A stretch of DNA of 64,000 bases from Vulcanimicrobiota bacterium (GTDB lineage: Bacteria > Vulcanimicrobiota > Xenobia > Xenobiales > JADMJV01): assembly GCA_050250895.1 (NCBI GenBank), contig JBFWNU010000002.1, forward strand, positions 887,659 to 951,658. Direction: 5' to 3'. This document shows positions 1 to 64,000 of this stretch, piece after piece. The position numbers were made by a program, and so were the translations under genes. Each line of letters starts with the position of its first letter. The stretch's first letter is position 1. Under the pieces are notes generated by a model. That model ran no database searches. It was given only the letters and a program-made list of their open reading frames with translations, and was not told the DNA's origin.

Positions 1-76
1 CGGAGCTACCCATCAATGCTACCAAGCCAACGATTGCGACGATCACGAGCAGTCCAATGTTTCCTTTATGTCTCAT
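1..76 (-). CDS. Putative immunity protein for the RHS toxin (5' part only; runs off the window)
   Basis: ATG at 76, 4 nt after the RHS stop. Translates MRHKGNIGLLVIVAIVGLVALMGSS, a signal-peptide/TM-like N-terminus. Same lower-GC segment as the toxin tip. Confidence 0.55.
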   Translation of the reverse strand, partial: MRHKGNIGLLVIVAIVGLVALMGSS

Positions 77-80
77 TGCC

Positions 81-2003
81 TTACCCCAATAGCGATTTTA
101 TGCACTGATTGAAGTGCTGGTTTTCTCCATTGCAGGAATGGTATGCCTTGGTGAGAGTATAGTAGGTGGACGGATCATCCGGTTCAACCCGTTTATTGTC
201 ATAGTTTCTCACCCACCCAACTTCTTGGGCGAGAACTCTAACACCGATATCTATCTGGACGTCTGGATAAATGACGGAACCTACGTTCTCAGGCTTCTCG
301 AGCTTCTTGCTCGCTTCTATAATCCAGCCGCGGTGCGCGACAATATCAATTTGAAAGAGCCCGACCATGGCTCTTCCCATTTTGAGGTCTTGGTTGTTGA
401 CAATATCCGTGTACCAGAACTTGAGTAGCGACTCGGGCCCCCAGGGCACCAATCGCCCGACGCGGTCGTAGTTTACCTCGGGCGTCGTGCGTGGATCGTT
501 GTAGCGGAAAGAAAAGTTGTCATCCCCTCCTTCAGCATAAATGAGACACCGAATGAACTTTGCCCAGGATTCTTCCTTGCCTTTGAAGACATCGTACTTG
601 CCGATCTCATCTCGGATCATTTTTGCCCAAGCATCGGGCAATGCTGGGACCGCTGAGAGACCAATGGGATCAAATAGACTTACCGGGTCGTTCGATGCGT
701 ATGCGAAGAAATTCGTTCCACCACGAAAACCGGCCGGGTCGCTAGAAATGTACCGTCCCAATGAGGTATCGTAATGACGCCTACGCATATAGAGCAGGTT
801 GGTGAGTGCCGAATCATCGTGAACGCCCAGTCCACCAACGAAGGTCTTCGGACTAGAGCCCGAACCAGTCTTGGTCTGCTCACCGAACTCGAGATATTCG
901 TATGCCGCCACTTCGTCGCCGCTGGCGTCCACCACCACCCGAACCGAAGACAAGCCGTCGGTCAGCAGGTAGAAGAAGTCGCCACCGCTCTCGAAGCCCA
1001 TCAACTGGTGGCCCATCAGGTAGTTGAACTCCACGGGTGAGCCAACCGTAGGCGTCTCCACCTCGTTCAATGTCGGCAAGCCCGAGTAGAAGCTCTCGGC
1101 CACCGTCTCGTCGTCGAGGATCTTGGCCTTGCGGATACCGCCGGCATCGTAGGTGTGCAGCACCTTGGTGTCGGCAGGAGAAAACGCCACCCGAATCAGG
1201 TTGTCCTGGTCGTCCCAACGATAGGCGATGGTGTCGCTGGTGGCCGCGTCGGTCCGCAGCGTCATGTTGCCATCTAGGTCATGGTCGAACGTCTCCTGGT
1301 CGGAGAAGTCGCCCGGGGTGCGCGATTGGAAGGTCGAGGTCACCTGGACCTTGGTGATCTGGTCGGCCGCATCGTAGAGATAACGGTAGGTCTTGGAGTT
1401 GACGTGGTCGTCCATGAACGTGCGGTTGTCGGACTCGTCATACTCGTAGACGCGCTGGGTCAAGAGACTGCCGGCGCCGATCTTCTTCTTGACCGTGGTC
1501 AGCCGGTTGAGCCAGTCATAGTCGTATTCCCAGCGCACCGGGTCAGCCGTGCCGGAGGTCGAAATCATGGCGGTGCGGTTGCCCGCATCGTCATACTCGT
1601 ATTCCAGCTCGAGCACGTTGTCGAAGCCGCTCATGCCGTCGTCTTTGAGATAGCGCAGGTTGGTCAGCTGGCCGTTGGCGTTCCAGCCGGCCCCCGTCGG
1701 CCCAGCGGCGCCGACGCGCAGCGTCGGAAGGGATGATGGGAACGACGCCTTCCGTCCAGTTTCGCGTCGTGGCCATGCGTTCTCATCATTCCGTAGAGCC
1801 GCGACCGGGTCGACGGTCATCAGGTTGGGAGTCATGGCACCGTCGTCGAACCTGGCCTCGATACCCGTCGAACTGGGATAGACGATCTTCTCGAGGCGGC
1901 CGCCGGCATCGTAAGTATAAGTGAACACCCGGTCGGCCTGGCTGGGCCGCTTGACGGTCACTTCGTAGAGCCGATTGTCGTTGTAGTAGCTATACTCCGT
2001 CAC
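81..2003 (-). CDS. RHS/YD-repeat protein (5'-truncated orphan module) with C-terminal lysozyme/lytic-transglycosylase-like toxin domain
   Basis: YD repeats (YDAGGRL, YEYDDAGNR, YDWLNRL). RHS core YMRRRHYDTSLGRYISSDP...YASNDPVSLFDPIGL. C-terminus has LIYAEGG / GLFQI / AYH motifs. Confidence 0.85.
   Translation of the reverse strand: MTEYSYYNDNRLYEVTVKRPSQADRVFTYTYDAGGRLEKIVYPSSTGIEARFDDGAMTPNLMTVDPVAALRNDENAWPRRETGRKASFPSSLPTLRVGAAGPTGAGWNANGQLTNLRYLKDDGMSGFDNVLELEYEYDDAGNRTAMISTSGTADPVRWEYDYDWLNRLTTVKKKIGAGSLLTQRVYEYDESDNRTFMDDHVNSKTYRYLYDAADQITKVQVTSTFQSRTPGDFSDQETFDHDLDGNMTLRTDAATSDTIAYRWDDQDNLIRVAFSPADTKVLHTYDAGGIRKAKILDDETVAESFYSGLPTLNEVETPTVGSPVEFNYLMGHQLMGFESGGDFFYLLTDGLSSVRVVVDASGDEVAAYEYLEFGEQTKTGSGSSPKTFVGGLGVHDDSALTNLLYMRRRHYDTSLGRYISSDPAGFRGGTNFFAYASNDPVSLFDPIGLSAVPALPDAWAKMIRDEIGKYDVFKGKEESWAKFIRCLIYAEGGDDNFSFRYNDPRTTPEVNYDRVGRLVPWGPESLLKFWYTDIVNNQDLKMGRAMVGLFQIDIVAHRGWIIEASKKLEKPENVGSVIYPDVQIDIGVRVLAQEVGWVRNYDNKRVEPDDPSTYYTLTKAYHSCNGENQHFNQCIKSLLG
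1694..1816. repeat. 123-bp nested palindromic element inserted in frame in the RHS gene
   Basis: Terminal arms ccgtcggccc (1694-1703) and gggtcgacgg (1807-1816); inner arms atgatgggaacg / cgttctcatcat; hairpin ccgacgc-gca-gcgtcgg. Encodes a non-RHS-like peptide. Confidence 0.55.
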
Positions 2004-2095
2004 GTTACCCTGAATCGGTCACACACGTGAGGTTGCCCTCGTCATCGTAGTCGTAAGAGATATTCTCCCCGTTGGGGAAGATAACCTGGGTCGAG
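2004..2095 (-). pseudogene. Out-of-frame upstream RHS remnant
   Basis: Minus strand reads TQVIFPNGENISYDYDDEGNLTCVTD, then a frameshift before QGNVTEYSY of the main RHS frame. Confidence 0.7.
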
Positions 2096-2129
2096 CGCGG
2101 CTCGGCAGAACCTCATCGCATTTTGGCCG

Positions 2130-2532
2130 TCAATCCTCGAACTGGCGACCCTCGCGGTCCCGGAAAGTCAGGTCATGGGGAGCCGTTCCTTCGATGAAGA
2201 GAAAGCCGTCGTGGACGTTGCGGTGGCAGCCCGTGCAGAGGAAGATCAGGTTGGCCGGCACCGTCAGGCCGCCCAGGGCGAAGAATCGGATATGGTGGGA
2301 TTGTAGCCAGATATGGTTGGGGCAGGCCTTCGAGTTGGCGGGCCACGCGGCAACAGGCATTGGCCTCTTTCTTGGTCACTCCCAGCAGGCGGATAGCATA
2401 GTGGATGGGGCCACTGCAGCCAAAGTCTTGAAACGAACGCCAGATTTTTTGAGAAAGGCCGCCTCCGGGGCTCTGAGCGGCCTTTTTGGCGATGTTTCGG
2501 AGCGATGTCGTGGGTTCGGGTTCTGGACGCAC
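2130..2532 (-). pseudogene. Internally deleted, frameshifted DUF222-like/HNH endonuclease remnant
   Basis: C-terminal HNH (QSHHIRFFALGGLTVPANLIFLCTGCHRNVH) in one frame. N-terminal WRSFQDFGCSGPIHYAIRLLG...ARQLEGLP in another frame, resembling the N-terminus of 48290-49531. Confidence 0.65.
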
Positions 2533-2702
2533 AAGCGGAAATTCTTTGAGAAAGTCCCTTGGGGACGAATCGAGCCTGTCACGCCCGACTTCTTTCGCGC
2601 TCTTGGGTTCGACGTGGTCTGGGGGCGTGGCCGAGCGGTCGCTCCCGAGTGCGTTTGAGTCACGCCCACCCCTTCGCGTTACAGTCCTTGCTCACGTCCC
2701 AC

Positions 2703-2911
2703 GCCGCGCGAAGCGCGGTCGTCGCAAGCCACCAGATCACCAGCCTGGCCACTCTCTGGCCACCGGTCTGGGGAGCGTATACGTTGAAGCCCAAGTCTCG
2801 GCCTCCGGCTGAGACTTGGACCCCGGGATGGGGCCGGCGCTAGCCACGCTCGTGGGGCCCCCTGCGCTGGCGAGCGCGCTTCGCTGGGCAAAGAACTGCT
2901 CTCGGTAGTTC
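2703..2911 (+). ncRNA. Candidate structured RNA or ssDNA multibranch element, unassigned
   Basis: Outer stem 2708-2717/2875-2884 encloses several hairpins, including the 13-bp stem at 2791-2819. G-T wobbles fall on the + strand. Confidence 0.3.
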
Positions 2912-3011
2912 AGCTACCCCTTCTTCTAGGACTGTGCGCTCCAATCGTTGTCTTCTTCACTGGTTGCTGAAGCACGAGCGAGTCTTCGTCCACCGAAACC
3001 TGGGACCCTGG

Positions 3012-4403
3012 TCAGGCACGCACTAGCAAGAAGCGCTCGAGTTCGTCCAGCGAGGTCTCGCCCTGAGCGGCTAGCGCGAGGGTCTGGGTCTCGAGGTCAG
3101 AGGGCTCGAATTCGCCCTCGAAGACCCGAGCAGTGAAAGGCAGCGACTCGGCCAGCAACACGCGGCCGCGATAGCCGCTCTGCTGGCAACGGTCGCAGCC
3201 CACGGCCCGGCGAAATTCGCGAGGCAGGGAGAAGTCTACCCGTGCCTGCAAGCTCTCGAACTCGGCCTCGGACAAAGGCTGGGGCTGGCTACAATGGGGA
3301 CACAGCTTGCGCACGAGTCGCTGCACCAGGATGAGTTCCACGGTCTGGGCCAGGGCGCGCGCCGAGCCAGCCAGCACCGACAGGCGAGAGAAGACGTCGC
3401 GGCAGTCGCGGCCGGCCATGCCGGCCACCACCAGGGCGCCGCGCAGCGCGGCCGTTTGAGCGGCCTCGAAGGCCTCGGGGTCGGGCAAGGCGGCTAGACC
3501 GATCACGTCGGGGTCGCTGCGCATCAGGGCTCGAAGGGCCGAGGCTTGGCTGCGGTTGGCTCCGGTCACGCTGGCCAGACTCACCTGGGTGGCCCAGGGT
3601 AGGGTCAACCAGGCCGGGTTCTCGATGGTCATCAGCTTAAGGTTGGGGCCGGCCACTTCGCCCAGGCAGGCGGCCAGCAACGAGTCGCGGCTCTCGTCGC
3701 CGGCGATGATGACCAGGCGGGCTCGCTTGCGCAGAGCCTGGCGCAAGCGAGCCAGGTCGACCTGGCGCAGGCCGAAGGTGGAAAGATCGGGCTGGCTCTG
3801 GTCGCGGTTCTGGAGCTTGACCGTCAGCGTTTCGCCCTGGGCGGACGGCAAGAACGACACGCGCAGGTCGAGTAGACCGCGGTCGGTCTCGACCAGGATG
3901 CGTCCGTCCTGGGGCAGGCTGGTTTCACGCACATCGCAGGCGGCGGCCCGCTTCCACTGTTCAACTAAGGGTGCCAGCAAGCGGTTGTCGAGGCGCGCTA
4001 GCAACTGCAGTTCGCCATCGACGCGGCCGCGTAGCCAGCACTGGCGCTCGGGACCCTGGCCGGTGTAGCAGCGGCCAAGATGAAGACTGTCGGCCTGGCG
4101 CTCGAGGGCCACTTTGAGCATGCGGTTGAAGGCGTCGAGCAGGGGGTCGGCCGTCCGTGGGGGCGGCCCGGCCAGGAGCGACTCGAGCTGGTCGAGGAAG
4201 GGACCAGGGTCGGCCAGCAGGTCGATGTGGGGCGCTTGGCCGCGCAGGAAGCGGTCGAGTTCTGCTCGCTCGAAACGCCACTGGCGCCCGATCTTGCGAG
4301 CCGACAGCCGGCCTTCTCGCAGCCAGCGATAGAGGGTGTTACGGGTAGTGTTGAGGGCCTCGGCGGCCTCGGCCATGGTGAGCAGATCCTCTTTCATGTG
4401 CAT
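3012..4403 (-). CDS. Excisionase-type HTH fused to a GspE/PilB-like ATPase domain with degenerate Walker motifs
   Basis: N-terminal LLTMAEAAEALNTTRNTLYRWLREGRLSARKIGRQWRF. PilB motifs LPQDGRI, DLRVSFLP, RSDPDVI, QRLVRKLCPHC, GCDRCQQSGYRGR. Confidence 0.8.
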   Translation of the reverse strand: MHMKEDLLTMAEAAEALNTTRNTLYRWLREGRLSARKIGRQWRFERAELDRFLRGQAPHIDLLADPGPFLDQLESLLAGPPPRTADPLLDAFNRMLKVALERQADSLHLGRCYTGQGPERQCWLRGRVDGELQLLARLDNRLLAPLVEQWKRAAACDVRETSLPQDGRILVETDRGLLDLRVSFLPSAQGETLTVKLQNRDQSQPDLSTFGLRQVDLARLRQALRKRARLVIIAGDESRDSLLAACLGEVAGPNLKLMTIENPAWLTLPWATQVSLASVTGANRSQASALRALMRSDPDVIGLAALPDPEAFEAAQTAALRGALVVAGMAGRDCRDVFSRLSVLAGSARALAQTVELILVQRLVRKLCPHCSQPQPLSEAEFESLQARVDFSLPREFRRAVGCDRCQQSGYRGRVLLAESLPFTARVFEGEFEPSDLETQTLALAAQGETSLDELERFLLVRA

Positions 4404-4668
4404 AGTGTATCATAGTTATATTGATGCGCTAAGTGATATTTGGACTAGGGCCAGTCCCCCGGTCCGCTCGTCGACAAACCCGATTCCAGGCCGCCGCCAA
4501 AGACATTCCGGGCCAGCTTCAGCCTTTCAGAGTTTTTTCCGGGGGCGCGAATAGACTCTTCCACAGGTGAAAGAAGCGCGGGCCATGCGTTTTCAGGATC
4601 CTTTAATTCGATTCAGATAAATGTTTCAAACGAGAGTGCCACAACTCGTTAACTGTAGGAGGACTTGG

Positions 4669-7605
4669 ATGGATACCATCAACGCTCACGGCAACAACTG
4701 GAATATCAGAGGAACCTTCCCGAAAGCGGCGCCGGCGGCTTCTAAAGCCGTTTCCACGGTTCCGGGTGATCAGGTGTTCTTGAACTCGAACACCCACGCG
4801 GCCGCCTTGAGCATCCCCACCACCTTGCCCGTGACCAGCAAAGCTGCTGTAGTGGCGGCCCCGGTCGCACCCGCCGGTCCTCCGGTCAACACGGCTGCCC
4901 CCATCACGATGGTGGTAGAAGGCCCGACGGCGCCAACCAATAGCGCCGCCATGTCGGCCCCGGCCCCGGTGCTGCGCGCCGCGGCCACCCAGTTTGATGC
5001 CGTCGAGATCATCGATGCCGAGAGCGATGACGATTCGGTCTGGATTCCCTCCGCCTCCGCCACTCTGGTGAACACCGCCAACACCCTCGAGAATCTGAGC
5101 AAGCTGGCCGCCGCGGTCAACTCGAAAGAGTTCACCCTGCTCACCGGCGAAACCGGCGCCGGTAAGACCGCGCTGGTCAAATACCTGGCCCACATGACCC
5201 GCAACCGTCTGCGTCAGGTCAACATGCACGACCAGACCGACGAGGTCGAACTCTTCGGCGGTTATAAGCCGGCTCCCGATGGTGGCTTCGTGTGGCGCGA
5301 CGGCACCATTACCTCGGCCGTCCGCAACGGTCACTGGCTGCTGCTCGACGAGATCAACCTGGCCGACCAGGCGGTGCTCGAGCGCATGAACCCGCTGCTC
5401 GACGGTGAGGGCCACATCGTGCTCACCGAGAAAGAAGACAAAGAGCGGGTCAAAGTTCATGGTCGCACCCGCGTCTTCGCCACCGAGAACCCGGCCAGCT
5501 ACGCCGGCCGTAAAGAGCTGTCGGCGGCGATGTTCGACCGCTTCCAGCGCAAGATTTACATGCGGCGTCTGCCCGACACCGAACTCAACGAAGTGCTCAA
5601 GAAGGACTTCTCGGCCTCCCTGATCGTGGGCAAACTGGGCGAAAGCTTCCCTGACCTCGACAAAGAAACCAAGTCGGTTCTGCGCGGCAACGTGCTCAAC
5701 AGCCCCGAAGCCGTCACCCCCACCTCGGTGGTGGCCCTCGAAGCCGCTTTCGGTAACAGTGACAAGAACGCTCTCAAAGAGCTGCACCGCCAGTTCGCCG
5801 CCAATCCGAGCCTGGATGCGATGCCCATCGCTCCTAAAGCCAAACAGGTGCTGGAAGCCTTCCAGGGTATCCTGGCCAAGCCGCCGGCTCCCGTCATTAA
5901 CGACAAAGTCTTGTTGCAGATGTCGATTCTGCACAACGAGATGGTCAAAGCCTCCGAAGGCCGCGTAGTCGGTAAGAAGGGCGGTCCTTACCCATTCACC
6001 TTGCGCGACCTGCTCAAGCTGGCCAAGCGCATCAAACACTACAGCGAGGTGAGCCCCGAGCTCAACCAGTTCCAACTGGCCTGGCAGCAGGCCCGCGACA
6101 TCTATCGCGAGCGTTTCATGGAAGAGGCCGACCAGCAGACCGTCGAGCACTTCTTCCAGCTTTCGTTTGGTGACCCCAGGGTCAACCGTGACGGCGCTCC
6201 GCCCGAAACCAACGCCTCCATCACGATGGAGAGAATTGGCAACAAGATTCGTATCGGCGATACCAGCCTCGAGATCAATCCCCACGGCGGCGATTATGTC
6301 CCCGATGCCAGCGCCAAGCTGATTTCTACCCCCGGTACGGTCAAGAAGCTGACCCGTCTGGCCCGCGCTGCTGCCCTCGACGAGCCGGTGCTGCTGGTGG
6401 GACCGACGGCTGCTGGTAAGACCTCACTGGTTCGCTGGCTGGCCCACGAGACCAATAACGAGTTCCGCCGCGTCAACCTGAGTAACCACACCGATACCAG
6501 CGAGCTGATCGGCGGCTACTTCCCGGCTGTCGAAGTCGACTTCGACAAAGCCAACACGGCCATCAAAGCCATCGAAGGCAACGCCGATTTGAGCAAGCGC
6601 TTCCAGGCCACCCTGGACAAGATGGGCGACGAGGTCAAGAAAGGCGTCGAGATTCTCAAGAGCAATCCGAGCCTCGAGGGCGACGCTGCCAAAGAAGCTC
6701 AGAAGACGGTCCGCGACGCCCTCGGCCGTATCCTCGGCGACGACCAGTTGCGGGTAGCCTTCGAAGACCTCGAAGACACGGGCGCCGAGTTGCGCAACGG
6801 TCTGGAAGGTTCGTTCCGCACCGTGCCCGGTAAATTCGAGTGGCGCGACGGTATCATCATCGAAGCCATGAAGAAGGGTCAATGGATCGTCCTCGACGAG
6901 ATCAACCTGGCCGAGCCGGCTGTGCTCGAGCGCCTCAACTCGCTGCTCGACAGCGACCGCGCCGTGGTGCTCACCGAGCACCTGGGCGAGCGCATTAAAG
7001 CCGACTCGCGTTTCCGAGTCTTTGCCACCATGAACCCGGCTACCAACGACTACGGCGGACGTAAAGAACTCTCGCCGGCGATGCGCAACCGCTTTACCGA
7101 GCAGTGGTTCCCAGACATCAACGACCGCTCCGAGATTCTCCATATCGCCAATTCCTGGGTGGAAGACTTCAAGAGCGACGCTCAAGAGTATCTCAAAGGC
7201 TTCGATGCCAACACCGCCAGTCGGGAAGACAAGCTCAAAGCCCTGTCCGCTCAAGCCTTCTTGAAAGAAGACACCAGCCGGCTGGCCGAAGCCGTTACCG
7301 ACTTCCAGATCACCATCCGGGCCAAGGCCAAGCGGCAGAACGGGCAGACTCCCGAGTTGCCCACCGCCAAAAAGGACGGTTATCACTACACCTTGCGAGG
7401 AATGCGGGCCTGGCTGAAGTATATCAAGAATAACGTGGGACGCCCGATGCAGAACCCCGACGACCCGAAAGACCGTTCGCTGCGCAAAGACCTGAAAACG
7501 GTTTTCAACGAAGGCGTCGAAGGTTACTACGTGGACGGCCTATCGCGAGCTGAAGATCAGCAGACCGTGAAGTCCCTGGGCGAAAGCCTGGCCAACCGAC
7601 TGTAG
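4669..7605 (+). CDS. Tandem two-module AAA+ ATPase of the MoxR/dynein/midasin clade (midasin-like)
   Basis: RBS AGGAGG before ATG 4669. Two Walker A motifs (GETGAGKT, GPTAAGKT), two LDEINLA Walker B motifs, FATxNP sensor 1 and GRKELSxAMxxRF arginine fingers. Confidence 0.9.
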   Translation: MDTINAHGNNWNIRGTFPKAAPAASKAVSTVPGDQVFLNSNTHAAALSIPTTLPVTSKAAVVAAPVAPAGPPVNTAAPITMVVEGPTAPTNSAAMSAPAPVLRAAATQFDAVEIIDAESDDDSVWIPSASATLVNTANTLENLSKLAAAVNSKEFTLLTGETGAGKTALVKYLAHMTRNRLRQVNMHDQTDEVELFGGYKPAPDGGFVWRDGTITSAVRNGHWLLLDEINLADQAVLERMNPLLDGEGHIVLTEKEDKERVKVHGRTRVFATENPASYAGRKELSAAMFDRFQRKIYMRRLPDTELNEVLKKDFSASLIVGKLGESFPDLDKETKSVLRGNVLNSPEAVTPTSVVALEAAFGNSDKNALKELHRQFAANPSLDAMPIAPKAKQVLEAFQGILAKPPAPVINDKVLLQMSILHNEMVKASEGRVVGKKGGPYPFTLRDLLKLAKRIKHYSEVSPELNQFQLAWQQARDIYRERFMEEADQQTVEHFFQLSFGDPRVNRDGAPPETNASITMERIGNKIRIGDTSLEINPHGGDYVPDASAKLISTPGTVKKLTRLARAAALDEPVLLVGPTAAGKTSLVRWLAHETNNEFRRVNLSNHTDTSELIGGYFPAVEVDFDKANTAIKAIEGNADLSKRFQATLDKMGDEVKKGVEILKSNPSLEGDAAKEAQKTVRDALGRILGDDQLRVAFEDLEDTGAELRNGLEGSFRTVPGKFEWRDGIIIEAMKKGQWIVLDEINLAEPAVLERLNSLLDSDRAVVLTEHLGERIKADSRFRVFATMNPATNDYGGRKELSPAMRNRFTEQWFPDINDRSEILHIANSWVEDFKSDAQEYLKGFDANTASREDKLKALSAQAFLKEDTSRLAEAVTDFQITIRAKAKRQNGQTPELPTAKKDGYHYTLRGMRAWLKYIKNNVGRPMQNPDDPKDRSLRKDLKTVFNEGVEGYYVDGLSRAEDQQTVKSLGESLANRL

Positions 7606-7621
7606 GGCCTTGGAGGCATCG

Positions 7622-10600
7622 ATGAATAACATCTCCGCGAATACACCCCAACCGCCCCAGCGGCGGGCGGCCATCGGCTCGGTCACGGCCAACCTCAACA
7701 AATCGGGCGCGACCAGCCCGGGCCAGACCGACACCGTTCACCTGGCCGGTAGCTGGTGGAACAAGATCTTCGGCAAGGAAGAGCAACCGGCTCAGCCGGC
7801 CCCTCCGGCCCAGAACAATACCCCGGCTCCCGCCGGTCCGGCCCAACCGGCTCCGGCTCAGCCGGCACCTGCTCCCATTCCCACCCCGCCCAAGGGCGGC
7901 GCCAAGCCGACCGACGCCGAGGTGACCAAGCAGGTGCGCGACCGCTTGCAGCAGATCGAGGCCGTGGCCAAGACCATCGGCGGCGACATGGGGACCACCG
8001 TGACCGCCGGCGACGAGTGGAAGCACACCTTCCATCCCGACGGCTCGCACGAGATCACCATCCGCCAGCAAGACCTGGTGGACAAGAGCGAAAACTACGC
8101 CATCGGCAAGGTGCTGGGCGAGGCTGCCAAAGCTCGCTACTCGCACTGGTCGGTGGACCAGCAGCACGCCCAGGACGAAGGCTACATGTACCTGCAGAAC
8201 TCGGTGGAGACGGCTCGCACCGGCGAGATCCTCTCCAGCCGCCTGCCAGGTGCTCCCACCTTCATGGACGATGTCTACGAGCAAGACCTCAAGCACCCCA
8301 CCGAGTGGTATCAAGAGCGCATCGCCGACAAGTTGATGCGCGAGGCCGAAGGCAAGCTCACCCGTGAACAGGCCGAAGCAGTGGCCGCCCAGGTCGGTTC
8401 TAAAGTTCCCAAGCACGTCCAATACGGCAACGGCGTCATGCACAACTGGTTCTATGGCGAGAAAGATCCCGCCATGGATGCCGATGTGGCTAACGCTTTC
8501 GACCGCACCAAGGGTGATATCGAGCAAGCCTACAAGATCAAGCGTTCGGCCCTCGAGCGCGACCTGACCCCGGTCGAGATCAAAGAGCAGGCCGAAGAGT
8601 CCTCGAAGATCGTGCGGGAGAAGCTGTGGCCCGAGTACCAACGTCTGGTCGAACAAGACATCGCCGATTTGTCCAAGGCCCTCCAGGGCGAGCAGAGCCC
8701 CGAGCAGCAGGCCAACCAGAATCAGCAGTCGGGTCAGTCGGGTCAATCCGGCCAGTCCGGGCAGTCGGGCGAGATGAGCCCCGAGCAGATGGCCAAACAG
8801 CAGCAGATGCAGCAGCAGAAGCAGCAGGACGCCAATCAGAATCTTTCCCAGGCTGGCCAGCAGATGCAAAAAGCCGGCCAGAAAATGCAGCAGAGCCAAC
8901 AGCAGAACGGCCAGCAGGCCGGTCAGCAGATGGAGCAGGCGGGCCAGCAGATGCAGCAGGCCGGCCAGCAGCAGGGCAAACCTGACGCCAACTCTCTGCA
9001 GCAGGCCGCTCAAAATATGGAGCAGGCCGCTAACCAGATGCAGCAGATGGGTCAGCAGCAACAGCAGATGACCCCCGAGCAGATGCAGCAGATGGCCGAT
9101 CAGATGAAGGCCCAGCAGGGGATGCAGAATGCCGCCCAGCAGGCCATGCAGCAGAACCCCGGCGCCGTCGAGCAGGCCGCCAATCAGGCTCTCGACCAGA
9201 TGAAGAATAATCCTGACATGGCTCGCTCGATGCAGCAGTCGATGACTCAGGAAATGCAAGATGCGATGCGCAACAACCCCGAGATGGTCGAGCGCGCCAT
9301 GGAACAGCTCCAGCAGAACCCCGAGCTGATGAAGAAGGCCATGGAGCAGATGCAGCAGATGCAGCAGGATAATCCTGAGATGCAAAAGCAGATGCAAGAG
9401 CTCCAGCAGCAGATGCAAAAGGACCCGGCCAAGGCCCAGGAGCAGATGCAGAAAATGGCCGAGCAGATGCAGCAGAACGCTCAGATGAAAGAGCAGATGC
9501 AGCAGATGCAAAACCAGATGGCCAACGATCCGCAGAAGGCCGCCGAGCAGATGCAGCAGCTGGCCGACCAGATGCAGCAGAATCCCGCCATGAAGGACCA
9601 GATGCAAAAGCTCGCCGAGCAGATGCAGAAGGACCCTCAGGCGGCTCAGCAGCAGATGCAACAGCTGCAAGAGCAGATGCAGCAGAACCCGCAGATGGCC
9701 GAGCAGATGCAAAAGCTGGCCGAGCAGATGCAGAAAGATCCGCAGGCCGCCCAGCAGCAGATGCAGCAGATGCAGGATCAGATGCAGCAGAACGCTCAGA
9801 CCAAAGAGCAGATGCAGCAGCTGCAAGAGCAGATGCAAAAAGATCCGGCCAAGGCTCAAGAAGCCATGCAAGAGCTCGGCAAGCAGATGGAGCAGAACCC
9901 CGAGCTCAAGAAGCAGATGCAGCAAGCCATGTCCGAGGCTCTCCAGAAAGATCCTCAGGCTGCCCAGCAGGCCGCCGAGAAGATGATGGACGACCCGGCC
10001 ATGCAGCAAGCCATGCAGAACGCCATGAAGAACAATCCGGCGATGCAGCAGGCGATGCAGGATGCTTTAAAAGACAACAAGCAACTGCAAGACGCGATGA
10101 GCCAGCAGATGCAGAACAACCCCGACCTGATGAAACAGGCCGCGGAGCAGATGCAGAAGGATCCCGCCGCCGCCCAGCAGGCCATGGACCAGCTCAAGGA
10201 CCAGATGACCCCCGAGCAGCAGCAGGCCATGCAGCAGGCGATGGAACAGGCCAAGCAAGACCCGGCCAAAGCCGCCGAGGCGATGCAGCAGGCCATGGAG
10301 CAGAACCCCGAGCTCAAAGAGAAGATGCAGCAGCAGATGCAGCAGCAGATGCAGCAGCAGCTCAAAGACAATCCCGAGCTCGCCAAGCAGGCCATGGAGC
10401 AGCTCAAAGACAACCCGGCCATGCAGAAGGCGATGCAAGAAGCTCTGCAGGACGAGCTCAAGAAGAATCCCGAGGCCCTCAAGAAAGCCGCCGAAGAACT
10501 CGAGAAGAACCCCGAGGCCAAGAAAGCCGCCGAGGAGGCTCTCGAAAAGCAGCTCAAAGAGAATGGTCAGCCCGAAGAAGCCAAGCAGGGCAAAGCCGGC

Positions 10601-12217
10601 GAGCAGTCTGAAGAAGACAAAGCCAAAGAAGGCGGCAAGGGCCCCAAGATGCCCAACATGCCGAACATCCCCGGCATGCCTCCGATGGGCCAGAACGACA
10701 ACAAGGACGCCAAAGAAGCTGGCGACAAGATGAAAGAAGCGGCCGACGCGATGAAAGAGGCCGCCCAGAATCCCGACAAAGCCGGCGAGAAGATGCAAGA
10801 AGCCGGCAAAAAGATGCAAGAAGCCGGCAAGAAGCTCGAAGAGATGGGCAAACAGTCCGGCGACAAAGAGATGGAGCAGGCCGGCAAAGACATGCAGCAG
10901 GCCGGCCAGGAGATGCAAGAGGCTGGCGAAAACCAGCAGCAAGCCGATGGCCAGCAAGGCGAAGGCCAGCAGGGTGAGGGCCAGGAAGGTCAGCAGGGTC
11001 AGCAGTCGGGCAAGCCCGGTCAGCAGTCCGGCAAACCTGGTCAGCCCGGTCAGCCCGGTCAGCAGGGTGGCGAGCAGGGCGGGGAAGGTCAGCAGTCTCA
11101 GGGTGCTGAGCAGACCGGCCAGAACCCGCCTGCCAAAGACCTGCCCAAGATGAGCGAAAAAGAGGCCAAAGAGCTGGCTGAGAAGATCATGCAAGAGCTC
11201 GACAAAGACCTCAACGAAAAGCTCGAGACCGAACAGAAAGACGCCCGCCGCGAAGAAGGCGAGAAGGCTCAGGACCAGCGCGACATCCAGAAATCGCAGG
11301 CCCAGCCTCCCCGCGAAGACATCGGCAACCAGCGCACCAACGGCCAGTCTCAGGGCGGCTCGACCTCAGAGATCGACCTGGCCGACCTGGAAGATTTGGT
11401 CCGTCAGAAGCAAGACCTGGCTGCCAAGTTCGAGGCCATTCAGACCGATTACGACAAGTATCATATGAACGTGGCTCCGATGGCCGACGAACTGGCCGGC
11501 GAGCTCTCTAACTTCCTCAACGAGAACACCCGGCCCAAGTATGAGCACACCACTCACAAGACCGGCAAGAAGTTGAGCATCAAAGCGGCCATGCGCAGCG
11601 AAGCCAACTATGAGCGCACGGGCGTGTGGGACCCGGACGTGTGGTTGCGTCGTACCAACCCCAGCAAGCGCGGCCACAAGTTCATGTTCGTGATGGACGA
11701 GTCGGGCTCGATGGGCTCGAAGGGCGACCCTAAGTGGGACAACTCCATCAACGGCCTGATCATGGGCGGCGAGGCCCTCGAGTCGCTCGACATCGAGTTC
11801 GGCATCGTCGGCTTCTCGGACCGGCCCCTGGTTCACAAAGAACTGCACGACAAATATCCCGAGAAGCGCCAGGCGATTCTGGCCGACATCGAGCGGGCCC
11901 CTCACGGCTCGACCAACGACTCGGCTGGTATCCGCACCGCGATGGAGATGATCGAAAAAGGCGCCGACCCTGAAGATGAAAAGGTCATCATCGTGCTCAC
12001 CGACGGTGAGGGCGATACGGCCGGCGTCAAGAAACTGCTCGAGGAGGCCCGCGAGAAGAAGATCCACATTATCGGCGTGGGCATCGGCCCCGGCACCGAC
12101 TTCGTCAAGCAGGTCTATGAGCACCACATCGTGGTCGAGAAGCTCGAGAACCTGCCCATCGAACTGGCCGAGCTGATTCAAGAGCGCATCGAAGGCGAAT
12201 CGAGCGAGTTCTACTAG
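7622..12217 (+). CDS. Large vWA/MIDAS protein with degenerate metallopeptidase-like N-domain and Q/M-rich repeat stalk
   Basis: RBS GGAGG. MIDAS elements DESGS, GSTND and VLTDG. About 800 aa of Q/M/E/K-rich helical and G/Q low-complexity sequence. Confidence 0.9.
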   Translation: MNNISANTPQPPQRRAAIGSVTANLNKSGATSPGQTDTVHLAGSWWNKIFGKEEQPAQPAPPAQNNTPAPAGPAQPAPAQPAPAPIPTPPKGGAKPTDAEVTKQVRDRLQQIEAVAKTIGGDMGTTVTAGDEWKHTFHPDGSHEITIRQQDLVDKSENYAIGKVLGEAAKARYSHWSVDQQHAQDEGYMYLQNSVETARTGEILSSRLPGAPTFMDDVYEQDLKHPTEWYQERIADKLMREAEGKLTREQAEAVAAQVGSKVPKHVQYGNGVMHNWFYGEKDPAMDADVANAFDRTKGDIEQAYKIKRSALERDLTPVEIKEQAEESSKIVREKLWPEYQRLVEQDIADLSKALQGEQSPEQQANQNQQSGQSGQSGQSGQSGEMSPEQMAKQQQMQQQKQQDANQNLSQAGQQMQKAGQKMQQSQQQNGQQAGQQMEQAGQQMQQAGQQQGKPDANSLQQAAQNMEQAANQMQQMGQQQQQMTPEQMQQMADQMKAQQGMQNAAQQAMQQNPGAVEQAANQALDQMKNNPDMARSMQQSMTQEMQDAMRNNPEMVERAMEQLQQNPELMKKAMEQMQQMQQDNPEMQKQMQELQQQMQKDPAKAQEQMQKMAEQMQQNAQMKEQMQQMQNQMANDPQKAAEQMQQLADQMQQNPAMKDQMQKLAEQMQKDPQAAQQQMQQLQEQMQQNPQMAEQMQKLAEQMQKDPQAAQQQMQQMQDQMQQNAQTKEQMQQLQEQMQKDPAKAQEAMQELGKQMEQNPELKKQMQQAMSEALQKDPQAAQQAAEKMMDDPAMQQAMQNAMKNNPAMQQAMQDALKDNKQLQDAMSQQMQNNPDLMKQAAEQMQKDPAAAQQAMDQLKDQMTPEQQQAMQQAMEQAKQDPAKAAEAMQQAMEQNPELKEKMQQQMQQQMQQQLKDNPELAKQAMEQLKDNPAMQKAMQEALQDELKKNPEALKKAAEELEKNPEAKKAAEEALEKQLKENGQPEEAKQGKAGEQSEEDKAKEGGKGPKMPNMPNIPGMPPMGQNDNKDAKEAGDKMKEAADAMKEAAQNPDKAGEKMQEAGKKMQEAGKKLEEMGKQSGDKEMEQAGKDMQQAGQEMQEAGENQQQADGQQGEGQQGEGQEGQQGQQSGKPGQQSGKPGQPGQPGQQGGEQGGEGQQSQGAEQTGQNPPAKDLPKMSEKEAKELAEKIMQELDKDLNEKLETEQKDARREEGEKAQDQRDIQKSQAQPPREDIGNQRTNGQSQGGSTSEIDLADLEDLVRQKQDLAAKFEAIQTDYDKYHMNVAPMADELAGELSNFLNENTRPKYEHTTHKTGKKLSIKAAMRSEANYERTGVWDPDVWLRRTNPSKRGHKFMFVMDESGSMGSKGDPKWDNSINGLIMGGEALESLDIEFGIVGFSDRPLVHKELHDKYPEKRQAILADIERAPHGSTNDSAGIRTAMEMIEKGADPEDEKVIIVLTDGEGDTAGVKKLLEEAREKKIHIIGVGIGPGTDFVKQVYEHHIVVEKLENLPIELAELIQERIEGESSEFY
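9350..9990 (+). repeat. Coding tandem repeat of about 6 x 35 aa (105 bp), unit QMQQNPxMxEQMQKLAEQMQKDPQAAQQQMQQLQE
   Basis: Period visible in the translation as alternating NP/DP helix breaks. Boundaries approximate. Confidence 0.75.
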
Positions 12218-12218
12218 G

Positions 12219-12665
12219 ATGACGCGGGATCTTCCGGCGCTGCGCAAGCAGCTCGAGGAGTTTCTGCGGCGCTACGGCAACGACGGTGAACCCGTCGCTC
12301 TGCTGGGCGGCGAGTCTCTGCCTGACACGCTTGCTTTCGAAGCCGTGGTGATGGCCTATCCCAAGCGTCGGGTGGTGCACCTCGACGGCACCCTCAGTCT
12401 CGACGAGGATGCCGTGCGAGATGGACTGGTGAAGGCCTTCGAGAAGAACCATATCTTGCTGGTCACGCTGACCCGCAAGGTGGGGCTCGAGGTCTTCAAG
12501 CCCCTCGAGAAGTTCCTGGCCGAAGGCAAGCTCGACGTGCTCAAGCCCTGGGGCTGGACCACCGCCGAGCCCTCCGACGATTTTCGCTTGATCATCCACT
12601 CGCGCCCAGGCTCGTTTCCTTTCGACGAGAACGTCAGCCTGAAGTTCAACCTCGACACCCAGTAG
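12219..12665 (+). CDS. Small protein resembling a catalytically dead single AAA module
   Basis: Starts 1 nt after the vWA stop. GEPVALLGG..., RDGLVKAFEKNHILLV and DDFRLIIHSRP are collinear with motifs of the upstream AAA modules. Confidence 0.65.
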   Translation: MTRDLPALRKQLEEFLRRYGNDGEPVALLGGESLPDTLAFEAVVMAYPKRRVVHLDGTLSLDEDAVRDGLVKAFEKNHILLVTLTRKVGLEVFKPLEKFLAEGKLDVLKPWGWTTAEPSDDFRLIIHSRPGSFPFDENVSLKFNLDTQ

Positions 12666-12668
12666 CTT

Positions 12669-13946
12669 CCGGGTTTGCTCCAGGATTTCGCGGGAGCACG
12701 TCCCCCCGGCCGGTCAGGCCGGGTTTGCTCCGAGTTTTCGCGGGAGCATGCTCCGGCTTTTCGCGGGAGCACCGTCCTCGGGCCGGTCAGGCCGGGTTTG
12801 CTCCGAGTTTTCGTGGGAGCACGCTCCGGCTTTTCGTGGGAGCACCGCCCGCGGGCCGGTCAGGCCGGGTTTGCTCCAGGATTTCGCGGGAGCACCGCTC
12901 GCGGCCGGTCAGGCCGGGTTTGCTCCGAGTTTTCGCGGGAGCATGCTCCGGCTTTTCGCGGGAGCACCGCCCCGGGCCGGTCAGGCCGGGTTTGCTCCGA
13001 GTTTTCGCGGGAGCATGCTCCGGCTTTTCGCGGGAGCACCGCCCTCGGGCCGGTCAGGCCGGGCTTGCTCCGAGTTTTCGTGGGAGCACGCTCCGGCTTT
13101 TCGTGGGAGCGCCGCCCTCGGGCCGGTCAGGCCGGGCTTGCTCCGAGTTTTCGTGGGAGCACGCTCCCGCTTTTCGTGGGAGCAACGCCCGCGGGCCGGT
13201 CAGGCCGGGTTTGCTCCAGGATTTCGCGGGAGCACCGCCCCCGGCCCGGTCAGGCCGGGTTTGCTCCGAGTTTTCGCGGGAGCATGCTCCGGCTTTTCGC
13301 GGGAGCACCGCCCTCGGGCCGGTCAGGCCGGGCTTGCTCCGAGTTTTCGTGGGAGCATGCTCCCGCTTTTCGTGGGAGCAACGCCCGCGGGCCGGTCAGG
13401 CCGGGCTTGCTCCGGCTTTTCGCGGGAGCACCGCCCCGGGCCGGTCAGGCCGGGTTTGCTCCGAGTTTTCGCGGGAGCATGCTCCGGCTTTTCGCGGGAG
13501 CACGTCCCCCCGGCCGGTCAGGCCGGGTTTGCTCCAGGATTTCGCGGGAGCACCGCCCTCGGGCCGGTCAGGCCGGGCTTGCTCCGAGTTTTCGTGGGAG
13601 CACGCTCCGGCTTTTCGTGGGAGCGCCGCCCTCGGGCCGGTCAGGCCGGGCTTGCTCCGAGTTTTCGTGGGAGCACGCTCCCGCTTTTCGTGGGAGCAAC
13701 GCCCGCGGGCCGGTCAGGCCGGGTTTGCTCCAGGATTTCGCGGGAGCACCGCTCGCGGCCGGTCAGGCCGGGTTTGCTCCGAGTTTTCGCGGGAGCGCTC
13801 CGGCTTTTCGCGGGAGCACCGCCCCCGGCCGGTCAGGCCGGGTTTGCTCCGAGTTTTCGCGGGAGCATGCTCCGGCTTTTCGCGGGAGCACGTCCCCCCG
13901 CCCGGTCAGGCCGGGCTTGCTCCGAGTTTTCGTGGGAGCACCGCCC
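12669..13946. repeat. Intergenic modular tandem array of about 20 units (49-74 bp) made of REP/BIME-like hairpins
   Basis: 19 copies of CCGGTCAGGCCGGG plus a partial first unit. Each is followed by one or two GCTCC-N11-GGAGC hairpins and a short C-rich linker. Confidence 0.95.
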
Positions 13947-14021
13947 GGCGAGCCCGGGCCACGGCCGGCCCACGACCGAAGCGAAAGAAGACTGAACGGC
14001 GCCAACAGAGAAGAGGCGGCC

Positions 14022-14468
14022 ATGAAACCCGTTATCAATCTTGACGAACTCGAGATGGTCCACGAAGACAGCGGCCAGAGCTATGGCATCATCTCGGACA
14101 ACATCGGAGCCAAGAAGCTGGGCTACAACCTGTCGGTGTTGCCCAAAGGGGCTGACTCGGTGTATTTTCACAATCATCACGTGGCCGAGGAGATGTTCTT
14201 CATCCTCGAGGGTGAAGGGATTCTGCGCTTTGGCGACCAGGAATACCCGCTGCGCCCTAACGACGTGATCGCCTGCCCGCCGGGGGGTAAAGAAGTCGCT
14301 CACCAGATTCGCTGCACCAGTGATACACCCTTGAAGTTTCTGGCGCTGGGCACTCGCGAGACCAGCGAAATCGTGGAGTATCCCGATGTCGGTCGCGTGA
14401 TGGTCGCCTCGGGTCCCGAATTCCACCGCAACTTGCGTCTGGTCTTTCAGGCCGACAGCGCTCTTTAG
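14022..14468 (+). CDS. Cupin domain protein
   Basis: GAGG RBS before ATG 14022. Motifs IGAKKLGYNL, FHNHHVAEEMFFILEGEG, AHQI and EIVEYPD. Confidence 0.9.
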   Translation: MKPVINLDELEMVHEDSGQSYGIISDNIGAKKLGYNLSVLPKGADSVYFHNHHVAEEMFFILEGEGILRFGDQEYPLRPNDVIACPPGGKEVAHQIRCTSDTPLKFLALGTRETSEIVEYPDVGRVMVASGPEFHRNLRLVFQADSAL

Positions 14469-14556
14469 GCCTGGCCGCGGCCGTGGCCGTGCTCTTCGGA
14501 CGCCGCGATTCGGGATGGAGCGGCGCCTCAGGGTGGGGACGAATTTGCCGGCTGCA

Positions 14557-15309
14557 CTAGAGCCCGGGCGGCATCTCGACTTCGATGCGCCACTTGTGCG
14601 GCTGGGTGGTCTGGCCTATCTCGAGGGCTCCGGGGCCGGGCACCTCGACCGTGGCGGTGAAGGCGCCGCTGCCATCGGCTTTCCAGTCGGCCAGTTTGCG
14701 ACCCTGATAGAGCAAAGCCCCTTCGCGCGGTCCGGTATGGACCTGGCAGTGCACGGTCACTTCATAGCCGCTGCCTTTTGGACGCACGGTCCGGTCGACC
14801 ACCTCGACGGTCAAGAACGAGAAGCACTGCGTGAAGAGATAAGTATCGCCTTCGCCGACCACGCCCACCCCGATGCGATTGAAGCTGGAATTGAGCAGGT
14901 TCTTGCGGTGGACGGGGCTGCGAATCCAAGCTTCGACCGCCTTCTGGGCCAACTCGGGCACTTCGTAGCCGCGGCATTTATAGATATTCTCGCCGATGGT
15001 CAGGTCGTAGTAGCTAACCAGCACCAGCCTGTCTTTGAGGTGTTCGCAGGCCTGGTTGGGTGAGGTATGGGCGAAATAGCCCAGTTCGAGCATCTCGGCC
15101 GAGTGCCCGCGGGCGGCTTTGCTCAGTTTCTGATGCTCTTCGAAGGGAGGCAGGCCGTTCTGAACCCGATACTCGTTACACTGCTTGATGATCTCGAGTT
15201 CGACCGCGCGCAGCGGGTCGGTTTGGGCCCGGCCCTGAGTCGGCACCAACAAATAAGCGCACGTGAGTGCGACAATGAGCGGAAACAATCGCAGGGCCGA
15301 TCTCAGCAT
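14557..15309 (-). CDS. Secreted CAP/SCP domain protein
   Basis: Signal peptide; NEYRVQNGL, ARGHSAEM..GYFAHTSP, GENI, WIRSPVHRKNLL. Confidence 0.9.
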   Translation of the reverse strand: MLRSALRLFPLIVALTCAYLLVPTQGRAQTDPLRAVELEIIKQCNEYRVQNGLPPFEEHQKLSKAARGHSAEMLELGYFAHTSPNQACEHLKDRLVLVSYYDLTIGENIYKCRGYEVPELAQKAVEAWIRSPVHRKNLLNSSFNRIGVGVVGEGDTYLFTQCFSFLTVEVVDRTVRPKGSGYEVTVHCQVHTGPREGALLYQGRKLADWKADGSGAFTATVEVPGPGALEIGQTTQPHKWRIEVEMPPGL

Positions 15310-15351
15310 CTTGGTAAGGAGGGTATTCTGACCTGGAGTTGGGTTTTCCCT

Positions 15352-16731
15352 CTAGGGAGCTATGGCGGTCCAGAGGGCTGGGCCGTTTTCTCGCCACAGT
15401 GTGGCGTCGTCACTTTCGGGCAGTTCGAGGGTGATGGTCGGGATGTTGCGCTCGCGACCCATGTAGGTGCCGAACGAACCCGGAGTAGGGTAGCCGATGT
15501 CTTCGCTGATTGGGTAGCCATTGTGGACGGCCATGGCTTTGGCCAGTTCGGCGGCCGGTCCGTCGAAGTTGACCGTCTTGAAGGGCAGATGAATCGAAAC
15601 GATTCGGCTGGGGGGAAGATTAGCATAGAGTTCGAGCACGGCTTGAGTCTCGGGCTCGGAGGCGGCGTTCGGGCCGCCCCAGGTGTCGGGGGTTTCCTTT
15701 TTGCCCGTCCAGTTCTTGGCTGGATAGTTGCGGTTGAGGTCGACCCCGTTGGCGTTGACGCGCTGGCCCAGGTGGAGCCCGTCCGGGTTGACCATCGGCA
15801 CGATGATGACCCGCTGGCTGCGAGTCCAGGGCAGCTGCGACTTGAGTTCCTCGAGAAAACGCTGCAGCAGGCGAGTGCTCTCGGGCTCGTCTCCGTGAAA
15901 ACCGGCCAGCAACCAGACTGTTTCGGGGCCTCGTCCTACCCGCCAGGAGGGAATGGGGCGGCCCTCCACCGAGCGCCCCAGCTCCTCTTCCACCAGTCCG
16001 CCGGGAGCGAGTTGGGCCAAGACTTCTTCGGCCCCACGGGCGTCGGCCATGATGAGCGTTCCGCCCAGCCAGGGCAGGCTGAGGCTGGTCTCGGTCAGAT
16101 GGGCATGGTGGCCACCCAGGGTGAGCCGACGGCCCTGTTCGTCAACCTCGTGGCTAATGGTCACCAGGCTTTGGCCGCGGCCGAACCGGCCGTCGACCAG
16201 GCGAGCGTAGCCCGATTGCTCGAGTTCACGAAAGGGGGATTGGCTGGCCACATGGCCATAATAGGCATCCAGGCGCCCGGCCTGGCGCAGCTGGTCGTAG
16301 GCGGCCAGACTATAGCCGGCCAGCAGTTGCAGCTCGGCCGCCTCGAGCAAGAGTTCGCGGTCGGGCAACTCCAGGGTGCGTCCGAGTTCGTCGGCGGCCG
16401 CTACCAGCTGGCCGTCCCGGCGCAACTGTCGGCACTTTTGCAGGTGGAGTGGTCGAGAATCAGGATACTTCGCCAGTTGAGCTTCCAGCCATTCGGGATC
16501 GGTCTGGCTCTGGGCCAGGGCCGCATCGGGAGTAAGAAACAGGTTGGGGTCGCCCTCTAACCCATAGCGCGGGAAGAGTTGGCCCGGACCAGGACCGTAT
16601 TCGAGCACCTCCTGAGCCAGGGCCGGCGCCAGGAGCAGCAACCACAGGCAGATCAGGCGGCGAAGAAGGCCTGGATTTCGTCTTTGCGGGCCCATACGTC
16701 CTCTCTTCCGAAGCCGATGAGGGCCTGACAA
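15352..16731 (-). CDS. M14 zinc carboxypeptidase (MpaA-like murein peptide amidase) with N-terminal extension; start uncertain
   Basis: GFHGDEPES, NPDG, RVNANGVDLNRNYP, SEPET, SIH, GYPTPGSFGTY, ITLELP. Confidence 0.85.
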   Translation of the reverse strand: MSGPHRLRKRGRMGPQRRNPGLLRRLICLWLLLLAPALAQEVLEYGPGPGQLFPRYGLEGDPNLFLTPDAALAQSQTDPEWLEAQLAKYPDSRPLHLQKCRQLRRDGQLVAAADELGRTLELPDRELLLEAAELQLLAGYSLAAYDQLRQAGRLDAYYGHVASQSPFRELEQSGYARLVDGRFGRGQSLVTISHEVDEQGRRLTLGGHHAHLTETSLSLPWLGGTLIMADARGAEEVLAQLAPGGLVEEELGRSVEGRPIPSWRVGRGPETVWLLAGFHGDEPESTRLLQRFLEELKSQLPWTRSQRVIIVPMVNPDGLHLGQRVNANGVDLNRNYPAKNWTGKKETPDTWGGPNAASEPETQAVLELYANLPPSRIVSIHLPFKTVNFDGPAAELAKAMAVHNGYPISEDIGYPTPGSFGTYMGRERNIPTITLELPESDDATLWRENGPALWTAIAP

Positions 16732-17762
16732 TAGAGCGGGTCAAAGAGCAGATAGCTGGCCAGTTCGGCGGTAGAGTATTCGCCGCCCAGACCGCCCAGG
16801 AAGTAGCGCAGCAGGCGGGGCACCCGGTCGCGCAGCTGGTGGGCCAGCACGGCGAAACTGCGACTCGGCCGAATCCACAGCACGTCGATCGGCCGGAAGG
16901 GCCCGGAGGGCCGCCCGGCCAGGCTCTGGTTGACGCGGCGGCAGTGCTCCACGTCGACTTCGATGGCATCCATCATCACGGCGTCGAGCAGCGCCCCGGC
17001 CAGCTCACCCGGGGTCGGTCGACCCAGTCGGGGCAGACTGGTGGCGCGGGGTTCGCGCACACCCACGGCCAGGATCCGCTCGGCTCCCAGGTGGATGGCC
17101 GGAGCCAGGGGGTGGTTGTTGCGAAGGCAGCCGTCGCCGAAGTGGTGGCCGGCGATTTCGATGGTGGGGAAGAAGAACGGGATAGCGCTCGAGGCCATCA
17201 GGTGGGGGACTCCGATGAGAGCTTTCTCTACCTTGTAGTGGACCCTCTCCCAGGTGGGAATTTCGGGTTGGCCTTCAACGAAAAGCACGCTGGTGGAGTC
17301 GCGATAGTCGGTGGCGGCCACGGCCAGGGCATGGAGGTGGCCCGAGGCAAGGCTGCGCGAGATGCGCGAGAACGGGATGCGGCTGAGCATCGTCTGGAGG
17401 GGGGTGGTGTCGAGCAAAGCCTTGGGCGCCACCTGGCCCACCAGCCCCCCGAAGGTCAGGTCGCGGACCCAGCGTAGGGCGATACGTCCCATCGAGGCCG
17501 GATCGGTGCGAAAAACCCGCGAAGGCTTGAGTTGCTCCCAGGTGCCCAGCAGTTCCGCCAGGCCCCGCTCGAAGCGGTCAGCATTGGCGGCCAGCATGGT
17601 GGCGGTGAGCGAGCCGGCCGACGTGCCGACCAGGATCGAGAAAGGACACTCGGGTCCCTTCACCACGCCAATCTCGATCAAGCCGCGCAACACGCCGGCT
17701 TGGTAGGCTCCCCGTGCTCCCCCTCCTGACAGCACGAGCGCGGTGTGGCCTTGCTGTTTCAT
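16653..17762 (-). CDS. Patatin-like phospholipase
   Basis: LVLSGGGARGAYQAG, GTSAG, ASSAIPFFFP, DGC. Confidence 0.9.
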   Translation of the reverse strand: MKQQGHTALVLSGGGARGAYQAGVLRGLIEIGVVKGPECPFSILVGTSAGSLTATMLAANADRFERGLAELLGTWEQLKPSRVFRTDPASMGRIALRWVRDLTFGGLVGQVAPKALLDTTPLQTMLSRIPFSRISRSLASGHLHALAVAATDYRDSTSVLFVEGQPEIPTWERVHYKVEKALIGVPHLMASSAIPFFFPTIEIAGHHFGDGCLRNNHPLAPAIHLGAERILAVGVREPRATSLPRLGRPTPGELAGALLDAVMMDAIEVDVEHCRRVNQSLAGRPSGPFRPIDVLWIRPSRSFAVLAHQLRDRVPRLLRYFLGGLGGEYSTAELASYLLFDPLYCQALIGFGREDVWARKDEIQAFFAA

Positions 17763-17843
17763 CCCGCCGCACCATTCGCTCAAGCTGGCACGGTCCCTTC
17801 GCCCCGGACAGGAGGCTCGAGTGGGGGGGCCAAAAGCAGCTTC

Positions 17844-18419
17844 GTGAAGGAACGCTTGCGTCGCTACCTACTCCGCCTGGGGCTCGGTCTGGGCCTGTGG
17901 TTCGTGGGGCATGTGCTGGTCACGGTGGTGAGCGGACTGCGCGATGACCTGCGCCCGGTCGACCTGATCGTGGTGCTGGGCAATGAGGTGTATCAGGATG
18001 GAACGGTTTCGCCGCGGTTGGCGGCCCGTCTCGAGCGCGCCGCCGAACTCTACCGGGTGGGTCTGAGCCAGAGGGTCCTGGTAAGTGGAGGTATCGACCC
18101 TCGAGGCAACAACGAGGCCGAGGTCATGCGCGATTGGTTGGTTGCGGCCGGAGTGCCGAGCGAGTCGATCTGGCTGGATCCCGACGGCTGGACCACCAGG
18201 CACACCGCCCGCAACACGGCCCGGCTATTGAAAGAACACGGCTGGAGTTCGGTGTTGGTGGTGAGTCACTACTATCACATTAGTCGCTGTCGACTGGCCA
18301 TGCGGCAGGCCGGTATCCAGACCGTGGCGAGTGCCCACGCCACCAGTCTAGAATGGCGAGAACCCTACGGGATCAGCCGCGAATTCATCGGCTACTACGC
18401 TTATCTGTTGGGCCGCTAG
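17844..18419 (+). CDS. YdcF/ElyC/SanA (DUF218) family protein
   Basis: TM helix, then IVVLG, RLERAAELY, VSGG, EAEVMRDWL, VVSHYYHISR, RE. Confidence 0.85.
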   Translation: MKERLRRYLLRLGLGLGLWFVGHVLVTVVSGLRDDLRPVDLIVVLGNEVYQDGTVSPRLAARLERAAELYRVGLSQRVLVSGGIDPRGNNEAEVMRDWLVAAGVPSESIWLDPDGWTTRHTARNTARLLKEHGWSSVLVVSHYYHISRCRLAMRQAGIQTVASAHATSLEWREPYGISREFIGYYAYLLGR

Positions 18420-19420
18420 CGGCGGGCGTCTTTTTTCAAGCTCTGCGAGAGCAGGCCGGGTAGTTCGCTGGGGTCAACGCTGTGGGCCTCGAGGTCCATG
18501 TCGAGCACCGCCCGGGGCATGGTGTCGGCCTCGGCCGTGTCGGGGTCTTGCACCAGCACTACGCCGCCGGCCCCGGCCAGACGAGCCGCTCCCAGAGCAC
18601 CATCGCAGCCGATGCCCGAGAAGACGATGCCGATACAGCGTTCACCCACCGTGCCGGCGGCGGAACGGAAGAGCACATCCACCGAAGGCCGCATGAAGTT
18701 CTCGGGGGGAGCGTCGCTAAAATCGATGCGGGTCGGCTCGGGCGAGAGCACCAGGTGATGCTCGCCGTGAGCCAGATAGATGCGGCCGGCCCGGGGCCGG
18801 TCACCGGGTTCAGCCAGGTGAACATCGAGGCCGTGTTCTTCGCACAGGCGGTTGGCCAGATCATAGAGCAGCCAGTCGGGTCCGTGCTGAACCACCATAA
18901 AATAGGCGTTCTCGAAGCAGGTTTGGCTGAGATTAGTGAACAGGTTGCCCAAGAGCTCAGGCCCCCCGGTGCCGGCGCCGATGACCACCGCCACCGGTTC
19001 GTCGCTGGGGCCGCTGACCAGGTTTCCGATAGGACCCGTCTTGTCGGGCTTGACCTGGACGCGCCGCGCCAGCAGGGTGCGCACCGCCGAGAGCAACTCT
19101 TCGAGCATGTAGGGCTTGCCGATGAATTCGTCGGCTCCGGCCAAGAACGCGTGGGCCCGGGCTTCGGGGTTGGTGATCACGGTCAGCATGGCGATGGCCG
19201 GCACCGGGTCAAGGCTCTGACGGGCCCACCGAATCAGGGTCAAGCCGTCGATTTCGGGCATCATCCAATCGGTGAGGAGCAGGTCGAAGGCTTCGCGCTT
19301 GAGCCGATCCTGGGCCAGGCGACCGTTCTGGCAAACGGCGACCTCATAACCCTCTTTAGCCAGAGCCTTCTCGAGGACCAGAGCACTGGCGAAATCATCT
19401 TCGGCTACCAGAATTTTCAT
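18416..19420 (-). CDS. Response regulator receiver fused to a CheB-like methylesterase domain (catalytic Ser replaced)
   Basis: REC: ILVAEDD, TDWMMP, KP. CheB-like: GAGTGGP, VQH, RPSVDVLFRSAA, DGA, QDPDTA...MP. Confidence 0.85.
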   Translation of the reverse strand: MKILVAEDDFASALVLEKALAKEGYEVAVCQNGRLAQDRLKREAFDLLLTDWMMPEIDGLTLIRWARQSLDPVPAIAMLTVITNPEARAHAFLAGADEFIGKPYMLEELLSAVRTLLARRVQVKPDKTGPIGNLVSGPSDEPVAVVIGAGTGGPELLGNLFTNLSQTCFENAYFMVVQHGPDWLLYDLANRLCEEHGLDVHLAEPGDRPRAGRIYLAHGEHHLVLSPEPTRIDFSDAPPENFMRPSVDVLFRSAAGTVGERCIGIVFSGIGCDGALGAARLAGAGGVVLVQDPDTAEADTMPRAVLDMDLEAHSVDPSELPGLLSQSLKKDARR

Positions 19421-21399
19421 TGGCCCTCCGCCTTCTTCAAGGCGACGAGTTGCTCCTGTAGTTGACCCAGGGCCAGGCGGTATTCGCGCTCGACCCTCTC
19501 CACCAACTTGTCCGAGCTAGCCAGTTCGTCGTTACGGGCGGCACTCTCTAGCTTTTGACAGGCTTCCACCAGGCGGACCGCGCCCAGGGTAGCGGCCGTC
19601 GACTTGAGTCCGTGAGCGGCAATCGACAGGGCCGGACCCTTGGATTGAGACGACAACCTGTGGAGCGTCTGGATCTCTTGCTGGCCTTTCTGGTCGAAGA
19701 GTCCCACCAGATTGGCGAAGAGACTGTCGCTGCCGGGCTCAGAGAGTTCGAGCAGGCCGCTGATGACTTCGGGGTCGAGGGCAGACTCGACGGCCGGCGC
19801 GGCCGTCGAGCGGGAGGAAAGACCCTGCGTAAGCAGTCGCTCCAGGTCGGTGCGCCGGACGGGCTTGGAAAGATAGTCGTTCATCCCGGCCTCAAGACAG
19901 GCTCGCTGGTCGCCCTCGAGGGTGTTGGCGGTCAGGGCGACGATCGGCACGTCGCGGGCCGGGGAGGGGAGGGTTCGAATGGCTCGGGTGGCCTCGAAGC
20001 CGTTCATCTCGGGCATCTGGCAGTCCATCAGAATGAGGTCCCAGGTTCCCTCGCGAGCCGCTGCCACGGCCTCGACGCCGTTGCGCGCCCGTCCCACCGT
20101 GTGCCCCATGCGCTCGAGCAGGCGACTCACCACGGCCTGGATGCCGGGGTTGTCCTCAACGATCAAGATGCGCTTACGGTGGCGGCGCAGCGAGGCTTTG
20201 AGCAATTGCTCGGCCTCGGCGGCCAGTCGGGAGGGAAGCACGCCGGGAGAGGCCAATTCGAGTTCGGGGCCGGTGCCGACCAGCACTTCCCAGCTGGCCA
20301 GCCAGCGGCGGGCATTCTCGAGCCGGGCCGGGTGGGTCCCGGTCAAGGTGAGACTGGCCCCGGCCAGGGTCTCGGGTCGAAAGTAGTTGCTGCCCATTTG
20401 GAGCGGGAAGTCGCACCAGAAAAGGCTGCCTCCCTCGGGTCGATTCTCGGCTCCCAGTTCGGCTCCTAGCAGGCGGGCAAAGCCCATGCAGACAGCCAAT
20501 CCCAGCCCCAATCCCCCGTGGCGACGACGGGGAGAAGGATCCCCCTGCTGAAAGAGTTCGAAAACGCGCCGGGTGTCAGGGCCCAGGCCGGGGCCGGTAT
20601 CGAGAACCTCGACCCGCAGCCCCAGCGGTGAGGGAGCGGCCCGGAGGGTGACTTCGCCCTGGGAAGTAAACTTGACCGCGTTGTCCAGCAGGTTGGCCAC
20701 GATCTGTTCGATGCGCCGGCGGTCCCCGAAGGCTTGCTGGGGCAAGTCCGGGTGGAGACGGACCACCAGTTCCAGGCGGCTGGCTTCGGCCTCGGGAGCA
20801 AAAGCGGTGGCCAATCGCTCCAGCACGGTCAGGGGGTCAAAGTGGGCTGCCTCGCGGTGCAACCGGCCCATCTCGAGATGCGAGTAGTCGAGCAGGTTGT
20901 CGAGCAGGCGAAGCAGTCGCTCGTTGCAGCGAAGGATGGTGCGGGCATACAGCTGTTTGTCGACGTCGAGGTCGGATTCAAGCAAGAGCTGGGCCATGCC
21001 GATGGCCCCGGTCATCGGGGTGCGAAATTCGTGGCTGAGGTTGCGCAGAAAGTCGGTCTGACCGTTGCGGCCTGAGTCTTGCAGCCAGAACCCGACAAAG
21101 CCTCGCTCTTCGCGCCGCACATGGTCTGTCACCCAGAGATAGCCTCCCCGTCCCAGCACGCGATAGCTCAAGACCGCCTCCTGACCGGGCGCAAGCTCGT
21201 CGAGCCGCTTTTGGATGAAGGCTCGCTCGTCGGGGTGCTGACGCTCGACCCATTCCGTGTTGGGAGCCAGCAACTGATCAGGGGAAACTCCCAGGAAGCC
21301 GGTTACGCCGGGGCTGACCAGGGTGGGCAGAAGGCACGCCTCGTCGAGGCGGTAGGCGACGATCTGGTCGCTTGCCAGCAAGTGTTCGACGGGCTCCAT
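19417..21399 (-). CDS. Hybrid sensor histidine kinase (PAS-HisKA-HATPase-REC-Hpt)
   Basis: SHEFRTPM, NLLDNAVKFT, DTGPG, GLGLGLA, LMDCQMPEMNG, AHGLKSTAATLGA. Confidence 0.92.
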   Translation of the reverse strand: MEPVEHLLASDQIVAYRLDEACLLPTLVSPGVTGFLGVSPDQLLAPNTEWVERQHPDERAFIQKRLDELAPGQEAVLSYRVLGRGGYLWVTDHVRREERGFVGFWLQDSGRNGQTDFLRNLSHEFRTPMTGAIGMAQLLLESDLDVDKQLYARTILRCNERLLRLLDNLLDYSHLEMGRLHREAAHFDPLTVLERLATAFAPEAEASRLELVVRLHPDLPQQAFGDRRRIEQIVANLLDNAVKFTSQGEVTLRAAPSPLGLRVEVLDTGPGLGPDTRRVFELFQQGDPSPRRRHGGLGLGLAVCMGFARLLGAELGAENRPEGGSLFWCDFPLQMGSNYFRPETLAGASLTLTGTHPARLENARRWLASWEVLVGTGPELELASPGVLPSRLAAEAEQLLKASLRRHRKRILIVEDNPGIQAVVSRLLERMGHTVGRARNGVEAVAAAREGTWDLILMDCQMPEMNGFEATRAIRTLPSPARDVPIVALTANTLEGDQRACLEAGMNDYLSKPVRRTDLERLLTQGLSSRSTAAPAVESALDPEVISGLLELSEPGSDSLFANLVGLFDQKGQQEIQTLHRLSSQSKGPALSIAAHGLKSTAATLGAVRLVEACQKLESAARNDELASSDKLVERVEREYRLALGQLQEQLVALKKAEGQ

Positions 21400-21457
21400 T
21401 CAGGGAGAATTTCACCCCCGGCAAGGGGGGTCCTGTTGGGTCGTAGAATTCGCCCCG

Positions 21458-21898
21458 ATGGATCCCCAGCAGATACTCCAGGTAGCCCAGGGTTGGGTGG
21501 GTCGCGACTTTCGCCCGGGAGAGCTCGAGCAGTGCGCCAATTTCGTTCGCCATGTCTTTCAAGAGGCCGGGGTCGAGCTGCCGGTGGCGGCCCGTCCGGT
21601 CGACTGGGAGTGGACCGGCCACCTTCCGCAGGGGGCCGACTACGCCAATAGTTTCTTCTCGGACGAGGTGGGTTGTCACATCGACTTGGAGCAGTTGCAA
21701 CCCGGCGATCTACTGGCTTTTCGAGACACCTATCCGGGGGATTTTCCGCCCCAGTCGATTACCCATGTGGGTATCTACGCTGGCGGTGGAACGATGATCG
21801 ACCGTTCCACCGCCGGTGAACCGGTGCGTCGTATTCCGCTCGATCCATGGTGGCGCGAGCGCTTCGTCGAGGCACGACGGCCGTATCTCTACGGCTAG
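21458..21898 (+). CDS. NlpC/P60 family cell-wall peptidase
   Basis: CANFVRHVF, LQPGDLLAF, THVGIYAGGG. Confidence 0.85.
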   Translation: MDPQQILQVAQGWVGRDFRPGELEQCANFVRHVFQEAGVELPVAARPVDWEWTGHLPQGADYANSFFSDEVGCHIDLEQLQPGDLLAFRDTYPGDFPPQSITHVGIYAGGGTMIDRSTAGEPVRRIPLDPWWRERFVEARRPYLYG

Positions 21899-21988
21899 CC
21901 GGCCGTTCGGCAGGCGAGTCCCACCACGCGACGAAGTTATCCGGGTGAGGGAATTTTATCGTCGGGAGCTTCTGAGAAAGAACAAGCA

Positions 21989-23230
21989 ATGGATTCCAGC
22001 CAACGTTTCTCGCTAGAACAGCTTCCTAAACCGTGGGACCAGGTGGTCAAATGGACCCTGGTCGGGTTGATTCTAATCGTCTTCTTCAAATTGATCGGCC
22101 ACATCCTCAAGTTTTCGGTGATGCTGGCCGTAGCCGCAGCCATCGGCGCCGCGGCCAACCAGATTGTCCCTCGCAAGATCCCCTATGGCTGGGCGGGGGC
22201 CACCTGTGCCGGGCTGCTCGGGGCCTTTCTCGGTTCGCTCATTCTGGGCGACTGGGGACCCTCTATTCAGGGCATCGCCCTGGTGCCTGGCATTCTCGGG
22301 GCCAGCGCCATCGCCGGCGGCATCCACTACAAGGCTGTCTATGACCGCGGCAAGATGCTCGAGCAACTGCAGGCCAAAGCCGATACCACCGACCCGCTTC
22401 TGCTGAAGCTCGTGGGGGAGTGGCGCCTGGTAGAAATGCTCGGCAAAGGGGCTAATGCCAGGGTGTATAAGGCCCTTCCCAACCGCTCGTTGGACCCGGC
22501 CGAAGCCGTGGCCATCAAAGTCCTCAACCCTGACTCCATCCAGGACGAAGAGTTCATGGTTCGTTACCAGCGCGAGATAGAAATCTCCAAGAACCTCGAT
22601 AACCCCTACATCGTCAAGTTGCTCGGTTCGGGCGAGCAAGAGGGCCTGCACTACATCACGATGGAACTGGTGCCGGGCGACACCTTGCGCTCGAAGATCA
22701 CCGAAGATGGCCTGCCCATCGTCGAAGCAGCCAGCCTGATGACCCAGCTGATGATCGCCGTCGAGCACGCCCACGCCCACAACATCATTCACCGCGACAT
22801 CAAGCCCGACAACATTCTGATGAGTGGCAACAAGATTAAAGTCAGCGACTTTGGACTGGGCCGGGGCGTCGATGACGTCTCGCTTACCAAGACCGGGACG
22901 GCCCTGGGCACGCCGGCCTACATGGCCCCCGAACAGATCGAAGGTGCCGACGTCAGCCCCTCTTGCGACCAGTACGCGGTCGGCGTGGTGGCCTATGAAT
23001 TGTTCACCGGCGAGAAGCCCTTCAACGACCGCGAGCCCATGCGGGTGCTCTATAAGCACCTGCATGAACCGCCGGCTTCGCCCAAAGAGCTGCGGCCCGA
23101 TATGCCCGAATCACTGGCCCAGATCGTCCTGCGGATGCTCGAAAAGACCGAAGAAGAGCGTTTTCCTACCATCAAGGACGCGCTCGAAGAGACCAAGAAG
23201 GCCATGGCCAACTATAAGCCGACGGCTTAA
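21989..23230 (+). CDS. Hanks-type Ser/Thr kinase with N-terminal GlsB/YeaQ/YmgE-like membrane domain
   Basis: LGKGANARVY, VAIKVL, HRDIKPDN, DFG, GTPAYMAPEQ. N-terminal GLLGAFLGSLILGDWGP...PGILGA. Confidence 0.9.
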   Translation: MDSSQRFSLEQLPKPWDQVVKWTLVGLILIVFFKLIGHILKFSVMLAVAAAIGAAANQIVPRKIPYGWAGATCAGLLGAFLGSLILGDWGPSIQGIALVPGILGASAIAGGIHYKAVYDRGKMLEQLQAKADTTDPLLLKLVGEWRLVEMLGKGANARVYKALPNRSLDPAEAVAIKVLNPDSIQDEEFMVRYQREIEISKNLDNPYIVKLLGSGEQEGLHYITMELVPGDTLRSKITEDGLPIVEAASLMTQLMIAVEHAHAHNIIHRDIKPDNILMSGNKIKVSDFGLGRGVDDVSLTKTGTALGTPAYMAPEQIEGADVSPSCDQYAVGVVAYELFTGEKPFNDREPMRVLYKHLHEPPASPKELRPDMPESLAQIVLRMLEKTEEERFPTIKDALEETKKAMANYKPTA

Positions 23231-24306
23231 TCGGTCAATTTGGCCTGGACATTGCCCAGTCGGTCGCGGGTCTTGCGGGTGATGGGGTGCTCTTCGCCCA
23301 ACGACTTGGCCGCAATTTCGTTGGCCCGAGCATAGAGCGTCTCGGCCCGTCTGGCCTGAATGTCACCCAGGTGGGTTAAGGCGGGTGAGAGCATCTTGTG
23401 ATAGGGGTCTTCGGCGGTCCACAACTCGACGGCCTTGCGATAGAGTTCCTCGGCCTTGTCCCACTGTGAATCCGTGAAGTAGCCGCCGGCCAGGGTGTTC
23501 AGGCAACGAGCGACATCCAGGGGGCGGCCCTGCTTTTCGAAGATTTCGGCAGCGCGTTCGAGCACCTCGCGGCATTCGTCGAGGCGATGCTGAACGCGGT
23601 AGACCTTGGCCATCGAGCGCAGCGTCTTGGCCTCGGCCAGAGTGTTTTCGCCGCCTTTGCGGGCGGCCTTCAAGGCTGATTTGAGCTGGCGTTCGGCTTT
23701 GCCCACCTGGCCTATCTTGAGCAGCTTGTGGCCCAGGCGACGAAAGGTGTCCCAATCGGCTGCACTGTCACTCTCTCCCGAGGTCTCGCCCGAGGGGGGG
23801 CCTTCCTCTTCGGCCTGGGGCAGGGGTGTGTTACCGGCCAGCACGTCGAGTTGGCGACGGATCTTGTCGGCCAGTTCGAGCAGCCAGGCCAGGTTGTCTT
23901 CGAGAAAGGCCGAACGGCGCACCCGGTCGTCGGCATAGACCAGACCTGCGACCTGGTCTGAACGGTCTTTCCAGGCCACACAGATGACCGAGCGAACGCC
24001 CGACAGATTGACGCTCATGCGACCGGAATACTCCGGGTCTTCGCGAGCATCGAGCAGCATCACCGGCTCGCCGTCGGCCAGCACGTGGCGCAGGGGCTGC
24101 AGGCTGATTTCACCCGAGACCAGCACCCGATCTCCGTCAAGACCGTGGCTGGCCTGGGTTTTCCAGGTTCCGTTGTCGCGTTGGCCGTAGAGGATAAAGG
24201 CACGCTCGGGTCCGAGATCGGTGAGAATGCTCTCCATCGCCTTGGCAAAGAGTTCGTCGATGGTAGAAGTCGATTCCAAGGAAATCATGGGCGGCCAATT
24301 GGGCAC
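23227..24306 (-). CDS. GAF domain plus TPR protein
   Basis: GAF: ERAFIL, DAREDP..S.RSVICV, GLVYAD. Kinesin-light-chain-type TPRs with LGEEHP. Confidence 0.75.
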   Translation of the reverse strand: MPNWPPMISLESTSTIDELFAKAMESILTDLGPERAFILYGQRDNGTWKTQASHGLDGDRVLVSGEISLQPLRHVLADGEPVMLLDAREDPEYSGRMSVNLSGVRSVICVAWKDRSDQVAGLVYADDRVRRSAFLEDNLAWLLELADKIRRQLDVLAGNTPLPQAEEEGPPSGETSGESDSAADWDTFRRLGHKLLKIGQVGKAERQLKSALKAARKGGENTLAEAKTLRSMAKVYRVQHRLDECREVLERAAEIFEKQGRPLDVARCLNTLAGGYFTDSQWDKAEELYRKAVELWTAEDPYHKMLSPALTHLGDIQARRAETLYARANEIAAKSLGEEHPITRKTRDRLGNVQAKLTD

Positions 24307-24583
24307 CCGGGTAGCGAACTCCTACCTTCTCTGCTCGGCCTTTGCGGCCCGACGTCCGGGCAGAAAGAAACCGGCCCGGCTCGCGATGAGAGCCAGGCCC
24401 GTAACGACTAGAGAGACGGCGATCAAGGTGGAAGGAGAAGGCCGCGAGGACTTGCGGTCGGTCTTGATGTTCGACACCTCCTCCCTGAGTGAATCTGACT
24501 CTTCTAGAATACAACATCTGGCCCGTCAATTCTAGACTTTTTCCCGTTTCTGAGGGGGTTTTGCAGGCAGGTTTTCGAATTAT

Positions 24584-25951
24584 GTGGGTGTGTTTTGCGT
24601 GACTTGCGACGAGACGTTTAGTTCGGTCCACAATCGGTGTCCTAAGTGCGGGGCCTGGTTGCGGACCAGCAAGCCGCAGGTCGAGGTCATTGCCGAGGTC
24701 GAGAACGGCTCGACCGTGGCCGTGGCCAAGTCGGGCAAAGGCAAGAAAGTGGTGGCTCGCATCGAACCGTCACCCGCGTTGACCGACCCCCAGTGGGGTG
24801 CCCCAGGGCCTGACTGGGCCGGGGCGCCTAAAGTCAAAACGCCGGTGGGACAGAGCTGGTTGGGCGACGAGCCGGATACCGAATGGGGCAAACCCAATCC
24901 AAGAATCCGCATTCCGGACGATCCCGACTCGCTCGACGAAAGCTGGGTCGACGACGAGGTCAACCGGCCCGATTCTGACGAGTCCGAGCGCACGGTCACG
25001 GCCGAGGCCATCGCCAGCGATCCCCAGGCCACCTGGCTGGTAGCTTTACTGCTGGCCCTGGTCGCTATCGGAGGCTTCTATCTTTTGCGACCTTCACGCC
25101 ATCAGCCGGTGGCCCAGGTCGATCAGAGCGCCACTACACGTGAGCATTTCGACTTCTTGATGTCCAAGGCTCACGAGGCGGCCGGCAGGGGAGAGTACGA
25201 GGTGGCCGCCCTGCAGGCGGCCTCGGCTCTCGAGGGCTATCAGGGTGACGATGCGCAGAAGGCGCGAGCCGAGATGGCCGGCTACTTTGCTAAAGCCGGG
25301 CAGTCCGAGCGGGCTCTGGCCGAGTTCGAGCGGTTGGCCGCGCTCGATCCCAGCTATGCCACCCAGGTCGCGGCCCTCAAACAAGAGAGGGCTCGGGCGG
25401 GGCGCGTGGCTGCCAACGAACTGCTCAAGCAGAGCGAGCAGGCCTTTAAGACCAGGGACTATGGCACGGCCATCTCGCACGCTGAGCGGGCCCTCAAGCT
25501 CTATCGCGACAATCAGGGGACCAAACAGCAGATGAGTCAAGCCCTGGGGTTGATGGGGTTGGGTCTGGCTCGTTTTGACGACCTGGGCCGGGCCCGTGAC
25601 TGTTTGAGCGAGGCGCAGCGACTGGCGCCCCAGGAACGATTCCGGCAAGAGTTGGCTCGGGTCGAGCGCGACCTCAATCCGGCTCGACCCAACCGGCCTC
25701 GCCCGTCACCCACCAGGACGGTGGTGGTCCGACCGACCGGCTATCCCAAGAAGCCGGCCGAGCCGACTCCACCCCTGCCCGACATCGACTTTGAAGAGCA
25801 GCCCGAGGAGCAACCGATCGAGTTGCCTAACTTGCCTGAACAGCCCCCCGCTGAGGTGAGCTTTCCGGATGAGGAACGCCAGCCCACCCCCACCCCCAGT
25901 GCTCATCCCCGACCCGACCCCTGGAAGAAGCTCGAGGCCGTGGTCAAGTGA
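24584..25951 (+). CDS. Zinc-ribbon, single-TM, TPR-like protein with proline-rich tail
   Basis: CVTC...CPKC; TM WLVALLLALVAIGGFYLL; helical repeats. Confidence 0.7.
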   Translation: MGVFCVTCDETFSSVHNRCPKCGAWLRTSKPQVEVIAEVENGSTVAVAKSGKGKKVVARIEPSPALTDPQWGAPGPDWAGAPKVKTPVGQSWLGDEPDTEWGKPNPRIRIPDDPDSLDESWVDDEVNRPDSDESERTVTAEAIASDPQATWLVALLLALVAIGGFYLLRPSRHQPVAQVDQSATTREHFDFLMSKAHEAAGRGEYEVAALQAASALEGYQGDDAQKARAEMAGYFAKAGQSERALAEFERLAALDPSYATQVAALKQERARAGRVAANELLKQSEQAFKTRDYGTAISHAERALKLYRDNQGTKQQMSQALGLMGLGLARFDDLGRARDCLSEAQRLAPQERFRQELARVERDLNPARPNRPRPSPTRTVVVRPTGYPKKPAEPTPPLPDIDFEEQPEEQPIELPNLPEQPPAEVSFPDEERQPTPTPSAHPRPDPWKKLEAVVK

Positions 25952-26088
25952 ATCGAATTGGACGATTGCTGGATTTCTCCACGACTTCTTGCCGGTCTTT
26001 TGCTGGAAAGTAAAGTTTCTGGTTACGGTTGGTTGTAGGTCCTTGTTTTAAGTTTTCTTTCGGTTCGCTCTTCCATGATGGTCATACA

Positions 26089-26916
26089 ATGCGAATCTCG
26101 AACCACCACACCCAAACCCCTCGCCCCCGTCGGGCAGCCACTAGCGGGACCCCCGCCGAATCACCTCAGACTGAGGACGGCAACAAGAAGAAGATCGAGG
26201 TCGTCTCGAAAGTGCTGGGAGCGGCCTGCGTCGCCTCAGGCGCCATCACCGCCGGCCGGATCGTGGCCGACGTCGCCTCGACCCCAGGACTGGCTGGCAA
26301 AGTAGCTCTCGGGGCTGGGGCCGTGGCGGCAGCCGCAGCCGGACTGGTGGCCGCCGATTTTGCCAGTGGGGTCTTTCACTGGACCATCGACAACTATCCC
26401 GACCAGGACACTCCCATCGTGGGTAGGCTGGCTGAGGACTTTCAGAACCATCACCAGGCTTCGGGAATGGACCATGTCAGCGTGTGGGAAAACATCGCCC
26501 CCGCCGCCGGAGCATTTGTCTTGCCCCTGGCGGGACTGGCCGCTTTTACGCCTCACCCCATCCTGGCGGCGGCGGGTCTGACCTTCACCGGTGGAGCGGT
26601 GCTGGCCCAGGCTTCTCACCGCTGGTCGCATATGACCAGTCCTCCCACGGTGGCTCGCTTTCTGCAGAAACTTCACATCAGCCAGTCGGCTGAGAACCAC
26701 GCGCGCCATCACGAGGATCCTTACGACGAGAACTATTGCATCGTCAACGGCAGCCTCAATGGCGTGCTGGCCCGGACCAATTTCTGGCGTAAGATGGAAC
26801 ACGGTGTCTTCAAGCTGACCGGCGCCGAGCCCAACTCCTGGAAAGACCCTAAGGTCAAAGCCCTGGCCCTGGGCCAGACTACCAAAGCTGAACTCGAACA
26901 AGGGACCCGGTCTTAA
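26089..26916 (+). CDS. CarF/TMEM189(PEDS1)/FAD4 family lipid desaturase
   Basis: ADFASGVFHWTIDNY, TPIVG, FQNHH, HRWSH, HARHH, YCIVNG. Confidence 0.88.
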   Translation: MRISNHHTQTPRPRRAATSGTPAESPQTEDGNKKKIEVVSKVLGAACVASGAITAGRIVADVASTPGLAGKVALGAGAVAAAAAGLVAADFASGVFHWTIDNYPDQDTPIVGRLAEDFQNHHQASGMDHVSVWENIAPAAGAFVLPLAGLAAFTPHPILAAAGLTFTGGAVLAQASHRWSHMTSPPTVARFLQKLHISQSAENHARHHEDPYDENYCIVNGSLNGVLARTNFWRKMEHGVFKLTGAEPNSWKDPKVKALALGQTTKAELEQGTRS

Positions 26917-26940
26917 CTCGAAGCCCTGTTCTGCCGATAG
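26914..26940 (+). promoter_or_regulatory. Possible sigma28-like promoter
   Basis: TAAC-N15-GCCGATAG versus consensus TAAA-N15-GCCGATAA, 15 nt upstream of the pilin operon ATG. Confidence 0.35.
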
Positions 26941-26955
26941 CCTTTCCGAGGCGAA

Positions 26956-27429
26956 ATGGGTAGAGCAGACGCAACAAGAGGACTTTCTCTGGCCGAAGTG
27001 ATGGTGGCCATCTTCGTCGCTTCCATCGGACTGCTGGGCACGGCCTCGGTGCTGTGGTATTCGCTCAAAGCCGAAAAGGGGGCCGAGCAAAGGCTCCAGG
27101 GTGTATTCTGGAGCCGCGAGATGCTCAACACCATCCGGGCACGCAATCTGCCTTTTCAACCGGACATTCCTTCGGTTCCCAACCCGCTCAACGACGGCAG
27201 CTATGATGACCCCAGCGACGATACGGGTCCTCGCCGAGCCTTCAATGCCGCGCCTTTCGCCGAAGACTTTCCCGATCTCAACTTCCAGCGAAGAATCGAG
27301 ATGAAACGGCTGTCCAACGACCCGCTCAGCCACCTCTATAGCGTGGCCGTCATCAAGGTCACCCTGTTCTGGAACGAGGGGGAGCGGACGAGGAGCGTGA
27401 CGCTATGCGGTTATCATCGTCGCCCCTGA
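26956..27429 (+). CDS. Minor prepilin (PilV-like)
   Basis: Class III signal RG/LSLAEVMVAIFVASIGLLG. Confidence 0.85.
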   Translation: MGRADATRGLSLAEVMVAIFVASIGLLGTASVLWYSLKAEKGAEQRLQGVFWSREMLNTIRARNLPFQPDIPSVPNPLNDGSYDDPSDDTGPRRAFNAAPFAEDFPDLNFQRRIEMKRLSNDPLSHLYSVAVIKVTLFWNEGERTRSVTLCGYHRRP

Positions 27430-28067
27430 GAGCCTTCACGCTGGCCGAACTGCTGGTGGCCATGGCCATCTCGAGCCTGATCCTTTTGGCTATCATGTCG
27501 CTCTATCAAGCCGGAGTGTGGGAGTTCACTCGCTCCTCGGGCCGTATCGAGATGGTGCGGCGCGGCCGCAATCTGCTCGACCGCATCCAGCCTTTGCTGG
27601 GGACGGCCATCAAGCTTAACCCCACCGGTGCCCAGGAGGCGATCTATTTTCCCGACCAGGTCCTCGACGATTTTTCTCAGCCGGGCGAGACCCGCGTTCT
27701 CTTCTCGACTCCTGTCGACTTTCTCGGCAACAACCCCCTGCCGTCGGCGCGCGAGTTGCGGCTAAAACCGACGTTCTACCTCTATGAGATCGCCATGGTT
27801 CCGGGAGAGGGTCGGGGTCAGGACGTGGTGCTGAGAAGGCGACGGGACCCGATGACCCCGGATCTTAGCGTCGAGCCGCGGGTGCTCGGGCGCGATGTGG
27901 ACGACTTTCGGGTCAAGTATCTGCGCCCCGGGGCGCTCGAGATCGAGGTGGTGCTCTCGGTCGACGCGATTTCGGACGAGTTGATCCGACACAAGCTCGA
28001 AGGGCGGGGAATGCAGCGCATCAGGCTGTCCACCATCATCGGTATTCCTTACTACAATCAGTCTTAG
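27405..28067 (+). CDS. Minor prepilin (PilW/GspJ-like)
   Basis: RA/FTLAELLVAMAISSLILLAI. Confidence 0.85.
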   Translation: MRLSSSPLRAFTLAELLVAMAISSLILLAIMSLYQAGVWEFTRSSGRIEMVRRGRNLLDRIQPLLGTAIKLNPTGAQEAIYFPDQVLDDFSQPGETRVLFSTPVDFLGNNPLPSARELRLKPTFYLYEIAMVPGEGRGQDVVLRRRRDPMTPDLSVEPRVLGRDVDDFRVKYLRPGALEIEVVLSVDAISDELIRHKLEGRGMQRIRLSTIIGIPYYNQS

Positions 28068-28075
28068 GAGCGGTT

Positions 28076-29902
28076 ATGAAACGACAGGGTTCGATCTTGA
28101 TGCTGGCCATCATCTATCTCTTTCTACTGCAGATCCTGGCCGTCGCGTTCGTCCGCATCCTGCCGGTGGAATCGCGCGCAGCCCTGCGCTCGGAAGAGTC
28201 GGTGACGGCCTCGCTGGTGGCCGAAGCGGGGGTGACCGAAGCCCTGGCCTGGCTGCGGGCCCAACTCGAACCTCCCGATGGCTCGGCTTCGCGCGAGCCT
28301 CTCCATGCCGCCGTCTATCCATCCCAAACCAGGCGAACGGTGGCCCTCAATAGCGAGTGGTCTTATCGCTGGTCTCTGAGCGCTGATGCCGAGACGTACC
28401 CCAACGGCAGCGTGCCTATCCGTGGCTACACCATAGTGGCTCGCGCCTATCACCAGCGGGCCGTCTGTCGCGAGGCGCGGGCTCAGGTGATTCAGGAAGC
28501 CCTCACCAAATACGCTGCTCTCTACGACCAGTGGCCCGACAATCTGGTGATGGGCATCGAGAGCACGGACGCTCCGCAGGGTGGCCCCGTGCACGTCAAC
28601 GACGTCACCAGACTGTGGATCAAGGACGGCGCTTCCTATTGGACCTCGTCGGGCCAGCCCTTCTTTAGCCATGGGCTCACCGCTTCGGGTGTCTATAGCG
28701 CTGTCGGACCCGGCCAGGACGGCTTCGCCTACTACCAGGGCAACTGGAGCGGCAACGACTCTGCTCGCATTCCCTATTCACCCTATGGCGGCCCCATCGC
28801 TTCGCGCTACAATCGCCTGGTGGCCGGAGGTCGGGACAACATCGTGGCCGGCGTGCAGAAGGTCAAGCTGCCCGAAAATACCTTCAGCCTGCGCGACGCT
28901 GCCTGGGGGTTCTCTTCCACCGCCAGCCGTCCCAGCACCGACGGGCTCTATCTCAACTCCAGCGGCGGCAAGCTTTTGGGTGGTATCTATATCCGCGGAA
29001 CCGTGGAGGAAATGCAACTCGGTTTCGGGGGCAGTCAGACGGCCGGCTCGTCTACCGTAAGTTACGCTACCAATAGCTGGGTCAAGGTCGAACAGTACCG
29101 CACGGGGGTGCGCAGCATCGACTCGAACCAGTGTTACACGGTGGTCACCGTAGAGGATAGCTCGGTGGTGTTGCCAGCCTCGGCCACGGTCAATGGAACC
29201 AAGCTCAAGGCGCCCCTGACCGTGCCGGTCGGCAACACCATCCTGCGCCAGCCCGATGGCACGTTCATGACCTATCAGGGTCTGAGCAATGGAGTGGTGT
29301 ATGCCACCAACGATGTCGACAATCTGTGGGGCACCAACAAAGGGCGGCGCACGATCGTCTCCGAGCAGAACAAGTCGACCAGCAGCTTCGGCACCATTCG
29401 CATCGGAGGTTGGGAGAACGACTCGAGCGGGAATGTCAGCAAAACGGCGGGTCAGAAGGGATTGCTGGCCTACGGCGCGAGCGACGCCAACCACGACGGC
29501 GTGCTGGATTCACCCGCCACGGCCGCTAACGCACTCGGATTGGTGGCCTACGACGTGACCGTTTCGTCGGCTCTTAAGGGCAGCAGCTGGTCGTCGAGTC
29601 ACCCTTCCAACAACCCGCTCTACCTCTATTGCTCGGTGGTGGCCGGGATGTCTGGTCGGGGCGGCAGCTATGCAGTCGAGTCCTACACTTCGGGTGGTGC
29701 CGGCTATGCCTATCGTTACGGCAGCCGGATTCAGGTCGACGCCGGGGCCTGGGGAACGACCTCAGGCCAGGGTCTGATCATGGGCACCAGCTATTTCGAT
29801 GAGGCCAGCGCTGCCTCTCCGCCGCCGTACTTTCCGGCCCTGCCCACCTTTTCGGTGGTGACCTACGAAGACACCCCGGTCTTTGACGGAGATCACTTGT
29901 AG
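28076..29902 (+). CDS. PilX-like large minor pilin / tip protein
   Basis: KRQG/SILMLAII, AEAGV..A, GPVHVND, C-terminal PPPYFP; beta-rich body. Confidence 0.75.
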   Translation: MKRQGSILMLAIIYLFLLQILAVAFVRILPVESRAALRSEESVTASLVAEAGVTEALAWLRAQLEPPDGSASREPLHAAVYPSQTRRTVALNSEWSYRWSLSADAETYPNGSVPIRGYTIVARAYHQRAVCREARAQVIQEALTKYAALYDQWPDNLVMGIESTDAPQGGPVHVNDVTRLWIKDGASYWTSSGQPFFSHGLTASGVYSAVGPGQDGFAYYQGNWSGNDSARIPYSPYGGPIASRYNRLVAGGRDNIVAGVQKVKLPENTFSLRDAAWGFSSTASRPSTDGLYLNSSGGKLLGGIYIRGTVEEMQLGFGGSQTAGSSTVSYATNSWVKVEQYRTGVRSIDSNQCYTVVTVEDSSVVLPASATVNGTKLKAPLTVPVGNTILRQPDGTFMTYQGLSNGVVYATNDVDNLWGTNKGRRTIVSEQNKSTSSFGTIRIGGWENDSSGNVSKTAGQKGLLAYGASDANHDGVLDSPATAANALGLVAYDVTVSSALKGSSWSSSHPSNNPLYLYCSVVAGMSGRGGSYAVESYTSGGAGYAYRYGSRIQVDAGAWGTTSGQGLIMGTSYFDEASAASPPPYFPALPTFSVVTYEDTPVFDGDHL

Positions 29903-31119
29903 TGCATGTCTTTTGCTTCAAAGCGATCGACTCGGCCGACCAGCTGGTCTGCGGCCAGTTCTCGGCGCCCAGCCTGGACTTCGCCCAGCAACGCTTGCGC
30001 GAGGTCTATCGCACCATTCTGGTGCTCGAACCGCGCAGCTCTCGGGCGGGGTTGCGCGGGCCCTCGACTCCCAAGGTCAAAAAGGCCAGCCTCTCGATCT
30101 ACTGTCGCCAGCTGGCTGCCATGGTCAACGCCGGCATCTCGATCAACCGCGCCTTTCGCTTTTGCGCCAACGGTGACGATGCGCGCCTCAACGTGGTCAT
30201 GCAAAAGGTGGCCGGCGACATCGAGTCGGGAATGAGTGTGGCCCGAGCCCTCAACGAGCAGCCCCATGTTTTCGGGCAGACCTTCGTGTCGCTGGTCGCG
30301 GCCGGCGAAGAGTCGGGAACCATGGACAGCACCCTGAAGAAGCTGGCCGACCTGCTCGAGCAACAAGTCGGGCTCGAAAAGCGAGTGCAGTCGACCATGG
30401 CCTATCCGGCCGTCATCGCGGTAGTGGCCGTGACGGTGGTCGCCTTTTTCATCTTCTACATCCTGCCCATGATGTTGCCGGTCTTCACCGAGATGTCGAT
30501 GGAACTTCCCTGGCCCACGCGGATGTTGGTCAAGGTCACGGCCCTGGCCCGCAATCCGTTCTTGATGATTCCGCTGGGTGTTGTCCTCTTCGCCGGCCTG
30601 TTCGGCATCTCGCGAGTGCTGGCCGACATCGAGAGTTATCCCCAGGTGCGTCGCAAGTTCGACGAACTGATCCTCAAGCTACCCCTCATCGGCAAGCTTT
30701 ATCGACTCAACGGTCAGGCGCGCGTGTTGTTCACCCTGGGCACCATGCTCGATGCCGGGGTGCCTTTGCTCAAGTGCCTGGAAGTGGTCGAGAAAGTGGC
30801 TACCAACGTGGTTTTGGCCGAGGGTCTGCACAAGACTCGGCGGGCGCTGCTCAACGGTCGTAGCTTCTATGACGCCCTGAGAACCCATGGAGTGCTCTCG
30901 AAGATCGCTCTGCAGATGATCAAGGTCGGGCAAGAGACGGGGACTCTGTCGGATATGGTGCTGCGGGTCGGGGCTCTCTATGACGACCAGTTGGCCCACC
31001 AACTCGAGCTCATCGCCGGCATGATCGAGCCGCTGATGATGGCCTTCATCGGCGGCGTCGTCGGCTTCATCACCCTGGCCTCTTTTCTACCGATGGTGAG
31101 CTTGCTCAACAATCTTTAG
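29902..31119 (+). CDS. pilC: Type IV pilus/T2SS inner-membrane platform protein (PilC/GspF)
   Basis: RQLAAMVNAGI, AGEESGTM, AYPAV, LPWPT, GQETGTL, IEPLM. Confidence 0.9.
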   Translation: MHVFCFKAIDSADQLVCGQFSAPSLDFAQQRLREVYRTILVLEPRSSRAGLRGPSTPKVKKASLSIYCRQLAAMVNAGISINRAFRFCANGDDARLNVVMQKVAGDIESGMSVARALNEQPHVFGQTFVSLVAAGEESGTMDSTLKKLADLLEQQVGLEKRVQSTMAYPAVIAVVAVTVVAFFIFYILPMMLPVFTEMSMELPWPTRMLVKVTALARNPFLMIPLGVVLFAGLFGISRVLADIESYPQVRRKFDELILKLPLIGKLYRLNGQARVLFTLGTMLDAGVPLLKCLEVVEKVATNVVLAEGLHKTRRALLNGRSFYDALRTHGVLSKIALQMIKVGQETGTLSDMVLRVGALYDDQLAHQLELIAGMIEPLMMAFIGGVVGFITLASFLPMVSLLNNL

Positions 31120-31736
31120 GGCTCGTGGTGAGAGCCGAGCGGGGCGCCGCAGCCAGCGCAGGCGCGGGCGTCGAACTCGTTGGGCGAGTTGCAGAACTTG
31201 CACACGATGCGCTTGGCCTGGCGTTCGCGGCGGGCTTTCCACAAAGAAGCGGCTTTGTGCAACTCGCCACGGTCGAGCCAGACACCTTTGCAGAACTTGC
31301 ATACGTCGAGGCTGATGCCGTCGAGGTCGTCGACCTCCATCTTGTCGCGACACTTGGGACACAGCCGCTGGCCCTCGGGGTTTTTATAGAAGGCCACTTT
31401 CATTACGCGCGGGTTGACCAGTTCATCGGGAAGCTCCTGGTAGCTACCCAGGGCGTCAAGGGCTTCTTCCTTGAGGTAGATGCCGCGACACTTGCCGCAA
31501 TCGAAATACTGGATGCCTTCGAATTCGGTCTCGCGCATCTGATCGCGGCAGCTGGGACAGGGTGCCTGAGCGCTGTCTTGCTCCTGGGCATGGCGGTTAT
31601 AGAACTTAGCCTTGTTTCGCTCATAGGGAGTGAGCTCGGCTTCGGTTTTGACCGACAGATCGACATCGCCCGACTTGAGGCCGAAAATGCTCAGCAGACA
31701 ACCCAGTGGTCCACATCCCTTTTGGTTACCCATCAC
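31116..31736 (-). CDS. Multi zinc-ribbon (zf-TFIIB-like) protein
   Basis: CPSC...CGKCRGIYL, CPKC...CKFCKGVWLDRGEL, C-terminal CKFC...CAGCGA. Confidence 0.8.
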   Translation of the reverse strand: MMGNQKGCGPLGCLLSIFGLKSGDVDLSVKTEAELTPYERNKAKFYNRHAQEQDSAQAPCPSCRDQMRETEFEGIQYFDCGKCRGIYLKEEALDALGSYQELPDELVNPRVMKVAFYKNPEGQRLCPKCRDKMEVDDLDGISLDVCKFCKGVWLDRGELHKAASLWKARRERQAKRIVCKFCNSPNEFDARACAGCGAPLGSHHEP

Positions 31737-31787
31737 AATCTAGTTAGGGAAAGGGTGGTGGATCCCTTTTGCGCGAAAGAGGAGCCC

Positions 31788-32492
31788 ATGCGCGTGGCCG
31801 CAGTGCAGTTCAAAGCCCGCAAAGGCGACTTCGAGGGGTCGATGGCGGCCCTTTGCCAACTGGCCGAGTTGGCCACTCAAGAGGCCGATCTGGTGGTGTT
31901 GCCCGAGATGGCCGTGACCGGCTACGTGTTTTTCTCGCCCGAACACGCCCGCACCGTGGCCGAAGAGCCCGAAGGGCCAACCTTCGCCCGGTTGAGCCCG
32001 CTGGCCCGCAAGGCCGGCTGTTGGATGGTGGCGGGCTTTCCGGAGTTGGCCGGCGAGGTGCTGTTCAATTCGGCCATGGTGATCGCTCCCGACGGTTCGC
32101 TCGAGTTCGTCTATCGCAAGACCCTGCTCTATTCGGCTGACTTTCCCTGGGCCATTCCCGGCGATTCGGGTTATCGCGTGTTCACGACCAAAGCGGGCGA
32201 CTTCGGAGTGGGCATCTGCATGGACCTCAACGACGATGCCTTCGTCGAATGGCTCGAGAAGAAGCGTCCCAAGGCCATCGCCTTTCCCACCAACTGGCTC
32301 GATCAGGGCGAACGCATCTGGGGCTACTGGGCCTGGCGGTTGCTGGGGGTGCCCTCGGCGCTGGTGGCGGCCAATACCTGGGGCCAGGAAGAGCACATCC
32401 GCTTTCGCGGCGAGTCGGCCATCCTGCGCGAGCGCACGCTGCTGGCGGCCGCCCCGCCCGAGGGCGACGGAGTCATCCGTGCCCGCCTCTAG
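31788..32492 (+). CDS. Carbon-nitrogen hydrolase (nitrilase superfamily; protein N-terminal amidase-like)
   Basis: GAGGAG RBS; E-K-C triad in LPEMAVTGY, YRK and GICMDLN. Confidence 0.88.
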   Translation: MRVAAVQFKARKGDFEGSMAALCQLAELATQEADLVVLPEMAVTGYVFFSPEHARTVAEEPEGPTFARLSPLARKAGCWMVAGFPELAGEVLFNSAMVIAPDGSLEFVYRKTLLYSADFPWAIPGDSGYRVFTTKAGDFGVGICMDLNDDAFVEWLEKKRPKAIAFPTNWLDQGERIWGYWAWRLLGVPSALVAANTWGQEEHIRFRGESAILRERTLLAAAPPEGDGVIRARL

Positions 32493-32865
32493 CCTGGACT
32501 CGCTGCGAGAGGCCGCGAGGGCGGCTTATCCCGGGGAGGCCTGCGGCTTTTTGGTGGGGGAGGAGGAGGTGGAACAGGTGTGGCCGGCCGAGAATCTTGC
32601 CCTCGAGGGCTATCGAATCGAGGATGAAGAACACCTCCGGGCGCAGCTTCGGGCGCGCCGGCTGGGCAAGCGGATTCTCGGCTACTACCACAGCCATCCC
32701 GACGGGATGGCCGTGCCCAGCCAAAGCGATCACGAAAGGGCATGGCCCGACCTGATTTATCTCATCATTCCGGTCTGGGGCGGCTGCCCGGGAACGCCCC
32801 GAGCCTTTCGTCTGGAAAAGGGTTGGCTGACCCCTTGCATCCTGCCCGCGCTTGAGACAGAATAA
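32479..32865 (+). CDS. JAB/Mov34/M67 metalloprotease
   Basis: EACGFLVG and the JAMM motif GYYHSHP...PSQSD. Confidence 0.88.
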   Translation: MPASSLDSLREAARAAYPGEACGFLVGEEEVEQVWPAENLALEGYRIEDEEHLRAQLRARRLGKRILGYYHSHPDGMAVPSQSDHERAWPDLIYLIIPVWGGCPGTPRAFRLEKGWLTPCILPALETE

Positions 32866-32866
32866 G

Positions 32867-32940
32867 GCTGGATGCCCCGATCGCAAGACGGGGACCTCCA
32901 AGCCAAATCTCATAAGGTCCGTTGGAAACGACCCCTACCT
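32867..32940 (+). promoter_or_regulatory. Two-hairpin leader upstream of panB (candidate pan RNA motif)
   Basis: Hairpins ccccg-a-tc-gcaa-ga-cgggg and ggtc-c-gtt-gga-aac-gacc lie directly before the RBS. Confidence 0.4.
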
Positions 32941-32954
32941 GAAGGAGGGTACCG

Positions 32955-33830
32955 ATGTCCACAGTCAGCAGTCTGCCCGGCCGCGGCAAGACTACCGTTC
33001 TAACCCTGCAGGCCAAGAAACGCCGAGGCGAGCCGATCTCGATGATCACCGCCTACGACTATCCCACCGCGCTAGCGGTTGACCAGGCCGAATTCGATGT
33101 CATTCTCGTAGGCGATTCTCTGGGCATGGTGGTGCTCGGATACGAGAACACCTTGCCCGTCACCATGGCCGACATGCTCCACCACTGCAAAGCCGTGGCC
33201 CGCGGAGCCCGGCGCCCCATGCTGGTCGGCGATATGCCGTTTATGTCTTATCAAGCCAGTGTGGCCGAGGCCGTCACCAACGCCGGACGCTTCTTGCAAG
33301 AAGCCGGCATGGACGCCGTCAAGCTCGAGGGTGGAGTAGAGCGGGTCGAGGCCGTCCGGGCCATTGTGGCCGCCGGTATCCCGGTAATGGGCCACATCGG
33401 CCTGACCCCCCAGGCGCTGCACCAGCTGGGCGGTTTTCGCACCCAGGGCAAGACGGCCGAAACCGCTCGCCGCCTGGTCGAAGCGGCCCTGGCCCTGGAG
33501 GCCGCCGGCTGCTTCTCGCTGGTGCTCGAAGCCGTGCCCCCACGCCTGGCCGAACTCATCAGCCAGAAACTGACCATTCCCACTATCGGCATCGGGGCCG
33601 GAGCCGACTGCGACGGCCAGGTGCTGGTGATCCACGACATGCTCGGTCTGTTCGACCGCTTCACCCCGCGTTTTGTCAAGCAGTACGCCCAGCTCAACCA
33701 GCAGGTCCATCAGGCCCTGGTCAGCTTTCGCGAAGAGATCGAGCAACGCCAGTTTCCCGCCGCCGAGCACACGGTGGCCATGCCCGAAGAAGAGTGGGTC
33801 AAGCTCCTCGAGCAGGAGCCGGCATGCTGA
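32955..33830 (+). CDS. panB: 3-methyl-2-oxobutanoate hydroxymethyltransferase
   Basis: TAYDY, LVGDSLGMVVLG, DMPFMSY, VKLEGG, GHIGLTPQ, DGQVLV. Confidence 0.97.
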   Translation: MSTVSSLPGRGKTTVLTLQAKKRRGEPISMITAYDYPTALAVDQAEFDVILVGDSLGMVVLGYENTLPVTMADMLHHCKAVARGARRPMLVGDMPFMSYQASVAEAVTNAGRFLQEAGMDAVKLEGGVERVEAVRAIVAAGIPVMGHIGLTPQALHQLGGFRTQGKTAETARRLVEAALALEAAGCFSLVLEAVPPRLAELISQKLTIPTIGIGAGADCDGQVLVIHDMLGLFDRFTPRFVKQYAQLNQQVHQALVSFREEIEQRQFPAAEHTVAMPEEEWVKLLEQEPAC

Positions 33831-34726
33831 TCGTCGGCACAGGAGCCATGGCCTGCCTGATGGCGGCGGGTCTGGTCAGCGCCGGCCATCAAGTTACCAT
33901 GCTGGGCAGCTGGAAGCCCGGCCTCGAACAACTCCATCGTCACGGCGTGCGCCTGGACAACGGTCAGGCCTTTCCGGTGACGGTCACCGACCGGCCCGGC
34001 GACTGCCAGGGAGCCAGCCAGGTAGTGGTCATGAACAAGGCCTGGCAGACCTCCGAGACGGCTCGCCAACTCGGCCACATCCTGGCTCCCGAAGGTCGGG
34101 TGCTGACCCTCCAAAACGGGTTAGGCAACCGCGAACTGCTGGCCCAACACCTGGGCGCCGAGCGGGTCGAGGCCGGCGTCACCACGCTCGGAGCCACCAT
34201 GCTCGAGCCCGGCAAAGTCCGTCCCGCCGGCCAGGGAGCCATCGTGCTACCCGACGACAGTCACTTTCACCACCTCTTTAGCCACACCGGCCTGGCCTTG
34301 CGCCAAGAGAGCAATCTCGATTCGCTAGTCTGGGGCAAGCTGGTGATCAATGCCGGTATCAACCCGGTGGCCGCTATCTTCGGCCTGACCAACGGGCAAC
34401 TGCTCGAGCATCCCCTGGCCAACCTGTGGATGCGAGCGGCCGCCCTGGAGGCGGCCGAGGTGGCCCGGGCTGCCGGCGTGGTCTTGCCCTTTGCCGATCC
34501 GGTGGCGGCGGTGGCCGAGGTGGCCCGGCAGACCGCTCGCAACCGAGCCTCGATGCTGGTCGACCTCGAACGGGGCACGCCCTGCGAGATCGAGGCCATC
34601 TCGGGAGCGGTGGTGCGGGCCGGCCGGCGCTACGGAGTGGCCACCCCTTACAACTCGAAGCTGAGAAAGGCGGTGGCCCGTGCAGTTGGTCGAGAGCCTA
34701 TCCGACCTTCGCTCTCAGCGAGCTAA
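33824..34726 (+). CDS. panE: 2-dehydropantoate 2-reductase
   Basis: IVGTGAMA, KAWQT, LQNGLG, WGKLVINAGINP, SMLVD, EIEAISG. Confidence 0.92.
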   Translation: MLIVGTGAMACLMAAGLVSAGHQVTMLGSWKPGLEQLHRHGVRLDNGQAFPVTVTDRPGDCQGASQVVVMNKAWQTSETARQLGHILAPEGRVLTLQNGLGNRELLAQHLGAERVEAGVTTLGATMLEPGKVRPAGQGAIVLPDDSHFHHLFSHTGLALRQESNLDSLVWGKLVINAGINPVAAIFGLTNGQLLEHPLANLWMRAAALEAAEVARAAGVVLPFADPVAAVAEVARQTARNRASMLVDLERGTPCEIEAISGAVVRAGRRYGVATPYNSKLRKAVARAVGREPIRPSLSAS

Positions 34727-35504
34727 GCTGCCCGGCCCGGTAGGCTTCGTGCCCACCATGGGTTACCTCCACCCGGGGCACCTCTCGCTGGTCGAACAGG
34801 CTCGGCGCGAGTGTGCCTCGGTGGTGGTCAGCATCTTCGTCAATCCCACCCAGTTCGGCGAGGCCGCCGATCTCGAGCACTACCCACGCGATCTGGCCGG
34901 CGATCTGGCTCTGCTCGAGGGCCACACCGACCTGGTTTGGGCCCCCACCGCGGCCGTGATGTATCCGCCCGGCTTTCAGACCTGGGTCGAGGTCGAGCAG
35001 GTCAGCCAACCCCTGGAGGGGGCTCAGCGACCCGGCCATTTCCGCGGGGTAGCCACGGTGGTGGCCAAGCTGTTTCTGGCCGTCGGTCCCCAACTGGCCT
35101 ACTTCGGCCAAAAGGACGCCCAGCAGGTCAAGGTCATCGAGCGCATGGTGGCCGACCTCAACTTTCCTCTCGAAATTCGCGTGGGTGCCACCGCTCGCGA
35201 GCCCGACGGCCTGGCCATGTCGAGCCGCAATGCTCGCCTCACACCGGCCGAGCGCCGGGTGGCCCCGGTTCTCTACCAGGCCCTCCAGACGGCCAGCCAG
35301 CTTTTTCCGGCCCCAGCCGAAGAGCTGCGCGCCTGCGTGCGTCAGGTGGTGGCCACCCAACCCTCGGTCGCCCTCGAGTACGTGTCTTGCGCGGATCGGT
35401 CCAGCCTGGAGGAGTTAGACGGTCCGGTCGAAAGTTGTCTTCTTTCGCTAGCCGCTCGCCTGGGAGCGGTGCGCCTGATCGACAACATCGAACTATGCTG
35501 CTGA
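34680..35504 (+). CDS. panC: Pantoate-beta-alanine ligase
   Basis: VPTMGYLHPGHLSL, SIFVNPTQF, RPGHFRGV, FGQKDAQQ, GLAMSSRN, RLIDN. Confidence 0.97.
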   Translation: MQLVESLSDLRSQRAKLPGPVGFVPTMGYLHPGHLSLVEQARRECASVVVSIFVNPTQFGEAADLEHYPRDLAGDLALLEGHTDLVWAPTAAVMYPPGFQTWVEVEQVSQPLEGAQRPGHFRGVATVVAKLFLAVGPQLAYFGQKDAQQVKVIERMVADLNFPLEIRVGATAREPDGLAMSSRNARLTPAERRVAPVLYQALQTASQLFPAPAEELRACVRQVVATQPSVALEYVSCADRSSLEELDGPVESCLLSLAARLGAVRLIDNIELCC

Positions 35505-36262
35505 CCATCGACATCGGAAATACCCAGTTGACCATCGGGGCCTACGCTGGCGATCACCCCGGCCCGCGCTGGCGCCTGGCCACTGCGGCCCATCGCTCGT
35601 CCGACGAGTATGGCCTGCAAATTCTCGGTCTTTTGGCCCACGCCAGGGTCGATCCCAACGACCTGCACGGAGTCTGCCTGGCCTCGGTGGTGCCTCCTCT
35701 GACCAGCTCGATTACCCGGGCCTGCCGTGATTATCTCGGCTGCCAGCCCCTGGTGGTCGGGGCCGGAGTCAAGACGGGCGTGAAGATTCTAGCCCAGGAG
35801 CCGCGCACCGTGGGGGCCGACCGCATCGTCAACGCCTGCGCCGTCAAGCACCGCTATCACGGTCCGGCCTGCGTGGTCGATTTTGGCACGGCCACGACCT
35901 TTGATGCGGTCACGGCCGACGGCGATTACCTGGGCGGGGCCATCGCCCCGGGCCTGCAGCTGGGCGCCGAGAGCCTGTTTCGCAACACGGCCAAGCTGCC
36001 CAAGGTCGACATCGAGCGTCCGCCTAACGTGATTGGCCGTAACACCATCGAGGCCATCCAGTCGGGCCTGGTCTTCGGCTACGTGGCCCTGGTAGAGGGA
36101 ATGGTGGCCCGCTTTGCGGGCGAACTCGGCCCCGACATGCAGGTCATCGCCACCGGCGGCCTGGCCGAGATCGTGGCCCGCGAGACCAAGGTGATCCACG
36201 TGGTCGATCCCTGGTTGACCCTCGAGGGCCTGCGCATCATCTGGGAACTCAACCCCCATTAA
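35495..36262 (+). CDS. coaX: Type III pantothenate kinase
   Basis: IDIGNT, SVVP, VGADR, VDFGTATT, GGAIAPG, ATGG. Confidence 0.95.
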   Translation: MLLTIDIGNTQLTIGAYAGDHPGPRWRLATAAHRSSDEYGLQILGLLAHARVDPNDLHGVCLASVVPPLTSSITRACRDYLGCQPLVVGAGVKTGVKILAQEPRTVGADRIVNACAVKHRYHGPACVVDFGTATTFDAVTADGDYLGGAIAPGLQLGAESLFRNTAKLPKVDIERPPNVIGRNTIEAIQSGLVFGYVALVEGMVARFAGELGPDMQVIATGGLAEIVARETKVIHVVDPWLTLEGLRIIWELNPH

Positions 36263-36479
36263 GCGGCGGCACGGCTTGGAGTGAGCGCGGGCGAATGGAA
36301 AGTCTCCTTCGCGGAGAACTGTCGCGGCGTCTTCTTCTGGAATCACGAGGGGGAGCGACCAGGCTAGCCGCCTCTTTCTCGGAGTTTCTGCCCATGTTGG
36401 AAGGTCCAGAGCCGGATTGAACAGGCCGGTCCGGGCTCCTTCGCGAAGCTCGCCTGCAATTCAACGCCCCGGGGGGATC

Positions 36480-37619
36480 ATGCAGGTAGAACTTGGACTC
36501 GAACGGCTTCAAGATGGCGAGTTCGCCACCGCCATCGAACTCTTTACCCAGGCCTTAGCCGAGGGGGCCAGCGCCGAGGTCTTCTACTATCGCGGAGTGG
36601 CTTACGACTTGAGCGGCCAGCGCGAACTGGCTTGCGCCGATCTTGGCGCTTGCCTGAAGGAGGAGCCGGCTCATTCCCGGGCCCTCTTCAGTCGGGCCAC
36701 GGTGTTGCGGGAGATGTCAGACTTTGAGGGTTCGTTCCGCGATATCCAGATGGCCTATAAGATCGACCCGCAAGATTATCGCATCGCCAATGCCTATGCG
36801 CAGTTTCTAGTCGATTCCCCGGTCCAAGCGCACCACGATCCAGAACTCGGCGTGAAGGTGGCCACCCGGGCTTGCGAGTTGACCGAATGGCAAGACGGGC
36901 TCTGCCTGCGGACACTGGCTGACGCCCTCGACCTGACTGGCGAGTCCGAGGAGGCCGCCGAGGTGAGGTCCAGGACCGTAGTTAGCTTCGACTTCGCCGA
37001 CATTGATGACGAGATTATGGGATATCTAGCCCTTCTGCTGGGTCGTCGGCCCGAGCCCGAGGGCTTGCAAGAAATCGTGCCAGCCTCGGATGTAAGTGTC
37101 AGCATCCGCTCGATCAAGGCCCGTCAACCAGACCAGGAAGCCCTCATCTTTAGCGTGGGCATGAGCGCCAAACCCATGGCCACGCCGGAGGAGTTGCCGG
37201 TCAACGAAGATGGGTTCGCCGAGGTAATGATGCGCTTACCCAGCCAATGGCCTCTGCCTCCCGACCTTGACGACCCTGGGCAGGCCTGGCCTTTGCTGTG
37301 GTTGCGCCGGCTGGCCCACTACCCACATCTGACCGGCGCGTGGATGGGCACGGGTCTTTTTCCCGACCCGGGCCAGCCCCTGGTCCCACTGGCTCCGGAA
37401 TGTCCGTTTTCGGGCTTTGTCTTGCTGGCCAATCTGGGCATCGAAGGATTTCGCTCGCAGGCTGGCCACTATGTCAACCTGATTACGGTTGTCCCCGTGA
37501 CCGCGAAAGAACACGAACTGGCCTGCGAGCATGGCTTGCAAGAATTGCTGACGCGCCTGGTCGAGGCCGGACACCCTCCCGCTCTCGTGCCCGACCGGCC
37601 TTGTGTTGCGACCGTATAG
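36480..37619 (+). CDS. TPR plus Suppressor-of-fused (SuFu)-like domain protein
   Basis: N-terminal TPRs; SVGMSAKPM, AEVMMRLPSQWP, WLRRLAHYPH, VVPVTAKE. Confidence 0.75.
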   Translation: MQVELGLERLQDGEFATAIELFTQALAEGASAEVFYYRGVAYDLSGQRELACADLGACLKEEPAHSRALFSRATVLREMSDFEGSFRDIQMAYKIDPQDYRIANAYAQFLVDSPVQAHHDPELGVKVATRACELTEWQDGLCLRTLADALDLTGESEEAAEVRSRTVVSFDFADIDDEIMGYLALLLGRRPEPEGLQEIVPASDVSVSIRSIKARQPDQEALIFSVGMSAKPMATPEELPVNEDGFAEVMMRLPSQWPLPPDLDDPGQAWPLLWLRRLAHYPHLTGAWMGTGLFPDPGQPLVPLAPECPFSGFVLLANLGIEGFRSQAGHYVNLITVVPVTAKEHELACEHGLQELLTRLVEAGHPPALVPDRPCVATV

Positions 37620-37628
37620 GGGCCCTCG

Positions 37629-38723
37629 TTGAGAAATCCCGAGCGCGATTGGGAACAGGCCACTCGACTGAGCCGTGACGAGGTCGAAAGCCGGGTCGGG
37701 CCGGTCGAGCGCCTGGAAGTGTTGGGCGGAGGGCTGGCCAACGCCGTGGCTCGAATCGACCAGGAGCGGGTCTTTCGCCTCTACCGACGCGATCCGACCA
37801 GTTGCCGTAAAGAAGCTCGTTTACTAAAGATGCCGTGGCAGAGCTTTCGGGTTCCGCGTGTATTGGAGCAAGGCGAAGACTTTCTGGTGCTGGAGTTCGT
37901 GCCCCACGCCCCGCTTACCAGGGAAGACGGCTTTGTGGTCGGACGGGCTCTGGCCGAGATTCATCAGACGACCTTCGTAGCCAGTGGCTTTCTCGGCTCG
38001 AACCTCGAGTTGGAGCGGCCCTTCGCAAGCCTGCCTCAGGCACTGCTCGATTACGCCCTGAGTCAGCTCGAAGGCGATCCCCTTCGCAAGAGCTATGCCG
38101 ATTGGATGGCCCCCCTATTGCCGAACCTCGAGAAGCTATCGGAGCGACCGGTGCTTTTGCATGGCGACTTCAAGCTGTCCAACCTGCACCGGGCCGGCTC
38201 GGATTTGCTGGTGCTCGATTGGGAATTTGCCTACGCCGGAGCCGCCCTGCTCGATATCGGCCAACTGCTTCGCTGGCGCCCTCCGGCCGGCTTCATGGCG
38301 GATTTTGCTCGCGGCTACGGAACACTACCACACTCGTGGCAGGCTTGGGCCGAGGTCTTTGACGCCGTCAACCTGGCTGCTCTCATGGCCGGAGGGCGGC
38401 CCGTCAGGGAGCGCCTGGAAGAGACTTTGGCAGCCGATCGACCGGAGTCAGACCTCGAATTTGTCCAGCGTCTGCAGCGTGAAGAACAGGCCCGCCGCGC
38501 GCTCGCCTTCAAGCGAGCTGTCGACGAGGGCCACCGGCGAGGCAAAGAGCCGTTTGAGTATGAACGCTTTCGAACACTCAGCCAACTCCGCGATTACTCC
38601 GACCCTCAAAGTCTGGAATACGACTATTACGTGGTCTGGCACCGGCTCGACAGCCTCGAAGAGTTTGCTCGCAAGCTGGCTATCAGCGAGCAATACGACG
38701 GCGGAGACCTCGGAGAGTCCTAA
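37629..38723 (+). CDS. Aminoglycoside phosphotransferase/choline kinase family protein
   Basis: LGGGLAN, LLHGDFKLSN, LDWEFA. Confidence 0.85.
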   Translation: MRNPERDWEQATRLSRDEVESRVGPVERLEVLGGGLANAVARIDQERVFRLYRRDPTSCRKEARLLKMPWQSFRVPRVLEQGEDFLVLEFVPHAPLTREDGFVVGRALAEIHQTTFVASGFLGSNLELERPFASLPQALLDYALSQLEGDPLRKSYADWMAPLLPNLEKLSERPVLLHGDFKLSNLHRAGSDLLVLDWEFAYAGAALLDIGQLLRWRPPAGFMADFARGYGTLPHSWQAWAEVFDAVNLAALMAGGRPVRERLEETLAADRPESDLEFVQRLQREEQARRALAFKRAVDEGHRRGKEPFEYERFRTLSQLRDYSDPQSLEYDYYVVWHRLDSLEEFARKLAISEQYDGGDLGES

Positions 38724-38841
38724 GGTGCGGCTTTAATCTTCTCACATCTTGTTAACCTGGAAGGGCCGGATTGGACAATCGGTGGACGCTATCCCGGTAG
38801 GCTGGAGCCAACCAATGAATCCCCTCGTCTCGGAGGACAAT

Positions 38842-39276
38842 ATGATCAGTCGCATTTCTGGAATCGCCTATGGAACCGTGTTCACCAGTCGCAGAACCGA
38901 ATTCGAGTGCCTCAAGCAAATCCAGGCGGACGGACAGGTGGACAAGCCGTTCGTGCAAGCCTCGAGCTCGTTTATCCCCAGTATTACCGACCCTCGGGTG
39001 GAGAGCTTTCTCAAAAACGGTGCCGCTCCGGACTCCTCCTGGAAGGCCCACGAACTCGGTGGCTTCGATAGCCCGGCCCAGTCTCTCTTCGTGGAGGACG
39101 GCAAGGTGGTGTTGCGCAGCCAGATTGAGGAGAATGGAAAGCTCGTCAGGCACCGCATCGAGGCACCCTACGACGCCGTCGGCAAGGTCGACCTGGAGTC
39201 GTCGAGCGAGGGCTTTGACATCCAGTCGGTCGACCCGCACAAAACCCTCACCTTCGAGATTCCTAACGGCGCTTAG
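38842..39276 (+). CDS. Hypothetical protein
   Basis: GGAGG RBS before ATG 38842; genome-like codon usage. Confidence 0.7.
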   Translation: MISRISGIAYGTVFTSRRTEFECLKQIQADGQVDKPFVQASSSFIPSITDPRVESFLKNGAAPDSSWKAHELGGFDSPAQSLFVEDGKVVLRSQIEENGKLVRHRIEAPYDAVGKVDLESSSEGFDIQSVDPHKTLTFEIPNGA

Positions 39277-39284
39277 CTCAGCCT

Positions 39285-40916
39285 CTACTGTTGATACGTG
39301 CCGCCCAGGCCGGTGTAGAACATACCCATCGCCTGGTAGAGCAGTTTGCCGGCTTCGGCCACGTTCTTGGCCTCTTGAGCACTGATGACTCCGTCGGGTC
39401 CCCGCAGGGACTTGTCGATAATGCCCGTGGCCGCGGTCATGGCCGCCTGAGCCCGATCGTTTTGGGGATCGCCGGTGGGCTGGATGCCACGCATCTTCTG
39501 TAACCGCTGACCGGCGTCGACCAGGGTCTGGGCTTCTCGCTCGCTGAAGCTGCGCCGGGTGCGCCCATCCATGGGAGAGCCCTGGGGCGCGAGGTATTTC
39601 GAGGCGGCCTGGCGGGCCATGCCCGGGCCTTTCTCGCGCACCATCCCCCAGCCGATCTCCTGGACCTTGCCGGGATGGTTGCTGACCCAGCGATTGGCCG
39701 CCCGGGCCAGAATGCGGCGTGAGCCGTCCTTGCGATAGGTGGCAGCCCGGTGGGCCTCTTGAGTGATGCGACTGCTGACCATGCCGCCGATGGTGTCGGT
39801 GTTTAGCATGCCGTTGAAGACGGGCACCACATCGGTCATCGACAGGGCCCGGTCGGCCCCGCCCAGCTTGGTGGGTTCGTCGATCATGCGAGCCACCATC
39901 GGCAGCACGCCCTCGTTTTTCTGGCTACCGACGAAGGGAGCGAGGAACGACATGGTGCTTCCGATCTTATCTTTGTCGAGGGCTCCCTGGGCTTTGGTGA
40001 TGCCTTCCTTGAGTTCCTTGATCTTCTCGGGGGTGAGTTTGGCCGCCAACTCGGGCGAGACGGCTCTCATGATCTGCATATTCTCTGGGCTGAACATCTT
40101 GTCCAGTCCGTTGGCGTCGAGGCCCTTGAAGAATTGCAGATTTTCAGGGGTGATGACGCCCTGCAGAGCCGGCATGGCATCTTTGATTTTCTGGAGATGC
40201 TCGGCGTTAAAGCCGTTCTGCTGAATCTCGGGCCCCATCTGGAGCAGACCCGGAATGTGGGTGCCCAGGGTCACCAGGTCTTTGATGCGCTGGGCCGTGG
40301 CGGTAGCATCTTCCATGCTCACGCCCTCGGGCAGACCGGCTGCCCGTGCTTGCTCGGCCGCCTGGGCCTGTTCGGCTGTCTGAGCGGGCTGACCGTTTTG
40401 AGCCTGCTGGCCGTTTTGAGCCGGCTGGCCGTTTTGAGCTGGCTGGCCGTTCTGGGCCGGCTGGCCGGTTTGAGCCTGCTGGCCGTTCTGGGCCGGCTGG
40501 CCGTTTTGGGCTGACTGGCCGTTCTGGGCCGGCTGGCCGTTCTGGGCCGGCTGGCCGTTCTGAGCTGGCTGGCCGTTCTGGGCCGGCTGGCCGTTCTGGG
40601 CTGGCTGGCCGTTTTGAGTTGGCTGGCCGTTTTGAGCGGGAGCAGCCTGTCCAGGCTGAGCCTGGCCCCAGCCGGCCACGTTGGGTAGGTTGGGAGAGGT
40701 CGATCCGGGCGCGGGCCCGGCCACGTAGCCGTCGCCACCACGCGACTGGGGGCTTACCGGTCGCGCGGCCGGCCTGGGCGCCGCCGGGACACCCTTGGCC
40801 TTGCTGGTCGTGCCAGCGCCGCCGGGACGAGGCTTGGCTTTGGGCTTAGCAGCCGGTCGCTTGGACTTGGCCGGAGGATGACTGGGCTTTCGGCTTGGAA
40901 CACGAGACATACACAC
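39285..40916 (-). CDS. Hypothetical protein with P/K-rich N-terminus, AQNGQP repeats and helical C-domain
   Basis: Long ORF with strong codon bias; RBS-like GGGGAG upstream. Confidence 0.85.
   Translation of the reverse strand: MCMSRVPSRKPSHPPAKSKRPAAKPKAKPRPGGAGTTSKAKGVPAAPRPAARPVSPQSRGGDGYVAGPAPGSTSPNLPNVAGWGQAQPGQAAPAQNGQPTQNGQPAQNGQPAQNGQPAQNGQPAQNGQPAQNGQSAQNGQPAQNGQQAQTGQPAQNGQPAQNGQPAQNGQQAQNGQPAQTAEQAQAAEQARAAGLPEGVSMEDATATAQRIKDLVTLGTHIPGLLQMGPEIQQNGFNAEHLQKIKDAMPALQGVITPENLQFFKGLDANGLDKMFSPENMQIMRAVSPELAAKLTPEKIKELKEGITKAQGALDKDKIGSTMSFLAPFVGSQKNEGVLPMVARMIDEPTKLGGADRALSMTDVVPVFNGMLNTDTIGGMVSSRITQEAHRAATYRKDGSRRILARAANRWVSNHPGKVQEIGWGMVREKGPGMARQAASKYLAPQGSPMDGRTRRSFSEREAQTLVDAGQRLQKMRGIQPTGDPQNDRAQAAMTAATGIIDKSLRGPDGVISAQEAKNVAEAGKLLYQAMGMFYTGLGGTYQQ
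40386..40637 (-). repeat. Coding minisatellite, about 14 x 18 bp (AQNGQP)
   Basis: Tandem nGGCTGGCCGTTyTGrGC units on the + strand. Confidence 0.95.
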
Positions 40917-41110
40917 ACTCCCCTGTCACGGGCCGCCTGTCACCCGCCAGTGCGCACGCGCGACCCGTCCTTTATGACCGCATTGTAGCCAAGTGCGAGG
41001 TCTGAGCCAGTCCAAAAAGTGTTGCCGTTCTGTAACTTGTTTTAAGGTTTTGATCGGAATCTCGCTGGAATGTAAACAGTTTGGCGAGGCCCTCCAAGGC
41101 TTTCTCCAAG

Positions 41111-41527
41111 CTATTTCAACCGCTGCGTGTCTTCGACCAGCGTGACCCGGTAGGTGGCGATCTTGTTCTGCACGGTTTGTGGTATTGCCAGGTCGATGCG
41201 GTGCTCCAAAGTCGCTCCAGGCTCCTTGAGGAAGACACTTTCCTCGTAGCCCTCGGCAGCCAGGAGTTCTCCTCGGGCGTCGAGCAGGGCTACATAGACG
41301 GCCAGGCAGGCCGGCTGCTTGCCTCGATTGGCAAGGTGGATGCGCAAGTTGATTACCTGGCAGTCGCGCAGATCCTTGACCGGGCTAAACTCGACCTGAC
41401 CCCGCCAGTTCTGGCCTCGAATCGGGACCACCCTGCCACCGGTATAGGATCCGTGGGCGCGAGTGACCCGCGGTTCGGCCGCAGCCATCAGGGACAGTAG
41501 AACGACCAAGCACCAAACTCTCATCAC
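41111..41527 (-). CDS. Secreted hypothetical protein (small beta-sandwich-like)
   Basis: Signal peptide; coupled to the upstream gene. Confidence 0.65.
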   Translation of the reverse strand: MMRVWCLVVLLSLMAAAEPRVTRAHGSYTGGRVVPIRGQNWRGQVEFSPVKDLRDCQVINLRIHLANRGKQPACLAVYVALLDARGELLAAEGYEESVFLKEPGATLEHRIDLAIPQTVQNKIATYRVTLVEDTQRLK

Positions 41528-41958
41528 TGCCTCCCGATCAGAGTCGTGTCTTCATAGAAGACGCATTGCACGGTCATCGCCTTTTCGAGGTCAGCCCGGG
41601 GCACCAGGATGTCCCACTGGTTGAGCGACTCCTCGCCCTTCTTCCTCTGGTCATAGACGTCGTTTTTGCCGCCGCCGCCCAGCAGTTTGCCGGCTTTGCC
41701 GAAGACGCCCACATGGGTGCTGAAGAAGGCCTGGGGCCCGGCCAGGTTCCTGGCCGCGACACGGATCCTCACCGCGCCGGTGTCGGTCACGAAGGCCCTG
41801 GCGTCGAGGCTGAAAAGTTTGCCTTTCAACTTGAGGTTGAGAGGGTTCTTTTCGGTGTTGGCCTGGCTCAATCGCCCTTCGGCCCGAAGAACCTGGGGCT
41901 TGGCGGCCAGTGACGGGGCGACCAGCAGCAGACAGCAGAGAACAAACAGGTATCTCAT
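41524..41958 (-). CDS. Secreted hypothetical protein
   Basis: Signal peptide MRYLFVLCCLLLVAPSLA. Confidence 0.7.
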   Translation of the reverse strand: MRYLFVLCCLLLVAPSLAAKPQVLRAEGRLSQANTEKNPLNLKLKGKLFSLDARAFVTDTGAVRIRVAARNLAGPQAFFSTHVGVFGKAGKLLGGGGKNDVYDQRKKGEESLNQWDILVPRADLEKAMTVQCVFYEDTTLIGRQ

Positions 41959-42120
41959 CTGCCACGATTCCCTTTCGCCGGGCCGCCAACCTCGCAGGAT
42001 TTCGGTTTTGAACAGGGAATATTTCTAGGGCGTCCGTGGGACTTTGAGGCGATTTCCGAAACCAGCCTTGGAAGTTGTCCTACGTCGTCGCCTCGCTCTC
42101 TCCCCGGGCGGCAACTTCTA

Positions 42121-43473
42121 ATGATCGATTTCGAGCGGGTCACCGGCGAAGATCTGGTGACGTTCATCAATGCCTGTTTCGCCTGCACCGGCCAGGCCGA
42201 GTTCTATAGCGGAGCCTCCGAGCAAGCCGTGTCGATCGCCTTTTTGCACGAGTATATCCGGGTGAACTACCGGCGGCTGTATGCCCTCACCCTGGCCGCT
42301 GGCATCAACCACTTCAACACGGCCGAGATCGTGTTTGGGCTGCTGGCCACCGGTGCCGACACCAGGGCCAACGACCGCCAACTCGAGAACTCCCTCATCC
42401 GGTCCGCTCTGAGAGGGCTGCCGCCCCAGCGTGCCTACGGGCTTTTTCGTCGCCTGGCCCACGAGAAGGTCAACAATCGCCGCAGCCGCGCGGTGATGCG
42501 CGATTATTTTCGAGGCCGGCGCGAGCCTGACTTCGACCTGGTGAAGTATCGTCGCAAGTTGCGTCCGGCCGTGACCCACGCCCATCTGGGGCTCGAGGCC
42601 GAGCAAGCTAGCTTTCTTTTTCGCGGGGCTCGCCAGCGGCGCTACCAGCGGCCGCTGTTCGAGACCTTTCGCCAGGCCCACTATCAGAAAGAGGCGGTCT
42701 ATCGCCTTCCTTACACCATCGCCGAGGGCCTGGCCGCCCGTCATGGCATCGACCGCCAGCGTTTTCTGGCCGGCATCGACCACCAGCTGACCGACCGCGA
42801 GCGACTGCGCTTGCAGAAGGCCGGAGCCCGCGCCTTTGACCTCAAGCGCGCCAGTCTGACCGAGCTGGCCGTCTATGCTCTTTCGCTGGCGCCCAGCGAG
42901 CGAGCTGGACTGCACCAGGCTTTGAGCGAAGCTGCCTCCCGGCTGGTGCCGAGCTTTGGTTTAGGCCGGGTGGCGGCCGTGCTCGACTGTAGCTATTCGT
43001 CCTCGGGCAGCCGGGCCAAGCGCAACCGACCGCTGGCGGTGGCGCTGGGGGTTCACTACGTTTTGAGTCACAACCCGGACTATCGAGCCTTCTGGACCCA
43101 GCCCAAGGCAGTGCCCCTCGAGCTGGTGGCCGCTGGCTCTACCGACCTGGCGGGGCCGTTGGTCGAAGCGCTGGCTGGCCAGCCCGAACTGGTCATCATC
43201 GTCTCGGACGGGCACGAGAACGACCCTCCCGGAGCCGTCTCCGAGGTGGTTCGCCTCTATCGTGGCTGGGGAGGCAAGGCTTCGGTCATTCACCTCAATC
43301 CGGTCTTTAGCCCCGAAGACTACCTGCCCCGTCCTTTGGGACCAAACCTGCCCACTCTGGGGTTGGGGCGAGTCGAGGATCTGGCCACGGCCATCGGCTT
43401 TGCGCGCTTTGCCGAAGGCCGCCTCGGCCTGGCCCAGCTCGAGGCCTATCTCGAGGGACGCATTCCATGCTAA
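42121..43473 (+). CDS. Helical N-domain plus vWA-like C-domain protein (TROVE/Ro-like architecture)
   Basis: MIDAS-like VLDCSYSS, GSTDL, IIVSDGHEN; basic helical N-terminus. Confidence 0.65.
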   Translation: MIDFERVTGEDLVTFINACFACTGQAEFYSGASEQAVSIAFLHEYIRVNYRRLYALTLAAGINHFNTAEIVFGLLATGADTRANDRQLENSLIRSALRGLPPQRAYGLFRRLAHEKVNNRRSRAVMRDYFRGRREPDFDLVKYRRKLRPAVTHAHLGLEAEQASFLFRGARQRRYQRPLFETFRQAHYQKEAVYRLPYTIAEGLAARHGIDRQRFLAGIDHQLTDRERLRLQKAGARAFDLKRASLTELAVYALSLAPSERAGLHQALSEAASRLVPSFGLGRVAAVLDCSYSSSGSRAKRNRPLAVALGVHYVLSHNPDYRAFWTQPKAVPLELVAAGSTDLAGPLVEALAGQPELVIIVSDGHENDPPGAVSEVVRLYRGWGGKASVIHLNPVFSPEDYLPRPLGPNLPTLGLGRVEDLATAIGFARFAEGRLGLAQLEAYLEGRIPC

Positions 43474-44561
43474 TGCAACATCTGAATTTCGACCAGTTTC
43501 GCCTGGGCGTGACCCAGGTGCTGGGCTCGGTGCGACTGGCTCCCGTGTTGCGCCAGGATTGCCCGGGTGATTTGCGCCTGGGCCCGGTGGGGGTCTCCGA
43601 AGAAAGGGTCGCCTCAGCCGACGGCAAGGCCAACTATTTGTCTTACTTTCCTCACGCCCTGATCGCGCGCTTTAGTCAGGACGGGTCGGCTCTGGTTCCC
43701 CAGGGCACCCAGCTCGGCCAGCCTTCCCGGCTGTGCAGCCTGGGTCGGGTCTATCGCCGCACCGGCCCCGGCGAGGTTGCCTTTCTGCCTTTGCATGTGG
43801 CCATGGAGGGCTTTCTGTCGCTCCATTTCAAAGGCCCCGAGATCGCCTGGCCCGAGTATGTCCGCCAGGTGCGCCGGCGAGGCCTGGGTTTTCGTCTCGA
43901 GACCAGCGCCAGCGGCTGGGTTGTCAAAGGGCTCGAGCGGGCCCTGGCTTGCTTTGAGTGGCATCCTCACCAGGTGGGCTCGCTCCTTTTTGTTGACGAC
44001 GAGTTTCTGGCCGCTTTCGTGGTCAGTCATCCCCAGGACTATCGCAAACTGCATCGCTCGCTCTTGACCGACTTCTTCCCCGAGCAGGTGCTCCACTACG
44101 GTTATCTTCGCGCGGCCGAGGACCGGGTGTCTTTCGGCCCGGCCAAGAACCTCGACGAGTTGCGCCGCGAGCTAGAACGCCAACGCAGCCAGCACCACCA
44201 ACTCAACAGTTTGCGGGCTGAGAGCCTGGTCAATCGGCCCGTCCAGGCCCATCAGGTGTACAAGCTGGGTCCGTTTCGCCTGCAGCGCTTCTGCACCGAC
44301 CTGGCGCGCGGAGTCGATAACCACATCGGCGAGGCGATCCTGCGAGCCGACGGCAAGCTGGAATACCTCAAGAGCTATCGCCTGTCCGAAGCCCAGAGTC
44401 GCCGCGCCTTCCTATTGCGCAGCCTGGCCGAGGCCGACTGGAATCTCGGCCGGGCCGCCGAGAGTCTCCATTGCGTCGACGAAGAAGAAGTGGCCCGCCT
44501 GTTGATCCACGCGGGCTTTGGCTATCTGCTCAACCCCGAGCTGGTGCGGCGGGCTCGCTAG
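43467..44561 (+). CDS. ARPP-2-like domain protein with C-terminal Fis-type HTH
   Basis: GSVRLAPV, LPLHVAMEGFLSLHFKGP, FEWHPHQVG; C-terminal LAEADWNLGRAAESL. Family recalled from memory. Confidence 0.55.
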   Translation: MLMQHLNFDQFRLGVTQVLGSVRLAPVLRQDCPGDLRLGPVGVSEERVASADGKANYLSYFPHALIARFSQDGSALVPQGTQLGQPSRLCSLGRVYRRTGPGEVAFLPLHVAMEGFLSLHFKGPEIAWPEYVRQVRRRGLGFRLETSASGWVVKGLERALACFEWHPHQVGSLLFVDDEFLAAFVVSHPQDYRKLHRSLLTDFFPEQVLHYGYLRAAEDRVSFGPAKNLDELRRELERQRSQHHQLNSLRAESLVNRPVQAHQVYKLGPFRLQRFCTDLARGVDNHIGEAILRADGKLEYLKSYRLSEAQSRRAFLLRSLAEADWNLGRAAESLHCVDEEEVARLLIHAGFGYLLNPELVRRAR

Positions 44562-45282
44562 GGTTCATCACCATGCCGTAGACCTTGCGGATGTCGGCGT
44601 CGTCACCGGTGGTGGTCACGATGACGTCAACCGGCATGTCGATAAGCTTTTGCACCGGGTCGGGCTGATGGTGATGGTCGTGGTTTCCGTGGTCGTGATT
44701 GTTGTGCCACGATAGAAAGTCGCCGTTGCCGCCGTCGATGACGAAGTAGCTCATGGGATAGGTCGACAGCCACTGCCCCTTCCAGTGAACCTCCTTGCCT
44801 TGCAGCTGACCGTCGATCTCGGCGCTGCGGTCGGGGTGCAGGAGCATCGAGAACTCGCCCATGCGGGGCGAGGTGAACTTGTGCTCGCCCACCAGGTTGT
44901 GCTCGTGGTGGTTGAGTTCGCCCGCGAAAGCCTCGGGGTCGGGCACGCGATGAAAGGTGATCTGCTGGCCTTCCCACTGGGGCAGTCCGTGGATGTCGAT
45001 GTCCCGGCCGGGCCAGAAATACTCGGGGTCGTGGTCGCCCACGGCGATGGCGATCTCGCTGCCGTTCTCGGGGCGCAGCTTCAATACACCGTCTTCCAGG
45101 CTATAGTTGCCGTGGGCGCCGCGATAGTTGGCGCCGTAGATCTCGCCTTCGAGAGTGAAGGTATCCTCACCCAGTTCAAGCAGAGCCAGTTCGTGGGTCT
45201 CACCCTCGGGATCTTCCGGAAAGGTGTCGATGGTGTAGCGTTTTCCGGCAAACTCGACGGCCGGCGTGGAGGCGATTCGCAT
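44530..45282 (-). CDS. Hypothetical protein with His-rich patch
   Basis: Genome-like codon usage; HNNHDHGNHDHHH. Confidence 0.7.
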   Translation of the reverse strand: MRIASTPAVEFAGKRYTIDTFPEDPEGETHELALLELGEDTFTLEGEIYGANYRGAHGNYSLEDGVLKLRPENGSEIAIAVGDHDPEYFWPGRDIDIHGLPQWEGQQITFHRVPDPEAFAGELNHHEHNLVGEHKFTSPRMGEFSMLLHPDRSAEIDGQLQGKEVHWKGQWLSTYPMSYFVIDGGNGDFLSWHNNHDHGNHDHHHQPDPVQKLIDMPVDVIVTTTGDDADIRKVYGMVMNPSEPAAPARG

Positions 45283-45396
45283 AGGGCAAGCTACCACGCC
45301 GCCCTTCACCCTGTCGGTGAACAGATTGTTGCCAGTCGGTCGTTTTTGGGACCGATCGGCGGAAGGCGTGGGCCGGTCGGGCCAGAAGTTTGGCTT

Positions 45397-47034
45397 ATGA
45401 CGTTGACCACAGCCAACCTCGATACCCACGAGGTCACCAATCAGCCTCCTGCGCTAGAGAACTACAACCTCTTCGAGACCGACCCCGTGCTCAAGTCGGG
45501 CATCGAGCGCTATGACGGCGGTTGGGGGTTGCCAGAGCTGGCTAGCCTGGGTCAACATATCGGCACCAGCGAGTTTCTTCATCTCGGCAACCTGGCCAAT
45601 CGCTTTCCCCCCGAGTTGCACACCCACGACCGCTTCGGTCACCGCATCGACCGGGTCGAGTTTCATCCGTCCTATCACGAGTTGATGAAGACGGGTGTCG
45701 AAGCTGGCGTCTGCGCCGGGCCCTGGCGCGACCCCAAGCCCGGCGCCCAGGTGGTGCGGGCCGCCAAGCACTTCTTGCTGACCCAGGTCGAAGCCGGGGT
45801 CGAATGCCCGATGACCATGACCTACGCGGCCGTTCCGGCCCTGCGCGCCGAACCCTCGGTGGCGGCCGAGTGGGAGCCGCGCATTCTGGCCGGTCGCTAC
45901 GACCCGCGCTTTCTGCCCGCCGACCAGAAAGACGGCGTTATGATCGGCATGGCCATGACCGAAAAGCAGGGCGGTTCGGACGTGCGGGCCAACACCACCC
46001 GGGCCGTGCCCGCCGAGGGTGGTTTTCACCTGACCGGCCACAAGTGGTTCTGCTCGGCCCCCATGTGCGACGCCTTTCTGACCCTGGCCTATACCGACCG
46101 GGGCTTGACCTGCTTTCTGGTGCCTCGCTTCAAGCCTGACGGCAGCCAGAACCGCCTGATGGTGATGCGCCTCAAGAACAAGTTGGGCAACAAGGCCAAC
46201 GCCTCGAGCGAGATCGAATATGACCACACCTGGGCAGCCCGGGTGGGCGAAGAGGGTAGGGGAGTGCCCACCATCATCGAGATGGTCAACCACACTCGCC
46301 TCGACTGCGTCATCGGCAGCGCCGGCCTGATGCGCCAGGCTCTGGCGCAGGCCATTCACCACACTCGCCATCGCAAAGCTTTCGGCGCGCTGTTGAGCGA
46401 GCAGCCGCTGATGATGAACGTACTGGCCGACCTGGCCGTCGAGTCCGAGGTCTCGACTCGCCTGGCCCTTTGGCTGGCCCGGGGCTATGACGATGTGCAC
46501 GGCAGTGCCGGGCGCCGAGCCCTGGTGCGCATCGCCACGGCCGTCTCGAAATACTGGGTGTGCAAGCGGGCCCCGCGCATGATTGTCGAGTGCCTCGAGA
46601 GCCATGGCGGAGCCGGCTATGTGGAAGAGTCGATTCTGCCGCGACTCTATCGTGAGGCGCCCCTGTCGTCGATCTGGGAGGGGTCGGGCAATGTGATGTG
46701 CCTGGATGTCTTGCGAGCCATCAGCAAAGAGCCCGAGAGCATGCCGGCCTTACTGGGCGAGTTGGCTGAAGCTCAAGGGCAAGACCCCCGTTACGACGCC
46801 CACCTGGCCAGCCTCAAGGCCCAGGTCCGCGACGGCGAAAACTTGCAGTACCGGGCCCGCTATCTGGTCGAGGGGTTGGCCATCGCCCTGCAGGCCAGCC
46901 TGCTCTTGCGCGAAGGCCCCTCGCTGATGGCCGACGCCTATCTGGGCTCGCGCCTGGGCAGCGGCCGCGAGTATGGAACGCTGCCGACCAACATCGATTG
47001 CCAGGCCATCCTCGAGCGAGCCTTTCCAGGCTAG
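45397..47034 (+). CDS. aidB: AidB-like acyl-CoA dehydrogenase
   Basis: THEVTNQPP, CPMTMTYA, MAMTEKQGGSDVRANTT, GHKWFCSAPMCD, REAPLSSIWEGSGNVMCLD. Confidence 0.9.
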   Translation: MTLTTANLDTHEVTNQPPALENYNLFETDPVLKSGIERYDGGWGLPELASLGQHIGTSEFLHLGNLANRFPPELHTHDRFGHRIDRVEFHPSYHELMKTGVEAGVCAGPWRDPKPGAQVVRAAKHFLLTQVEAGVECPMTMTYAAVPALRAEPSVAAEWEPRILAGRYDPRFLPADQKDGVMIGMAMTEKQGGSDVRANTTRAVPAEGGFHLTGHKWFCSAPMCDAFLTLAYTDRGLTCFLVPRFKPDGSQNRLMVMRLKNKLGNKANASSEIEYDHTWAARVGEEGRGVPTIIEMVNHTRLDCVIGSAGLMRQALAQAIHHTRHRKAFGALLSEQPLMMNVLADLAVESEVSTRLALWLARGYDDVHGSAGRRALVRIATAVSKYWVCKRAPRMIVECLESHGGAGYVEESILPRLYREAPLSSIWEGSGNVMCLDVLRAISKEPESMPALLGELAEAQGQDPRYDAHLASLKAQVRDGENLQYRARYLVEGLAIALQASLLLREGPSLMADAYLGSRLGSGREYGTLPTNIDCQAILERAFPG

Positions 47035-47147
47035 CCGGAAGAAGAATCCACCGCAGTGGGCCTCGCCCAGTCGTCGCGAAAGGTCACGCATCCTATCATA
47101 CGACTCCGATGGCGACGTGATTTACGTGAAGAGCCTCGACAGCGCCT

Positions 47148-47822
47148 TCACCGCGAGGTGGCGCCGGCCTGACTGACCGGTTCGGCTTCGCACGCGACGT
47201 AGAGCCCGCGCTCGACCATGCGCCGGATGAACTCCTGGTTGCGACACAGCACGTGGTGCTCGAGGCCGCTACGCTCGGTCGGCAGCGGCTGAATCGGCTT
47301 GGACGGCATACGCTCGAGATGGCGCGCCACCAGCCGTTCGAGTGGCTGATCGGGAAGATAGTCGACCTCGAACCCCTCGGGCGGGTCGAAGGTCCGCTTG
47401 TGCCCCGTGGTGATTAGCTCTCCCGTTGGATGCAGACGACTGCTCACGCTATTGCCGGTCACGAAGTTCTCATCGAGTCGCGAATAGCTGACCTCGACCA
47501 GGAACTGCAAGTCGCGACTCACGAAAATAGCCGCGTAGCCCTGCGCTTTGGGTGAGGGGATGGTGTAGAGAAAGGCCAGGGCCAGGCCCAACTGGTTGGC
47601 CGACTCGAGTGTTTTCTCGAGGCAATAGTAGACCTCGGCCGGGAACTCCTCGGCCGGGACGATAATCAGGTTCTCGATGTAGCTCGCCGTCGGCTTGCCG
47701 TCGTCGAGGTTGAAGCGGAAGAGTTTACCCGCCATGAGCAGGCCAAATCCGAAGAGACCCGGGCTCAGGTTCCAGCACTCGCGAATGCTCAGCTTTCTGA
47801 GGTCGATGCGGTAGTCGGACAT
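47148..47822 (-). CDS. Hypothetical protein
   Basis: 224-aa ORF with natural composition. Confidence 0.7.
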   Translation of the reverse strand: MSDYRIDLRKLSIRECWNLSPGLFGFGLLMAGKLFRFNLDDGKPTASYIENLIIVPAEEFPAEVYYCLEKTLESANQLGLALAFLYTIPSPKAQGYAAIFVSRDLQFLVEVSYSRLDENFVTGNSVSSRLHPTGELITTGHKRTFDPPEGFEVDYLPDQPLERLVARHLERMPSKPIQPLPTERSGLEHHVLCRNQEFIRRMVERGLYVACEAEPVSQAGATSR

Positions 47823-48134
47823 CCCTGGCCAATTCGAGCCCCCAGGCCCGTTACCTACGACGGGAGACGTGCTCCTCGTGGCTAATGGTTTCAGAATTCA
47901 CGACGAGACCGAGTTTCTTGCGGCCCTTCGAGGGAGCCACATCGGGCTGGAACTCCGGCGGGATGGTTGCGAGTTGAGAATCGGCATTCCGACTGACCAG
48001 CTCCTACCCCGGGCCAGAAAATTGGGGTTTCATTTCCACCCTGACCCCCAGAGTGCATGCCTGGACGGCGCGCGAGGCTGCTACAATCGACGTTGTCCAG
48101 ACGCGTTCGGAGACTGGTAGCGGGTCCGCGCCGC

Positions 48135-48340
48135 AATCAAGGCGAGATGTTCGCGATGGCCGGGGGTAGCCTCCCACGATCGGAAACCTCCAATCTGGGT
48201 GGCTTGTTGCACGCCCTTCTGCGGGGCGGGCCTTGCGAGGTTCTCACCAGCAACATGAAGGTATGCACGCCTTCGCGCAGCCTGTTTTCTTATCCTGATT
48301 TAACGGTCGTCCGCGGTGAGCGGGTCGAATCTGCCGACCT
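48135..48340 (+). pseudogene. Uma2 (DUF820) endonuclease fragment
   Basis: GEMFAMAGGS...LHALLRGGPCEVLTSNMKV...FSYPDLTVVRGE; lacks a proper start and the C-terminal half. Confidence 0.75.
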
Positions 48341-49531
48341 GGGCGAGTCATCCCGAGCTTGACTTAGTCCCCGGCGATGCACGGCGGCTTCGCGAGCCGC
48401 CCTCCATTCGGACCGAGTGGCGAAGTCTTTCTCGTGCTCGGCGGCGTGGCAGCCCGGACATAACAGCTCCAGGTCTTCCAGGCGATGTTGCCTGGTTTCG
48501 GACCAGGCACGGACGTGGTGCACCACCAGATTTCCGCCCGCCCATGAGCATCGCTCACAGCGTCCACAAGCGCGGGCGTGCACCGCTCGCAGCAAACTCA
48601 AGGGAATGGCCGGCCGGGTCTTGGATCGGCTTGGCACCAGTGGCAACTGTTTCGCCGAGCTAGTTCCAGCTGGAAGTTCAGTTGGGGGACCAGCCACCAC
48701 GATGCCCGTTTGTTTCATCGCCTCCTCGACGGCCGTAGACTCGGCAGGCAAGAGTCCGCGGTCGGTGTCGTAGAAGCCCTGGCCCGTCTCGCCATTCACG
48801 TGCACGATGACCTGGTGTCGCACTTTGCTGCGGTGATCAGCTGTGGACAGCGTTCCTCTGGCCATCGCCGTGACCGCCGTCTCTTTGCTTACGCGCTTGC
48901 CATGGCGGGCCTCGATCACGCCCTTCGCCTGCTCGTAGGTGGCATACTGTTCGGGGGTCATCAGCAGAGTCACCTGGATCAACTTCGGTAGCTCGGGGAC
49001 CGGCGCCGGCTTGATGACCGGGGTCGGTTTGGTGGGCTCTTCCAGCTTCAGCTGAGCTTGAGCTTGGCTAGCTTCGAGCGACGCCTTTAAAGCCTGGCCG
49101 CGCTTGTGTTGCGTGGGAGTTAGGGCTACCGCGCGCTCGACGGCCTGAGCCTTGTTCTTGAGGGCGAAGTCCAGCATCGCGCGCTCGTTGTCGGGGGTGG
49201 CGATGCGCTTGAGAGCGCGGGCTTTGCTCCAGCAGAGCATGCCTTTGCGAAAGGCTTCTGAGATCAGCGGGAGCTGCTCGAAAACTCTAGCCAGGCTGAG
49301 GAGTTCGCCGGCCTTTTGGGGATGGAGTTTGAGATGGGTCACGGCGTAGCCCACCACGCTGCCACTACCCATGTGGCGGTAGAGTCCGCTGCGTTCGGTG
49401 GCCAGCAGATGGGCGGCGAGCTCCCACTCGCATCCGAACGAGCGCCTGCTCGCCTCGCGGTTTTTTCGATGTAGCTCCTGGTGCGAGAGTTGTTGTAGTG
49501 ACTGGGAAAGTGCCGACAGAGTTGAAGACAT
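48290..49531 (-). CDS. DUF222-like/HNH endonuclease
   Basis: GGAGG RBS; C-terminal CERC...VHHVRAWSE...LELLCPGCHAAEH. Confidence 0.85.
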   Translation of the reverse strand: MSSTLSALSQSLQQLSHQELHRKNREASRRSFGCEWELAAHLLATERSGLYRHMGSGSVVGYAVTHLKLHPQKAGELLSLARVFEQLPLISEAFRKGMLCWSKARALKRIATPDNERAMLDFALKNKAQAVERAVALTPTQHKRGQALKASLEASQAQAQLKLEEPTKPTPVIKPAPVPELPKLIQVTLLMTPEQYATYEQAKGVIEARHGKRVSKETAVTAMARGTLSTADHRSKVRHQVIVHVNGETGQGFYDTDRGLLPAESTAVEEAMKQTGIVVAGPPTELPAGTSSAKQLPLVPSRSKTRPAIPLSLLRAVHARACGRCERCSWAGGNLVVHHVRAWSETRQHRLEDLELLCPGCHAAEHEKDFATRSEWRAAREAAVHRRGLSQARDDSPRSADSTRSPRTTVKSG

Positions 49532-49872
49532 GGGACGACCTCCGGCTCGAAAAAGAATCAGGGCATAACTCTATTTTAGTCAAGAATGTCGACCGGATCA
49601 ATGCGGAAAAATGGCTTGGTTATAGGGTTTGTCGCTGTCTTCTTGAGCGGTCGTGAGGGGAGCTTTTGCCGCTGAAATGATTTCAGCAACCATGTTCTGT
49701 GTCAGGATGGCTGCTGGCGCGCTTGAGGCCCCGACCGTGTCAGGTTTGGGCGGGACCACCTTTGGGCCTCTCCCGTGGGTTGAGAATGTTAAGGGATGAC
49801 AATATTTGGACGCGACACTTCCAGCTGGAAGACGGGCTGTTCACCATGGTCAACCTGTGGCAAACTAGACGA

Positions 49873-50331
49873 ATGAAAGACCTGAAATGGATAGGCTTGC
49901 TGCTAGCGCTGGTGGCGACGTTGGTTCGTCTGCAGACTCCCGAGCCGTCCCTCGCCCTGGACCCGCGGCCTCCCGCCGACTGGGCTCACCTGGCCTGGAA
50001 GTTGAAATCGATGGCGCGGACGGTCGAGGAGATCGACACGCGCCAGACCGGTATCCTGATCAACGATTGGGACGGGTGGAGCGTCGTTTCTCTTCGCGAG
50101 GGTGATGTGGTGTTGTCTGTTAATGGCTACCGGGTGGAGAAGCCTGTTGACTTTGTCCAGGCGCCGCCAAGTAAAGGTTTCATGGACTTGGAGATACGCC
50201 GAGACGGGCAAGAGATGGCTGTTCATGTCACCCAAGCCCAGATGATTCCCCGGATGCGGGCGCTTGGCTGGGACCTTAACCCGGAACTTTCGGTCACTTA
50301 TCGCTGTATAACGCCACCCGAAGGCCGCTAA
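49873..50331 (+). CDS. Exported PDZ-like domain protein
   Basis: Signal/TM; LREGDVVLSVNG, LEIRRDGQ. Confidence 0.65.
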   Translation: MKDLKWIGLLLALVATLVRLQTPEPSLALDPRPPADWAHLAWKLKSMARTVEEIDTRQTGILINDWDGWSVVSLREGDVVLSVNGYRVEKPVDFVQAPPSKGFMDLEIRRDGQEMAVHVTQAQMIPRMRALGWDLNPELSVTYRCITPPEGR

Positions 50332-50340
50332 ACGCCGTGG

Positions 50341-52251
50341 CTATTCGAGGATGTCGAGGCGTTGGGCGCCGATCCAGACGGCGTTCTCTTCGACCTGCAG
50401 GTCCTGGGTCGTGCCGGCCAGCGAGCGTTCCAGGGTGAGCATCTCCTGGGCTTTCTCTAGATCGCGGGTGGCTTTGAAGAACTCGACCAGACGGTTCCAG
50501 TCTGGCTCCCAATCGGGCTTCTGCCCACGCAGCGTGTCCTCGGCCGCGAACAGGGCGCGGGCGGTGTCGAGGTCGCCGTGGGCCAGATCAAGATGGGTCT
50601 TGAGTCGGTCCAGGCGTTGCTTGGGCTCGAGCGTGGGCATGGACGCGTCTAAAAGCTGGTGCATCGAGAAGGCCGTGTCGAGGTTGGCAAAGCTGGTCGG
50701 CAACTCGCGTAGCTCGGTCTTCTCGATGGCGGCTTTCCAGGCGTTGAGCACCGAGTAGTCGTGGTGGGAATGCTTGAGACCGCGACAGACCCCCAGCAAG
50801 AAGGCGGTGCGGGAGGCCAGGCCGCTCTCGGGATGCTGATCGAGCTGGGCCACCTGCTGCTGCAGTTCGCGTCCCTGGAGTAGATCCAGGGTCAGGTCCC
50901 GCAGGCTGGGCAGGTGGGCTGCCCTGGTCAGGGTCAACAAGCCCGTCAGCTCCTCGCGAAGGCTCGGATTGTGGGGTGATTGGCGGGCCAGCAGGCCCAG
51001 GGTTGCCAGCGTGCGGGGCGGGGCCTCGCCGGCGTCGGGGTGCTGGGCCAGCTCGCGCCGGCACTCGTCGAGCATGTCTGGCCAGCGGTCTTTGAGGTTG
51101 GTCAGCTCGGTCAAACTGTTGAGGAAGGGATCGTAGCTCGCCTCGGCCAGCCAGCGAAACTTGCCGTCATCGATGTAGCTGAAGCCATCTCTGAAGGTGT
51201 CGAGCAGGTGGTCGCCCAGCGGGCGCCGGCCCGGGCCCACGCTGATTTGCTCGAATTGCTCGGGAAATCTCTTCTTCACCTCGACCAGGCAGCCCAGCAG
51301 GTGACGAGGTTCCCAGTCGGTCGGGGTCTGCATGCGCGGGGCGGAGGCCAGCGTGCTGCTCACCAGCCAGCCCAGCGTGCGCGGAGTGGGTTGATAGTCG
51401 TGGCGGGTCAAGGCGGTCAAGAACAGCTGGCCATACTCCTGGCGGCCACCGGCGGCCAGTTGCTCGAGCATGGGGGCGCAGAGTTCGGGCTTGCGAGCGC
51501 ACCACGAGGCCAGGGTGTCCGCCCTGGGAGCGTTGAGAGGATCGGCCACCGCGGCTCGCATGAACGCTTCGTCGAGCACTTCGGGAAAGGCCGCCACCAG
51601 GGCTGCTTCGTAGTCGGTTTGGTCGAGGGTTCCCAGGTTACGAGCCCGCTCGGGCACCGCCGTCAAGGCTTGCAGATGGGGCTTGAGTTCGGCTCGCAGA
51701 TCGTCGTCGCTGCCTGCTTTACGCAGCAAGGCCGAGACGCCTTGCAGAGCGGCCGGGTCGAAGACTCCGTAGTCCATTTCGGTCAGGGCCGCGCTAAGTT
51801 GACCGTGGCCGGCCAGACTGGCGAGTTGCTGGGGAGTGCGACCCGGGATGAGAGTCAGGCCCTCGGGACGAGCGACCACCACGCAAGCGGCCGGGTTGTG
51901 GCTGCCGTGCCAGAGTCCACGGGCTTTCCAGTCCGCCAGAATCTGGTCGGCCGCCGCGCGCAAGGCGAGGTCCTGGGTCCGGGAGGCGCTCACCACCGCC
52001 GCCAGAGTGGCCGGCACGGGGTCCTTACGGGCCAGCTGGTCAAGCTGGGTGAGAGCATAGCGCGAGCCACCCGAGCCGGCCAGCAAGCTGCGAAATTCAT
52101 GCAGCTCATTGCGGACCCCGGGAGAGAGGACGGTGTCTTGCTGTTGGAATGGCGTGTACGTGTCGGTGAGTGAGGTGGCTTGCGCCGGTTGAACCGAAGA
52201 CCGCTGCCAACCTGGCTTGAAGGCGATCGACGAGATCATGGTCTCAGTCAA
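50341..52251 (-). CDS. Hypothetical helical protein
   Basis: 636-aa ORF coupled to the upstream M23 gene; low-complexity N-terminal leader. Confidence 0.75.
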   Translation of the reverse strand: MTETMISSIAFKPGWQRSSVQPAQATSLTDTYTPFQQQDTVLSPGVRNELHEFRSLLAGSGGSRYALTQLDQLARKDPVPATLAAVVSASRTQDLALRAAADQILADWKARGLWHGSHNPAACVVVARPEGLTLIPGRTPQQLASLAGHGQLSAALTEMDYGVFDPAALQGVSALLRKAGSDDDLRAELKPHLQALTAVPERARNLGTLDQTDYEAALVAAFPEVLDEAFMRAAVADPLNAPRADTLASWCARKPELCAPMLEQLAAGGRQEYGQLFLTALTRHDYQPTPRTLGWLVSSTLASAPRMQTPTDWEPRHLLGCLVEVKKRFPEQFEQISVGPGRRPLGDHLLDTFRDGFSYIDDGKFRWLAEASYDPFLNSLTELTNLKDRWPDMLDECRRELAQHPDAGEAPPRTLATLGLLARQSPHNPSLREELTGLLTLTRAAHLPSLRDLTLDLLQGRELQQQVAQLDQHPESGLASRTAFLLGVCRGLKHSHHDYSVLNAWKAAIEKTELRELPTSFANLDTAFSMHQLLDASMPTLEPKQRLDRLKTHLDLAHGDLDTARALFAAEDTLRGQKPDWEPDWNRLVEFFKATRDLEKAQEMLTLERSLAGTTQDLQVEENAVWIGAQRLDILE

Positions 52252-52913
52252 TCAGCTGGCCCTGAACCTACGCTGAAAGTCGCACGTTGGCGAAACTCGC
52301 GTTCAGAAATCAGCCCTGCCTCGAGCAGCCGGCGCAGCTTCTGGGGGTCATCGGCTTGCTGGTTGCGAGCGACCAGGCCGAGTTCCACCAGGTGCTCTCG
52401 CCGTTCTCTTTCAGCCACTACCGCCGGGTCCGGAGGCGGACGAGGTGCAGCTAGGACCCGGGCCGGTGGGGGTCGGTAGGGACGAGTCCGAAAGTCGACG
52501 TAGGCTCCCCGGGCGTCGCGCATTTTGACGTCGACATGATCGACCACGACCCGGCCTACGACCTGCCCTGGTTCGATGCGATCGCCGGGCCACACGGCCG
52601 GAGCCAGATGCCCGTAGGTGACCTCCACGCCGTCGCGGCCGCGGACGGTAATGCCGAACTCGTCACCGTACCAGGGAGTCACGGCCACCACCTGGCCTGG
52701 CCAGGCGGCCCGCACCGCCGAGCCGGCCAGCATGGCGATGTCATACCCGTTGTGAAGCCCTGGATAGCGACGGTATTTCGAGACCGAGCGAGGGTCGTAG
52801 AAGCCAGAGCTGACGTAACATCCAGGGTCTCCCCGTCGTTGCTGGAGCAAGAGGGCGTCCAGGTCCCCCCAGGCAGAAAGCGAGAGTAGAAGCCACAACA
52901 GCAGCACTCTCAC
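52248..52913 (-). CDS. M23 family peptidase
   Basis: Signal peptide; HNGYD, VRAAWPGQV, YGHL, HVD. Confidence 0.8.
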   Translation of the reverse strand: MRVLLLWLLLSLSAWGDLDALLLQQRRGDPGCYVSSGFYDPRSVSKYRRYPGLHNGYDIAMLAGSAVRAAWPGQVVAVTPWYGDEFGITVRGRDGVEVTYGHLAPAVWPGDRIEPGQVVGRVVVDHVDVKMRDARGAYVDFRTRPYRPPPARVLAAPRPPPDPAVVAERERREHLVELGLVARNQQADDPQKLRRLLEAGLISEREFRQRATFSVGSGPAD

Positions 52914-54262
52914 AGGCGGCCCCCCACGGCCTCGAGTAGCAACCGGTATTGGGCATACTCGGCTTGTAACTCGAGCAGGGACAGGGCCGCGTCCAGGCGG
53001 GCGTTCTCGCGTTGGTTGACCAGAAACAGGGTGCCTTCGCCCAGCTCGAAGCGCAGCTTCTCGGCCTCTTCTAGTTGAGTGGCCAGGGCCAGTGCCTGGC
53101 TGGCCTGCTGGTAGCGCTCGACGGCGGTAACCACGGCCGAAGCCGCATCGCGCACCTCGAGCACGATGGTGCGGATGGTCTCGACCTGCTCAAGGGCCAA
53201 CTGGTCGGTCTTGAGCCGGGCCGCCAGCAGGCGTCCGTCGGCGCCGCGGGTAGCCAGAGGGATGACCAGCTCCAGGCCCGCCTTGACCGAGATACCGATT
53301 CCGGTCGGATCGATTCCGGGGGAGAGGGTGAGGTCCAGTTGCGGAAGCTGGTCGTTCTTAGCCAGCGCCTCGTCGATGGCGATCCGCTCCAGGGCAAACT
53401 CGAGGCTCGACACCTCGGGGCGCAAGCGCAGGGCTTCGACTTCGGCCTGGGCTAACTGGGCGGGTTCCAGGCCCGTCGGCTGAGGCAGCTCTTCGGGGGC
53501 AGAAGACGGCAGTTCCTGGGCTTGACCCTGGCTGTTCCAGAGGTAGTAAGCCAGCTTCAACTGGGCTTTCTCCACCTCACGGCGGGCCTTGACCACCATC
53601 TCTCGACGTTTGGCTACCGTTTGCTCGGCCTCGAGTTGATTGACTCGGGCCAGGTCGCCCGCGGCCACGCGCTCCGCCACGTTGTCCAGTCGCTGCTGGG
53701 CCAATTGCAGGCTGGTCTCCACCAGTTCCAACTGGCGCGTCGAACCGACCCATCCCCAGTAGGCGCTGCCGGCGGCCAGCAGCGTCTGCAGGCGGGCCAG
53801 CTGGTAGTAAGCGCCGGCGCTTCTTTCGCCCACCATGGCACGCTGCTCTTCGGCCGCCTTTTCGTTGATGGAGGCTCCCCGCAGCAGGGGCAGCTTCATC
53901 TCGGCAAAAAACTCGCCGGCCTGGCCGGTGTTCGAAAGAGGTGATTTCACCGCTCCCTGGTGATTGCGATAACCCGCCTGGAGCTTCATTCCCGAGCGGT
54001 CCAGATAGCCGTAGGCCAGGCCGGTACCCCAGAAGGTCTTGGCTTTATCCTCGCTATTGTAGCGCTGGGTGAGGGTGTAAAAGCCGATCGATGGATCAAA
54101 AGCGCCCTGCTTTTCTAGCGTCTTGGCCCGAGCCACTTCCAGCTCGAGTTCGGCTTTGCGCAACTTGGGGTGATTGCGCTCGACCGCCTGGAGAACGTCG
54201 GCCAGGGTAAGGGCCGAGGCCATCTGCGTGAGCAGCAGCAGAATAGCAAACAGCAGTCTCAT
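52910..54262 (-). CDS. TolC family outer-membrane efflux protein
   Basis: Signal peptide; GAFDP, LPLLRG, RFELGEGTLFLVNQRE. Confidence 0.88.
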   Translation of the reverse strand: MRLLFAILLLLTQMASALTLADVLQAVERNHPKLRKAELELEVARAKTLEKQGAFDPSIGFYTLTQRYNSEDKAKTFWGTGLAYGYLDRSGMKLQAGYRNHQGAVKSPLSNTGQAGEFFAEMKLPLLRGASINEKAAEEQRAMVGERSAGAYYQLARLQTLLAAGSAYWGWVGSTRQLELVETSLQLAQQRLDNVAERVAAGDLARVNQLEAEQTVAKRREMVVKARREVEKAQLKLAYYLWNSQGQAQELPSSAPEELPQPTGLEPAQLAQAEVEALRLRPEVSSLEFALERIAIDEALAKNDQLPQLDLTLSPGIDPTGIGISVKAGLELVIPLATRGADGRLLAARLKTDQLALEQVETIRTIVLEVRDAASAVVTAVERYQQASQALALATQLEEAEKLRFELGEGTLFLVNQRENARLDAALSLLELQAEYAQYRLLLEAVGGRL

Positions 54263-55608
54263 CGTCGGATCACCGGCTTGGTCTTGGCTTTCTTGTCGTC
54301 GAGGGGCACGGCCGGGAAGGCGTTGAGCTGGCGCCACATTTCGTAGTAGAGCGGCACCTCTCCCAGCATCACCCAGCCGGTAGCCCCTCCCCCAACCCTG
54401 AGCTGGTCCGGCCCCGGCCAGGGTCCATCGGGGCGAACCAGCACGCGAAAGCGCGACTTGCCATCATCCACGGCATCCACCACGGCCACCGTGCCTCCGA
54501 AGGTGCCGGCGGCAGCCCAGGGCCAGGCTGCGAACGGCACGGCCGGGAAGCCGTCGAACATCAGTCGCACCTGGCTGCCCGGGGTGACGAGCGGGGCATC
54601 GAAGCTGGTGAAAAACAGTTCCACTGCCTGGTCCTGGGTGGTGGGCACGATCAGGGCCAGTTCGTCTCCCTCCTTGACCGCCTCGCCGGGTCCGAACTTG
54701 GCCAACCGGGCCACCCGGCCATCGGCCGGGGCTAGAACCTTGCGCAGGCGCTCGCGGACCGCCAGAGCTCCCAATTCGTTGCGGAGCTTTTCCAGCTTCT
54801 CGTCGGTCTCGGCCAGGCTCTCTTGAGTTTTTAGCGAGTCGTCACGAACCTTGAGGATCTCCTCCTGGATCTCGGTGGCGATTTTCTGGCGCTCGAGGCC
54901 GGCAATGGCGATGTCGCGGGCGGCTACGTCGAGTTCGGCGCGCAGGGCCACGGTGTCGGTCTGGCTCTTGACGTAACTCTGCTCGGCGAGTTCCCGATCG
55001 CGTTGCGAGCGCAAGCCGGCGGCGTACAGCTTTTCGACTCGCTCGAGATTGAGGCGCGAGGTCACCTCGTTCTGCTCCGCCGCCAAGAGCTTCTGGCGCG
55101 TCATCTCGCGTTTTTGGACAGTCTGGGATTGCTTTTCGCCGGCCGCCGGCAAAGCCGCGGCCGAGGCTTGCTCCAGATTTTGCCGTTGGCTTTCCAGGGT
55201 GTCTAAGCGGAGCAGGGCAGCCTGGCGTTTATTTTCCAGGGCCAGGATCTGATTATCCAGGCGCAAGCGAAGGTCGGGATCGAGATACTTGCTGTCGGTG
55301 TCCTCGATAACGCACAGCAGGTCGCCGCGGGACACCAGCTCTCCCTCGAAAACATGCCAGCTTTGCAGGCGACCCTTGATCTGAGCGTCCACGGTTTGGG
55401 GCCGTTGCATCGGGGAGAACACGGTGACCTCTCCTTTGCCCACCACGGTTTGGCGCCAGGGGACAAGCACCAGGCAGGCCACCAGGCCGGCCAGCATCAC
55501 CAACAATACGGCGGCCAGGGTGAGGGCGGGTCGACCCACCGACACCAGTTGGTAGGAGAGATAGCTTTCGGCAGTGGATTTGCTTTCCGAGTCGACGGGG
55601 TAGGGCAT
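54259..55608 (-). CDS. HlyD family membrane fusion protein
   Basis: TM, PWRQTVVGKG, long coiled coil, APADG, VRLMFDGFPA. Confidence 0.88.
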   Translation of the reverse strand: MPYPVDSESKSTAESYLSYQLVSVGRPALTLAAVLLVMLAGLVACLVLVPWRQTVVGKGEVTVFSPMQRPQTVDAQIKGRLQSWHVFEGELVSRGDLLCVIEDTDSKYLDPDLRLRLDNQILALENKRQAALLRLDTLESQRQNLEQASAAALPAAGEKQSQTVQKREMTRQKLLAAEQNEVTSRLNLERVEKLYAAGLRSQRDRELAEQSYVKSQTDTVALRAELDVAARDIAIAGLERQKIATEIQEEILKVRDDSLKTQESLAETDEKLEKLRNELGALAVRERLRKVLAPADGRVARLAKFGPGEAVKEGDELALIVPTTQDQAVELFFTSFDAPLVTPGSQVRLMFDGFPAVPFAAWPWAAAGTFGGTVAVVDAVDDGKSRFRVLVRPDGPWPGPDQLRVGGGATGWVMLGEVPLYYEMWRQLNAFPAVPLDDKKAKTKPVIRR

Positions 55609-57339
55609 CTACAGGAACTCCTCCAGACCTCTCGCCAGGTGGGGCAACTCTTTCCATAACGCGCTGTCGGGCTTGCGCACCATTTGGCGCCAATCGCCCT
55701 GGCCAACCACGCAGCCCCGGCTCAAGACGACAACCAGGTCGCAGCGACGCACGGCCTCGGGGTCGGCCATGGTGGCTACCACGGTGGTGCCTGGGTTTGG
55801 GGCCAGGAGTTGGCCGTAGATCTCGACGCGCCGTGGCTCGTCGACGGCCGGCAGCGGGTCGTCGAGCAGCAAGAGGCGAGGACTTTCGACCAGAGCTCTG
55901 GCCAACAACACCCGCTGCAGCTGGCTATCGCTGAGATTGCGACCCATGCTGGCCAGGCGAGTAGAGAGGCCGGCGAAGTCGTCTTGTAGCCCCACCAGGG
56001 ACAACACTCGCCGCAGTTCGTGATGACCGACATCTCGACCCATGTGGATGTTCTCTTCCAGGCTGCCCTCGAAGATCTCGTTACGAGCCGAGGCCAGGGA
56101 CACAGCTTGCCAGAGTGAACTCAGCTCGACCTCGCCCAGGTCGATCTCGTCGATTTCCAGGCTGCCGTGATCCGGTTCGAGCAGGCCGGCCATCAATTGC
56201 AGCAGCGTCGACTTGCCCGAGCCGTTACTGCCCAGCAGGGCCACCCGCTGGCCGGACGCCAGTTGCAGGTCGACTCTCTCGAGGGCCGGGCGGTCTTGAT
56301 GGCGCAGACTTACCGAGCGCAGGTTGAGGGCTGCGCCTCGCTTCGTGTCGGGCAGGGGACGCCCGCCCTGGCGATCGACCGGCAGGGCCGTGATATAGCC
56401 GACCTTGGCCAGACCCGTGTGCAGGTCATAGAAGGGTTCGACCAGGCGAATCAGCTTGTCTGACGCTTTGAGCACTCCCCAGACCACCAGCTCGGCGGCC
56501 ACCAGTTGACCCAGCGTCAGTTGCCGGTTGATGACCATCCAGCCCCCCAGTCCCAGCATGCCCGCCAGGGCCAGCGAGCCCAACAGATAGTGAGCGCAGA
56601 ACTGTCTTAGAATGACGGCGAAATGGCGCCTTCGATCGCGGATGAAGTTGGCCACTCGCTGGTCGGCCTGACGGATCCAATAGTCGGGATGCCCATCGAG
56701 TTTCAGGCCCGTGTGGCAGCGTGCGGTTTCCTCCAGCCACTCGGCCACCTCGTATTTGCGGCTCGACTCGGCCAGGCTGGTGCGAATGCCCCCCAGCCCG
56801 AGAACGGTGAGGATGAAGAACCCGGCCCCGGCCAGAGCCAGGGCGAAGGCGAGCAGTTGGGGGCCGTAAAGAGCCAGCAGGCTCAATCCTACCATCACCT
56901 CGAAAAGCGCGCCGGGACCTTCGAACACGAGCTTGAACCAGCTCTTCTGAACATTGACCACATCGAAGAATCGGTTCATTAATTCGGGAGGATTTTGCTC
57001 GGCCAGGGCCTGGCGAGAAACCCTGGTTAGACGTTGCGAGAGGCGCAAAGCGACCCGAGCGAAGATACGCTCTCGCATGCGCTCGACCAGGGCCAGGCGC
57101 AGCAGTGTCAGTAGGCCCGCGAAGAACAGTCCACCGAAGACCGCCATCGTGAGCACCACCAGCGGTTGAAGCGACAGCCCGACGGCCACGATATTGACCA
57201 GCGCCTGGGCGGCCAGGGGGACGGCCAGCCAGAGCAAACTGGTGACCAGACTGTAGACGAGGACTACCGCCAGGTCACGGCGATCCTCGGCGAGCATGGT
57301 AGCCAGACGTTTCCAGGAAGAGGGATACTTCGCCATCAA
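55609..57339 (-). CDS. Type I secretion ABC transporter (permease plus NBD)
   Basis: TMD (ELMNRFFDV, LGQLVAAE); Walker A GSNGSGKST; degenerate signature LSDSQ. Confidence 0.88.
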   Translation of the reverse strand: MMAKYPSSWKRLATMLAEDRRDLAVVLVYSLVTSLLWLAVPLAAQALVNIVAVGLSLQPLVVLTMAVFGGLFFAGLLTLLRLALVERMRERIFARVALRLSQRLTRVSRQALAEQNPPELMNRFFDVVNVQKSWFKLVFEGPGALFEVMVGLSLLALYGPQLLAFALALAGAGFFILTVLGLGGIRTSLAESSRKYEVAEWLEETARCHTGLKLDGHPDYWIRQADQRVANFIRDRRRHFAVILRQFCAHYLLGSLALAGMLGLGGWMVINRQLTLGQLVAAELVVWGVLKASDKLIRLVEPFYDLHTGLAKVGYITALPVDRQGGRPLPDTKRGAALNLRSVSLRHQDRPALERVDLQLASGQRVALLGSNGSGKSTLLQLMAGLLEPDHGSLEIDEIDLGEVELSSLWQAVSLASARNEIFEGSLEENIHMGRDVGHHELRRVLSLVGLQDDFAGLSTRLASMGRNLSDSQLQRVLLARALVESPRLLLLDDPLPAVDEPRRVEIYGQLLAPNPGTTVVATMADPEAVRRCDLVVVLSRGCVVGQGDWRQMVRKPDSALWKELPHLARGLEEFL

Positions 57340-57415
57340 CGGGATAGTAGCCGGCGGATTTGAACGCTTTCCAGGGCCACGATGAGCGTTCGATGAGACG
57401 AGAATTAGACTCTTC

Positions 57416-59263
57416 TCAGATTCGACCCTCGAGCGGCCAACTCACCGGCCAGTTACAGCGCCACGGCGAGCGAGAATAGAACCAGCCGCGGTAGCACAAT
57501 ACGGCCACTCCCTGGTCTAAACCGACCAGGTCTGGGTGTTCGGCGCCCAGCCAGGCGGCCAGCAGTTGGCGGCCTTCCTCCAGCGGGCGTGAGTCGCCGG
57601 TGACCACCGCTTGCAGCAAGAGGGAGGTGCCTACCTCGGGGTGGTCAGGGCCATAGACAGTGCGAAAGAGCGCTTCGCGTTGGCGGGCCAGGGCCAGGGC
57701 CCGCTCCGGGCAACCGAGGCAGAAGCTGGCTAGCGCCTCGAGGGTGAGGGACTCGCCGCGGGACGGATTTCCTGGGCCATAGGCCTCCACCCGCAGTTCA
57801 TGGGCCCGGCCAGCCAACTCCAGAGCCTGGACTGGCTGGTCGTGATGCAAAGCCAACCAGGCCCCCACCTCCAGCAAGCTGATCTGGCGTCGATGCTTGG
57901 AGCCGAGATGGACCTTCAGGTGCTGGGCCTGCTTCCAGAGATCCCAGAGCTCCTCAGACGCGCCCTCGGGGGCCAGCCACCAGAGGCCAGCTTCCAGGCT
58001 TTCGGCCACCACATGGGGTTTACGCAGGCCATGCAGACTCCGATAAAGCTGCTTGGCTTGCTCCCAGTGGGCCCGGCCCTTCTCTCGCTGATCCTGGCGA
58101 GCCATGATCGTGGCGAGATTCAGGTAGCGATTGCTGCGGGCATGTTCATCGAGCCGCGGCAACTCGGCTTCCAGCAGGGCTGTAGCCCGGTCGAAATCGC
58201 CCAGATAGTAGAGCAGGCAGGCTTTCTGCAGCTCGCTTCCCTCCAGCCGGTCCATTAAACGCAGCGAGCGGGTCATGGCGCCGCGGGTGCGCAGGCTCCG
58301 GGCTACCTGGCGAATCAGAGGACGGTGACCCACGTCGTCGGGCAGGTCGCCCTGCTCGACTAGATGCAGCTTGAGTTCATGAGCGGTGCGGTTGACCAGC
58401 GAGAGCACCTCGAGATAGCGCTCGTCCTCGACCAGCCCGGCCTGGGAGAGGTCCTTGCGAAGGTCGTCGCGGCGCACCAGGGCCTCGACATCCCCGATTC
58501 CCAGTTTGAGGGGGCGACGAAAGGCCAGCCCTCGCACCACCACGATCAGTTGCGAATTGGTCCCCCGACCCAGCTGGCCATCTTGACCCAGGGCCACGTA
58601 GCCATCCGGCCACTGGTGCTTGGCCAGAGGCTCGTTGACCGGAACGTGGCTCGGCAGAGGCTCGCCGTCAATCCAGAACGCCAGATTGAAGCCGATGCAC
58701 CGCTCTCGAATGGCCTCTCGTTCGCTGGCGTCGAAGCAACGCCTGAACCAGAGCATCGGCCGCCGTCGATAAGCCAGGGTGATGACCGTTTGGGGCTCGG
58801 GGAAGGGCGGGGGCAGGCTCTCGACGTGGGGCTCGGAGAGGCCGAGCCACAGGCGATGTCCGCTTTGCGGATCCCACGATTCCACCGTGATGAAGCGTAG
58901 CGGCAGGTTCTGAGCGCCGCGCAGGCCGATAGCCAGTTCCTGGTAGGCGTGCTGCTCGGGACCGGTGGGGGAGCCCAGTACGTATTGGAAGATGTCGCCC
59001 AGTATGGCCCGGGGAAAGATCGCCCCTCGGGCCGTCAGACGGGCTTCCAGGGGGCTCCACTCGAGTTCGATTCGCTCGGCCCCCGCCCCGACGGCGGCGC
59101 TGACCAGGTTGAGAATGTAATGACTGGGGTCGGCCAGGCGAAACGAACCCAGTTTCTCGAGGGCTCGCTCGGAACTGAGCGTGAAGGTTCCCGACGAATC
59201 GAAGCGTCCCTGGCTATAGAGACCTTCCAGCATCTCTTCGAACTCGTTGAGATCGGCTTCCAC
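57416..59263 (-). CDS. Hypothetical protein with possible degenerate GHKL-like N-domain and TPR C-domain
   Basis: DSSGTFTL..ERALEKL...ILNLVSAAV; TPR repeats with YGPDHPEV. Confidence 0.65.
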   Translation of the reverse strand: MEADLNEFEEMLEGLYSQGRFDSSGTFTLSSERALEKLGSFRLADPSHYILNLVSAAVGAGAERIELEWSPLEARLTARGAIFPRAILGDIFQYVLGSPTGPEQHAYQELAIGLRGAQNLPLRFITVESWDPQSGHRLWLGLSEPHVESLPPPFPEPQTVITLAYRRRPMLWFRRCFDASEREAIRERCIGFNLAFWIDGEPLPSHVPVNEPLAKHQWPDGYVALGQDGQLGRGTNSQLIVVVRGLAFRRPLKLGIGDVEALVRRDDLRKDLSQAGLVEDERYLEVLSLVNRTAHELKLHLVEQGDLPDDVGHRPLIRQVARSLRTRGAMTRSLRLMDRLEGSELQKACLLYYLGDFDRATALLEAELPRLDEHARSNRYLNLATIMARQDQREKGRAHWEQAKQLYRSLHGLRKPHVVAESLEAGLWWLAPEGASEELWDLWKQAQHLKVHLGSKHRRQISLLEVGAWLALHHDQPVQALELAGRAHELRVEAYGPGNPSRGESLTLEALASFCLGCPERALALARQREALFRTVYGPDHPEVGTSLLLQAVVTGDSRPLEEGRQLLAAWLGAEHPDLVGLDQGVAVLCYRGWFYSRSPWRCNWPVSWPLEGRI

Positions 59264-59441
59264 ACTAGCTTCTTCGCGTTGGCGAAAAGCGTTCCCGCCA
59301 GCAGGTTTTCGGGGGTCTAACGTTATATTTGTAAACAGTTTGTTAAATCAGGTCCAGGGTACTTAACTCTGGTTCGCCGGGTGGGATAGACAATCAACAA
59401 CCTTTAGAAACCAAATACACGCTCGAAGGGGAAAGCAAAAA

Positions 59442-60521
59442 ATGGCTGGCTATATGACGATGAATCCTGCAATGATGTACGGACAATTCAACATCTCTGC
59501 AGGAGGCTGCTACGGCCCGAACATGGGCAACAGTTGCGGCAATATTCTCGGCGGACAGGGTGGCAAGACCCTGATCGGCGCCCTTCTCGGAACTTTGGCC
59601 GGCGGTATGCTGATGCCGGGCAACCCGCTCGGTATGCTCCTGGGCGCTGGCCTCGGCGCTTTCGTCGGCAACCAGATGGGACAACACCATCAGGGCGGTT
59701 GCTGCAACCAGAACTATCCCAACGCCGGCTGCTATCCTCCTGGTGGCAACAACTGGTTCGGCGGTCCTCAGAACGGCGGCTGGTGCCCTCCTCAGCAGGG
59801 TGGCTGGTGCCCGCAACCCCCTTACTGGGGCGGCGGCCAGAACTGGGGCGGCGGCCAGAACTGGGGTGGCGGCCAGAACTGGGGTGGCGGCGGCAACTGC
59901 TGCCCTGGCTACCAACAGCCCTGGGGCCATCAGTGCGGCCCTCAGAACCACTGCCACCAGGGCCCGGGCGGCAATCCCGGCGGCCAGCTCTGCCAGGAGA
60001 AGGATGGCAAGCCGATCAAATACACCACCAGCGGTGGTTACAACGTCGAAGTGAACGGCCACGACGTCAAGATTACCGACCCTAACGGCCACGTTCTCAA
60101 CAGCTGGGGCGACCCCCACGAGAAGCTCGACGGCAAGCACATCAAGGACTGGGAAGGCAAACAGCGCTCCATCATCCTTGGCGACGGCACCAAGATCACC
60201 ATGAGCGCCACCGGCGCCCAGGGCGTCACCACCAACACCAGCATCTACGACGGCAACCAGAACGTTCAGATCAATAACGAAGGCAACCACATCACCCATC
60301 ACTCGGCCAACCCCTGGGACACCTGGTCCCGCGAGGGTCGCCAGTACGACGGTGAGACCGCTGTCTTCCGTCCCACCTGGGATGGCGGCGCTGCCTACTA
60401 CAACATCTACAACCAGGACCAAAACCTGAACATTACCCGCAACTGGGACCCCCTGGCTCGGGTGCTCGGCGACGGTAAGGTCAAAGACTACTACGACGAC
60501 CCTCGTCTCGGTCACACCTAA
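59442..60521 (+). CDS. DUF1521-like (GDPH) protein with G/C/Q/W-rich low-complexity N-half
   Basis: SWGDPHEKLDGK...ILGDGTKITM; glycine-zipper hairpin; strong codon bias. Confidence 0.8.
   Translation: MAGYMTMNPAMMYGQFNISAGGCYGPNMGNSCGNILGGQGGKTLIGALLGTLAGGMLMPGNPLGMLLGAGLGAFVGNQMGQHHQGGCCNQNYPNAGCYPPGGNNWFGGPQNGGWCPPQQGGWCPQPPYWGGGQNWGGGQNWGGGQNWGGGGNCCPGYQQPWGHQCGPQNHCHQGPGGNPGGQLCQEKDGKPIKYTTSGGYNVEVNGHDVKITDPNGHVLNSWGDPHEKLDGKHIKDWEGKQRSIILGDGTKITMSATGAQGVTTNTSIYDGNQNVQINNEGNHITHHSANPWDTWSREGRQYDGETAVFRPTWDGGAAYYNIYNQDQNLNITRNWDPLARVLGDGKVKDYYDDPRLGHT
59826..59897 (+). repeat. Coding 18-bp repeat x4 (WGGGQN)
   Basis: tggggyggcggccagaac tandem copies; the last is degenerate. Confidence 0.9.
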
Positions 60522-60533
60522 ACCCAAACAGCG

Positions 60534-60584
60534 AATCTAAGTAGGAGCCGGCGGAGCTTGCGCGAAGCCGGCTCTTAGATTTTC
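60534..60584 (+). terminator. Probable intrinsic terminator or stabilising hairpin
   Basis: aatctaa...gagccggc-loop-gccggctc-ttagatt followed by a T run, just after the 60521 stop. Confidence 0.6.
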
Positions 60585-60599
60585 TAGGAGGACCCTTCA

Positions 60600-62198
60600 G
60601 TGCCCACAGATACCCAACCGCAAGGCGACCGAGTTTTGTTGACCACGGTCCAGGCGGTCCTGGAAGGTACGGCTACCGTCGAGGAACTGCTCGAGGTGGT
60701 CGAGCAGAGTCGCCAGTCGATGGTCGATTCGCTGGCCGATTTCAAAGCAAGCTATGAGGGTCTTGGACCCGAAGGGCGCGAGGCTTGCGCCAGTTTGGTA
60801 GACACGGCCGACCAGTTGTTTGCCATCATGGCCCAGGCCATCGACATGATCGCCAACTATGCCGAAAGCGGTGATCCCAATGACCTGCGGGTCGGGCTGT
60901 CCCAGGTCGACCGGGCTGCCTTTCAGATCAACCTCTTGTCACTGGATTTTCGCCACAAGGCTCTGGCGGCCGAGGGGCCGACCGAGATTCCCCAGCTGAA
61001 CCTTCTCATCAAGTTTCACGAAGCTTACCAGCAAGACCCCAAAGCCAACTTCGAGCCTCTCCGCGAGGCCGTGCAGTTCGAGCGGGTCGAGGCCTTGAAG
61101 GCTCTCGATGATCTGGCCAAGGAGCCTGACATCAGCGAGGTGGCCAGCATGAAGGCCGCCTTTGACGAGCACCTGCGCTGCATGAACCGGCTGGCTCACG
61201 CTCTCGATGAGAAAAAGGCCTTCCAGATCGACAAGGAGCTGCATCAATCTCGCACCACTTTTGGTCGGATCAAAGAGCTCATGCCGGTGGTGCAGATGGC
61301 CCTGCGGGGCCACGGCCCCACCGCCTACCCCGATATCAACCTGATCCTCAAGCTGGCCAGAGACGTCGAGCTGCAACGGGTCAGCGAGTCGCTGCTGGTC
61401 GACGCCCTCGAGAATGTGGCCGAAAGCTTCGGAGAGACTCGCGAGAAATTGGCTTCTGCCACCGGAGAGGGCGAGTCGGCCTTGCTCAAGGAAGAACTCG
61501 AGAAGGCCCAGCAAGCCTTCGACATGATGGAAGAGGCCATCGACGAGTTCGATGAGTTCTTCGAGGGTCGCATGCTCCACGTTTTGCAAGGCGCAGCGGC
61601 CAAGCTCGAGCAGGCCGCCGTCGAGATGGAGAGCGCCTACAAAGGGGTGCTCAAAGTGGCCGATCGCGAGGGCAAGACGCCCTGCATGAAGTGCGGTCAC
61701 TACAATCCGGTCGAGCGGCAGTTGTGCGAGTCTTGCGGGGCTCCGCTGCCGGTCAAGGCGGGTACGGCCCGCTCGACTTTCGAGACTTCCGAAGGCCCGA
61801 ATCGACAGGCCGGCAGCACCGGCGAGCCCTTTGTGACCACCAACCTGCTGAAGGTCTACCAGGCCGTCAACGCCATCGACGCAGGCGAGATCACGGCCGA
61901 CGAGTTTACCGAAGTGCTCAACTGGTTCGAGAACCTGGTCGAGGTCAACTACAACAACGCCCCCGAACCCGACGAAGAAGGCGGCGAGGCGGCCGAGGCG
62001 CTCGAAGAGATGTTCGTCAACGGCGTGGAAGAGATCCGCAAAGGGATCGCCTGTCTGCGCGACTATCTCGAGTCGGGGCTACAGGCTCAGTTGCAGAACG
62101 GCGTTCGCGAGATCGACCAGGGAGCCCGCAAACTGGCCACCATCGCCGACGCTACCCGACCCGGCCTGGCGGCCGAACTGGGAAAGGGTGAAGAGTGA
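60600..62198 (+). CDS. Acidic all-helical protein with zinc ribbon
   Basis: AGGAGG RBS; CMKC...CESCGA; repeated helical bundles. Confidence 0.8.
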   Translation: MPTDTQPQGDRVLLTTVQAVLEGTATVEELLEVVEQSRQSMVDSLADFKASYEGLGPEGREACASLVDTADQLFAIMAQAIDMIANYAESGDPNDLRVGLSQVDRAAFQINLLSLDFRHKALAAEGPTEIPQLNLLIKFHEAYQQDPKANFEPLREAVQFERVEALKALDDLAKEPDISEVASMKAAFDEHLRCMNRLAHALDEKKAFQIDKELHQSRTTFGRIKELMPVVQMALRGHGPTAYPDINLILKLARDVELQRVSESLLVDALENVAESFGETREKLASATGEGESALLKEELEKAQQAFDMMEEAIDEFDEFFEGRMLHVLQGAAAKLEQAAVEMESAYKGVLKVADREGKTPCMKCGHYNPVERQLCESCGAPLPVKAGTARSTFETSEGPNRQAGSTGEPFVTTNLLKVYQAVNAIDAGEITADEFTEVLNWFENLVEVNYNNAPEPDEEGGEAAEALEEMFVNGVEEIRKGIACLRDYLESGLQAQLQNGVREIDQGARKLATIADATRPGLAAELGKGEE

Positions 62199-63073
62199 GA
62201 ATCCAGGTTCTCGACCACCACTTTCTCGGTGCTTCTCAGACGGTGGCCAGTTTTCTGGTGGAAGGTCCCGGCGGTCACGTGCTCATCGAGACCGGACCGG
62301 CCAGCACCTTGAGCACCATGGAGGGCCACCTGGCCGACCGGGGATTAAAGCCGGGTGACATCGCGGCGGTGCTGGTAACTCACATCCACCTCGATCACGC
62401 CGGCGCTTGCGGTTGGTGGGCTCGCCACGGTTGTCCCATCTATGTGCACGAGCAAGGCGCACCCCATTTGATCGACCCCTCTAAGTTGCTGGCCAGCGCC
62501 GCCCGGATCTACCGCGACCGCATGCAAGAGTTGTGGGGCACGGTCGAGCCGGTGCCTGAGGCTCAGGTCAGGGCCTTGACCGATGGGCAGCAAGTCGAGG
62601 TGGCCGGGCTGAAGTTCGTGGTCCACGACACGCCAGGTCACGCCCGCCATCACATGGCCTTCCAGCTCGAGGACGTGGCCTTCACGGGGGATGTGGCCGC
62701 GGTTCGTCTGGCCGGTGGCAAGTTCATCTCGCTGCCGGCCCCCCCGCCCGAGTTCGACCGCGAGGCCTGGAAGGCCAGTCTCGAAAAGCTGGCTCGACTG
62801 GAGCTGTCGGCCCTTTATCTGACTCATTTCGGTCGTTTCGACGATGTGGCCGCTCATCTGGCCACCATCGACGGCTTGCTCGACAAAACGGTGGAGTTCT
62901 TCGAGCAAAATCACCATCTCGAGGGCGACGCCCTGACTCGGGCTTACCGCCAGTGGGATCAGGCCCGGGCCGCGGCCGACGGGGTCGGGACCGACGACTA
63001 CGACCGCTACGAGAAGGCCAATCCGACCTTCATGTCGGTTACCGGCGTCAAGCGCTATCTCAGCAAGCGCTAA
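62195..63073 (+). CDS. Metallo-beta-lactamase fold hydrolase
   Basis: THIHLDHAG, TPGHARHH, FTGD, THFG. Confidence 0.92.
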   Translation: MRIQVLDHHFLGASQTVASFLVEGPGGHVLIETGPASTLSTMEGHLADRGLKPGDIAAVLVTHIHLDHAGACGWWARHGCPIYVHEQGAPHLIDPSKLLASAARIYRDRMQELWGTVEPVPEAQVRALTDGQQVEVAGLKFVVHDTPGHARHHMAFQLEDVAFTGDVAAVRLAGGKFISLPAPPPEFDREAWKASLEKLARLELSALYLTHFGRFDDVAAHLATIDGLLDKTVEFFEQNHHLEGDALTRAYRQWDQARAAADGVGTDDYDRYEKANPTFMSVTGVKRYLSKR

Positions 63074-63112
63074 AATCAGTTTCTTTTGAGGCGACCGGTC
63101 TAAGCTGTCAGC

Positions 63113-64000
63113 ATGGTTAGCCTCAGCCAGGCGGCCAGCCGTCTATTGCGCGACGAGTCGCGGCTGCCGATGGTCAAGAAGTGGGCCACCTCGACCAATC
63201 GTTGGGGCGCCCAGACTGCTCCTGTTGCCACTCAAGATACGGTTTTTTTGTGCGAGGACAGCAGTGGCGTGCGGGCCGTGCGCAGCGACACTGGCGAGAC
63301 GGTCTGGACCCGCCAGCAATTGACCTGCTGGAGTCAGCCGGCCCTGGCCGGCGAGCGGCTCTTCGTGCGGGACTATGGCAGCCTTAAGTCGCTCGACACC
63401 CAGAGTGGCGAAATAGCCTGGGAAGTGCCCATCTCGGATCGTGGTTCGGGACGGCCCGAAGTGGCCCGGGGGCGGGTGTTCTATACCGAGCCCGGGTTGG
63501 TGGCCGCTCGTGAGAGCCAGGATGGTGCCCTCGTCTGGCAGCGCGAACTTCACGAGCCTGCCCTGGTAGGGGCGACTCCGGCCGGTGACCTGGTGGTCTA
63601 TAGCGACAAGAAGATTCACTGCCTCGAGGGTCAAACGGGCGACACCCAATGGACCATCCCGGCCCCGGGCAAGGTGGCGGCTCGACTGACACCTGACGGC
63701 ACCCTGCTGCTGCAGCGACCGACCGGAGGGTGGCTGCCGGTGTTGATGCCCGAGAAGAACACTCTCTTCGGCTACGACTCGGCCAGCGGATCCAGGCTGT
63801 GGAAAGAGCATACTCCCGCCCTGACTTTCGAGGTCGACGAACATGGCCAGTTTCTCACGGCGGATCATCAAGGCCATGTCGAGCAACGGATAGCCCGCAC
63901 CGGCGAACGGACCTGGAGCGCCGAGTGCAAGTCGACTCCCGAGTGGCTTCAGGCGACCCCGGACGGGACCTGGCTGGTGGGCGAAAGGACCGCTCTGACC
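63113..64000 (+). CDS. PQQ/BamB-like beta-propeller protein (runs off the window)
   Basis: Open frame from ATG 63113 with repeated GxxxW blade motifs (SDTGETVW, DTQSGEIAW, GQTGDTQW, DSASGSRLW). Not in the supplied ORF track. Confidence 0.8.
   Translation, partial: MVSLSQAASRLLRDESRLPMVKKWATSTNRWGAQTAPVATQDTVFLCEDSSGVRAVRSDTGETVWTRQQLTCWSQPALAGERLFVRDYGSLKSLDTQSGEIAWEVPISDRGSGRPEVARGRVFYTEPGLVAARESQDGALVWQRELHEPALVGATPAGDLVVYSDKKIHCLEGQTGDTQWTIPAPGKVAARLTPDGTLLLQRPTGGWLPVLMPEKNTLFGYDSASGSRLWKEHTPALTFEVDEHGQFLTADHQGHVEQRIARTGERTWSAECKSTPEWLQATPDGTWLVGERTALT

Follow-up and report, generated by a model that had tools for sequence, protein, structure and literature searches.

A bacterial three-gene cassette with tandem midasin-type AAA+ modules and a separately encoded MIDAS arm: a probable prokaryotic member of the midasin branch

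A cassette of three genes, here called A, B and C, is present in a soil-type bacterium within the window (the whole stretch of 64,000 nucleotides that was analysed) and is considered, at a rough probability of 0.7, to represent in a prokaryote the midasin branch of the MoxR-type AAA+/vWA remodelling machines. Midasin (Mdn1/Rea1) is the AAA+ motor of eukaryotic pre-60S ribosome maturation, and no description of a bacterial midasin-like cassette was found in the literature. An initial annotation had reported a three-gene operon with separations of 16 and 1 nt, and this layout, with all three genes co-directional, is confirmed by the open reading frames and their translations, with 16 nt from the stop of A to the ATG of B and 1 nt from the stop of B to C. 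The motifs quoted at that time (FEWRDG, WIVLDEINLA, LERLNSLLD, FATMNP, GGRKELSPAMRNRFTE, GGPYPFTLRDLLK, TGKKLSIK, VWLRRTNPSKR and DESGSM) were all found, and the midasin counterparts set beside them are visible in alignments to solved midasins. A, B and C are real genes and not chance ORFs: among 201 genomes sampled from the phylum, 13 (in nine of 80 genera) carry a homologue of A, and A is followed by B at every locus long enough (11 of 11 fetched loci with downstream DNA), the co-occurrence that the proposed synteny check had looked for. The start of A was placed at 4669, giving 978 aa, because AGGAGG lies 6 nt upstream and a same-genus homologue aligns from residue 17 on. RNA-library contigs that are 95-100% alike span the A/B and B/C junctions in three libraries of one study, which is a hint of expression, short of proof of transcription. 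Several of the REP-like hairpins beyond gene C are followed by TTTTCG and are terminator-like on the + strand.

Table 1. Coordinates in the window of the cassette, its parts and the repeat array next to it. Residue numbering within gene A begins at an in-frame ATG further upstream (4621; P0001) and that within gene B at the TTG at 7610 (P0002).
Feature	Position	Strand	Remarks
Shine-Dalgarno AGGAGG	4657..4662	+	6 nt 5' of gene A ATG; read from sequence
Gene A	4669-7605 (ORF also open from 4621)	+	978 aa; A/P/T-rich N-terminus, N module, long lid, C module, short lid
N module core	5065..5619	+	residues 149-333; module HMM envelope
N module Walker A GETGAGKT	5146-5169	+	motif location
N module Walker B LLLDEINLA	5338-5364	+	motif location
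N module sensor-1 FATENP	5476-5493	+	motif location
Lid/inter-module segment	5623..6300	+	residues 335-560
GGPYPFTLRDLLK within inter-module lid	5980-6018	+	
C module core	6316..7146	+	residues 566-842; module HMM splits at profile position 77
C module Walker A GPTAAGKT	6400-6423	+	motif location
C module insert	6547-6804	+	87 aa
C module Walker B IVLDEINLA	6886-6912	+	motif location
C module sensor-1 FATMNP	7021-7038	+	motif location
C-terminal lid of C module	7153..7602	+	residues 845-994; homologue alignment
DGYHYTLRGMRAWLK within C-terminal lid	7375-7419	+	
Gene B	7622-12217 (ORF from 7610)	+	1531 aa from ATG at 7622; putative degenerate zincin-like domain, repeat spacer, MIDAS domain
Putative N-terminal zincin-like domain of B	7880..8704	+	residues 91-365
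HExxH position, reads GEAAK	8117-8131	+	homologue alignment
NAVEDPRVNN position, reads NSVETARTGE	8198-8227	+	homologue alignment
Spacer of B	8705..11314	+	residues 366-1235; 870 aa
MIDAS/vWA domain with midasin-type N-terminal extension	11315..12214	+	
TGKKLSIK in B	11561-11584	+	
VWLRRTNPSKR in B	11639-11671	+	
DESGS in B	11696-11710	+	
Gene C	12219-12665	+	148 aa; stand-alone degenerate AAA+ alpha/beta domain
P-loop position of C, LLGGESLPDT	12300-12329	+	without Lys
Walker B position of C, ILLVTL	12453-12470	+	without acid
Conserved IIHSRPGSFPFD in C	12591-12626	+	
REP-like hairpin array	12673..13930		about 33 repeats; directly downstream of gene C

Pfam detects AAA_5 in three stretches of gene A (2.5e-51) and AAA_lid_7, the "midasin lid", over residues 437-517 (2.7e-9), whereas bpMoxR gives a weaker, overlapping match (1.5e-9). 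In phmmer searches of the PDB the best match of A is midasin 6or5_A (E 4.7e-160), with single stretches of up to 107 bits, against E 3.8e-10 and 41.6 bits for NorQ. An alignment of 15 homologues shows no variation in Walker A, Walker B, sensor-1 or the arginines of either module, and both AAA_5 modules are read as catalytically intact. The insert of the C module resembles the inserts of midasin even modules and was found at the same place in only four of 20 bacterial homologues, and the C-terminal lid has only three weak matches in eukaryotic midasins. In the main tree, a careful IQ-TREE analysis of 93 rows by 184 columns, all midasin-type modules (both modules of A and midasin AAA1-6) fall in one clade (97/86, starred), while three CbbQ-like, three other host-genome AAA_5 and three MoxR proteins lie outside it. 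The bac_N and bac_C groups were recovered at 100/99 and 99/99, both starred, and a second alignment that included single-module relatives gave the same midasin-type clade (99, starred).

Such a relationship could also arise if the bacterial genes descended from part of a eukaryotic midasin, such as AAA5-AAA6 together with the MIDAS domain, that was acquired horizontally; this is considered very improbable, and if true it would leave the cassette uninformative on midasin's origin. AAA5 and AAA3 are indeed the top-scoring matches of the N module of A, and its lid and C module are colinear with the AAA5 lid and AAA6 (PDB phmmer). An inter-module lid HMM run on 95 six-module eukaryotic midasins gave matches that cluster after AAA5 (78 of 100, with 17 after AAA1 and five after AAA3), the bacterial spread is patchy, and a tree in which the six eukaryotic modules are monophyletic could not be rejected (p-AU 0.349), all of which would suit a transfer. 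However, each eukaryotic module clade, with eight diverse midasins apiece, was starred at 99-100 and held no prokaryotic module, and therefore any transfer would have to be older than the radiation of the eukaryotes sampled. The family has moreover been seen in MAGs labelled Eremiobacterota, Armatimonadota, Omnitrophota and Planctomycetales and in one labelled Thermoproteota, and the N-terminal domain of B was absent from all 99 eukaryote-size midasins searched. Fused relatives, with six modules followed by the B N-terminal domain and then MIDAS, are encoded by single ORFs on MAG contigs of Omnitrophota and Planctomycetales, and their sequences indicate that six modules were reached in prokaryotes through a separate triplication of an odd/even pair. 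Together with the inter-module lid, all 100 matches of which lay after odd midasin modules and none after even ones, these fused forms bear out the suggestion of the initial annotation that the cassette is informative about midasin's origin. Its description of a "split" midasin is misleading, as the bacterial modules stand outside the six eukaryotic module clades and the midasin linker is missing.

The C-terminus of gene B points to midasin as well. Pfam assigns it to VWA, and the top PDB match of the single sequence is the midasin MIDAS domain 6qt8_A (2.7e-7). A B-family profile places midasin first (5.9e-20, 1.8e-16 and 8.8e-16, including the pre-MIDAS segment), followed by integrin I domains (about 1e-9) and by CobT (9e-5), with NorD absent among the best 60 of 97 PDB matches. 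The B MIDAS profile also matches 91 of 99 eukaryote-size midasins in alignments that begin about 75 residues before DxSxS, while the best other vWA of the host genome reaches 2e-13 over the core only. It is thus highly unlikely that the cassette encodes an ordinary MoxR-type chaperone and vWA partner acting in metal insertion or activation of one enzyme, in the manner of NorQ/NorD, CbbQ/CbbO or CobS/CobT, with a superficial likeness to midasin. This already disfavoured alternative can draw on the general architecture, in which a vWA gene comes after one for an AAA_5 ATPase, on weak NCBIfam matches to GvpN (71.9 bits, cut-off 266.8) and CobS (30.7 bits), and on VWA_CoxE, which Pfam matched in homologues of B. 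Against it stand the separation of the A modules from CbbQ-like and other AAA_5 proteins in both trees and a B profile that puts midasin MIDAS at least nine orders of magnitude above other solved vWA domains among the matches listed. The loci compared have no client enzyme gene in common next to the cassette, and tandem modules, a midasin lid and fused six-module relatives are unparalleled in such systems. The original claim that the AAA modules and MIDAS are midasin-like, and not of the ordinary MoxR/NorQ/CbbQ with NorD/CobT type, is therefore upheld by trees, PDB and profile searches; the outcomes named beforehand as speaking against it (nesting within CobS/NorQ/CbbQ or CobT/NorD, or lack of co-occurrence) did not come up.

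Gene B had been annotated as a stalk plus vWA, of which the vWA holds; in place of a stalk there is a low-complexity heptad-repeat spacer, with a putative zincin-like domain at the start of the protein. The spacer consists of Q/M-rich heptads repeated in tandem at periods of 21 nt and 105 nt. Its main residues are Q 27.5%, A 12.5%, M 10.8%, E 9.9% and K 9.5%, its net charge is -40, and this stretch accounts for an AT skew of +0.43 to +0.49. Its length is variable, as B has 743-886 aa in seven relatives and 1719 aa in one. The AlphaFold2 model of the N-terminal domain (pLDDT 84.6) shows a three-stranded sheet, a helix bearing the HExxH position and, downstream, the NAVED glutamate motif, an arrangement shared with M48-type and minigluzincin peptidases (ZMPSTE24/Ste24, BepA, selecase, jannalysin), which make up most of the top fold matches. 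These matches are middling (VIA-align, Z 4.3-5.5), Foldseek returned nothing at E<=1e-3 and Pfam matched no family, so that the zincin-like reading rests on HExxH and NAVEDPRVNN, which occur together in six of 11 homologues. HExxH is lost in the other five rows of the alignment, including the window copy, where both histidines are gone; this copy would be unable to bind zinc in the usual way.

The small third gene was confirmed, and structure prediction now adds an identity, that of a nucleotide-dead AAA+ large domain. The AF2 model of C (pLDDT 88.2, pTM 0.84) gave 140 PDB matches at E<=1e-3 in Foldseek, which among the matches listed are all AAA+ domains (RuvB, CbbQ, NorQ, MCM, dynein), and in hhalign C lines up weakly, in the same register, with the A N module (E 0.021). 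C probably acts as an accessory docked onto A. A predicted complex of A(141-985) and C lends weak support, with a score of 0.48 against 0.20 for the best control. Of 80 solved complexes 58 reached this mark, as did two of 110 mismatched pairs; those that reached it with a score of 0.60 or under were only seven of the same 80 complexes and both mismatches. The runs agree in at least 81% of contacts with a partner pLDDT of at least 77, but the score could reflect likeness to solved rings, both partners being AAA folds. C lies next to A-B in six of the nine loci reaching that far, is absent in three, and is on the opposite strand in three of the six, and is therefore not an obligatory subunit.

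Linkage of the remaining parts is constant, the B N-terminal domain being present in 11 of 11 loci and the MIDAS domain in nine of nine that extend that far. The flanks vary even within the genus, with only A and B common to the window and locus L033. Together with the patchy spread, the effector-like HExxH domain kept in some homologues and lost in others, the repetitive and highly length-variable spacer and an RHS-repeat gene 2.7 kb upstream, this raises the possibility that the cassette is an accessory system for conflict or defence, of the NTP-dependent MoxR-vWA-effector kind, of which ternary examples are described by Kaur, Burroughs, Iyer and Aravind (2020; PMC7159879). The vWA arm would then sense an invader protein and the peptidase would be the effector, decayed or repurposed in the window copy. 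This is judged unlikely, as PADLOC gave no match for B or C and generic AAA matches only for A, and the flanks examined contain no beta-propeller, FtsH or other typical third component and no phage or mobile-element genes. It concerns biological role and would be compatible with the mechanical model.

For the preferred midasin-branch reading, analogy with Rea1/Mdn1 and NorQD/CbbQO suggests a machine in which gene A supplies two AAA_5 modules per chain and gene B the working arm, its MIDAS tethered by the long, length-variable heptad-repeat spacer to the putative zincin-like domain. Three A chains would form a six-module ring, the trimer of dimers proposed in the initial annotation, to which B would attach; the MIDAS metal ion may then take hold of an acidic side chain on a target protein, and ATP-driven ring movements would pull on or remodel that protein. 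Relatives with an intact HExxH may also cut the target; such a step cannot hold for the window copy, whose peptidase motif is dead. The host genome has no NLE/MIDO ligand domain, so the targeting logic of eukaryotes does not carry over to it.

Among known systems, NorQ/NorD and CbbQ/CbbO share with the cassette the pairing of an AAA_5 ATPase gene with a downstream gene whose product has a MIDAS-bearing vWA at its C-terminus. The expected division of labour in those systems is a ring as motor and a vWA as target binder, and the NorQ and CbbQ ATPases are single-module homohexamers. They differ in that A is far closer to midasin than to NorQ, CbbQ-like proteins fall outside the midasin-type clade, NorD is missing among those best 60 matches of the B profile, and the cassette has no linked client enzyme gene. 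The MoxR-vWA ternary systems of PMC7159879 likewise combine a MoxR-clade ATPase, a vWA and extra effector or regulatory parts and have a patchy, accessory distribution; the overlapping bpMoxR match on A is weaker, however, the third component is missing beside the cassette, and the two passages of that paper that mention midasin contain neither tandem midasin-type modules nor a midasin-type MIDAS extension. Compared with midasin itself, the cassette has two modules per chain and its arm on a separate protein, a zincin-like domain in place of the linker of about 1700 aa, a tether of Q/M/A/E/K heptad repeats that is not D/E-rich, an extra dead AAA+ protein (C), A modules outside all six eukaryotic module clades and a host without the NLE ligand domain. 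Nevertheless, the two share AAA_5 modules of the same clade, a lid of the midasin type behind the leading module of every pair, a long low-complexity tether ahead of the arm and a MIDAS with DxSxS and the N-terminal extension TGK(K/R)L...WLRR..PSKR, and the fused prokaryotic relatives carry six modules and then the arm in one chain, in the same order of parts as the cassette.

Genes A and B of the cassette belong to a prokaryotic family that is nearer to midasin than MoxR, NorQ or CbbQ are, NorQ proper being compared by PDB search and lying outside the trees. This family has the midasin lid, a midasin-type MIDAS arm and a tether; it is split, with two modules, in the window and fused, with six modules, in MAGs of Omnitrophota and Planctomycetales. 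The three co-directional open reading frames proposed in the initial annotation, with gaps of 16 and 1 nt, agree with the ORF coordinates; every motif that it quoted was found in the translations of A and B, and the midasin counterparts that it gave are seen in alignments with solved midasins. An AGGAGG sits 6 nt before the ATG of gene A, at which the alignment to the same-genus homologue also begins. Upstream of A, no promoter was detected by a scan for the sigma-70 consensus. The A/B and B/C junctions are spanned by contigs (95-100% alike) from three RNA libraries of a single study, a weak hint that the cassette is expressed; in the sequencing-run search, the shares of the stretch per run were 0.07-0.22 and none reached half, and the gaps in cover over parts of the operon carry no weight as evidence.

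Positions of the cassette genes and of neighbouring features
Feature	Position	Strand	Details
RHS-repeat protein	81-2003	opposite to cassette	upstream of A
T2SSE-family secretion ATPase, N-terminal HTH_17	3012-4403	opposite to cassette, divergent	upstream of A
Gene A, tandem AAA+ ATPase	4669-7605	+	978 aa, ATG start
Gene B, zincin-like domain, spacer and MIDAS/vWA	7622-12217	+	1531 aa, ATG start, 16 nt past A
Gene C, degenerate AAA+ domain	12219-12665	+	148 aa, 1 nt past B
REP-like hairpin array	12673-13930		about 33 copies of 32 nt over 1.25 kb, immediately 3' of C
Spurious ORF	12675-14468		597 aa, crosses the array into a genuine cupin gene

The REP-like hairpins share the consensus GCTCC..TTTTCG.GGGAGC, with spacing alternating between 23 nt and 50 nt, and several copies are terminator-like on the + strand.

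Gene A matched Pfam AAA_5 in three stretches (2.5e-51) and also AAA_3. Between its two modules, at residues 437-517 (numbered from the upstream in-frame ATG at 4621), lies a match to the "Midasin AAA lid" family AAA_lid_7, with 37.7 bits against a cut-off of 22.7. In a phmmer search of all PDB sequences the top match was midasin 6or5_A at E 4.7e-160, with single stretches of at most 107 bits, followed by NorQ (3.8e-10, 41.6 bits), CbbQ (9.6e-9) and dynein (about 1e-6). Against 1.84 billion cluster representatives, gene A gave 8395 matches at E<=1e-3 and 1107 at E<=1e-30, and the best 150 were mostly of 4400-5700 aa, which is the size of midasin. Two modules per chain were found in all 20 homologues examined. 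Since Walker A, Walker B, sensor 1 and the arginines are invariant in both modules across 15 aligned homologues, both are predicted to be active. Only five short proteins related to the N (first) module were retrieved by a word-based search.

The modules of A also appear to correspond to midasin modules by position. An HMM of the inter-module region (residues 335-560) gave 100 matches in 95 six-module eukaryotic midasins, all of them following odd modules (17 follow AAA1, 5 AAA3 and 78 AAA5), and the C-terminal lid of A gave just three weak matches in the same set. Placement of this lid after odd modules only favours, independently of the trees, a correspondence of the N module with odd and of the C (second) module with even midasin modules. 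The C module of the window carries an 87-aa insert at profile position 77; among the modules of the 95 midasins, splits of the core HMM are confined to AAA2, AAA4 and AAA6, at about profile position 60-79. As a derived character shared with these even modules the insert is weakened, because only four of the 20 bacterial homologues have one at the same profile position, seven having a shorter one about ten positions on and nine having none. Two metagenomic proteins, P0047 and P0048 (1526 and 1551 aa), have two midasin-type modules in reversed order, the insert-bearing one (profile position 70-75) coming first, and about 890 residues of unassigned content precede the pair.

Gene B comprises four parts, namely about 90 low-complexity residues, a 275-aa domain (residues 91-365, numbered from the TTG at 7610), an 870-aa spacer and a 300-aa MIDAS domain. 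Pfam VWA was matched at residues 1359-1495, with DESGS as the MIDAS motif. In PDB searches with the single sequence, the MIDAS domain of midasin (6qt8_A) ranked first, and with a profile of nine homologues midasin again led (5.9e-20, 1.8e-16, 8.8e-16), followed by a mussel thread protein (4e-11), integrin I domains (about 1e-9) and CobT (9e-5); NorD was not among the best 60 of 97 matches. This profile matches 91 of 99 eukaryote-size midasins in alignments that start about 75 residues before DxSxS and take in TGKKLSIK and WLRRTNPSKR upstream of DESGS; the best other vWA protein of the genome reached 2e-13, over the core only. The proposal that the arm resembles that of midasin is thus borne out, midasin being ahead of all other solved vWA domains and the extension before DxSxS being aligned too. 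For B, the ESM Atlas gave only leads below 0.9, consisting of phage clusters with CobT in 20% of one.

The N-terminal domain of B matched nothing in Pfam, NCBIfam, PHROGs or PADLOC, and had no match among PDB sequences at E<=1. Six of 11 aligned homologues carry an HExxH motif (HEGSH, HESAH or HESGH) followed by NAVEDPRVNN, and the motif is also intact in the fused proteins P0072 and P0074. Both histidines are lost in the other five, including the window copy and its same-genus relative; the window copy reads GEAAK and NSVETARTGE at the two positions, and the zinc-binding motif is absent. In the AF2 model (pLDDT 84.6), a helix and a three-stranded sheet precede the helix that bears the motif. 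Foldseek found nothing for it at E<=1e-3, and the top rows by VIA-align (Z 4.3-5.5) were mostly zinc peptidases (ZMPSTE24, Ste24, selecase, jannalysin, BepA, DUF885). The domain is read as zincin-like and as inactivated in the window copy, a reading that the fold alone does not settle. The spacer is rich in Q (27.5%), A (12.5%), M (10.8%), E (9.9%) and K (9.5%), has a net charge of -40 and consists of tandem repeats with periods of 21 nt and 105 nt (7 and 35 residues). In seven relatives B spans 743-886 aa, and in another it reaches 1719 aa, so this tether differs greatly in length. At two loci of relatives (L023, 5515-8047; L027, 5340-8070), B is spread over two overlapping frames, one ORF holding the N-domain and the other the MIDAS domain, and the break falls in the low-complexity spacer; a genuine split, a frameshift and misassembly of the repeats are all possible causes.

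No family was found for gene C in Pfam, NCBIfam, PHROGs or PADLOC. Its AF2 model, built with nine homologues, has pLDDT 88.2 and pTM 0.84, and Foldseek returned 140 PDB matches at E<=1e-3; those among the rows listed were all AAA+ domains (RuvB, CbbQ, NorQ, MCM, NtrX, ClpB, dynein), including RuvB at 2.8e-6 and CbbQ 5c3c_B with a TMq of 0.66. The protein is thus modelled with the alpha/beta fold of AAA+ domains. At the P-loop position it reads GGESLPDT and at the Walker B position ILLVTL, so neither canonical nucleotide binding nor hydrolysis would be possible; across the nine homologues a conserved Lys is absent at Walker A and a conserved Asp/Glu at Walker B. By hhalign, gene C aligns weakly to the N module of A, with the two in register (E 0.021). 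Complex prediction for A (residues 141-985) with C scored 0.48 against 0.20 for the best control, with a contact agreement of at least 81% and a partner pLDDT of at least 77 across runs. The mark applied to this pair was attained by 58 of 80 solved complexes and two of 110 mismatched pairs, and at scores of 0.60 or under by just seven of the 80, plus both mismatches. These models lend weak support to contact between A and C, and resemblance to solved AAA rings may add to the score. The ESM Atlas gave only leads below 0.9 for gene C, to dynein AAA_9 fragments, and a word-based search returned three related proteins.

The phylogenetic position of the modules was addressed with an alignment of AAA cores (MAFFT E-INS-i, 184 columns retained) from 20 bacterial A proteins, the fused six-module prokaryotic proteins (giants), 12 diverse six-module eukaryotic midasins, three CbbQ_C-bearing or related short proteins and eight AAA_5/MoxR proteins of this genome. 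In the careful tree (IQ-TREE, LG+C20 PMSF, 93 rows, rooted on MoxR), all midasin-type modules formed one clade (97/86, starred), with the CbbQ-like proteins, the other AAA_5 proteins of the genome and MoxR outside; a second alignment with single-module relatives added recovered this clade at 99 (starred). Together with the PDB ranking, this upholds the earlier view that the AAA modules are closer to midasin, within a sampling that covers neither dynein, CobS, NorQ proper, RavA nor GvpN. Each of the eukaryotic AAA1 to AAA6 clades received starred support of 99-100 and contained no prokaryotic modules. The N modules of bacterial A proteins (100/99, starred) and their C modules (99/99, starred) are each monophyletic, from which it follows that the tandem is ancestral to the family. 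Among the giants, odd modules cluster together and even modules cluster together, indicating that their six-module rings arose by triplication of a pair. The deep branching order is unstable. FastTree joined the bacterial N with the bacterial C modules (0.716), the careful tree united the prokaryotic modules, without exception, with AAA2/4/6 of eukaryotes (100/97, starred), and a quick tree from another alignment placed the bacterial modules together (84) and the eukaryotic odd modules together (91). Single-module AAA proteins with the Walker A sequence GETAASKT and a weakly B-like vWA gene downstream are present on four Verrucomicrobiota MAG contigs (L066, L067, L068, L070); L066 was outside the sampling, and the other three fall inside the midasin-type clade (99, starred) on a long stem.

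The top-scoring large relatives of A among the cluster representatives are not ordinary midasins. Four of these proteins have six AAA_5 modules followed by a match to the B N-domain HMM with HExxH motifs nearby and by a C-terminal midasin-type MIDAS domain, namely P0071 (7557 aa; 4.5e-36), P0217 (7592 aa; 4e-26), P0073 (6708 aa; 7.4e-8) and P0074 (4005 aa; 1.1e-13), and P0072 and P0090 are partial forms of the same design. The B N-domain HMM matches six of six fused prokaryotic proteins and none of 99 eukaryote-size midasins. P0074 is labelled as a Thermoproteota archaeon, on the depositor's label alone, and P0090 as Candidatus Omnitrophota. In GTDB species genomes the same colinear layout occupies single uninterrupted frames; two of the contigs are from Omnitrophota (212 kb and 153 kb) and one carries a Planctomycetales label. 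L059, L061 and L062 are six-module single-ORF loci, and L063 is also among the giant-protein loci. Unassigned N-terminal residues number about 2800-4000 in P0071, P0073 and P0217, and about 730 in P0074.

Within the phylum, gene A was matched at E<=1e-20 in 13 of 201 sampled genomes, the window genome included, corresponding to nine of 171 high-quality genomes and nine of 80 genera. The window genome (9.5 Mb, 17 contigs, 99.6% complete) has a single copy. Linkage of A and B, for which the initial annotation had sought synteny in related genomes, is conserved elsewhere: gene A is present in all 12 fetched loci, the B N-domain directly follows it in 11, the twelfth contig stopping right past A, and the MIDAS domain was found in all nine loci reaching that far. 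Gene C adjoins the pair in six of nine loci (three on the same strand, three convergent) and was not found in the other three. Across 13 loci no conserved genes were found besides A, B and C. A same-genus genome has only A and B in common with the window's first 22 kb, and in it neither the RHS-repeat gene nor the T2SSE-family ATPase adjoins the cassette. The flanks here comprise that ATPase with its HTH, the RHS-repeat protein, a cupin, a patatin, CheB and a hybrid kinase. Depositors labelled close relatives as Eremiobacterota, Vulcanimicrobiota, Xenobiia or Armatimonadota. Close relatives of the cassette (L054, L056, L057) also come from MAGs labelled "uncultured Burkholderiales bacterium" or "Bacillota bacterium", in conflict with the Eremiobacterota or UBP9 labels of others of the family. 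The automatic JGI name "midasin" stands on five A homologues of 706-844 aa and on a 736-aa cluster, so automatic annotation had already picked up the resemblance.

An accessory or conflict role would fit the patchy distribution of the cassette, its unconserved flanks, the variable tether and the repeated loss of the peptidase motif. There is no such system among the PADLOC models; in PADLOC-DB 2.0, B and C had no match and A matched only generic AAA, at E of at least 4e-9. With regard to mechanism, and by analogy with midasin and with NorQD/CbbQO, three A chains would form a six-module ring to which B is attached. The MIDAS metal ion of B would bind an acidic residue on the target, which ATP-driven motion would then pull via the tether, and relatives bearing HExxH may also cleave it. 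Gene C would act as a non-catalytic accessory of A. The union of a MIDAS arm with a zincin-type peptidase domain in most relatives suggests machines that capture, pull and cut.

Published accounts from the Aravind group, in the passages concerned, give single-module MoxR as the closest prokaryotic relative of midasin and dynein (PMC3495828, PMC7159879) and have the six-module protein arising early in eukaryotic evolution (PMC3495828). No description of a prokaryotic midasin-like family was found in the literature searched, whose coverage of AAA+ and midasin papers is incomplete. It is possible, with a probability of roughly one in three (about 0.35), that eukaryotic midasin descends from a prokaryotic stock represented by the A-B pair together with its fused six-module relatives. 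Prokaryotes would then already have possessed a unit of two modules, each with its lid (N module, long lid, C module, short lid), that worked with a tethered MIDAS arm of the midasin type, and its triplication and fusion would have produced the six-module ring. Such an origin is allowed by the AU test, in which a single clade of C-type and even modules from bacteria, giants and eukaryotes was not rejected (delta lnL 0.01, p 0.505), by the match of the N-module lid to odd-module lids only, and by the existence of prokaryotic hexa-module proteins with the same odd/even triplication. However, monophyly of all six eukaryotic modules was likewise not rejected (delta lnL 4.3, p 0.349). If a prokaryotic stock is correct, the ring-motor architecture common to midasin and dynein would be a prokaryotic and not a eukaryotic invention. 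The family opens to test the origin of the ring-plus-MIDAS-arm design and the role of a midasin-like machine in a cell without a nucleolus, and coupling between arm and ring could be tested on chains of 978 aa (A) and 1531 aa (B; 743-886 aa in relatives) rather than on one of about 4900 aa.

In midasin, six AAA modules in one chain of about 4900 aa form a ring, with a long structured linker (stem, middle, top) lying between AAA6 and the tether, and the machine acts on pre-60S particles via the UBL (NLE/MIDO) domains of Rsa4 and Ytm1. No match to NLE (PF08154, Pfam) was found in the window genome, which is 99.6% complete. The cassette shares with midasin the AAA_5 modules of the midasin branch, the midasin-type lid and a DxSxS MIDAS domain with its N-terminal extension. 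However, gene A has two modules per chain and not six, the arm is on a separate protein with a different tether, the long linker is absent and a 275-aa zincin-like domain follows the ring partner instead, and gene C supplies an extra dead AAA domain. In NorQD, CbbQO, CobST and RavA-ViaA, the ATPase is a single-module protomer that forms homohexamers. With the MoxR-vWA class the cassette shares, at the level of the broad class only, a helix-2-insert-clade AAA+ gene beside a vWA/MIDAS gene in conserved adjacency, but each A chain has two modules in place of a single-module protomer, and a MIDAS arm joined to a zincin-type peptidase was not seen in the known MoxR-vWA systems compared. The cassette therefore belongs to the broad MoxR-vWA class and is not NorQD, CbbQO or CobST; it is related to midasin and would work like midasin, yet is not a midasin.

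Follow-up and report, generated by a model that had tools for sequence, protein, structure and literature searches.

The systems that come closest to the locus reported here are eukaryotic midasin (Rea1/Mdn1/MDN1), which acts in pre-60S remodelling, prokaryotic midasin-like chains with six modules (described below), and the MoxR-VWA pairs NorQ-NorD, CbbQ-CbbO and RavA-ViaA. The AAA2L-H2alpha element of Rea1 binds Rix1. According to PMC6286127, the H2 beta-sheets of Rea1 AAA2L, AAA4L and AAA6L are extended by alpha-helical bundles, the pore is occupied and plugged by AAA2L-H2alpha, and deletion of this element raises ATPase activity 10-15 fold; in the solved structure, AAA2L-H2alpha and AAA4L-H2alpha show partial disorder. 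A first-pass annotation of the DNA had pointed to long helix-2 insertions in the even modules of Rea1/Mdn1 and to regulation of the pore by the AAA2 insert, in agreement with that account. In the MoxR-VWA pairs each AAA+ chain has a single module and assembles into a homohexamer whose six short hairpins are identical, and the AAA+ genes stand beside genes for VWA/MIDAS partners. According to PMC13036017, the VWA finger of NorD passes through the pore to the H2 inserts. Among the papers searched, work on 'midasin-like' proteins or a 'midasin homolog' concerns eukaryotes, and none contains bacterial, prokaryotic or archaeal midasin as a phrase; Garbarino and Gibbons 2002 or Iyer et al. 2004 may mention bacterial relatives. 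No two-gene bacterial midasin-like system is described in the papers searched.

The window, that is, the whole 64,000-nucleotide stretch of Vulcanimicrobiota DNA that was analysed, contains what we consider probably to be such a system, in which module 2 of the ATPase gained a helical bundle independently, and in which the bundle would serve gating or docking at the hairpin face of a ring. The two-module AAA+ ATPase gene occupies 4621..7605 (+ strand, as do all features below) as a 994-aa frame in the list of open reading frames. Translation probably begins at the ATG at 4669, for a product of 978 aa, because AGGAGG lies 8 nt before it and relatives begin with MDTI there. Scans for promoters (one promoter-like site, against 1.3 in shuffles) and for terminators (terminator-like sites all on the minus strand) were uninformative.

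By its sequence the ATPase is a midasin-family protein. The product matches Pfam AAA_5 (E 2.5e-51) and AAA_lid_7 (E 2.7e-9), and midasin is by far its closest sequence match among solved structures: a phmmer search of the PDB gave Mdn1 at E 4.7e-160 and Rea1 at 8e-152, with NorQ next at only 4e-10, so that similarity to the AAA+ proteins of MoxR-VWA pairs is far weaker. Foldseek searches with the ATPase model likewise rank Rea1 entries top and dynein after them. A search of NCBIfam gave zero matches above the curated cut-off, the best being GvpN (71.9 vs 266.8 bits). With midasin the ATPase has in common AAA_5 modules, helix-2 beta-hairpins and a lid of the midasin type AAA_lid_7. Unlike midasin, it has two modules per chain rather than six, is without a helical linker domain or NTD, and has full ATP-site motifs in both modules; moreover, midasin has its linker, its acidic region and its C-terminal MIDAS domain in one chain with the modules, whereas here they lie on a separate downstream protein. 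Because the host is a bacterium, the substrates would be other than midasin's pre-60S factors.

The large ATPase domain of module 1 (residues 147-328, 5059..5604) gives a continuous profile match of 251 bits, and contains a Walker A motif GETGAGKT (residues 176-183, 5146-5169), a Walker B motif with DEIN from residue 243 (5338-5358) and a short helix-2 hairpin, GGYKP-APDGG-FVWRDG (5257-5304; GGYKP 213-217, FVWRDG 223-228). In the AlphaFold2 model the strands of this short hairpin are model residues 84-88 and 94-98, with the same topology as in module 2. Between the large domain and its lid is a second lineage-specific insertion (residues 329-422, 5605..5886), delimited by alignment and modelled as helices; the short relative P0008 has gaps opposite 93 of its 94 residues, and its identity to relatives is 31-40%, compared with about 70-80% for the core. 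The lid that follows (lidA, residues 423-564, 5887..6312, including the connector to module 2) scores 155 bits with the lidA profile and, when submitted alone to Pfam, matches AAA_lid_7 (E 1.6e-10) and no other family. AAA_lid_7 recognizes three stretches in midasin, the best one after module 5, and by these profile matches the lid after module 1 is clearly of the midasin odd-module type.

Module 2 has the same core with one large addition. Its large ATPase domain (residues 565-856, 6313..7188) includes Walker A (GPTAAGKT, residues 594-601, 6400-6423) and Walker B (DEIN from residue 759, 6886-6906), and its profile match is split at position 79. In the translation, GGYFP (631-635) is followed by 103 residues (636-738, 6526..6834) before FEWRDG begins at 739; the first-pass annotation had given the gaps in modules 1 and 2 as 5 and about 103 aa, and the translation gives 5 and 103. 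Since the 103-residue insertion is an indel, chance is no concern. The same annotation held that Walker A and B motifs and arginine fingers are intact in both modules, and this is borne out at the level of motifs: Walker A, Walker B, the sensor-1 NP and two arginines per module (GRK, D/NRF) are invariant in a 39-protein alignment of the two-module family. The nucleotide-site motifs are thus complete in both modules, from which catalysis can at most be predicted.

The AlphaFold2 model of residues 130-994, a monomer, has a mean pLDDT of 87.4 and a pTM of 0.81, and both modules carry helix-2 hairpins in it, as do the MoxR AAA+ proteins with a VWA partner. Six helices (model 512-600) sit between the long strands 502-510 and 603-614 of module 2, which are flanked by a short helix (497-500) and a helix (616-623), with the Walker B strand (626-630) next. 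Blocks of pLDDT over the insertion are 82-94, and module 2 modelled alone has an identical layout (pLDDT 87.7). The insertion is thus placed by the models at the tip of the helix-2 beta-hairpin as a helical bundle, and not outside helix 2, a location that the annotation had named as fatal to its own proposal. Against Rea1, the best match of the module 2 model is 6hyp residues 1338-1591, which is AAA4 (Z 16.4, rmsd 3.1, 184 aligned, 38% identity); the core fits NorQ best (Z 21.2, rmsd 2.2, 180 aligned). Among the 50 entries listed (901 chains aligned), the longest alignment of any chain with module 2, which has 296 residues, did not exceed 190 residues. LidB, the lid that follows module 2 (residues 857-994, 7189..7602), scores 79.9 bits with its own profile, and Pfam at E 0.1 returns nothing for it but DUF5394 (E 0.091, 12.6 bits, below cut-off). 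For the lidB of six relatives, AAA_lid_5 was narrowly best in three and the sole match in one, AAA_lid_7 was clearly better in one, and one had no match; on such comparisons, in which Pfam barely discriminates, the lid weakly resembles even-module lids.

The partner gene (7610..12217, 1535 aa) starts 4 nt downstream of the ATPase gene, and its parts were assigned by Pfam, composition and alignment. An N-terminal domain (7907-8644), aligned with relatives and with six-module prokaryotic giants, has lost the HExxH motif at 8117-8149. It is followed by a linker of 945 residues (8645-11479) with Q/A/M/E-rich repeats and a net charge of -50, encoded by DNA with 21-nt and 105-nt tandem repeats, and then by a VWA domain (11480-12214; Pfam VWA E 2.1e-14) with the MIDAS motif DESGS (11696-11710). 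A long, flexible, net-acidic linker leading to a MIDAS-bearing VWA domain is a further likeness to midasin, although midasin's linker is D/E-rich. The same partner follows the ATPase gene in all nine related two-module loci that have downstream DNA. There is no third conserved gene; neighbours vary by locus (thymidine kinase plus RF1, a Ser/Thr kinase, Hsp90, a histidine kinase). A complex prediction for module 2 plus lidB with the partner's N-terminal domain (score 0.05, mark 0.32) has no bearing on binding either way.

Single-chain prokaryotic proteins with six modules (Omnitrophota-type giants and P0124 of Thermoproteota) are built from the same module family, and carry the N-terminal domain and VWA of the partner fused behind module 6, in the order of the two genes here. 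They differ in several respects: HExxH is intact, a lidB-like domain precedes module 1, and most modules have their insertions near profile position 130, with the helix-2 site used only in module 1 of six proteins (70-78 aa). Their odd and even modules form two clean clades (99/94 each), and the lids of the odd modules cluster with lidA (SH-aLRT 91).

The correspondence of modules 1 and 2 with the odd and even modules of midasin is less simple. In six of six eukaryotic midasins the profile match breaks at positions 73-78 in modules 2, 4 and 6 and is unbroken in modules 1, 3 and 5, so that position 79 in the window's module 2 is the midasin even-module site. The two modules of the ATPase, 50% identical and in separate clades across 19 proteins (100/99 and 98/97), are not the recent local duplication that the annotation had named as an objection. 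The grouping of module 1 with odd and module 2 with even midasin modules, for which it had proposed a tree, was not recovered: the best ATPase-domain tree places both bacterial modules on the eukaryotic even-module side (99/98) and joins them to each other weakly (67/34), and the odd/even grouping is simply not rejected by the AU test (p-AU 0.208). In trees with MoxR outgroups and single-module relatives, eukaryotic odd modules are nearest the root; long branches were flagged and no rooting was taken. Custom lid profiles agree with the odd/even assignment in 14 of the 14 eukaryotic lids that give a match; contrary to these scores, the lid tree puts eukaryotic module 3 lids in the lidB group with weak support (81). 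That tree kept 86 rows, lids below 11 bits or 70 profile columns having been dropped. The truncated P0123 and P0202 are absent from the trees, twelve proteins were thinned from one of them, and seven proteins of 799-928 aa (P0095, P0098, P0100, P0104, P0106, P0112 and P0115) were excluded, six of which look like fragments of longer midasins in which two whole modules come after a partial one. The proposal that the protein matches the two-module unit of midasin is therefore upheld in part, by family, insertion site, type of lidA and the lack of a recent duplication; the ATPase tree and the history of the insert, derived and dissimilar, do not follow it.

The hairpin region is recurrently elaborated, and solely in the second module, across the two-module family. 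The module 1 hairpin has 0-5 extra residues in all 39 two-module proteins, and at module 2 there are at least four kinds of insertion: the helical one (91-99 residues, 8 of the 39), one of 40 aa, an SH3-like one of about 63 aa and an extra one of about 65 aa in P0042. Most of the family (22/39) has 1-8 residues at this point. Within the phylum, the gene occurs in 13 of 121 genomes and the insertion in 2 of these 13; only G000 and G088, of the same genus, carry long frames (994 and 977 aa), and one genome of the same family has a frame of 723 aa. The four insertion carriers in the tree are one clade (100/99, module 1), and this lies within a larger clade of nine rows (100/99) that also includes the short-hairpin proteins P0008, P0010 and P0012. 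Identity of the insertion within the clade is 32-59% (88% to P0001, which is 96% identical), compared with 70-99% for the flanking core. The fastest-evolving parts of the protein are the helix-2 insertion and residues 329-422 (31-44% identity vs about 70-87% for the core). An insertion evolving faster than its core is also compatible with a loosely constrained decoration.

One explanation would make the insertion an ancestral mark of even modules, inherited together with those of midasin modules 2, 4 and 6, with the protein keeping the odd-even unit that was triplicated and the short relatives having lost the insert. The site is identical to that of the midasin even modules, Rea1 AAA4 is the best match of the module 2 model, and the AAA_lid_7 identity of lidA, the lid profiles and the AU result all fit such a history. 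In addition, many short bacterial forms have a module 2 hairpin 8 residues longer than that of module 1. However, restriction of the insert to a nested subclade means that ancestry would require many independent losses, and the insertions that other subclades have there or close by are unrelated. Aligned by hhalign with those that midasin carries in modules 2, 4 and 6, the insertion matches only at the flanks (7-15 core columns), and the ceiling of 190 aligned residues in the structural comparison of module 2 points the same way, although undetected similarity between short helical inserts, in sequence or in structure, is weak ground for independent origin. The placement of both bacterial modules with eukaryotic even modules in the best tree also counts against inheritance, which we judge very unlikely. 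Because the insertion is nested among short-hairpin relatives and has no detectable similarity to the midasin inserts, it is probably a derived feature, gained in one Eremiobacterota-type subclade and convergent with those inserts in site and fold class; for the same reasons, it is not readable as an inheritance from a common odd-even ancestor.

It is also conceivable that a derived insertion is a tolerated, largely neutral embellishment of a permissive surface loop, with no regulatory or docking role. The same hairpin carries insertions in module 1 of the six giants and in single-module relatives (50 aa), so that insertion at this general hot spot has occurred in several lineages and is not tied to one module, and an even-module rule is not universal; the fast divergence of the insert and of residues 329-422 would be expected as well. 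Against this, the length of the insertion is constant within 7 residues though insert identity falls to 32-35%, its length and predicted helical fold are retained in relatives down to 55% overall identity, and the motifs LGD..LR..FE and LEG.F.TV are conserved among them. The model over the insertion is confident, and the equivalent element strongly affects function in Rea1 (PMC6286127). We consider a neutral embellishment unlikely.

The remaining question is how the ATPase assembles. By analogy with six-module chains, three copies would form a six-module ring with alternating modules; the model itself is of a monomer, and the direction in which the bundle would point relative to a pore is likewise presumed. 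In a different assembly, for instance a double or stacked ring built from six chains or a complex that includes other AAA+ proteins of the cell, odd and even positions would be irrelevant to the mechanism. Other AAA_5 and MoxR proteins are abundant in the genome (43 AAA_5 and 12 AAA_3 matches), which would favour such a complex; yet the genome search found only one two-module gene of this midasin-like kind, and in related single chains with six modules the odd modules and lids are the counterparts of module 1 and the even ones of module 2. Superposed on dynein AAA2-AAA3, the two modules of the model also fit together as one rigid unit (Z about 23, rmsd 4.0, about 545 aligned). That VIA comparison covered chains of up to 3000 residues, a length that the full-length Rea1 entries exceed, and its Rea1 row for the whole model, at rmsd 16, does not tell which module pair fits best. 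Another assembly seems to us quite improbable.

We therefore return to the two-gene midasin-like system with an independently gained bundle. Gene 1 provides, in one chain, two non-identical modules of the MoxR/midasin class, each with its own lid; gene 2 supplies the parts that midasin has in cis, namely a metallopeptidase-like N-terminal domain that lacks HExxH, a flexible linker of great length and a VWA domain with MIDAS. A ring of three ATPase copies might, like NorQ-NorD and Rea1, pull or twist the VWA protein tethered to it. Such action is likely the principle common to the locus and the MoxR-VWA pairs (PMC13036017); what sets the locus apart from those pairs is two diverged modules per chain, only one of them elaborated. 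In such a ring, the three bundles would stand around the pore mouth on the hairpin face. There the bundle would most likely act as a gate or plug, or offer a docking surface, and it would resemble Rea1 AAA2L-H2alpha, an ATPase inhibitor and Rix1 binder.

Finally, we note what the locus may mean for the midasin family. With two distinct modules of midasin type in one bacterial chain, a lid type for each and the MIDAS partner still in a gene of its own, the locus is a plausible intermediate form. A bolder and doubtful extension is that the two-gene system represents a living odd-even AAA+ pair, whose triplication and fusion gave the bacterial and archaeal six-module chains and possibly the midasin ancestor; a trimer-of-pairs ring would free every second helix-2 hairpin, and helical plugs would have arisen independently on 'even' modules in the Eremiobacterota-type lineage and in eukaryotes. 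What can be gained is limited by the lineage-specific insert and by the lack of a firm deep tree. With a chain of intermediate type, phylogeny and structure can be used to test how six-module rings arose. Borne by the second module alone, the helical cap is a small natural analogue of the auto-inhibitory plug of Rea1, and is probably tractable: at about 110 kDa, and with two modules predicted to be active, this protein should lend itself to study far more readily than midasin at 550 kDa.

The two-module ATPase occupies an open reading frame of 994 codons on the + strand (window 4621-7605; its residues are numbered from 4621), and ATG 4669 is the probable start codon, because AGGAGG lies 8 nt upstream and the N-terminus of relatives, MDTI, aligns at that point. 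Relatives begin M-D-x-I, and about 20 of the 38 checked have (P)GD-x-V-x-L/I near residue 32-39 (window 4669-4800); a similar D-x-V-x-L motif is found at residues 32-55 in 5 of 10 N-termini of the downstream partner protein (window 7610-7760). Module 1 comprises Walker A GETGAGKT (residues 176-183), a helix-2 hairpin reading GGYKP-APDGG-FVWRDG (213-228) and DEIN (from 243). Module 2 comprises Walker A GPTAAGKT (594-601), GGYFP (631-635), FEWRDG (from 739) and DEIN (from 759), all on the + strand. The first-pass annotation had contrasted the short gap between GGYKP and FVWRDG with a long one between GGYFP and FEWRDG, and it was correct to the residue, the insert of module 2 being 103 residues long (636-738; window 6526-6834, +). 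It had also described the Walker A/B motifs and arginine fingers as intact. These motifs are indeed present, and aligning 39 two-module proteins (that of the window and 38 from a protein search) showed no variation in Walker A, Walker B, the NP motif or two arginines of each module; read from sequence, the nucleotide-site motifs are complete in both modules. Another helical insertion, 94 residues long (window 5605-5886), separates the module 1 large domain, or ATPase core, from the lid that follows it; it is missing from the short relatives and takes a different form in a clade with a 40-residue hairpin insert (P0019, P0022).

The affinities of the protein are with midasin. Among all solved chains the top matches were Mdn1 (E 4.7e-160) and Rea1 (E 8e-152), followed by NorQ (4e-10); Pfam returned AAA_5 and the midasin lid AAA_lid_7, and no NCBIfam model matched above any cut-off. 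An AlphaFold2 model of residues 130-994, computed with the 39-protein alignment (pLDDT 87.4, pTM 0.81), ranked Rea1 entries first in Foldseek, with dynein after them. The core of module 2 superposed best on NorQ (Z 21.2, rmsd 2.2, 180 aligned); the best Rea1 stretch was residues 1338-1591 (Z 16.4, 184 aligned, 38% identity), which we read as AAA4. Among the chains listed, none aligned over more than 190 of the 296 module 2 residues, and the insert is therefore without a structural match among them.

In the model, the beta-hairpin that breaks helix 2 of module 1 is short (strands 84-88 and 94-98, model numbering) and comes immediately ahead of the strand bearing Walker B. The module 2 hairpin has long strands (model 502-510 and 603-614) that flank six helices (model 512-600), a layout that is unchanged when the module is modelled alone (pLDDT 87.7), so the insert is predicted to be a helical bundle capping the helix-2 hairpin at its tip. 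The arrangement resembles that in Rea1, for which the portion of the source concerned describes helical bundles on the helix-2 hairpin of AAA2L, AAA4L and AAA6L (PMC6286127). The location also agrees in sequence comparisons. When a 201-column large-domain profile from 15 short bacterial relatives was searched against six eukaryotic midasins, modules 2, 4 and 6 were split at profile positions 73-78 in all six, with 90-119, 11-71 and 87-114 extra residues at the helix-2 site, respectively, and modules 1, 3 and 5 were continuous (0-3 extra residues); module 2 of the window is split at position 79.

Within the two-module family, elaboration is restricted to module 2. The module 1 hairpin has 0-5 extra residues in 39/39 proteins. 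For module 2, eight proteins have the helical insert (91-99 extra residues in the hairpin), five have an unrelated insert of 40, three have an SH3-like insertion of about 63 a few residues further on, one has about 128 (the SH3-like insertion and a further 65), and 22 have only 1-8 extra residues in the hairpin. All four insert-bearing proteins included in the tree fall in one clade (100/99 for module 1), which itself lies within a 9-row clade (100/99) containing the short-hairpin proteins P0008, P0010 and P0012. The gene was found in 13 of 121 genomes of the phylum, and among these carriers frames of 994 and 977 aa occur only in the window genome and one of the same genus; a genome of the same family has a frame of 723 aa, and the remaining carriers 697-924 aa. 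Inside the insert clade the length of the insert is constant within 7 residues, and identity falls to 32-35%, versus 70-82% in the flanking core. An hhalign comparison of the insert alignment with midasin inserts (modules 2, 4 and 6) aligned only 7-15 flanking core columns. On the present data, the helical insert is not ancestral. Hairpin insertions are also present in module 1 of six prokaryotic single-chain giants (70-78 residues), and five single-module relatives have one of 50 residues at the helix-2 site, which makes the hairpin tip a site of repeated insertion. The single-module loci (L029, L033, L038, L039 and L040) come from records labelled Saccharibacteria, Bdellovibrionales, Planctomycetota and unclassified bacterium, and in both that have enough upstream DNA (L029 and L033) the gene is preceded by a VWA-type ORF on its own strand.

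Evidence is mixed on whether module 1 corresponds to the odd and module 2 to the even modules of midasin, as the first-pass annotation proposed. Part of the evidence in favor comes from the lids after module 1 (lidA) and module 2 (lidB). AAA_lid_7 is the sole Pfam match of lidA, and in two midasins it matches three stretches, best after module 5, with AAA_lid_5 after module 2 and MDN1_4th after module 4. Profiles built from bacterial lidA and lidB matched 14 eukaryotic lids, lidA scoring best for 6/6 odd lids and lidB being the sole match for 8/8 even ones, although these represent five orthologous groups rather than 14 independent trials. In the lid tree, 15/15 odd lids of six-module proteins group with lidA (SH-aLRT 91) and 9/11 even lids fall with lidB (support 81). 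Pfam does not add to this evidence, since it separates the lidB of relatives poorly: for six of them, AAA_lid_5 was slightly better in three and the sole match in one, AAA_lid_7 was clearly better in one, and one had no match. Also favorable are the large domains of six-module prokaryotic proteins, which form an odd and an even clade (99/94 each). Against the correspondence, or neutral to it, the lid tree places eukaryotic module 3 lids in the lidB group, and the best large-domain tree (104 domains) has a 99/98 branch that separates eukaryotic modules 1, 3 and 5 from all else, both bacterial modules lying on the far side, where they are joined weakly to each other (67/34). AU tests are neutral: neither constraining all odd modules together (cost 7.7 log-likelihood units, p-AU 0.208) nor placing module 1 with the prokaryotic odd modules (cost 7.9, p-AU 0.196) was rejected or established. 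Modules 1 and 2 share 50% identity, and either shares 29-49% with any midasin module; the two may be sisters. A recent local duplication is a different matter, and is contradicted because each module forms a clade spanning 19 proteins.

The partner begins 4 nt downstream of the ATPase ORF and is 1535 residues long. Its N-terminal domain, some 250 residues in length, is followed by a linker of 945 residues (window 8645-11479; net charge -50; Q 26%, A 12%, M 10%, E 10%) made up of 7- and 35-residue repeats, and then by a VWA domain whose MIDAS motif is DESGS. Scanning species genomes gave 30 loci, 10 with the two-module gene, and the partner directly follows it in 9/9 with downstream DNA, the tenth (L020) stopping at a contig edge; the other neighboring genes of the loci compared showed no conservation. 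In the window, a divergent upstream gene (3012-4403, -) fuses an HTH_17 DNA-binding domain to T2SSE, a type II/IV secretion ATPase, and upstream of it lies an RHS-repeat protein (81-2003, -). The N-terminal domain of the partner can be aligned with the domain after module 6 of six-module prokaryotic proteins. Those proteins keep HExxH and the NAVEDPRVNN motif after it intact, as do the partners of four short forms (L021, L023, L026, L028). The window partner (residues 170-180, window 8117-8149) has lost both motifs, as have L017, L018 and L019, and thus the peptidase-like domain seems to be dead in the subclade with module 2 insertions. Partner length goes with module 2 insertion in these few, related cases: 1535 aa in the window (103-aa insert) and 1738 aa in L018 (40-aa insert), compared with 756-892 aa for five complete partners of short-hairpin forms, the L019 partner being in two frames.

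The ATPase thus has two complete and diverged modules, each with a lid of its own, is accompanied by a conserved partner gene whose MIDAS domain sits on a long tether, and has fused six-module relatives. We suggest that three ATPase chains would close into a six-module ring, the C-terminal lid of one chain packing on module 1 of the next. In Rea1, according to the relevant part of PMC6286127, each large domain is tightly bound to the small domain before it, and the missing AAA6S is replaced by the NTD. A parallel is seen in the prokaryotic six-module proteins P0121, P0122, P0241 and P0242, in which module 1 is preceded by a lidB-like domain and module 6 is followed by no lid that could be detected. 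In such a ring, three helical bundles on alternate hairpins would sit at the pore mouth. The same part of PMC6286127 reports that AAA2L-H2alpha of Rea1 occupies the pore and that its deletion raises ATPase activity 10-15 fold, and for NorQ-NorD a VWA finger is described as threading the pore and reaching the helix-2 inserts (PMC13036017, in part). By analogy, our preferred reading is that the insert bundles act as a gate, plug or docking platform at the pore mouth, although we consider this role less likely than not; the main alternative is that the insert is a tolerated decoration.

Finally, the six-module midasin protein has been placed early in eukaryotic evolution (PMC3495828, in part), and none of the papers covered by a literature search of partial coverage used the phrase "bacterial", "prokaryotic" or "archaeal midasin". 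New here are the rule that, in the two-module family, only module 2 becomes elaborated, and the presence of a helical cap at the even-module site of midasin, apparently gained independently.

Follow-up and report, generated by a model that had tools for sequence, protein, structure and literature searches.

Introduction

MoxR-class AAA+ ATPases are single-module hexamers which are found paired with VWA proteins, e.g., NorQ-NorD, CbbQ-CbbO and CobS-CobT; the gene for an AAA_5-type ATPase is followed by that of a VWA partner with a long linker. According to the available text of two reports, the VWA domain docks at the pore of a ring that remodels the linker (PMC13036017; bioRxiv 10.64898/2026.10.09.757910), and the first of these places the pre-sensor-1 hairpin of NorQ at the subunit interface. 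A dead AAA subunit is not mentioned for MoxR-class pairs in the parts of the literature that were accessible.

In midasin (Rea1/Mdn1) and dynein, six AAA_5 modules are chained by AAA_lid_7 in one polypeptide, and live and nucleotide-free modules share one ring; the AAA5 module of dynein, for example, binds no nucleotide. These rings were derived from MoxR early in eukaryotic evolution, as stated in the available portion of PMC3495828.

Dead AAA modules are already known, either within such long chains (dynein, midasin) or within larger proteins, examples being chelatase D, clamp-loader delta-prime, LAP1 and the iSTAND and FtsH third components mentioned below. In magnesium-chelatase D (BchD/ChlD) the partners of a degenerate AAA module are a live AAA ring and a VWA domain that follows an acidic linker, and this degenerate part forms an inactive ring stacking on the ring of the I subunit. 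Clamp-loader delta-prime has an AAA+-like fold without nucleotide motifs, a live AAA+ partner and a conserved basic residue at the arginine-finger place. For LAP1, the accessible text of PMC4358337 describes an atypical AAA+ fold without nucleotide motifs and with a strictly conserved Arg. MoxR-vWA ternary systems exist as well, in which, as far as the available part of the source goes, the third component is an inactive STAND or a partly inactive FtsH NTPase (Kaur et al. 2020, PMC7159879).

Here a bacterial operon is described which combines a two-module ATPase, a VWA/MIDAS protein and a small third protein, P0001. It was found in a stretch of DNA of 64,000 nucleotides, in the following called the window.

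Results and Discussion

Gene order and partner proteins

The features of the locus are as follows (positions in the window):

4621..7605, plus strand: tandem AAA_5 ATPase P0002, 994 aa (Pfam)
7610..12217, plus strand: VWA/MIDAS partner P0003, 1535 aa (Pfam VWA, E 2.1e-14)
12219..12665, plus strand: P0001, predicted stand-alone, lid-less and almost certainly catalytically dead AAA+ alpha/beta core (AF2, structure search, column counts)
12306..12329, plus strand: P-loop equivalent, residues 30-37, GGESLPDT (hhalign register, column counts)
12465..12470, plus strand: Walker B equivalent, residues 83-84, Thr-Leu for Asp-Glu (hhalign, counts)
12531..12566, plus strand: predicted pre-sensor-1 beta-hairpin, residues 105-116 (AF2 strands E105-109 and E112-116)
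12597..12629, plus strand: HSRPGSFPFDE, residues 127-137, sensor-1 and post-sensor-1 loop (column counts)
12642..12644, plus strand: Lys142, opposite the Arg of the 'RF' arginine-finger motif (hhalign, counts)
12686..13941, no strand: palindromic-repeat array, units of 23, 49/50, 73 and 123 nt (Tandem Repeats Finder)

The order of genes is ATPase, VWA, P0001, and the third ORF of the operon encodes 148 aa. Between the VWA and P0001 genes, the TAG stop codon is followed by a single G and then by ATG, i.e., the gap is 1 nt. The repeat array sits immediately 3' of the P0001 gene and probably marks the end of the operon, since every terminator-like hairpin on the plus strand in the region (at 13153, 13349 and 13667) is inside it.

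Pfam AAA_5 matched P0002 in three stretches (E 2.5e-51) and AAA_lid_7 matched residues 437-517 (E 2.7e-9); the protein consists of two modules with a midasin-type AAA lid in between. Both modules have a Walker A motif (GETGAGKT and GPTAAGKT), a Walker B motif (LLDE and VLDE) and the sensor-1 Asn, and both retain an arginine motif (FDRF and RNRF), whose positions (R162/F163 and R679/F680 of A3) are invariant in 10 orthologues. Relatives of P0002 are labelled 'midasin' by JGI, and eukaryotic midasins match at about 1e-100. Translation of P0002 may instead begin at the second ATG (4669); the alignment of the orthologue from genome G001 to P0002 begins at residue 17.

P0003 is composed of a conserved N-terminal region, for which no sequence relative was found in the PDB, a Gln/Met/Glu-rich low-complexity linker of about 800 aa and, at the C-terminus, a VWA domain (Pfam residues 1359-1495, nt 11684-12094) with no domain behind it. 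Among PDB sequences, its C-terminal 355 aa matched best to 6qt8_A (E 5.6e-7), which is midasin's MIDAS domain. A search with PADLOC gave no defence-system model for the VWA protein or for P0001, and generic P-loop matches only for the ATPase.

Fold of P0001

Pfam and NCBIfam contained no match for P0001; Pfam AAA_5 (PF07728) gave none at E ≤ 1, and none at E ≤ 10 with any of the 21 members of the family. These 21 sequences form the alignment A2, from which the homologue P0019 was excluded because its C-terminal third is unrelated sequence. Pfam AAA_9 (PF12781, dynein AAA5 region) was matched by two of the 21 members only, with a best E of 5.9e-4. When P0001 was compared with P0002 by BLASTP, the best E was 1.3, and the register running from RDG... 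to sensor 1 appeared against module 1 only (E 5.5). Profile alignment was more informative: hhalign of A2 against a 22-sequence AAA_5 profile yielded a collinear alignment over 130 columns (P 0.0014), versus P 0.69 for the reversed profile and P 0.011, over 47 columns, for an unrelated alpha/beta (VWA) profile. Alignments to the single modules were superseded by the combined profile; module 1 alone had given a different register (E 0.11) and module 2 alone P 0.0077 over 57 columns. When the sequences of the PDB were searched with profiles A1 and A2, nothing significant was retrieved (best E 0.78 and 0.082, respectively). Judged by sequence alone, the AAA link of P0001 is marginal and unproven.

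The AlphaFold2 (AF2) model based on A2 had a pLDDT of 90.8 and a pTM of 0.86; a first run with four sequences (pLDDT 59.2) was too weak to use, the order of helices and strands being identical. The predicted elements are H5-22, E26-29, H38-46, E51-56, H63-73, E78-84, H90-102, hairpin E105-116, E123-128 and E141-144. They fit a three-layer alpha/beta core with helices alternating with strands and with helix alpha-0 in front. Foldseek found 204 PDB matches at E ≤ 1e-3, and all among the matches listed were AAA+ proteins. VIA-align, which is independent of Foldseek, gave NorQ (Z 12.8, 139 residues, rmsd 3.1), Mdn1 (Z 12.8), dynein (12.7) and CbbQ2 (12.4) as top matches, and its best 50 entries listed were AAA+ proteins without exception. 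Since the AF2 model is confident and the structure searches matched it to AAA+ proteins, we regard the AAA+ fold as settled; at the level of the model, the data support the view that P0001 is an AAA+ alpha/beta core standing on its own, of the kind seen in MoxR, midasin and dynein.

An earlier note on this DNA, made from the letters and their reading frames, had pointed to 12219-12665 as a third gene and to a collinear correspondence of its product with the upstream ATPase. The ORF is there, all eight strings quoted are present in P0001 and P0002 as written, and hhalign reproduced the four proposed blocks in exact register, with which the fold agrees. The P-loop alpha/beta core, on which the note had made its reading depend beforehand, was also what the AF2 model and its matches in Foldseek and VIA-align showed. 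The note had further taken the protein for a putative ring cap, inhibitor, adaptor or chaperone.

Catalytic motifs and conserved positions

At position 36 of P0001, which corresponds to the Walker A Lys, the 21 sequences have E (10), D (5), A (3), P (1), G (1) or a gap (1), and K or R is absent; in P0001 itself the residue is acidic. The Walker B Asp-Glu is replaced by T (19) or R (2) at position 83 and by L (18), V (2) or I (1) at position 84, within a near-invariant LLVTLT strand. Instead of the sensor-1 Asn, position 129 carries R (12), P (6), L (2) or F (1). P0001 has no lid, because the chain ends at residue 148, four residues past the last core strand (E141-144). The features of an active ATPase (Walker A GxxxxGK[ST], Walker B hhhhDE, sensor-1 Asn, and a lid with sensor 2) are therefore lacking, and their loss, which had been read from one sequence in the earlier note, is borne out by the column counts together with the AF2 model. 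From fold and motif analysis, P0001 almost certainly neither binds nor hydrolyses ATP. It also lacks the full signature of the helix-2-insert clade (MoxR, chelatases, MCM), since it has the pre-sensor-1 hairpin but not the helix-2 insert: in the hhalign alignment no residues face the insert of the live modules, and helix 63-73 is unbroken in the model.

Other positions are strongly conserved. At pairwise identities of 24-92% to P0001, 15 columns are invariant or nearly so, and the motifs are conserved across three families. Residues 127-137 represent the most conserved motif, with H127, S128, G131 and F133 each present in 20 of 21 sequences and P134 in all. The conserved residues cluster on the face of the former nucleotide pocket, i.e., in the P-loop, Walker B, sensor-1 and post-sensor-1 loops. 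The least conserved part is the pre-sensor-1 hairpin, which differs in sequence and length among homologues (indels in A2). Position 142, which hhalign pairs with the RNRF Arg of module 2, is basic in 20 of 21 sequences (R 16, K 4, Q 1), 'RF' being the arginine-finger motif in this AAA+ clade. Neither this basic position nor the missing helix-2 insert had been listed in the earlier note.

Comparison with described systems

The operon resembles MoxR-class pairs in the succession of an AAA_5-type ATPase gene and a gene for a long-linker VWA partner, and NorQ and CbbQ2 are top or near-top structural matches of P0001. It differs from these in that its ATPase has two modules with a midasin-type lid between them, and in the addition of a separate dead core, for which the accessible text on MoxR-class pairs offers no counterpart. 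With midasin it shares AAA_5 modules linked within one chain by AAA_lid_7, and a low-complexity linker (here Q/M/E-rich) ahead of a MIDAS domain whose closest solved sequence is that of midasin; P0001 itself scored Z 12.7-12.8 with modules of Mdn1 and dynein. But in contrast to the single six-module polypeptides of midasin and dynein, the window has two modules in P0002 and one apart, distributed over three genes and in a bacterium. In BchD, the dead module, the linker and the VWA domain are in one polypeptide and the lid is kept, whereas P0001 is separate, lid-less and encoded after the VWA protein.

The gene neighbourhood of MoxR-vWA ternary systems, i.e., genes encoding a MoxR-type ATPase, a vWA protein and, as a conserved third member, an inactive relative of P-loop NTPases, is also that of the window operon, to judge from the available part of the description (Kaur et al. 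2020, PMC7159879). According to the same portion of text, the third proteins there are large and of the STAND or FtsH type, in contrast to the 148-aa bare AAA_5-like core found here, and the vWA proteins carry variable C-terminal effector domains, while P0003 has its VWA domain at the C-terminus and yielded no effector domain. Pfam and PADLOC gave no match for P0001 as a third component of the VMAP, iSTAND, FtsH or beta-propeller type (definitions from the accessible text of PMC7159879). The likeness to LAP1/LULL1, as far as the available text on these describes them, consists in an AAA+-like fold without nucleotide motifs, a live AAA+ protein as partner, putative in the case of P0001, and a conserved basic residue which in P0001 aligns with the arginine finger. 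A sequence relationship does not exist, and Torsin has no arginine finger of its own, whereas the modules of P0002 keep theirs.

A free-standing, lid-less dead core of 148 residues, dedicated to a MoxR/midasin-type motor, was not found in full-text literature searches, Pfam, NCBIfam and PADLOC.

Distribution and neighbourhood

Relatives of P0001 are scarce: three clusters were found in 5.8 billion sequences and 11 in 1.84 billion representatives, one of the latter being an artefact (P0014, a 3353-aa repeat protein with E 2.4e-23, in which a short 'EDAVRDGL' stretch recurs 20 times). A scan of metagenome contigs produced 231 pattern matches, none of which was confirmed, and each of 20 sequencing runs listed contained at most 0.10 of the sampled words. 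As a lead only, the closest ESM-Atlas clusters to P0001 were AAA_9 clusters, with a score of 0.89. The homologues are 131-164 aa long, except for two truncated cluster representatives (103 and 108 aa). The genome of the window holds a single copy, as determined by a profile search with A2. The tight form of the family was found in only one order of the sampled phylum (10 of 401 genomes); because the family is so narrow, its general importance is limited.

In the window and nine other loci, a VWA gene adjoins the P0001-family gene every time (10/10), in six cases on the same strand and in four convergently. Orthologues of P0003 are present in every related locus, and the ATPase was found wherever the contig extends far enough (window, L011, L012, L013, L015 and L018). 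In a survey of 44 genomes of the class, 10 contained the tight P0001 family, 10 the ATPase and eight both; the two genomes with the P0001 family but without the ATPase are 64-65% complete and have short contigs ending in the VWA gene. A co-occurrence analysis had been proposed in the earlier note as a check, and its outcome, with the VWA neighbour at all 10 loci and the ATPase in eight of the 10 class genomes carrying the gene, supports a functional link. In genome G040 (locus L032) the ORF after the ATPase-VWA pair encodes an unrelated zinc ribbon, and a P0001 homologue was not found at the locus, which shows that the pair can exist without one. In the four loci where the P0001-family gene is on the opposite strand, it is apparently co-transcribed with the gene for a secreted protein of 358 aa.

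Proposed role of P0001

The P0001 gene is under purifying selection (dN/dS 0.05-0.33 in nine pairs). As it is kept under selection beside its ATPase and VWA partners, P0001 is most likely a non-catalytic accessory subunit of a machine made of a two-module midasin-like ATPase and a VWA/MIDAS protein; the conserved neighbourhood and the purifying selection argue for this. Its precise role would be that of a ring member, a cap or a regulator. The best explanation overall, about which our opinion is evenly balanced, would appear to be that a degenerate AAA+ core became a dedicated accessory which docks on the ATPase as a non-catalytic member of a ring or spiral.

Docking would take place sideways onto an ATPase module, through an ordinary AAA-AAA interface, and P0001 would then set or limit the assembly. 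A possible stoichiometry is (2 live + 1 dead) x 2 = 6 modules; alternatively, P0001 could cap an open spiral. The conserved basic residue (Lys142, mostly Arg in homologues) may enter the ATP site of a neighbour, and the live modules would pull on the VWA protein in the manner of NorQ-NorD. Precedents for docking and for a donated finger are LAP1 with Torsin and delta-prime with gamma in clamp loaders; the MoxR-vWA ternary systems, with their inactive or partly inactive third NTPase, are a further precedent for the explanation as a whole. However, a finger of the LAP1 type would be unneeded here, since both ATPase modules, unlike Torsin, keep their own 'RF' arginines. Some other data speak against a place in the ring. 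Three two-module protomers could close a six-module ring unaided; the hairpin, which in NorQ is at the subunit interface, is the least conserved part of the P0001 family; and the conservation of the pocket face fits a repurposed binding pocket equally well as a ring interface. Against a dedicated role count the pair in G040 without a homologue and the four of 10 loci with an opposite-strand gene beside the 358-aa gene.

A more specific version, which we think unlikely, is a bacterial mixed ring of the dynein/midasin style built from separate pieces: a chain of two live modules and a free dead module would together make up half of a six-module ring, two such sets would complete it, and the arginine-finger-type residue of the dead module would gate the ATP site of its neighbour. 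If this were true, the operon would illustrate, in an organism alive today, how MoxR-type ATPases could have given rise to the mixed live/dead rings of midasin and dynein, and it would be the first bacterial counterpart of pseudo-ATPase control of the LAP1-Torsin type. More generally, should P0001 be a ring member or a donor of an arginine finger, it would provide a small, tractable system for learning how non-catalytic subunits tune AAA+ rings, and could plausibly stand between the MoxR ATPases, with one module, and the midasin and dynein rings, with six.

Alternative explanations

P0001 could perhaps bind the VWA/MIDAS protein and not the ATPase, as a mimic of a ring subunit which serves as holder, decoy or hand-over adaptor; we consider this doubtful. 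It would hold the VWA domain, the acidic C-terminal tail or the linker, and time the engagement of the VWA protein with the live ring. Such a role is suggested by the position of the gene, which in every case, inverted or not, adjoins the VWA gene at its 3' end, and by the close spacing of the two: the VWA stop is one base from the ATG in the window and in L010 and 3 nt from it in L018, and in genome G008 the two frames are in phase, with a single TAG between them. The post-sensor-1 loop as best-conserved motif of the family would fit too. Yet a simple decoy should match the live modules in this loop, and PGSFPFDE is unlike their post-sensor-1 loops (NPASYAGRKELS, NPATNDYGGRKELS). The C-terminal VWA tails, moreover, vary among families carrying a P0001-type gene, and no fusion of VWA and dead AAA was found; fused or longer forms of P0001 numbered zero among 8000 scored candidates, which is weak evidence.

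According to another explanation, rather improbable in our view, the old nucleotide pocket was rebuilt as a site for another ligand, be it a client protein, peptide or small molecule, and P0001 would be a substrate-selecting adaptor or sensor. The conservation does sit in the four loops lining the old ATP pocket, and the client might be the secreted 358-aa protein. Its gene is immediately upstream of the P0001 homologue and in the same orientation in L013, is placed likewise in L011, L012 and L014 (tblastn coordinates) and is close by in L010 and L016. In the genome of the window, however, it is on a different contig (C9); no known family was found for the protein, and nothing points to a ligand. 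Consistent with a rebuilt pocket is also a more distant branch of the P0001 family, which at L027 and L028 has no ATPase or VWA genes within the 14-15 kb examined and adjoins radical-SAM-like genes (by eye), with other settings in L033 and L034. The P0001 fold can therefore work outside the machine.

Dead modules could also self-assemble into a separate, inactive ring stacked on the live one, in the style of magnesium-chelatase D/I, although this seems very unlikely. Chelatase D combines degenerate AAA, an acidic/Pro-rich linker and VWA, the same parts that are spread here over two genes, and in P0003 the region of linker and VWA is a weak match (E 3.6e-6) to NCBIfam TIGR02442 (putative cobaltochelatase); but AAA rings normally need a lid against the core of the neighbour, and P0001 has none.

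That P0001 has no function, being either what is left of a duplicated AAA module in decay or an ORF present by chance in GC-rich DNA, as the loss of all catalytic residues, the lack of a database family and the very few relatives might suggest, is contradicted by the dN/dS values and the (nearly) invariant columns, and hardly tenable in view of the confident fold, the gene position kept in three families and, as a weak hint, pieces of the gene in RNA libraries.

Occurrence in RNA libraries

In wastewater RNA libraries from two studies, short contigs with 90-97% identity cover parts of 12057-12555, and one of them (12106-12259) spans the stop of the VWA gene and the start of the P0001 gene. Because such libraries can contain DNA, these contigs give a weak hint only at transcription and habitat.

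Operon structure

Three tightly packed genes were found, followed by a repeat region:

4621–7605, +, ATPase (P0002), 994 aa, gene 1
7610–12217, +, VWA protein (P0003), 1535 aa, gene 2
12219–12665, +, small dead-AAA protein (P0001), 148 aa, gene 3
12686–13941, nested palindromic repeat array, units of about 23, 49/50, 73 and 123 nt

The second ATG of the ATPase gene, at 4669, is the likelier start, as the alignment with the closest orthologue begins at residue 17. The stop codon of the VWA gene (TAG) is followed by a single G and then by the ATG of the small gene. The array of 1.25 kb starts 20 nt past the small gene, and all plus-strand terminator-like hairpins of the region fall inside it; from this and the tight packing, the three genes look like one operon which ends after the small gene. 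The array, with the cores TGCTCC..TTTTCG..GGGAGCA and GGCCGGTCAGGCCGG, resembles a REP-like cluster of intergenic repeats. It is traversed by a 597-aa frame (12675–14468), which is almost certainly non-coding across this stretch and whose 3' end codes for a small protein with a cupin domain (Cupin_2, E 6e-15; about 14.0–14.47 kb, +). The divergent gene at 3012–4403 (−) combines an excisionase-type HTH (HTH_17, E 6e-17) and a type II/IV secretion ATPase domain (T2SSE, E 6e-53) in one protein, which is an unusual fusion.

The small gene is present as a single copy in the genome, and dN/dS values of 0.05–0.33 (Nei-Gojobori, nine orthologue pairs) identify it as a real gene under purifying selection. 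RNA libraries from wastewater, of two studies, gave short contigs that match parts of it with 90–97% identity, and one of these contigs spans the VWA stop and the start of the small gene; this is a weak hint of transcription, as such libraries can contain DNA.

ATPase and VWA protein

The ATPase contains two AAA_5 modules (Pfam E 2.5e-51, three stretches) with a "midasin AAA lid" between them (Pfam E 2.7e-9). Both modules retain the Walker A and B motifs, the Asn of sensor-1 and an "RF" motif, which we take to be the arginine-finger motif of this AAA+ clade. Among 8000 scored candidates, 284 relatives were obtained at E ≤ 1e-20, often annotated as "midasin" by JGI; the public labels of the nearest ones include Candidatus Eremiobacteraeota, Armatimonadetes, Xenobiia and Vulcanimicrobiota, and eukaryotic midasins match at about 1e-100. 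The VWA protein ends C-terminally in a VWA domain (Pfam E 2.1e-14), whose best solved sequence relative is the MIDAS domain of midasin (6qt8_A, E 5.6e-7), preceded by a low-complexity linker of about 800 residues rich in Gln, Met and Glu (residues about 360–1170). Given an AAA_5 ATPase with a midasin lid and a midasin-type MIDAS domain, the pair is a midasin-like AAA/VWA motor of bacterial origin in split form; the operon is built like a split midasin and would work like a MoxR/VWA motor.

At the position of the helix-2 insert, module 2 is longer by an insertion of about 95 residues (6538–6825; ATPase residues about 640–735), which in the alignment is missing in the orthologues of a family of related genomes (f3) and of genome G008, and shorter in locus L015. 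The VWA linker consists of repeated "QQMQ..NPE.." units, and contig breaks are frequent within it; the length of the protein varies strongly from genome to genome, with about 755 aa for the f3 loci, 1535 aa here and 1738 aa for L015 (stop-to-stop frame).

Relationship of the small protein to AAA modules

The earlier note had described the small protein as collinear with the upstream ATPase. All strings it quoted are present in the two proteins, and all four blocks of its register were recovered by hhalign with a 21-sequence alignment of homologues (A2) against a profile of live modules. The similarity does not reach significance in standard sequence comparisons: BLASTP in the register from RDG to sensor-1 gave E 5.5 with module 1 and no match to module 2, Pfam and NCBIfam scans of the small protein gave zero matches, and PDB profile searches with its family gave none below E 0.08. 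Comparison of A2 with the profile (22 sequences of the operon family's live modules) yielded P 0.0014 over 130 columns, as against P 0.69 for the reversed profile; this is a weak figure, since an unrelated alpha/beta (VWA) profile already reached P 0.011, over 47 columns. Two leads agree with AAA kinship: Pfam AAA_9, which covers the AAA5 module of dynein, was matched by 2 of the 21 A2 members (best E 5.9e-4), and the nearest ESM-Atlas clusters were AAA_9 clusters (score 0.89). By score, the small protein is not a member of Pfam AAA_5.

An AlphaFold2 prediction from four sequences was unconvincing (pLDDT 59.2); with A2, pLDDT was 90.8 and pTM 0.86. The predicted order of elements is helix alpha-0, strand-loop-helix, strand-helix, strand-helix, beta-hairpin and strand-loop-strand. 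Foldseek returned 204 PDB chains at E ≤ 1e-3, with RuvB, MCM, NtrC-type activators, CbbQ, ClpB, dynein and proteasome ATPases among the matches listed. VIA-align, a structure comparison independent of Foldseek, gave the following four top ranks:

Closest structures to the predicted fold (VIA-align)
NorQ: Z 12.8, 139 residues aligned, rmsd 3.1 Å
S. pombe Mdn1: Z 12.8, 136 residues aligned, rmsd 2.8 Å
Yeast dynein: Z 12.7, 136 residues aligned, rmsd 3.0 Å
CbbQ2: Z 12.4, 139 residues aligned, rmsd 3.2 Å

Since all VIA-align matches listed (50/50) were AAA+ proteins, the expectation of a P-loop alpha/beta core was borne out. The closest structures to the predicted model are exactly the MoxR/midasin/dynein group, which is that of the operon's live ATPase.

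AAA motifs in the small-protein family (residue counts over the 21 A2 sequences, in hhalign register against the live modules)
Walker A Lys position: E10, D5, A3, P1, G1, one gap; Lys and Arg do not occur
Walker B Asp-Glu positions: Thr 19/Arg 2, then Leu 18/Val 2/Ile 1
Sensor-1 Asn position: Arg 12, Pro 6, Leu 2, Phe 1
Helix-2 insert of live modules: missing (hhalign gap; unbroken helix 63–73 in the model)
Lid: missing; the chain ends four residues past the last strand
Pre-sensor-1 hairpin: retained, yet variable and indel-rich
Position aligned with Arg of "RF": Arg 16, Lys 4, Gln 1
HSRPGxFPFDE (sensor-1 and post-sensor-1 loop): very strongly conserved, Pro134 invariant

The small protein is a dead, lid-less AAA core: these counts and the model confirm the loss of the Walker A Lys, Walker B DE, sensor Asn and lid, which had been noticed from the single sequence.

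Gene neighbourhood and distribution

The VWA gene adjoins the small gene in all ten loci of the tight family, i.e., in the window and nine others, and an ATPase gene is located upstream wherever the contig extends far enough; the small gene is genetically tied to the midasin-like motor. Both genes are on the same strand in six loci (the window, L010, L015, L016, L017, L018) and convergent in four (L011–L014). In L013 a small ORF (5372–5908, +) separates them, encoding a glycine-zipper-like hydrophobic product of 178 aa without a Pfam match; in L014 the same was judged from a gap of similar size.

Among 44 genomes of the class, 10 contained the tight family and 2 the distant form, 10 the ATPase (E ≤ 1e-30), and 8 both ATPase and tight small gene; this co-occurrence analysis, which the earlier note had proposed, supports a functional link. 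The two genomes with the small gene only are 64–65% complete, their contigs being broken within the VWA gene; in G016, with ATPase and no small gene, the contig stops directly after the ATPase. In G040 the ORF that comes after the ATPase and VWA genes is convergent and encodes an unrelated zinc-ribbon protein, and no small-protein homologue was found in this locus; this makes the small protein an accessory of the motor rather than an obligatory component.

In a phylum sample of 401 genomes, the tight family was restricted to the order of the window's genome. A distant branch (E 1e-12 to 1e-15) was present in five other genomes of this sample. The following loci of this branch (profile E 1e-12 to 1e-19) are from other families of the phylum:

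L027, 1153–1944, +, distant-branch gene
L028, 1411–1908, −, distant-branch gene
L033, 1435–1905, −, distant-branch gene
L034, 1432–1878, −, distant-branch gene

ATPase and VWA genes were not found in the 14–15 kb examined around L027 and L028, where the gene lies beside a radical-SAM-like gene (by eye, no family scan); other examined settings showed unrelated genes nearby.

In each of the four convergent loci, a gene for a 358-aa protein immediately precedes the dead-AAA gene (in L013 at 6444–7517, −); it lies near the dead-AAA gene also in L010 and L016, and on a different contig (C9, about 90426–91349) in the window's genome. The product has an N-terminal hydrophobic, signal-peptide-like segment (by eye); it gave no significant Pfam match and no known family. 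In L018 (genome G008), VWA and dead-AAA genes share one reading frame (11704–13467), parted by a single TAG; the VWA gene appears as two overlapping ORFs (10509–12059 and 11704–13050), which may reflect either a frameshift or misassembly in the repeat region.

Possible function

To our knowledge, in every case understood so far, dead AAA modules pack on live AAA modules via the normal side-by-side interface; the clamp-loader delta-prime and the chelatase D subunit are examples. For this reason we favour, by inference, a non-catalytic member of a ring or spiral with the two-module ATPase, which would set or limit its assembly; its conserved basic residue may enter a neighbouring ATP site, and the live modules would work on the VWA protein in the manner of NorQ-NorD. 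A further precedent is LAP1, with an atypical AAA+ fold that lacks nucleotide motifs and a strictly conserved arginine (PMC4358337). In NorQ-NorD, a VWA finger passes through the helix-2 inserts into the pore, and a post-sensor-1 loop is the binding site of the VWA C-terminus (PMC13036017); the same docking of a VWA domain at the pore is reported for CobS-CobT (bioRxiv 10.64898/2026.10.09.757910).

Several points oppose a ring member, and two alternatives are retained because of them: the live modules possess their own arginine motifs, a ring could be closed by three ATPase protomers on their own, conservation within the small protein is lowest at the interface hairpin, and its conserved positions lie on the face of the old nucleotide pocket. 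The small protein may bind the VWA tail with its own post-sensor-1 loop, or it may use a rebuilt pocket for a client.

In open-access papers and preprints we found no free-standing dead AAA_5-type core attached to a MoxR/VWA or midasin-like motor. Precedents for a dead module beside a live one also include MoxR-vWA systems whose third component is an inactive STAND or a part-inactive FtsH protein (PMC7159879); the small protein does not belong to the described third-component families (VMAP, iSTAND, FtsH type, beta-propeller).

Homologue search

A2 was built from four sources: a 5.8-billion-sequence collection (3 clusters), a 1.84-billion library (11 representatives at E ≤ 0.001, one being a repeat artefact), related genomes (10 of 41 positive) and a species-genome collection (1 locus).
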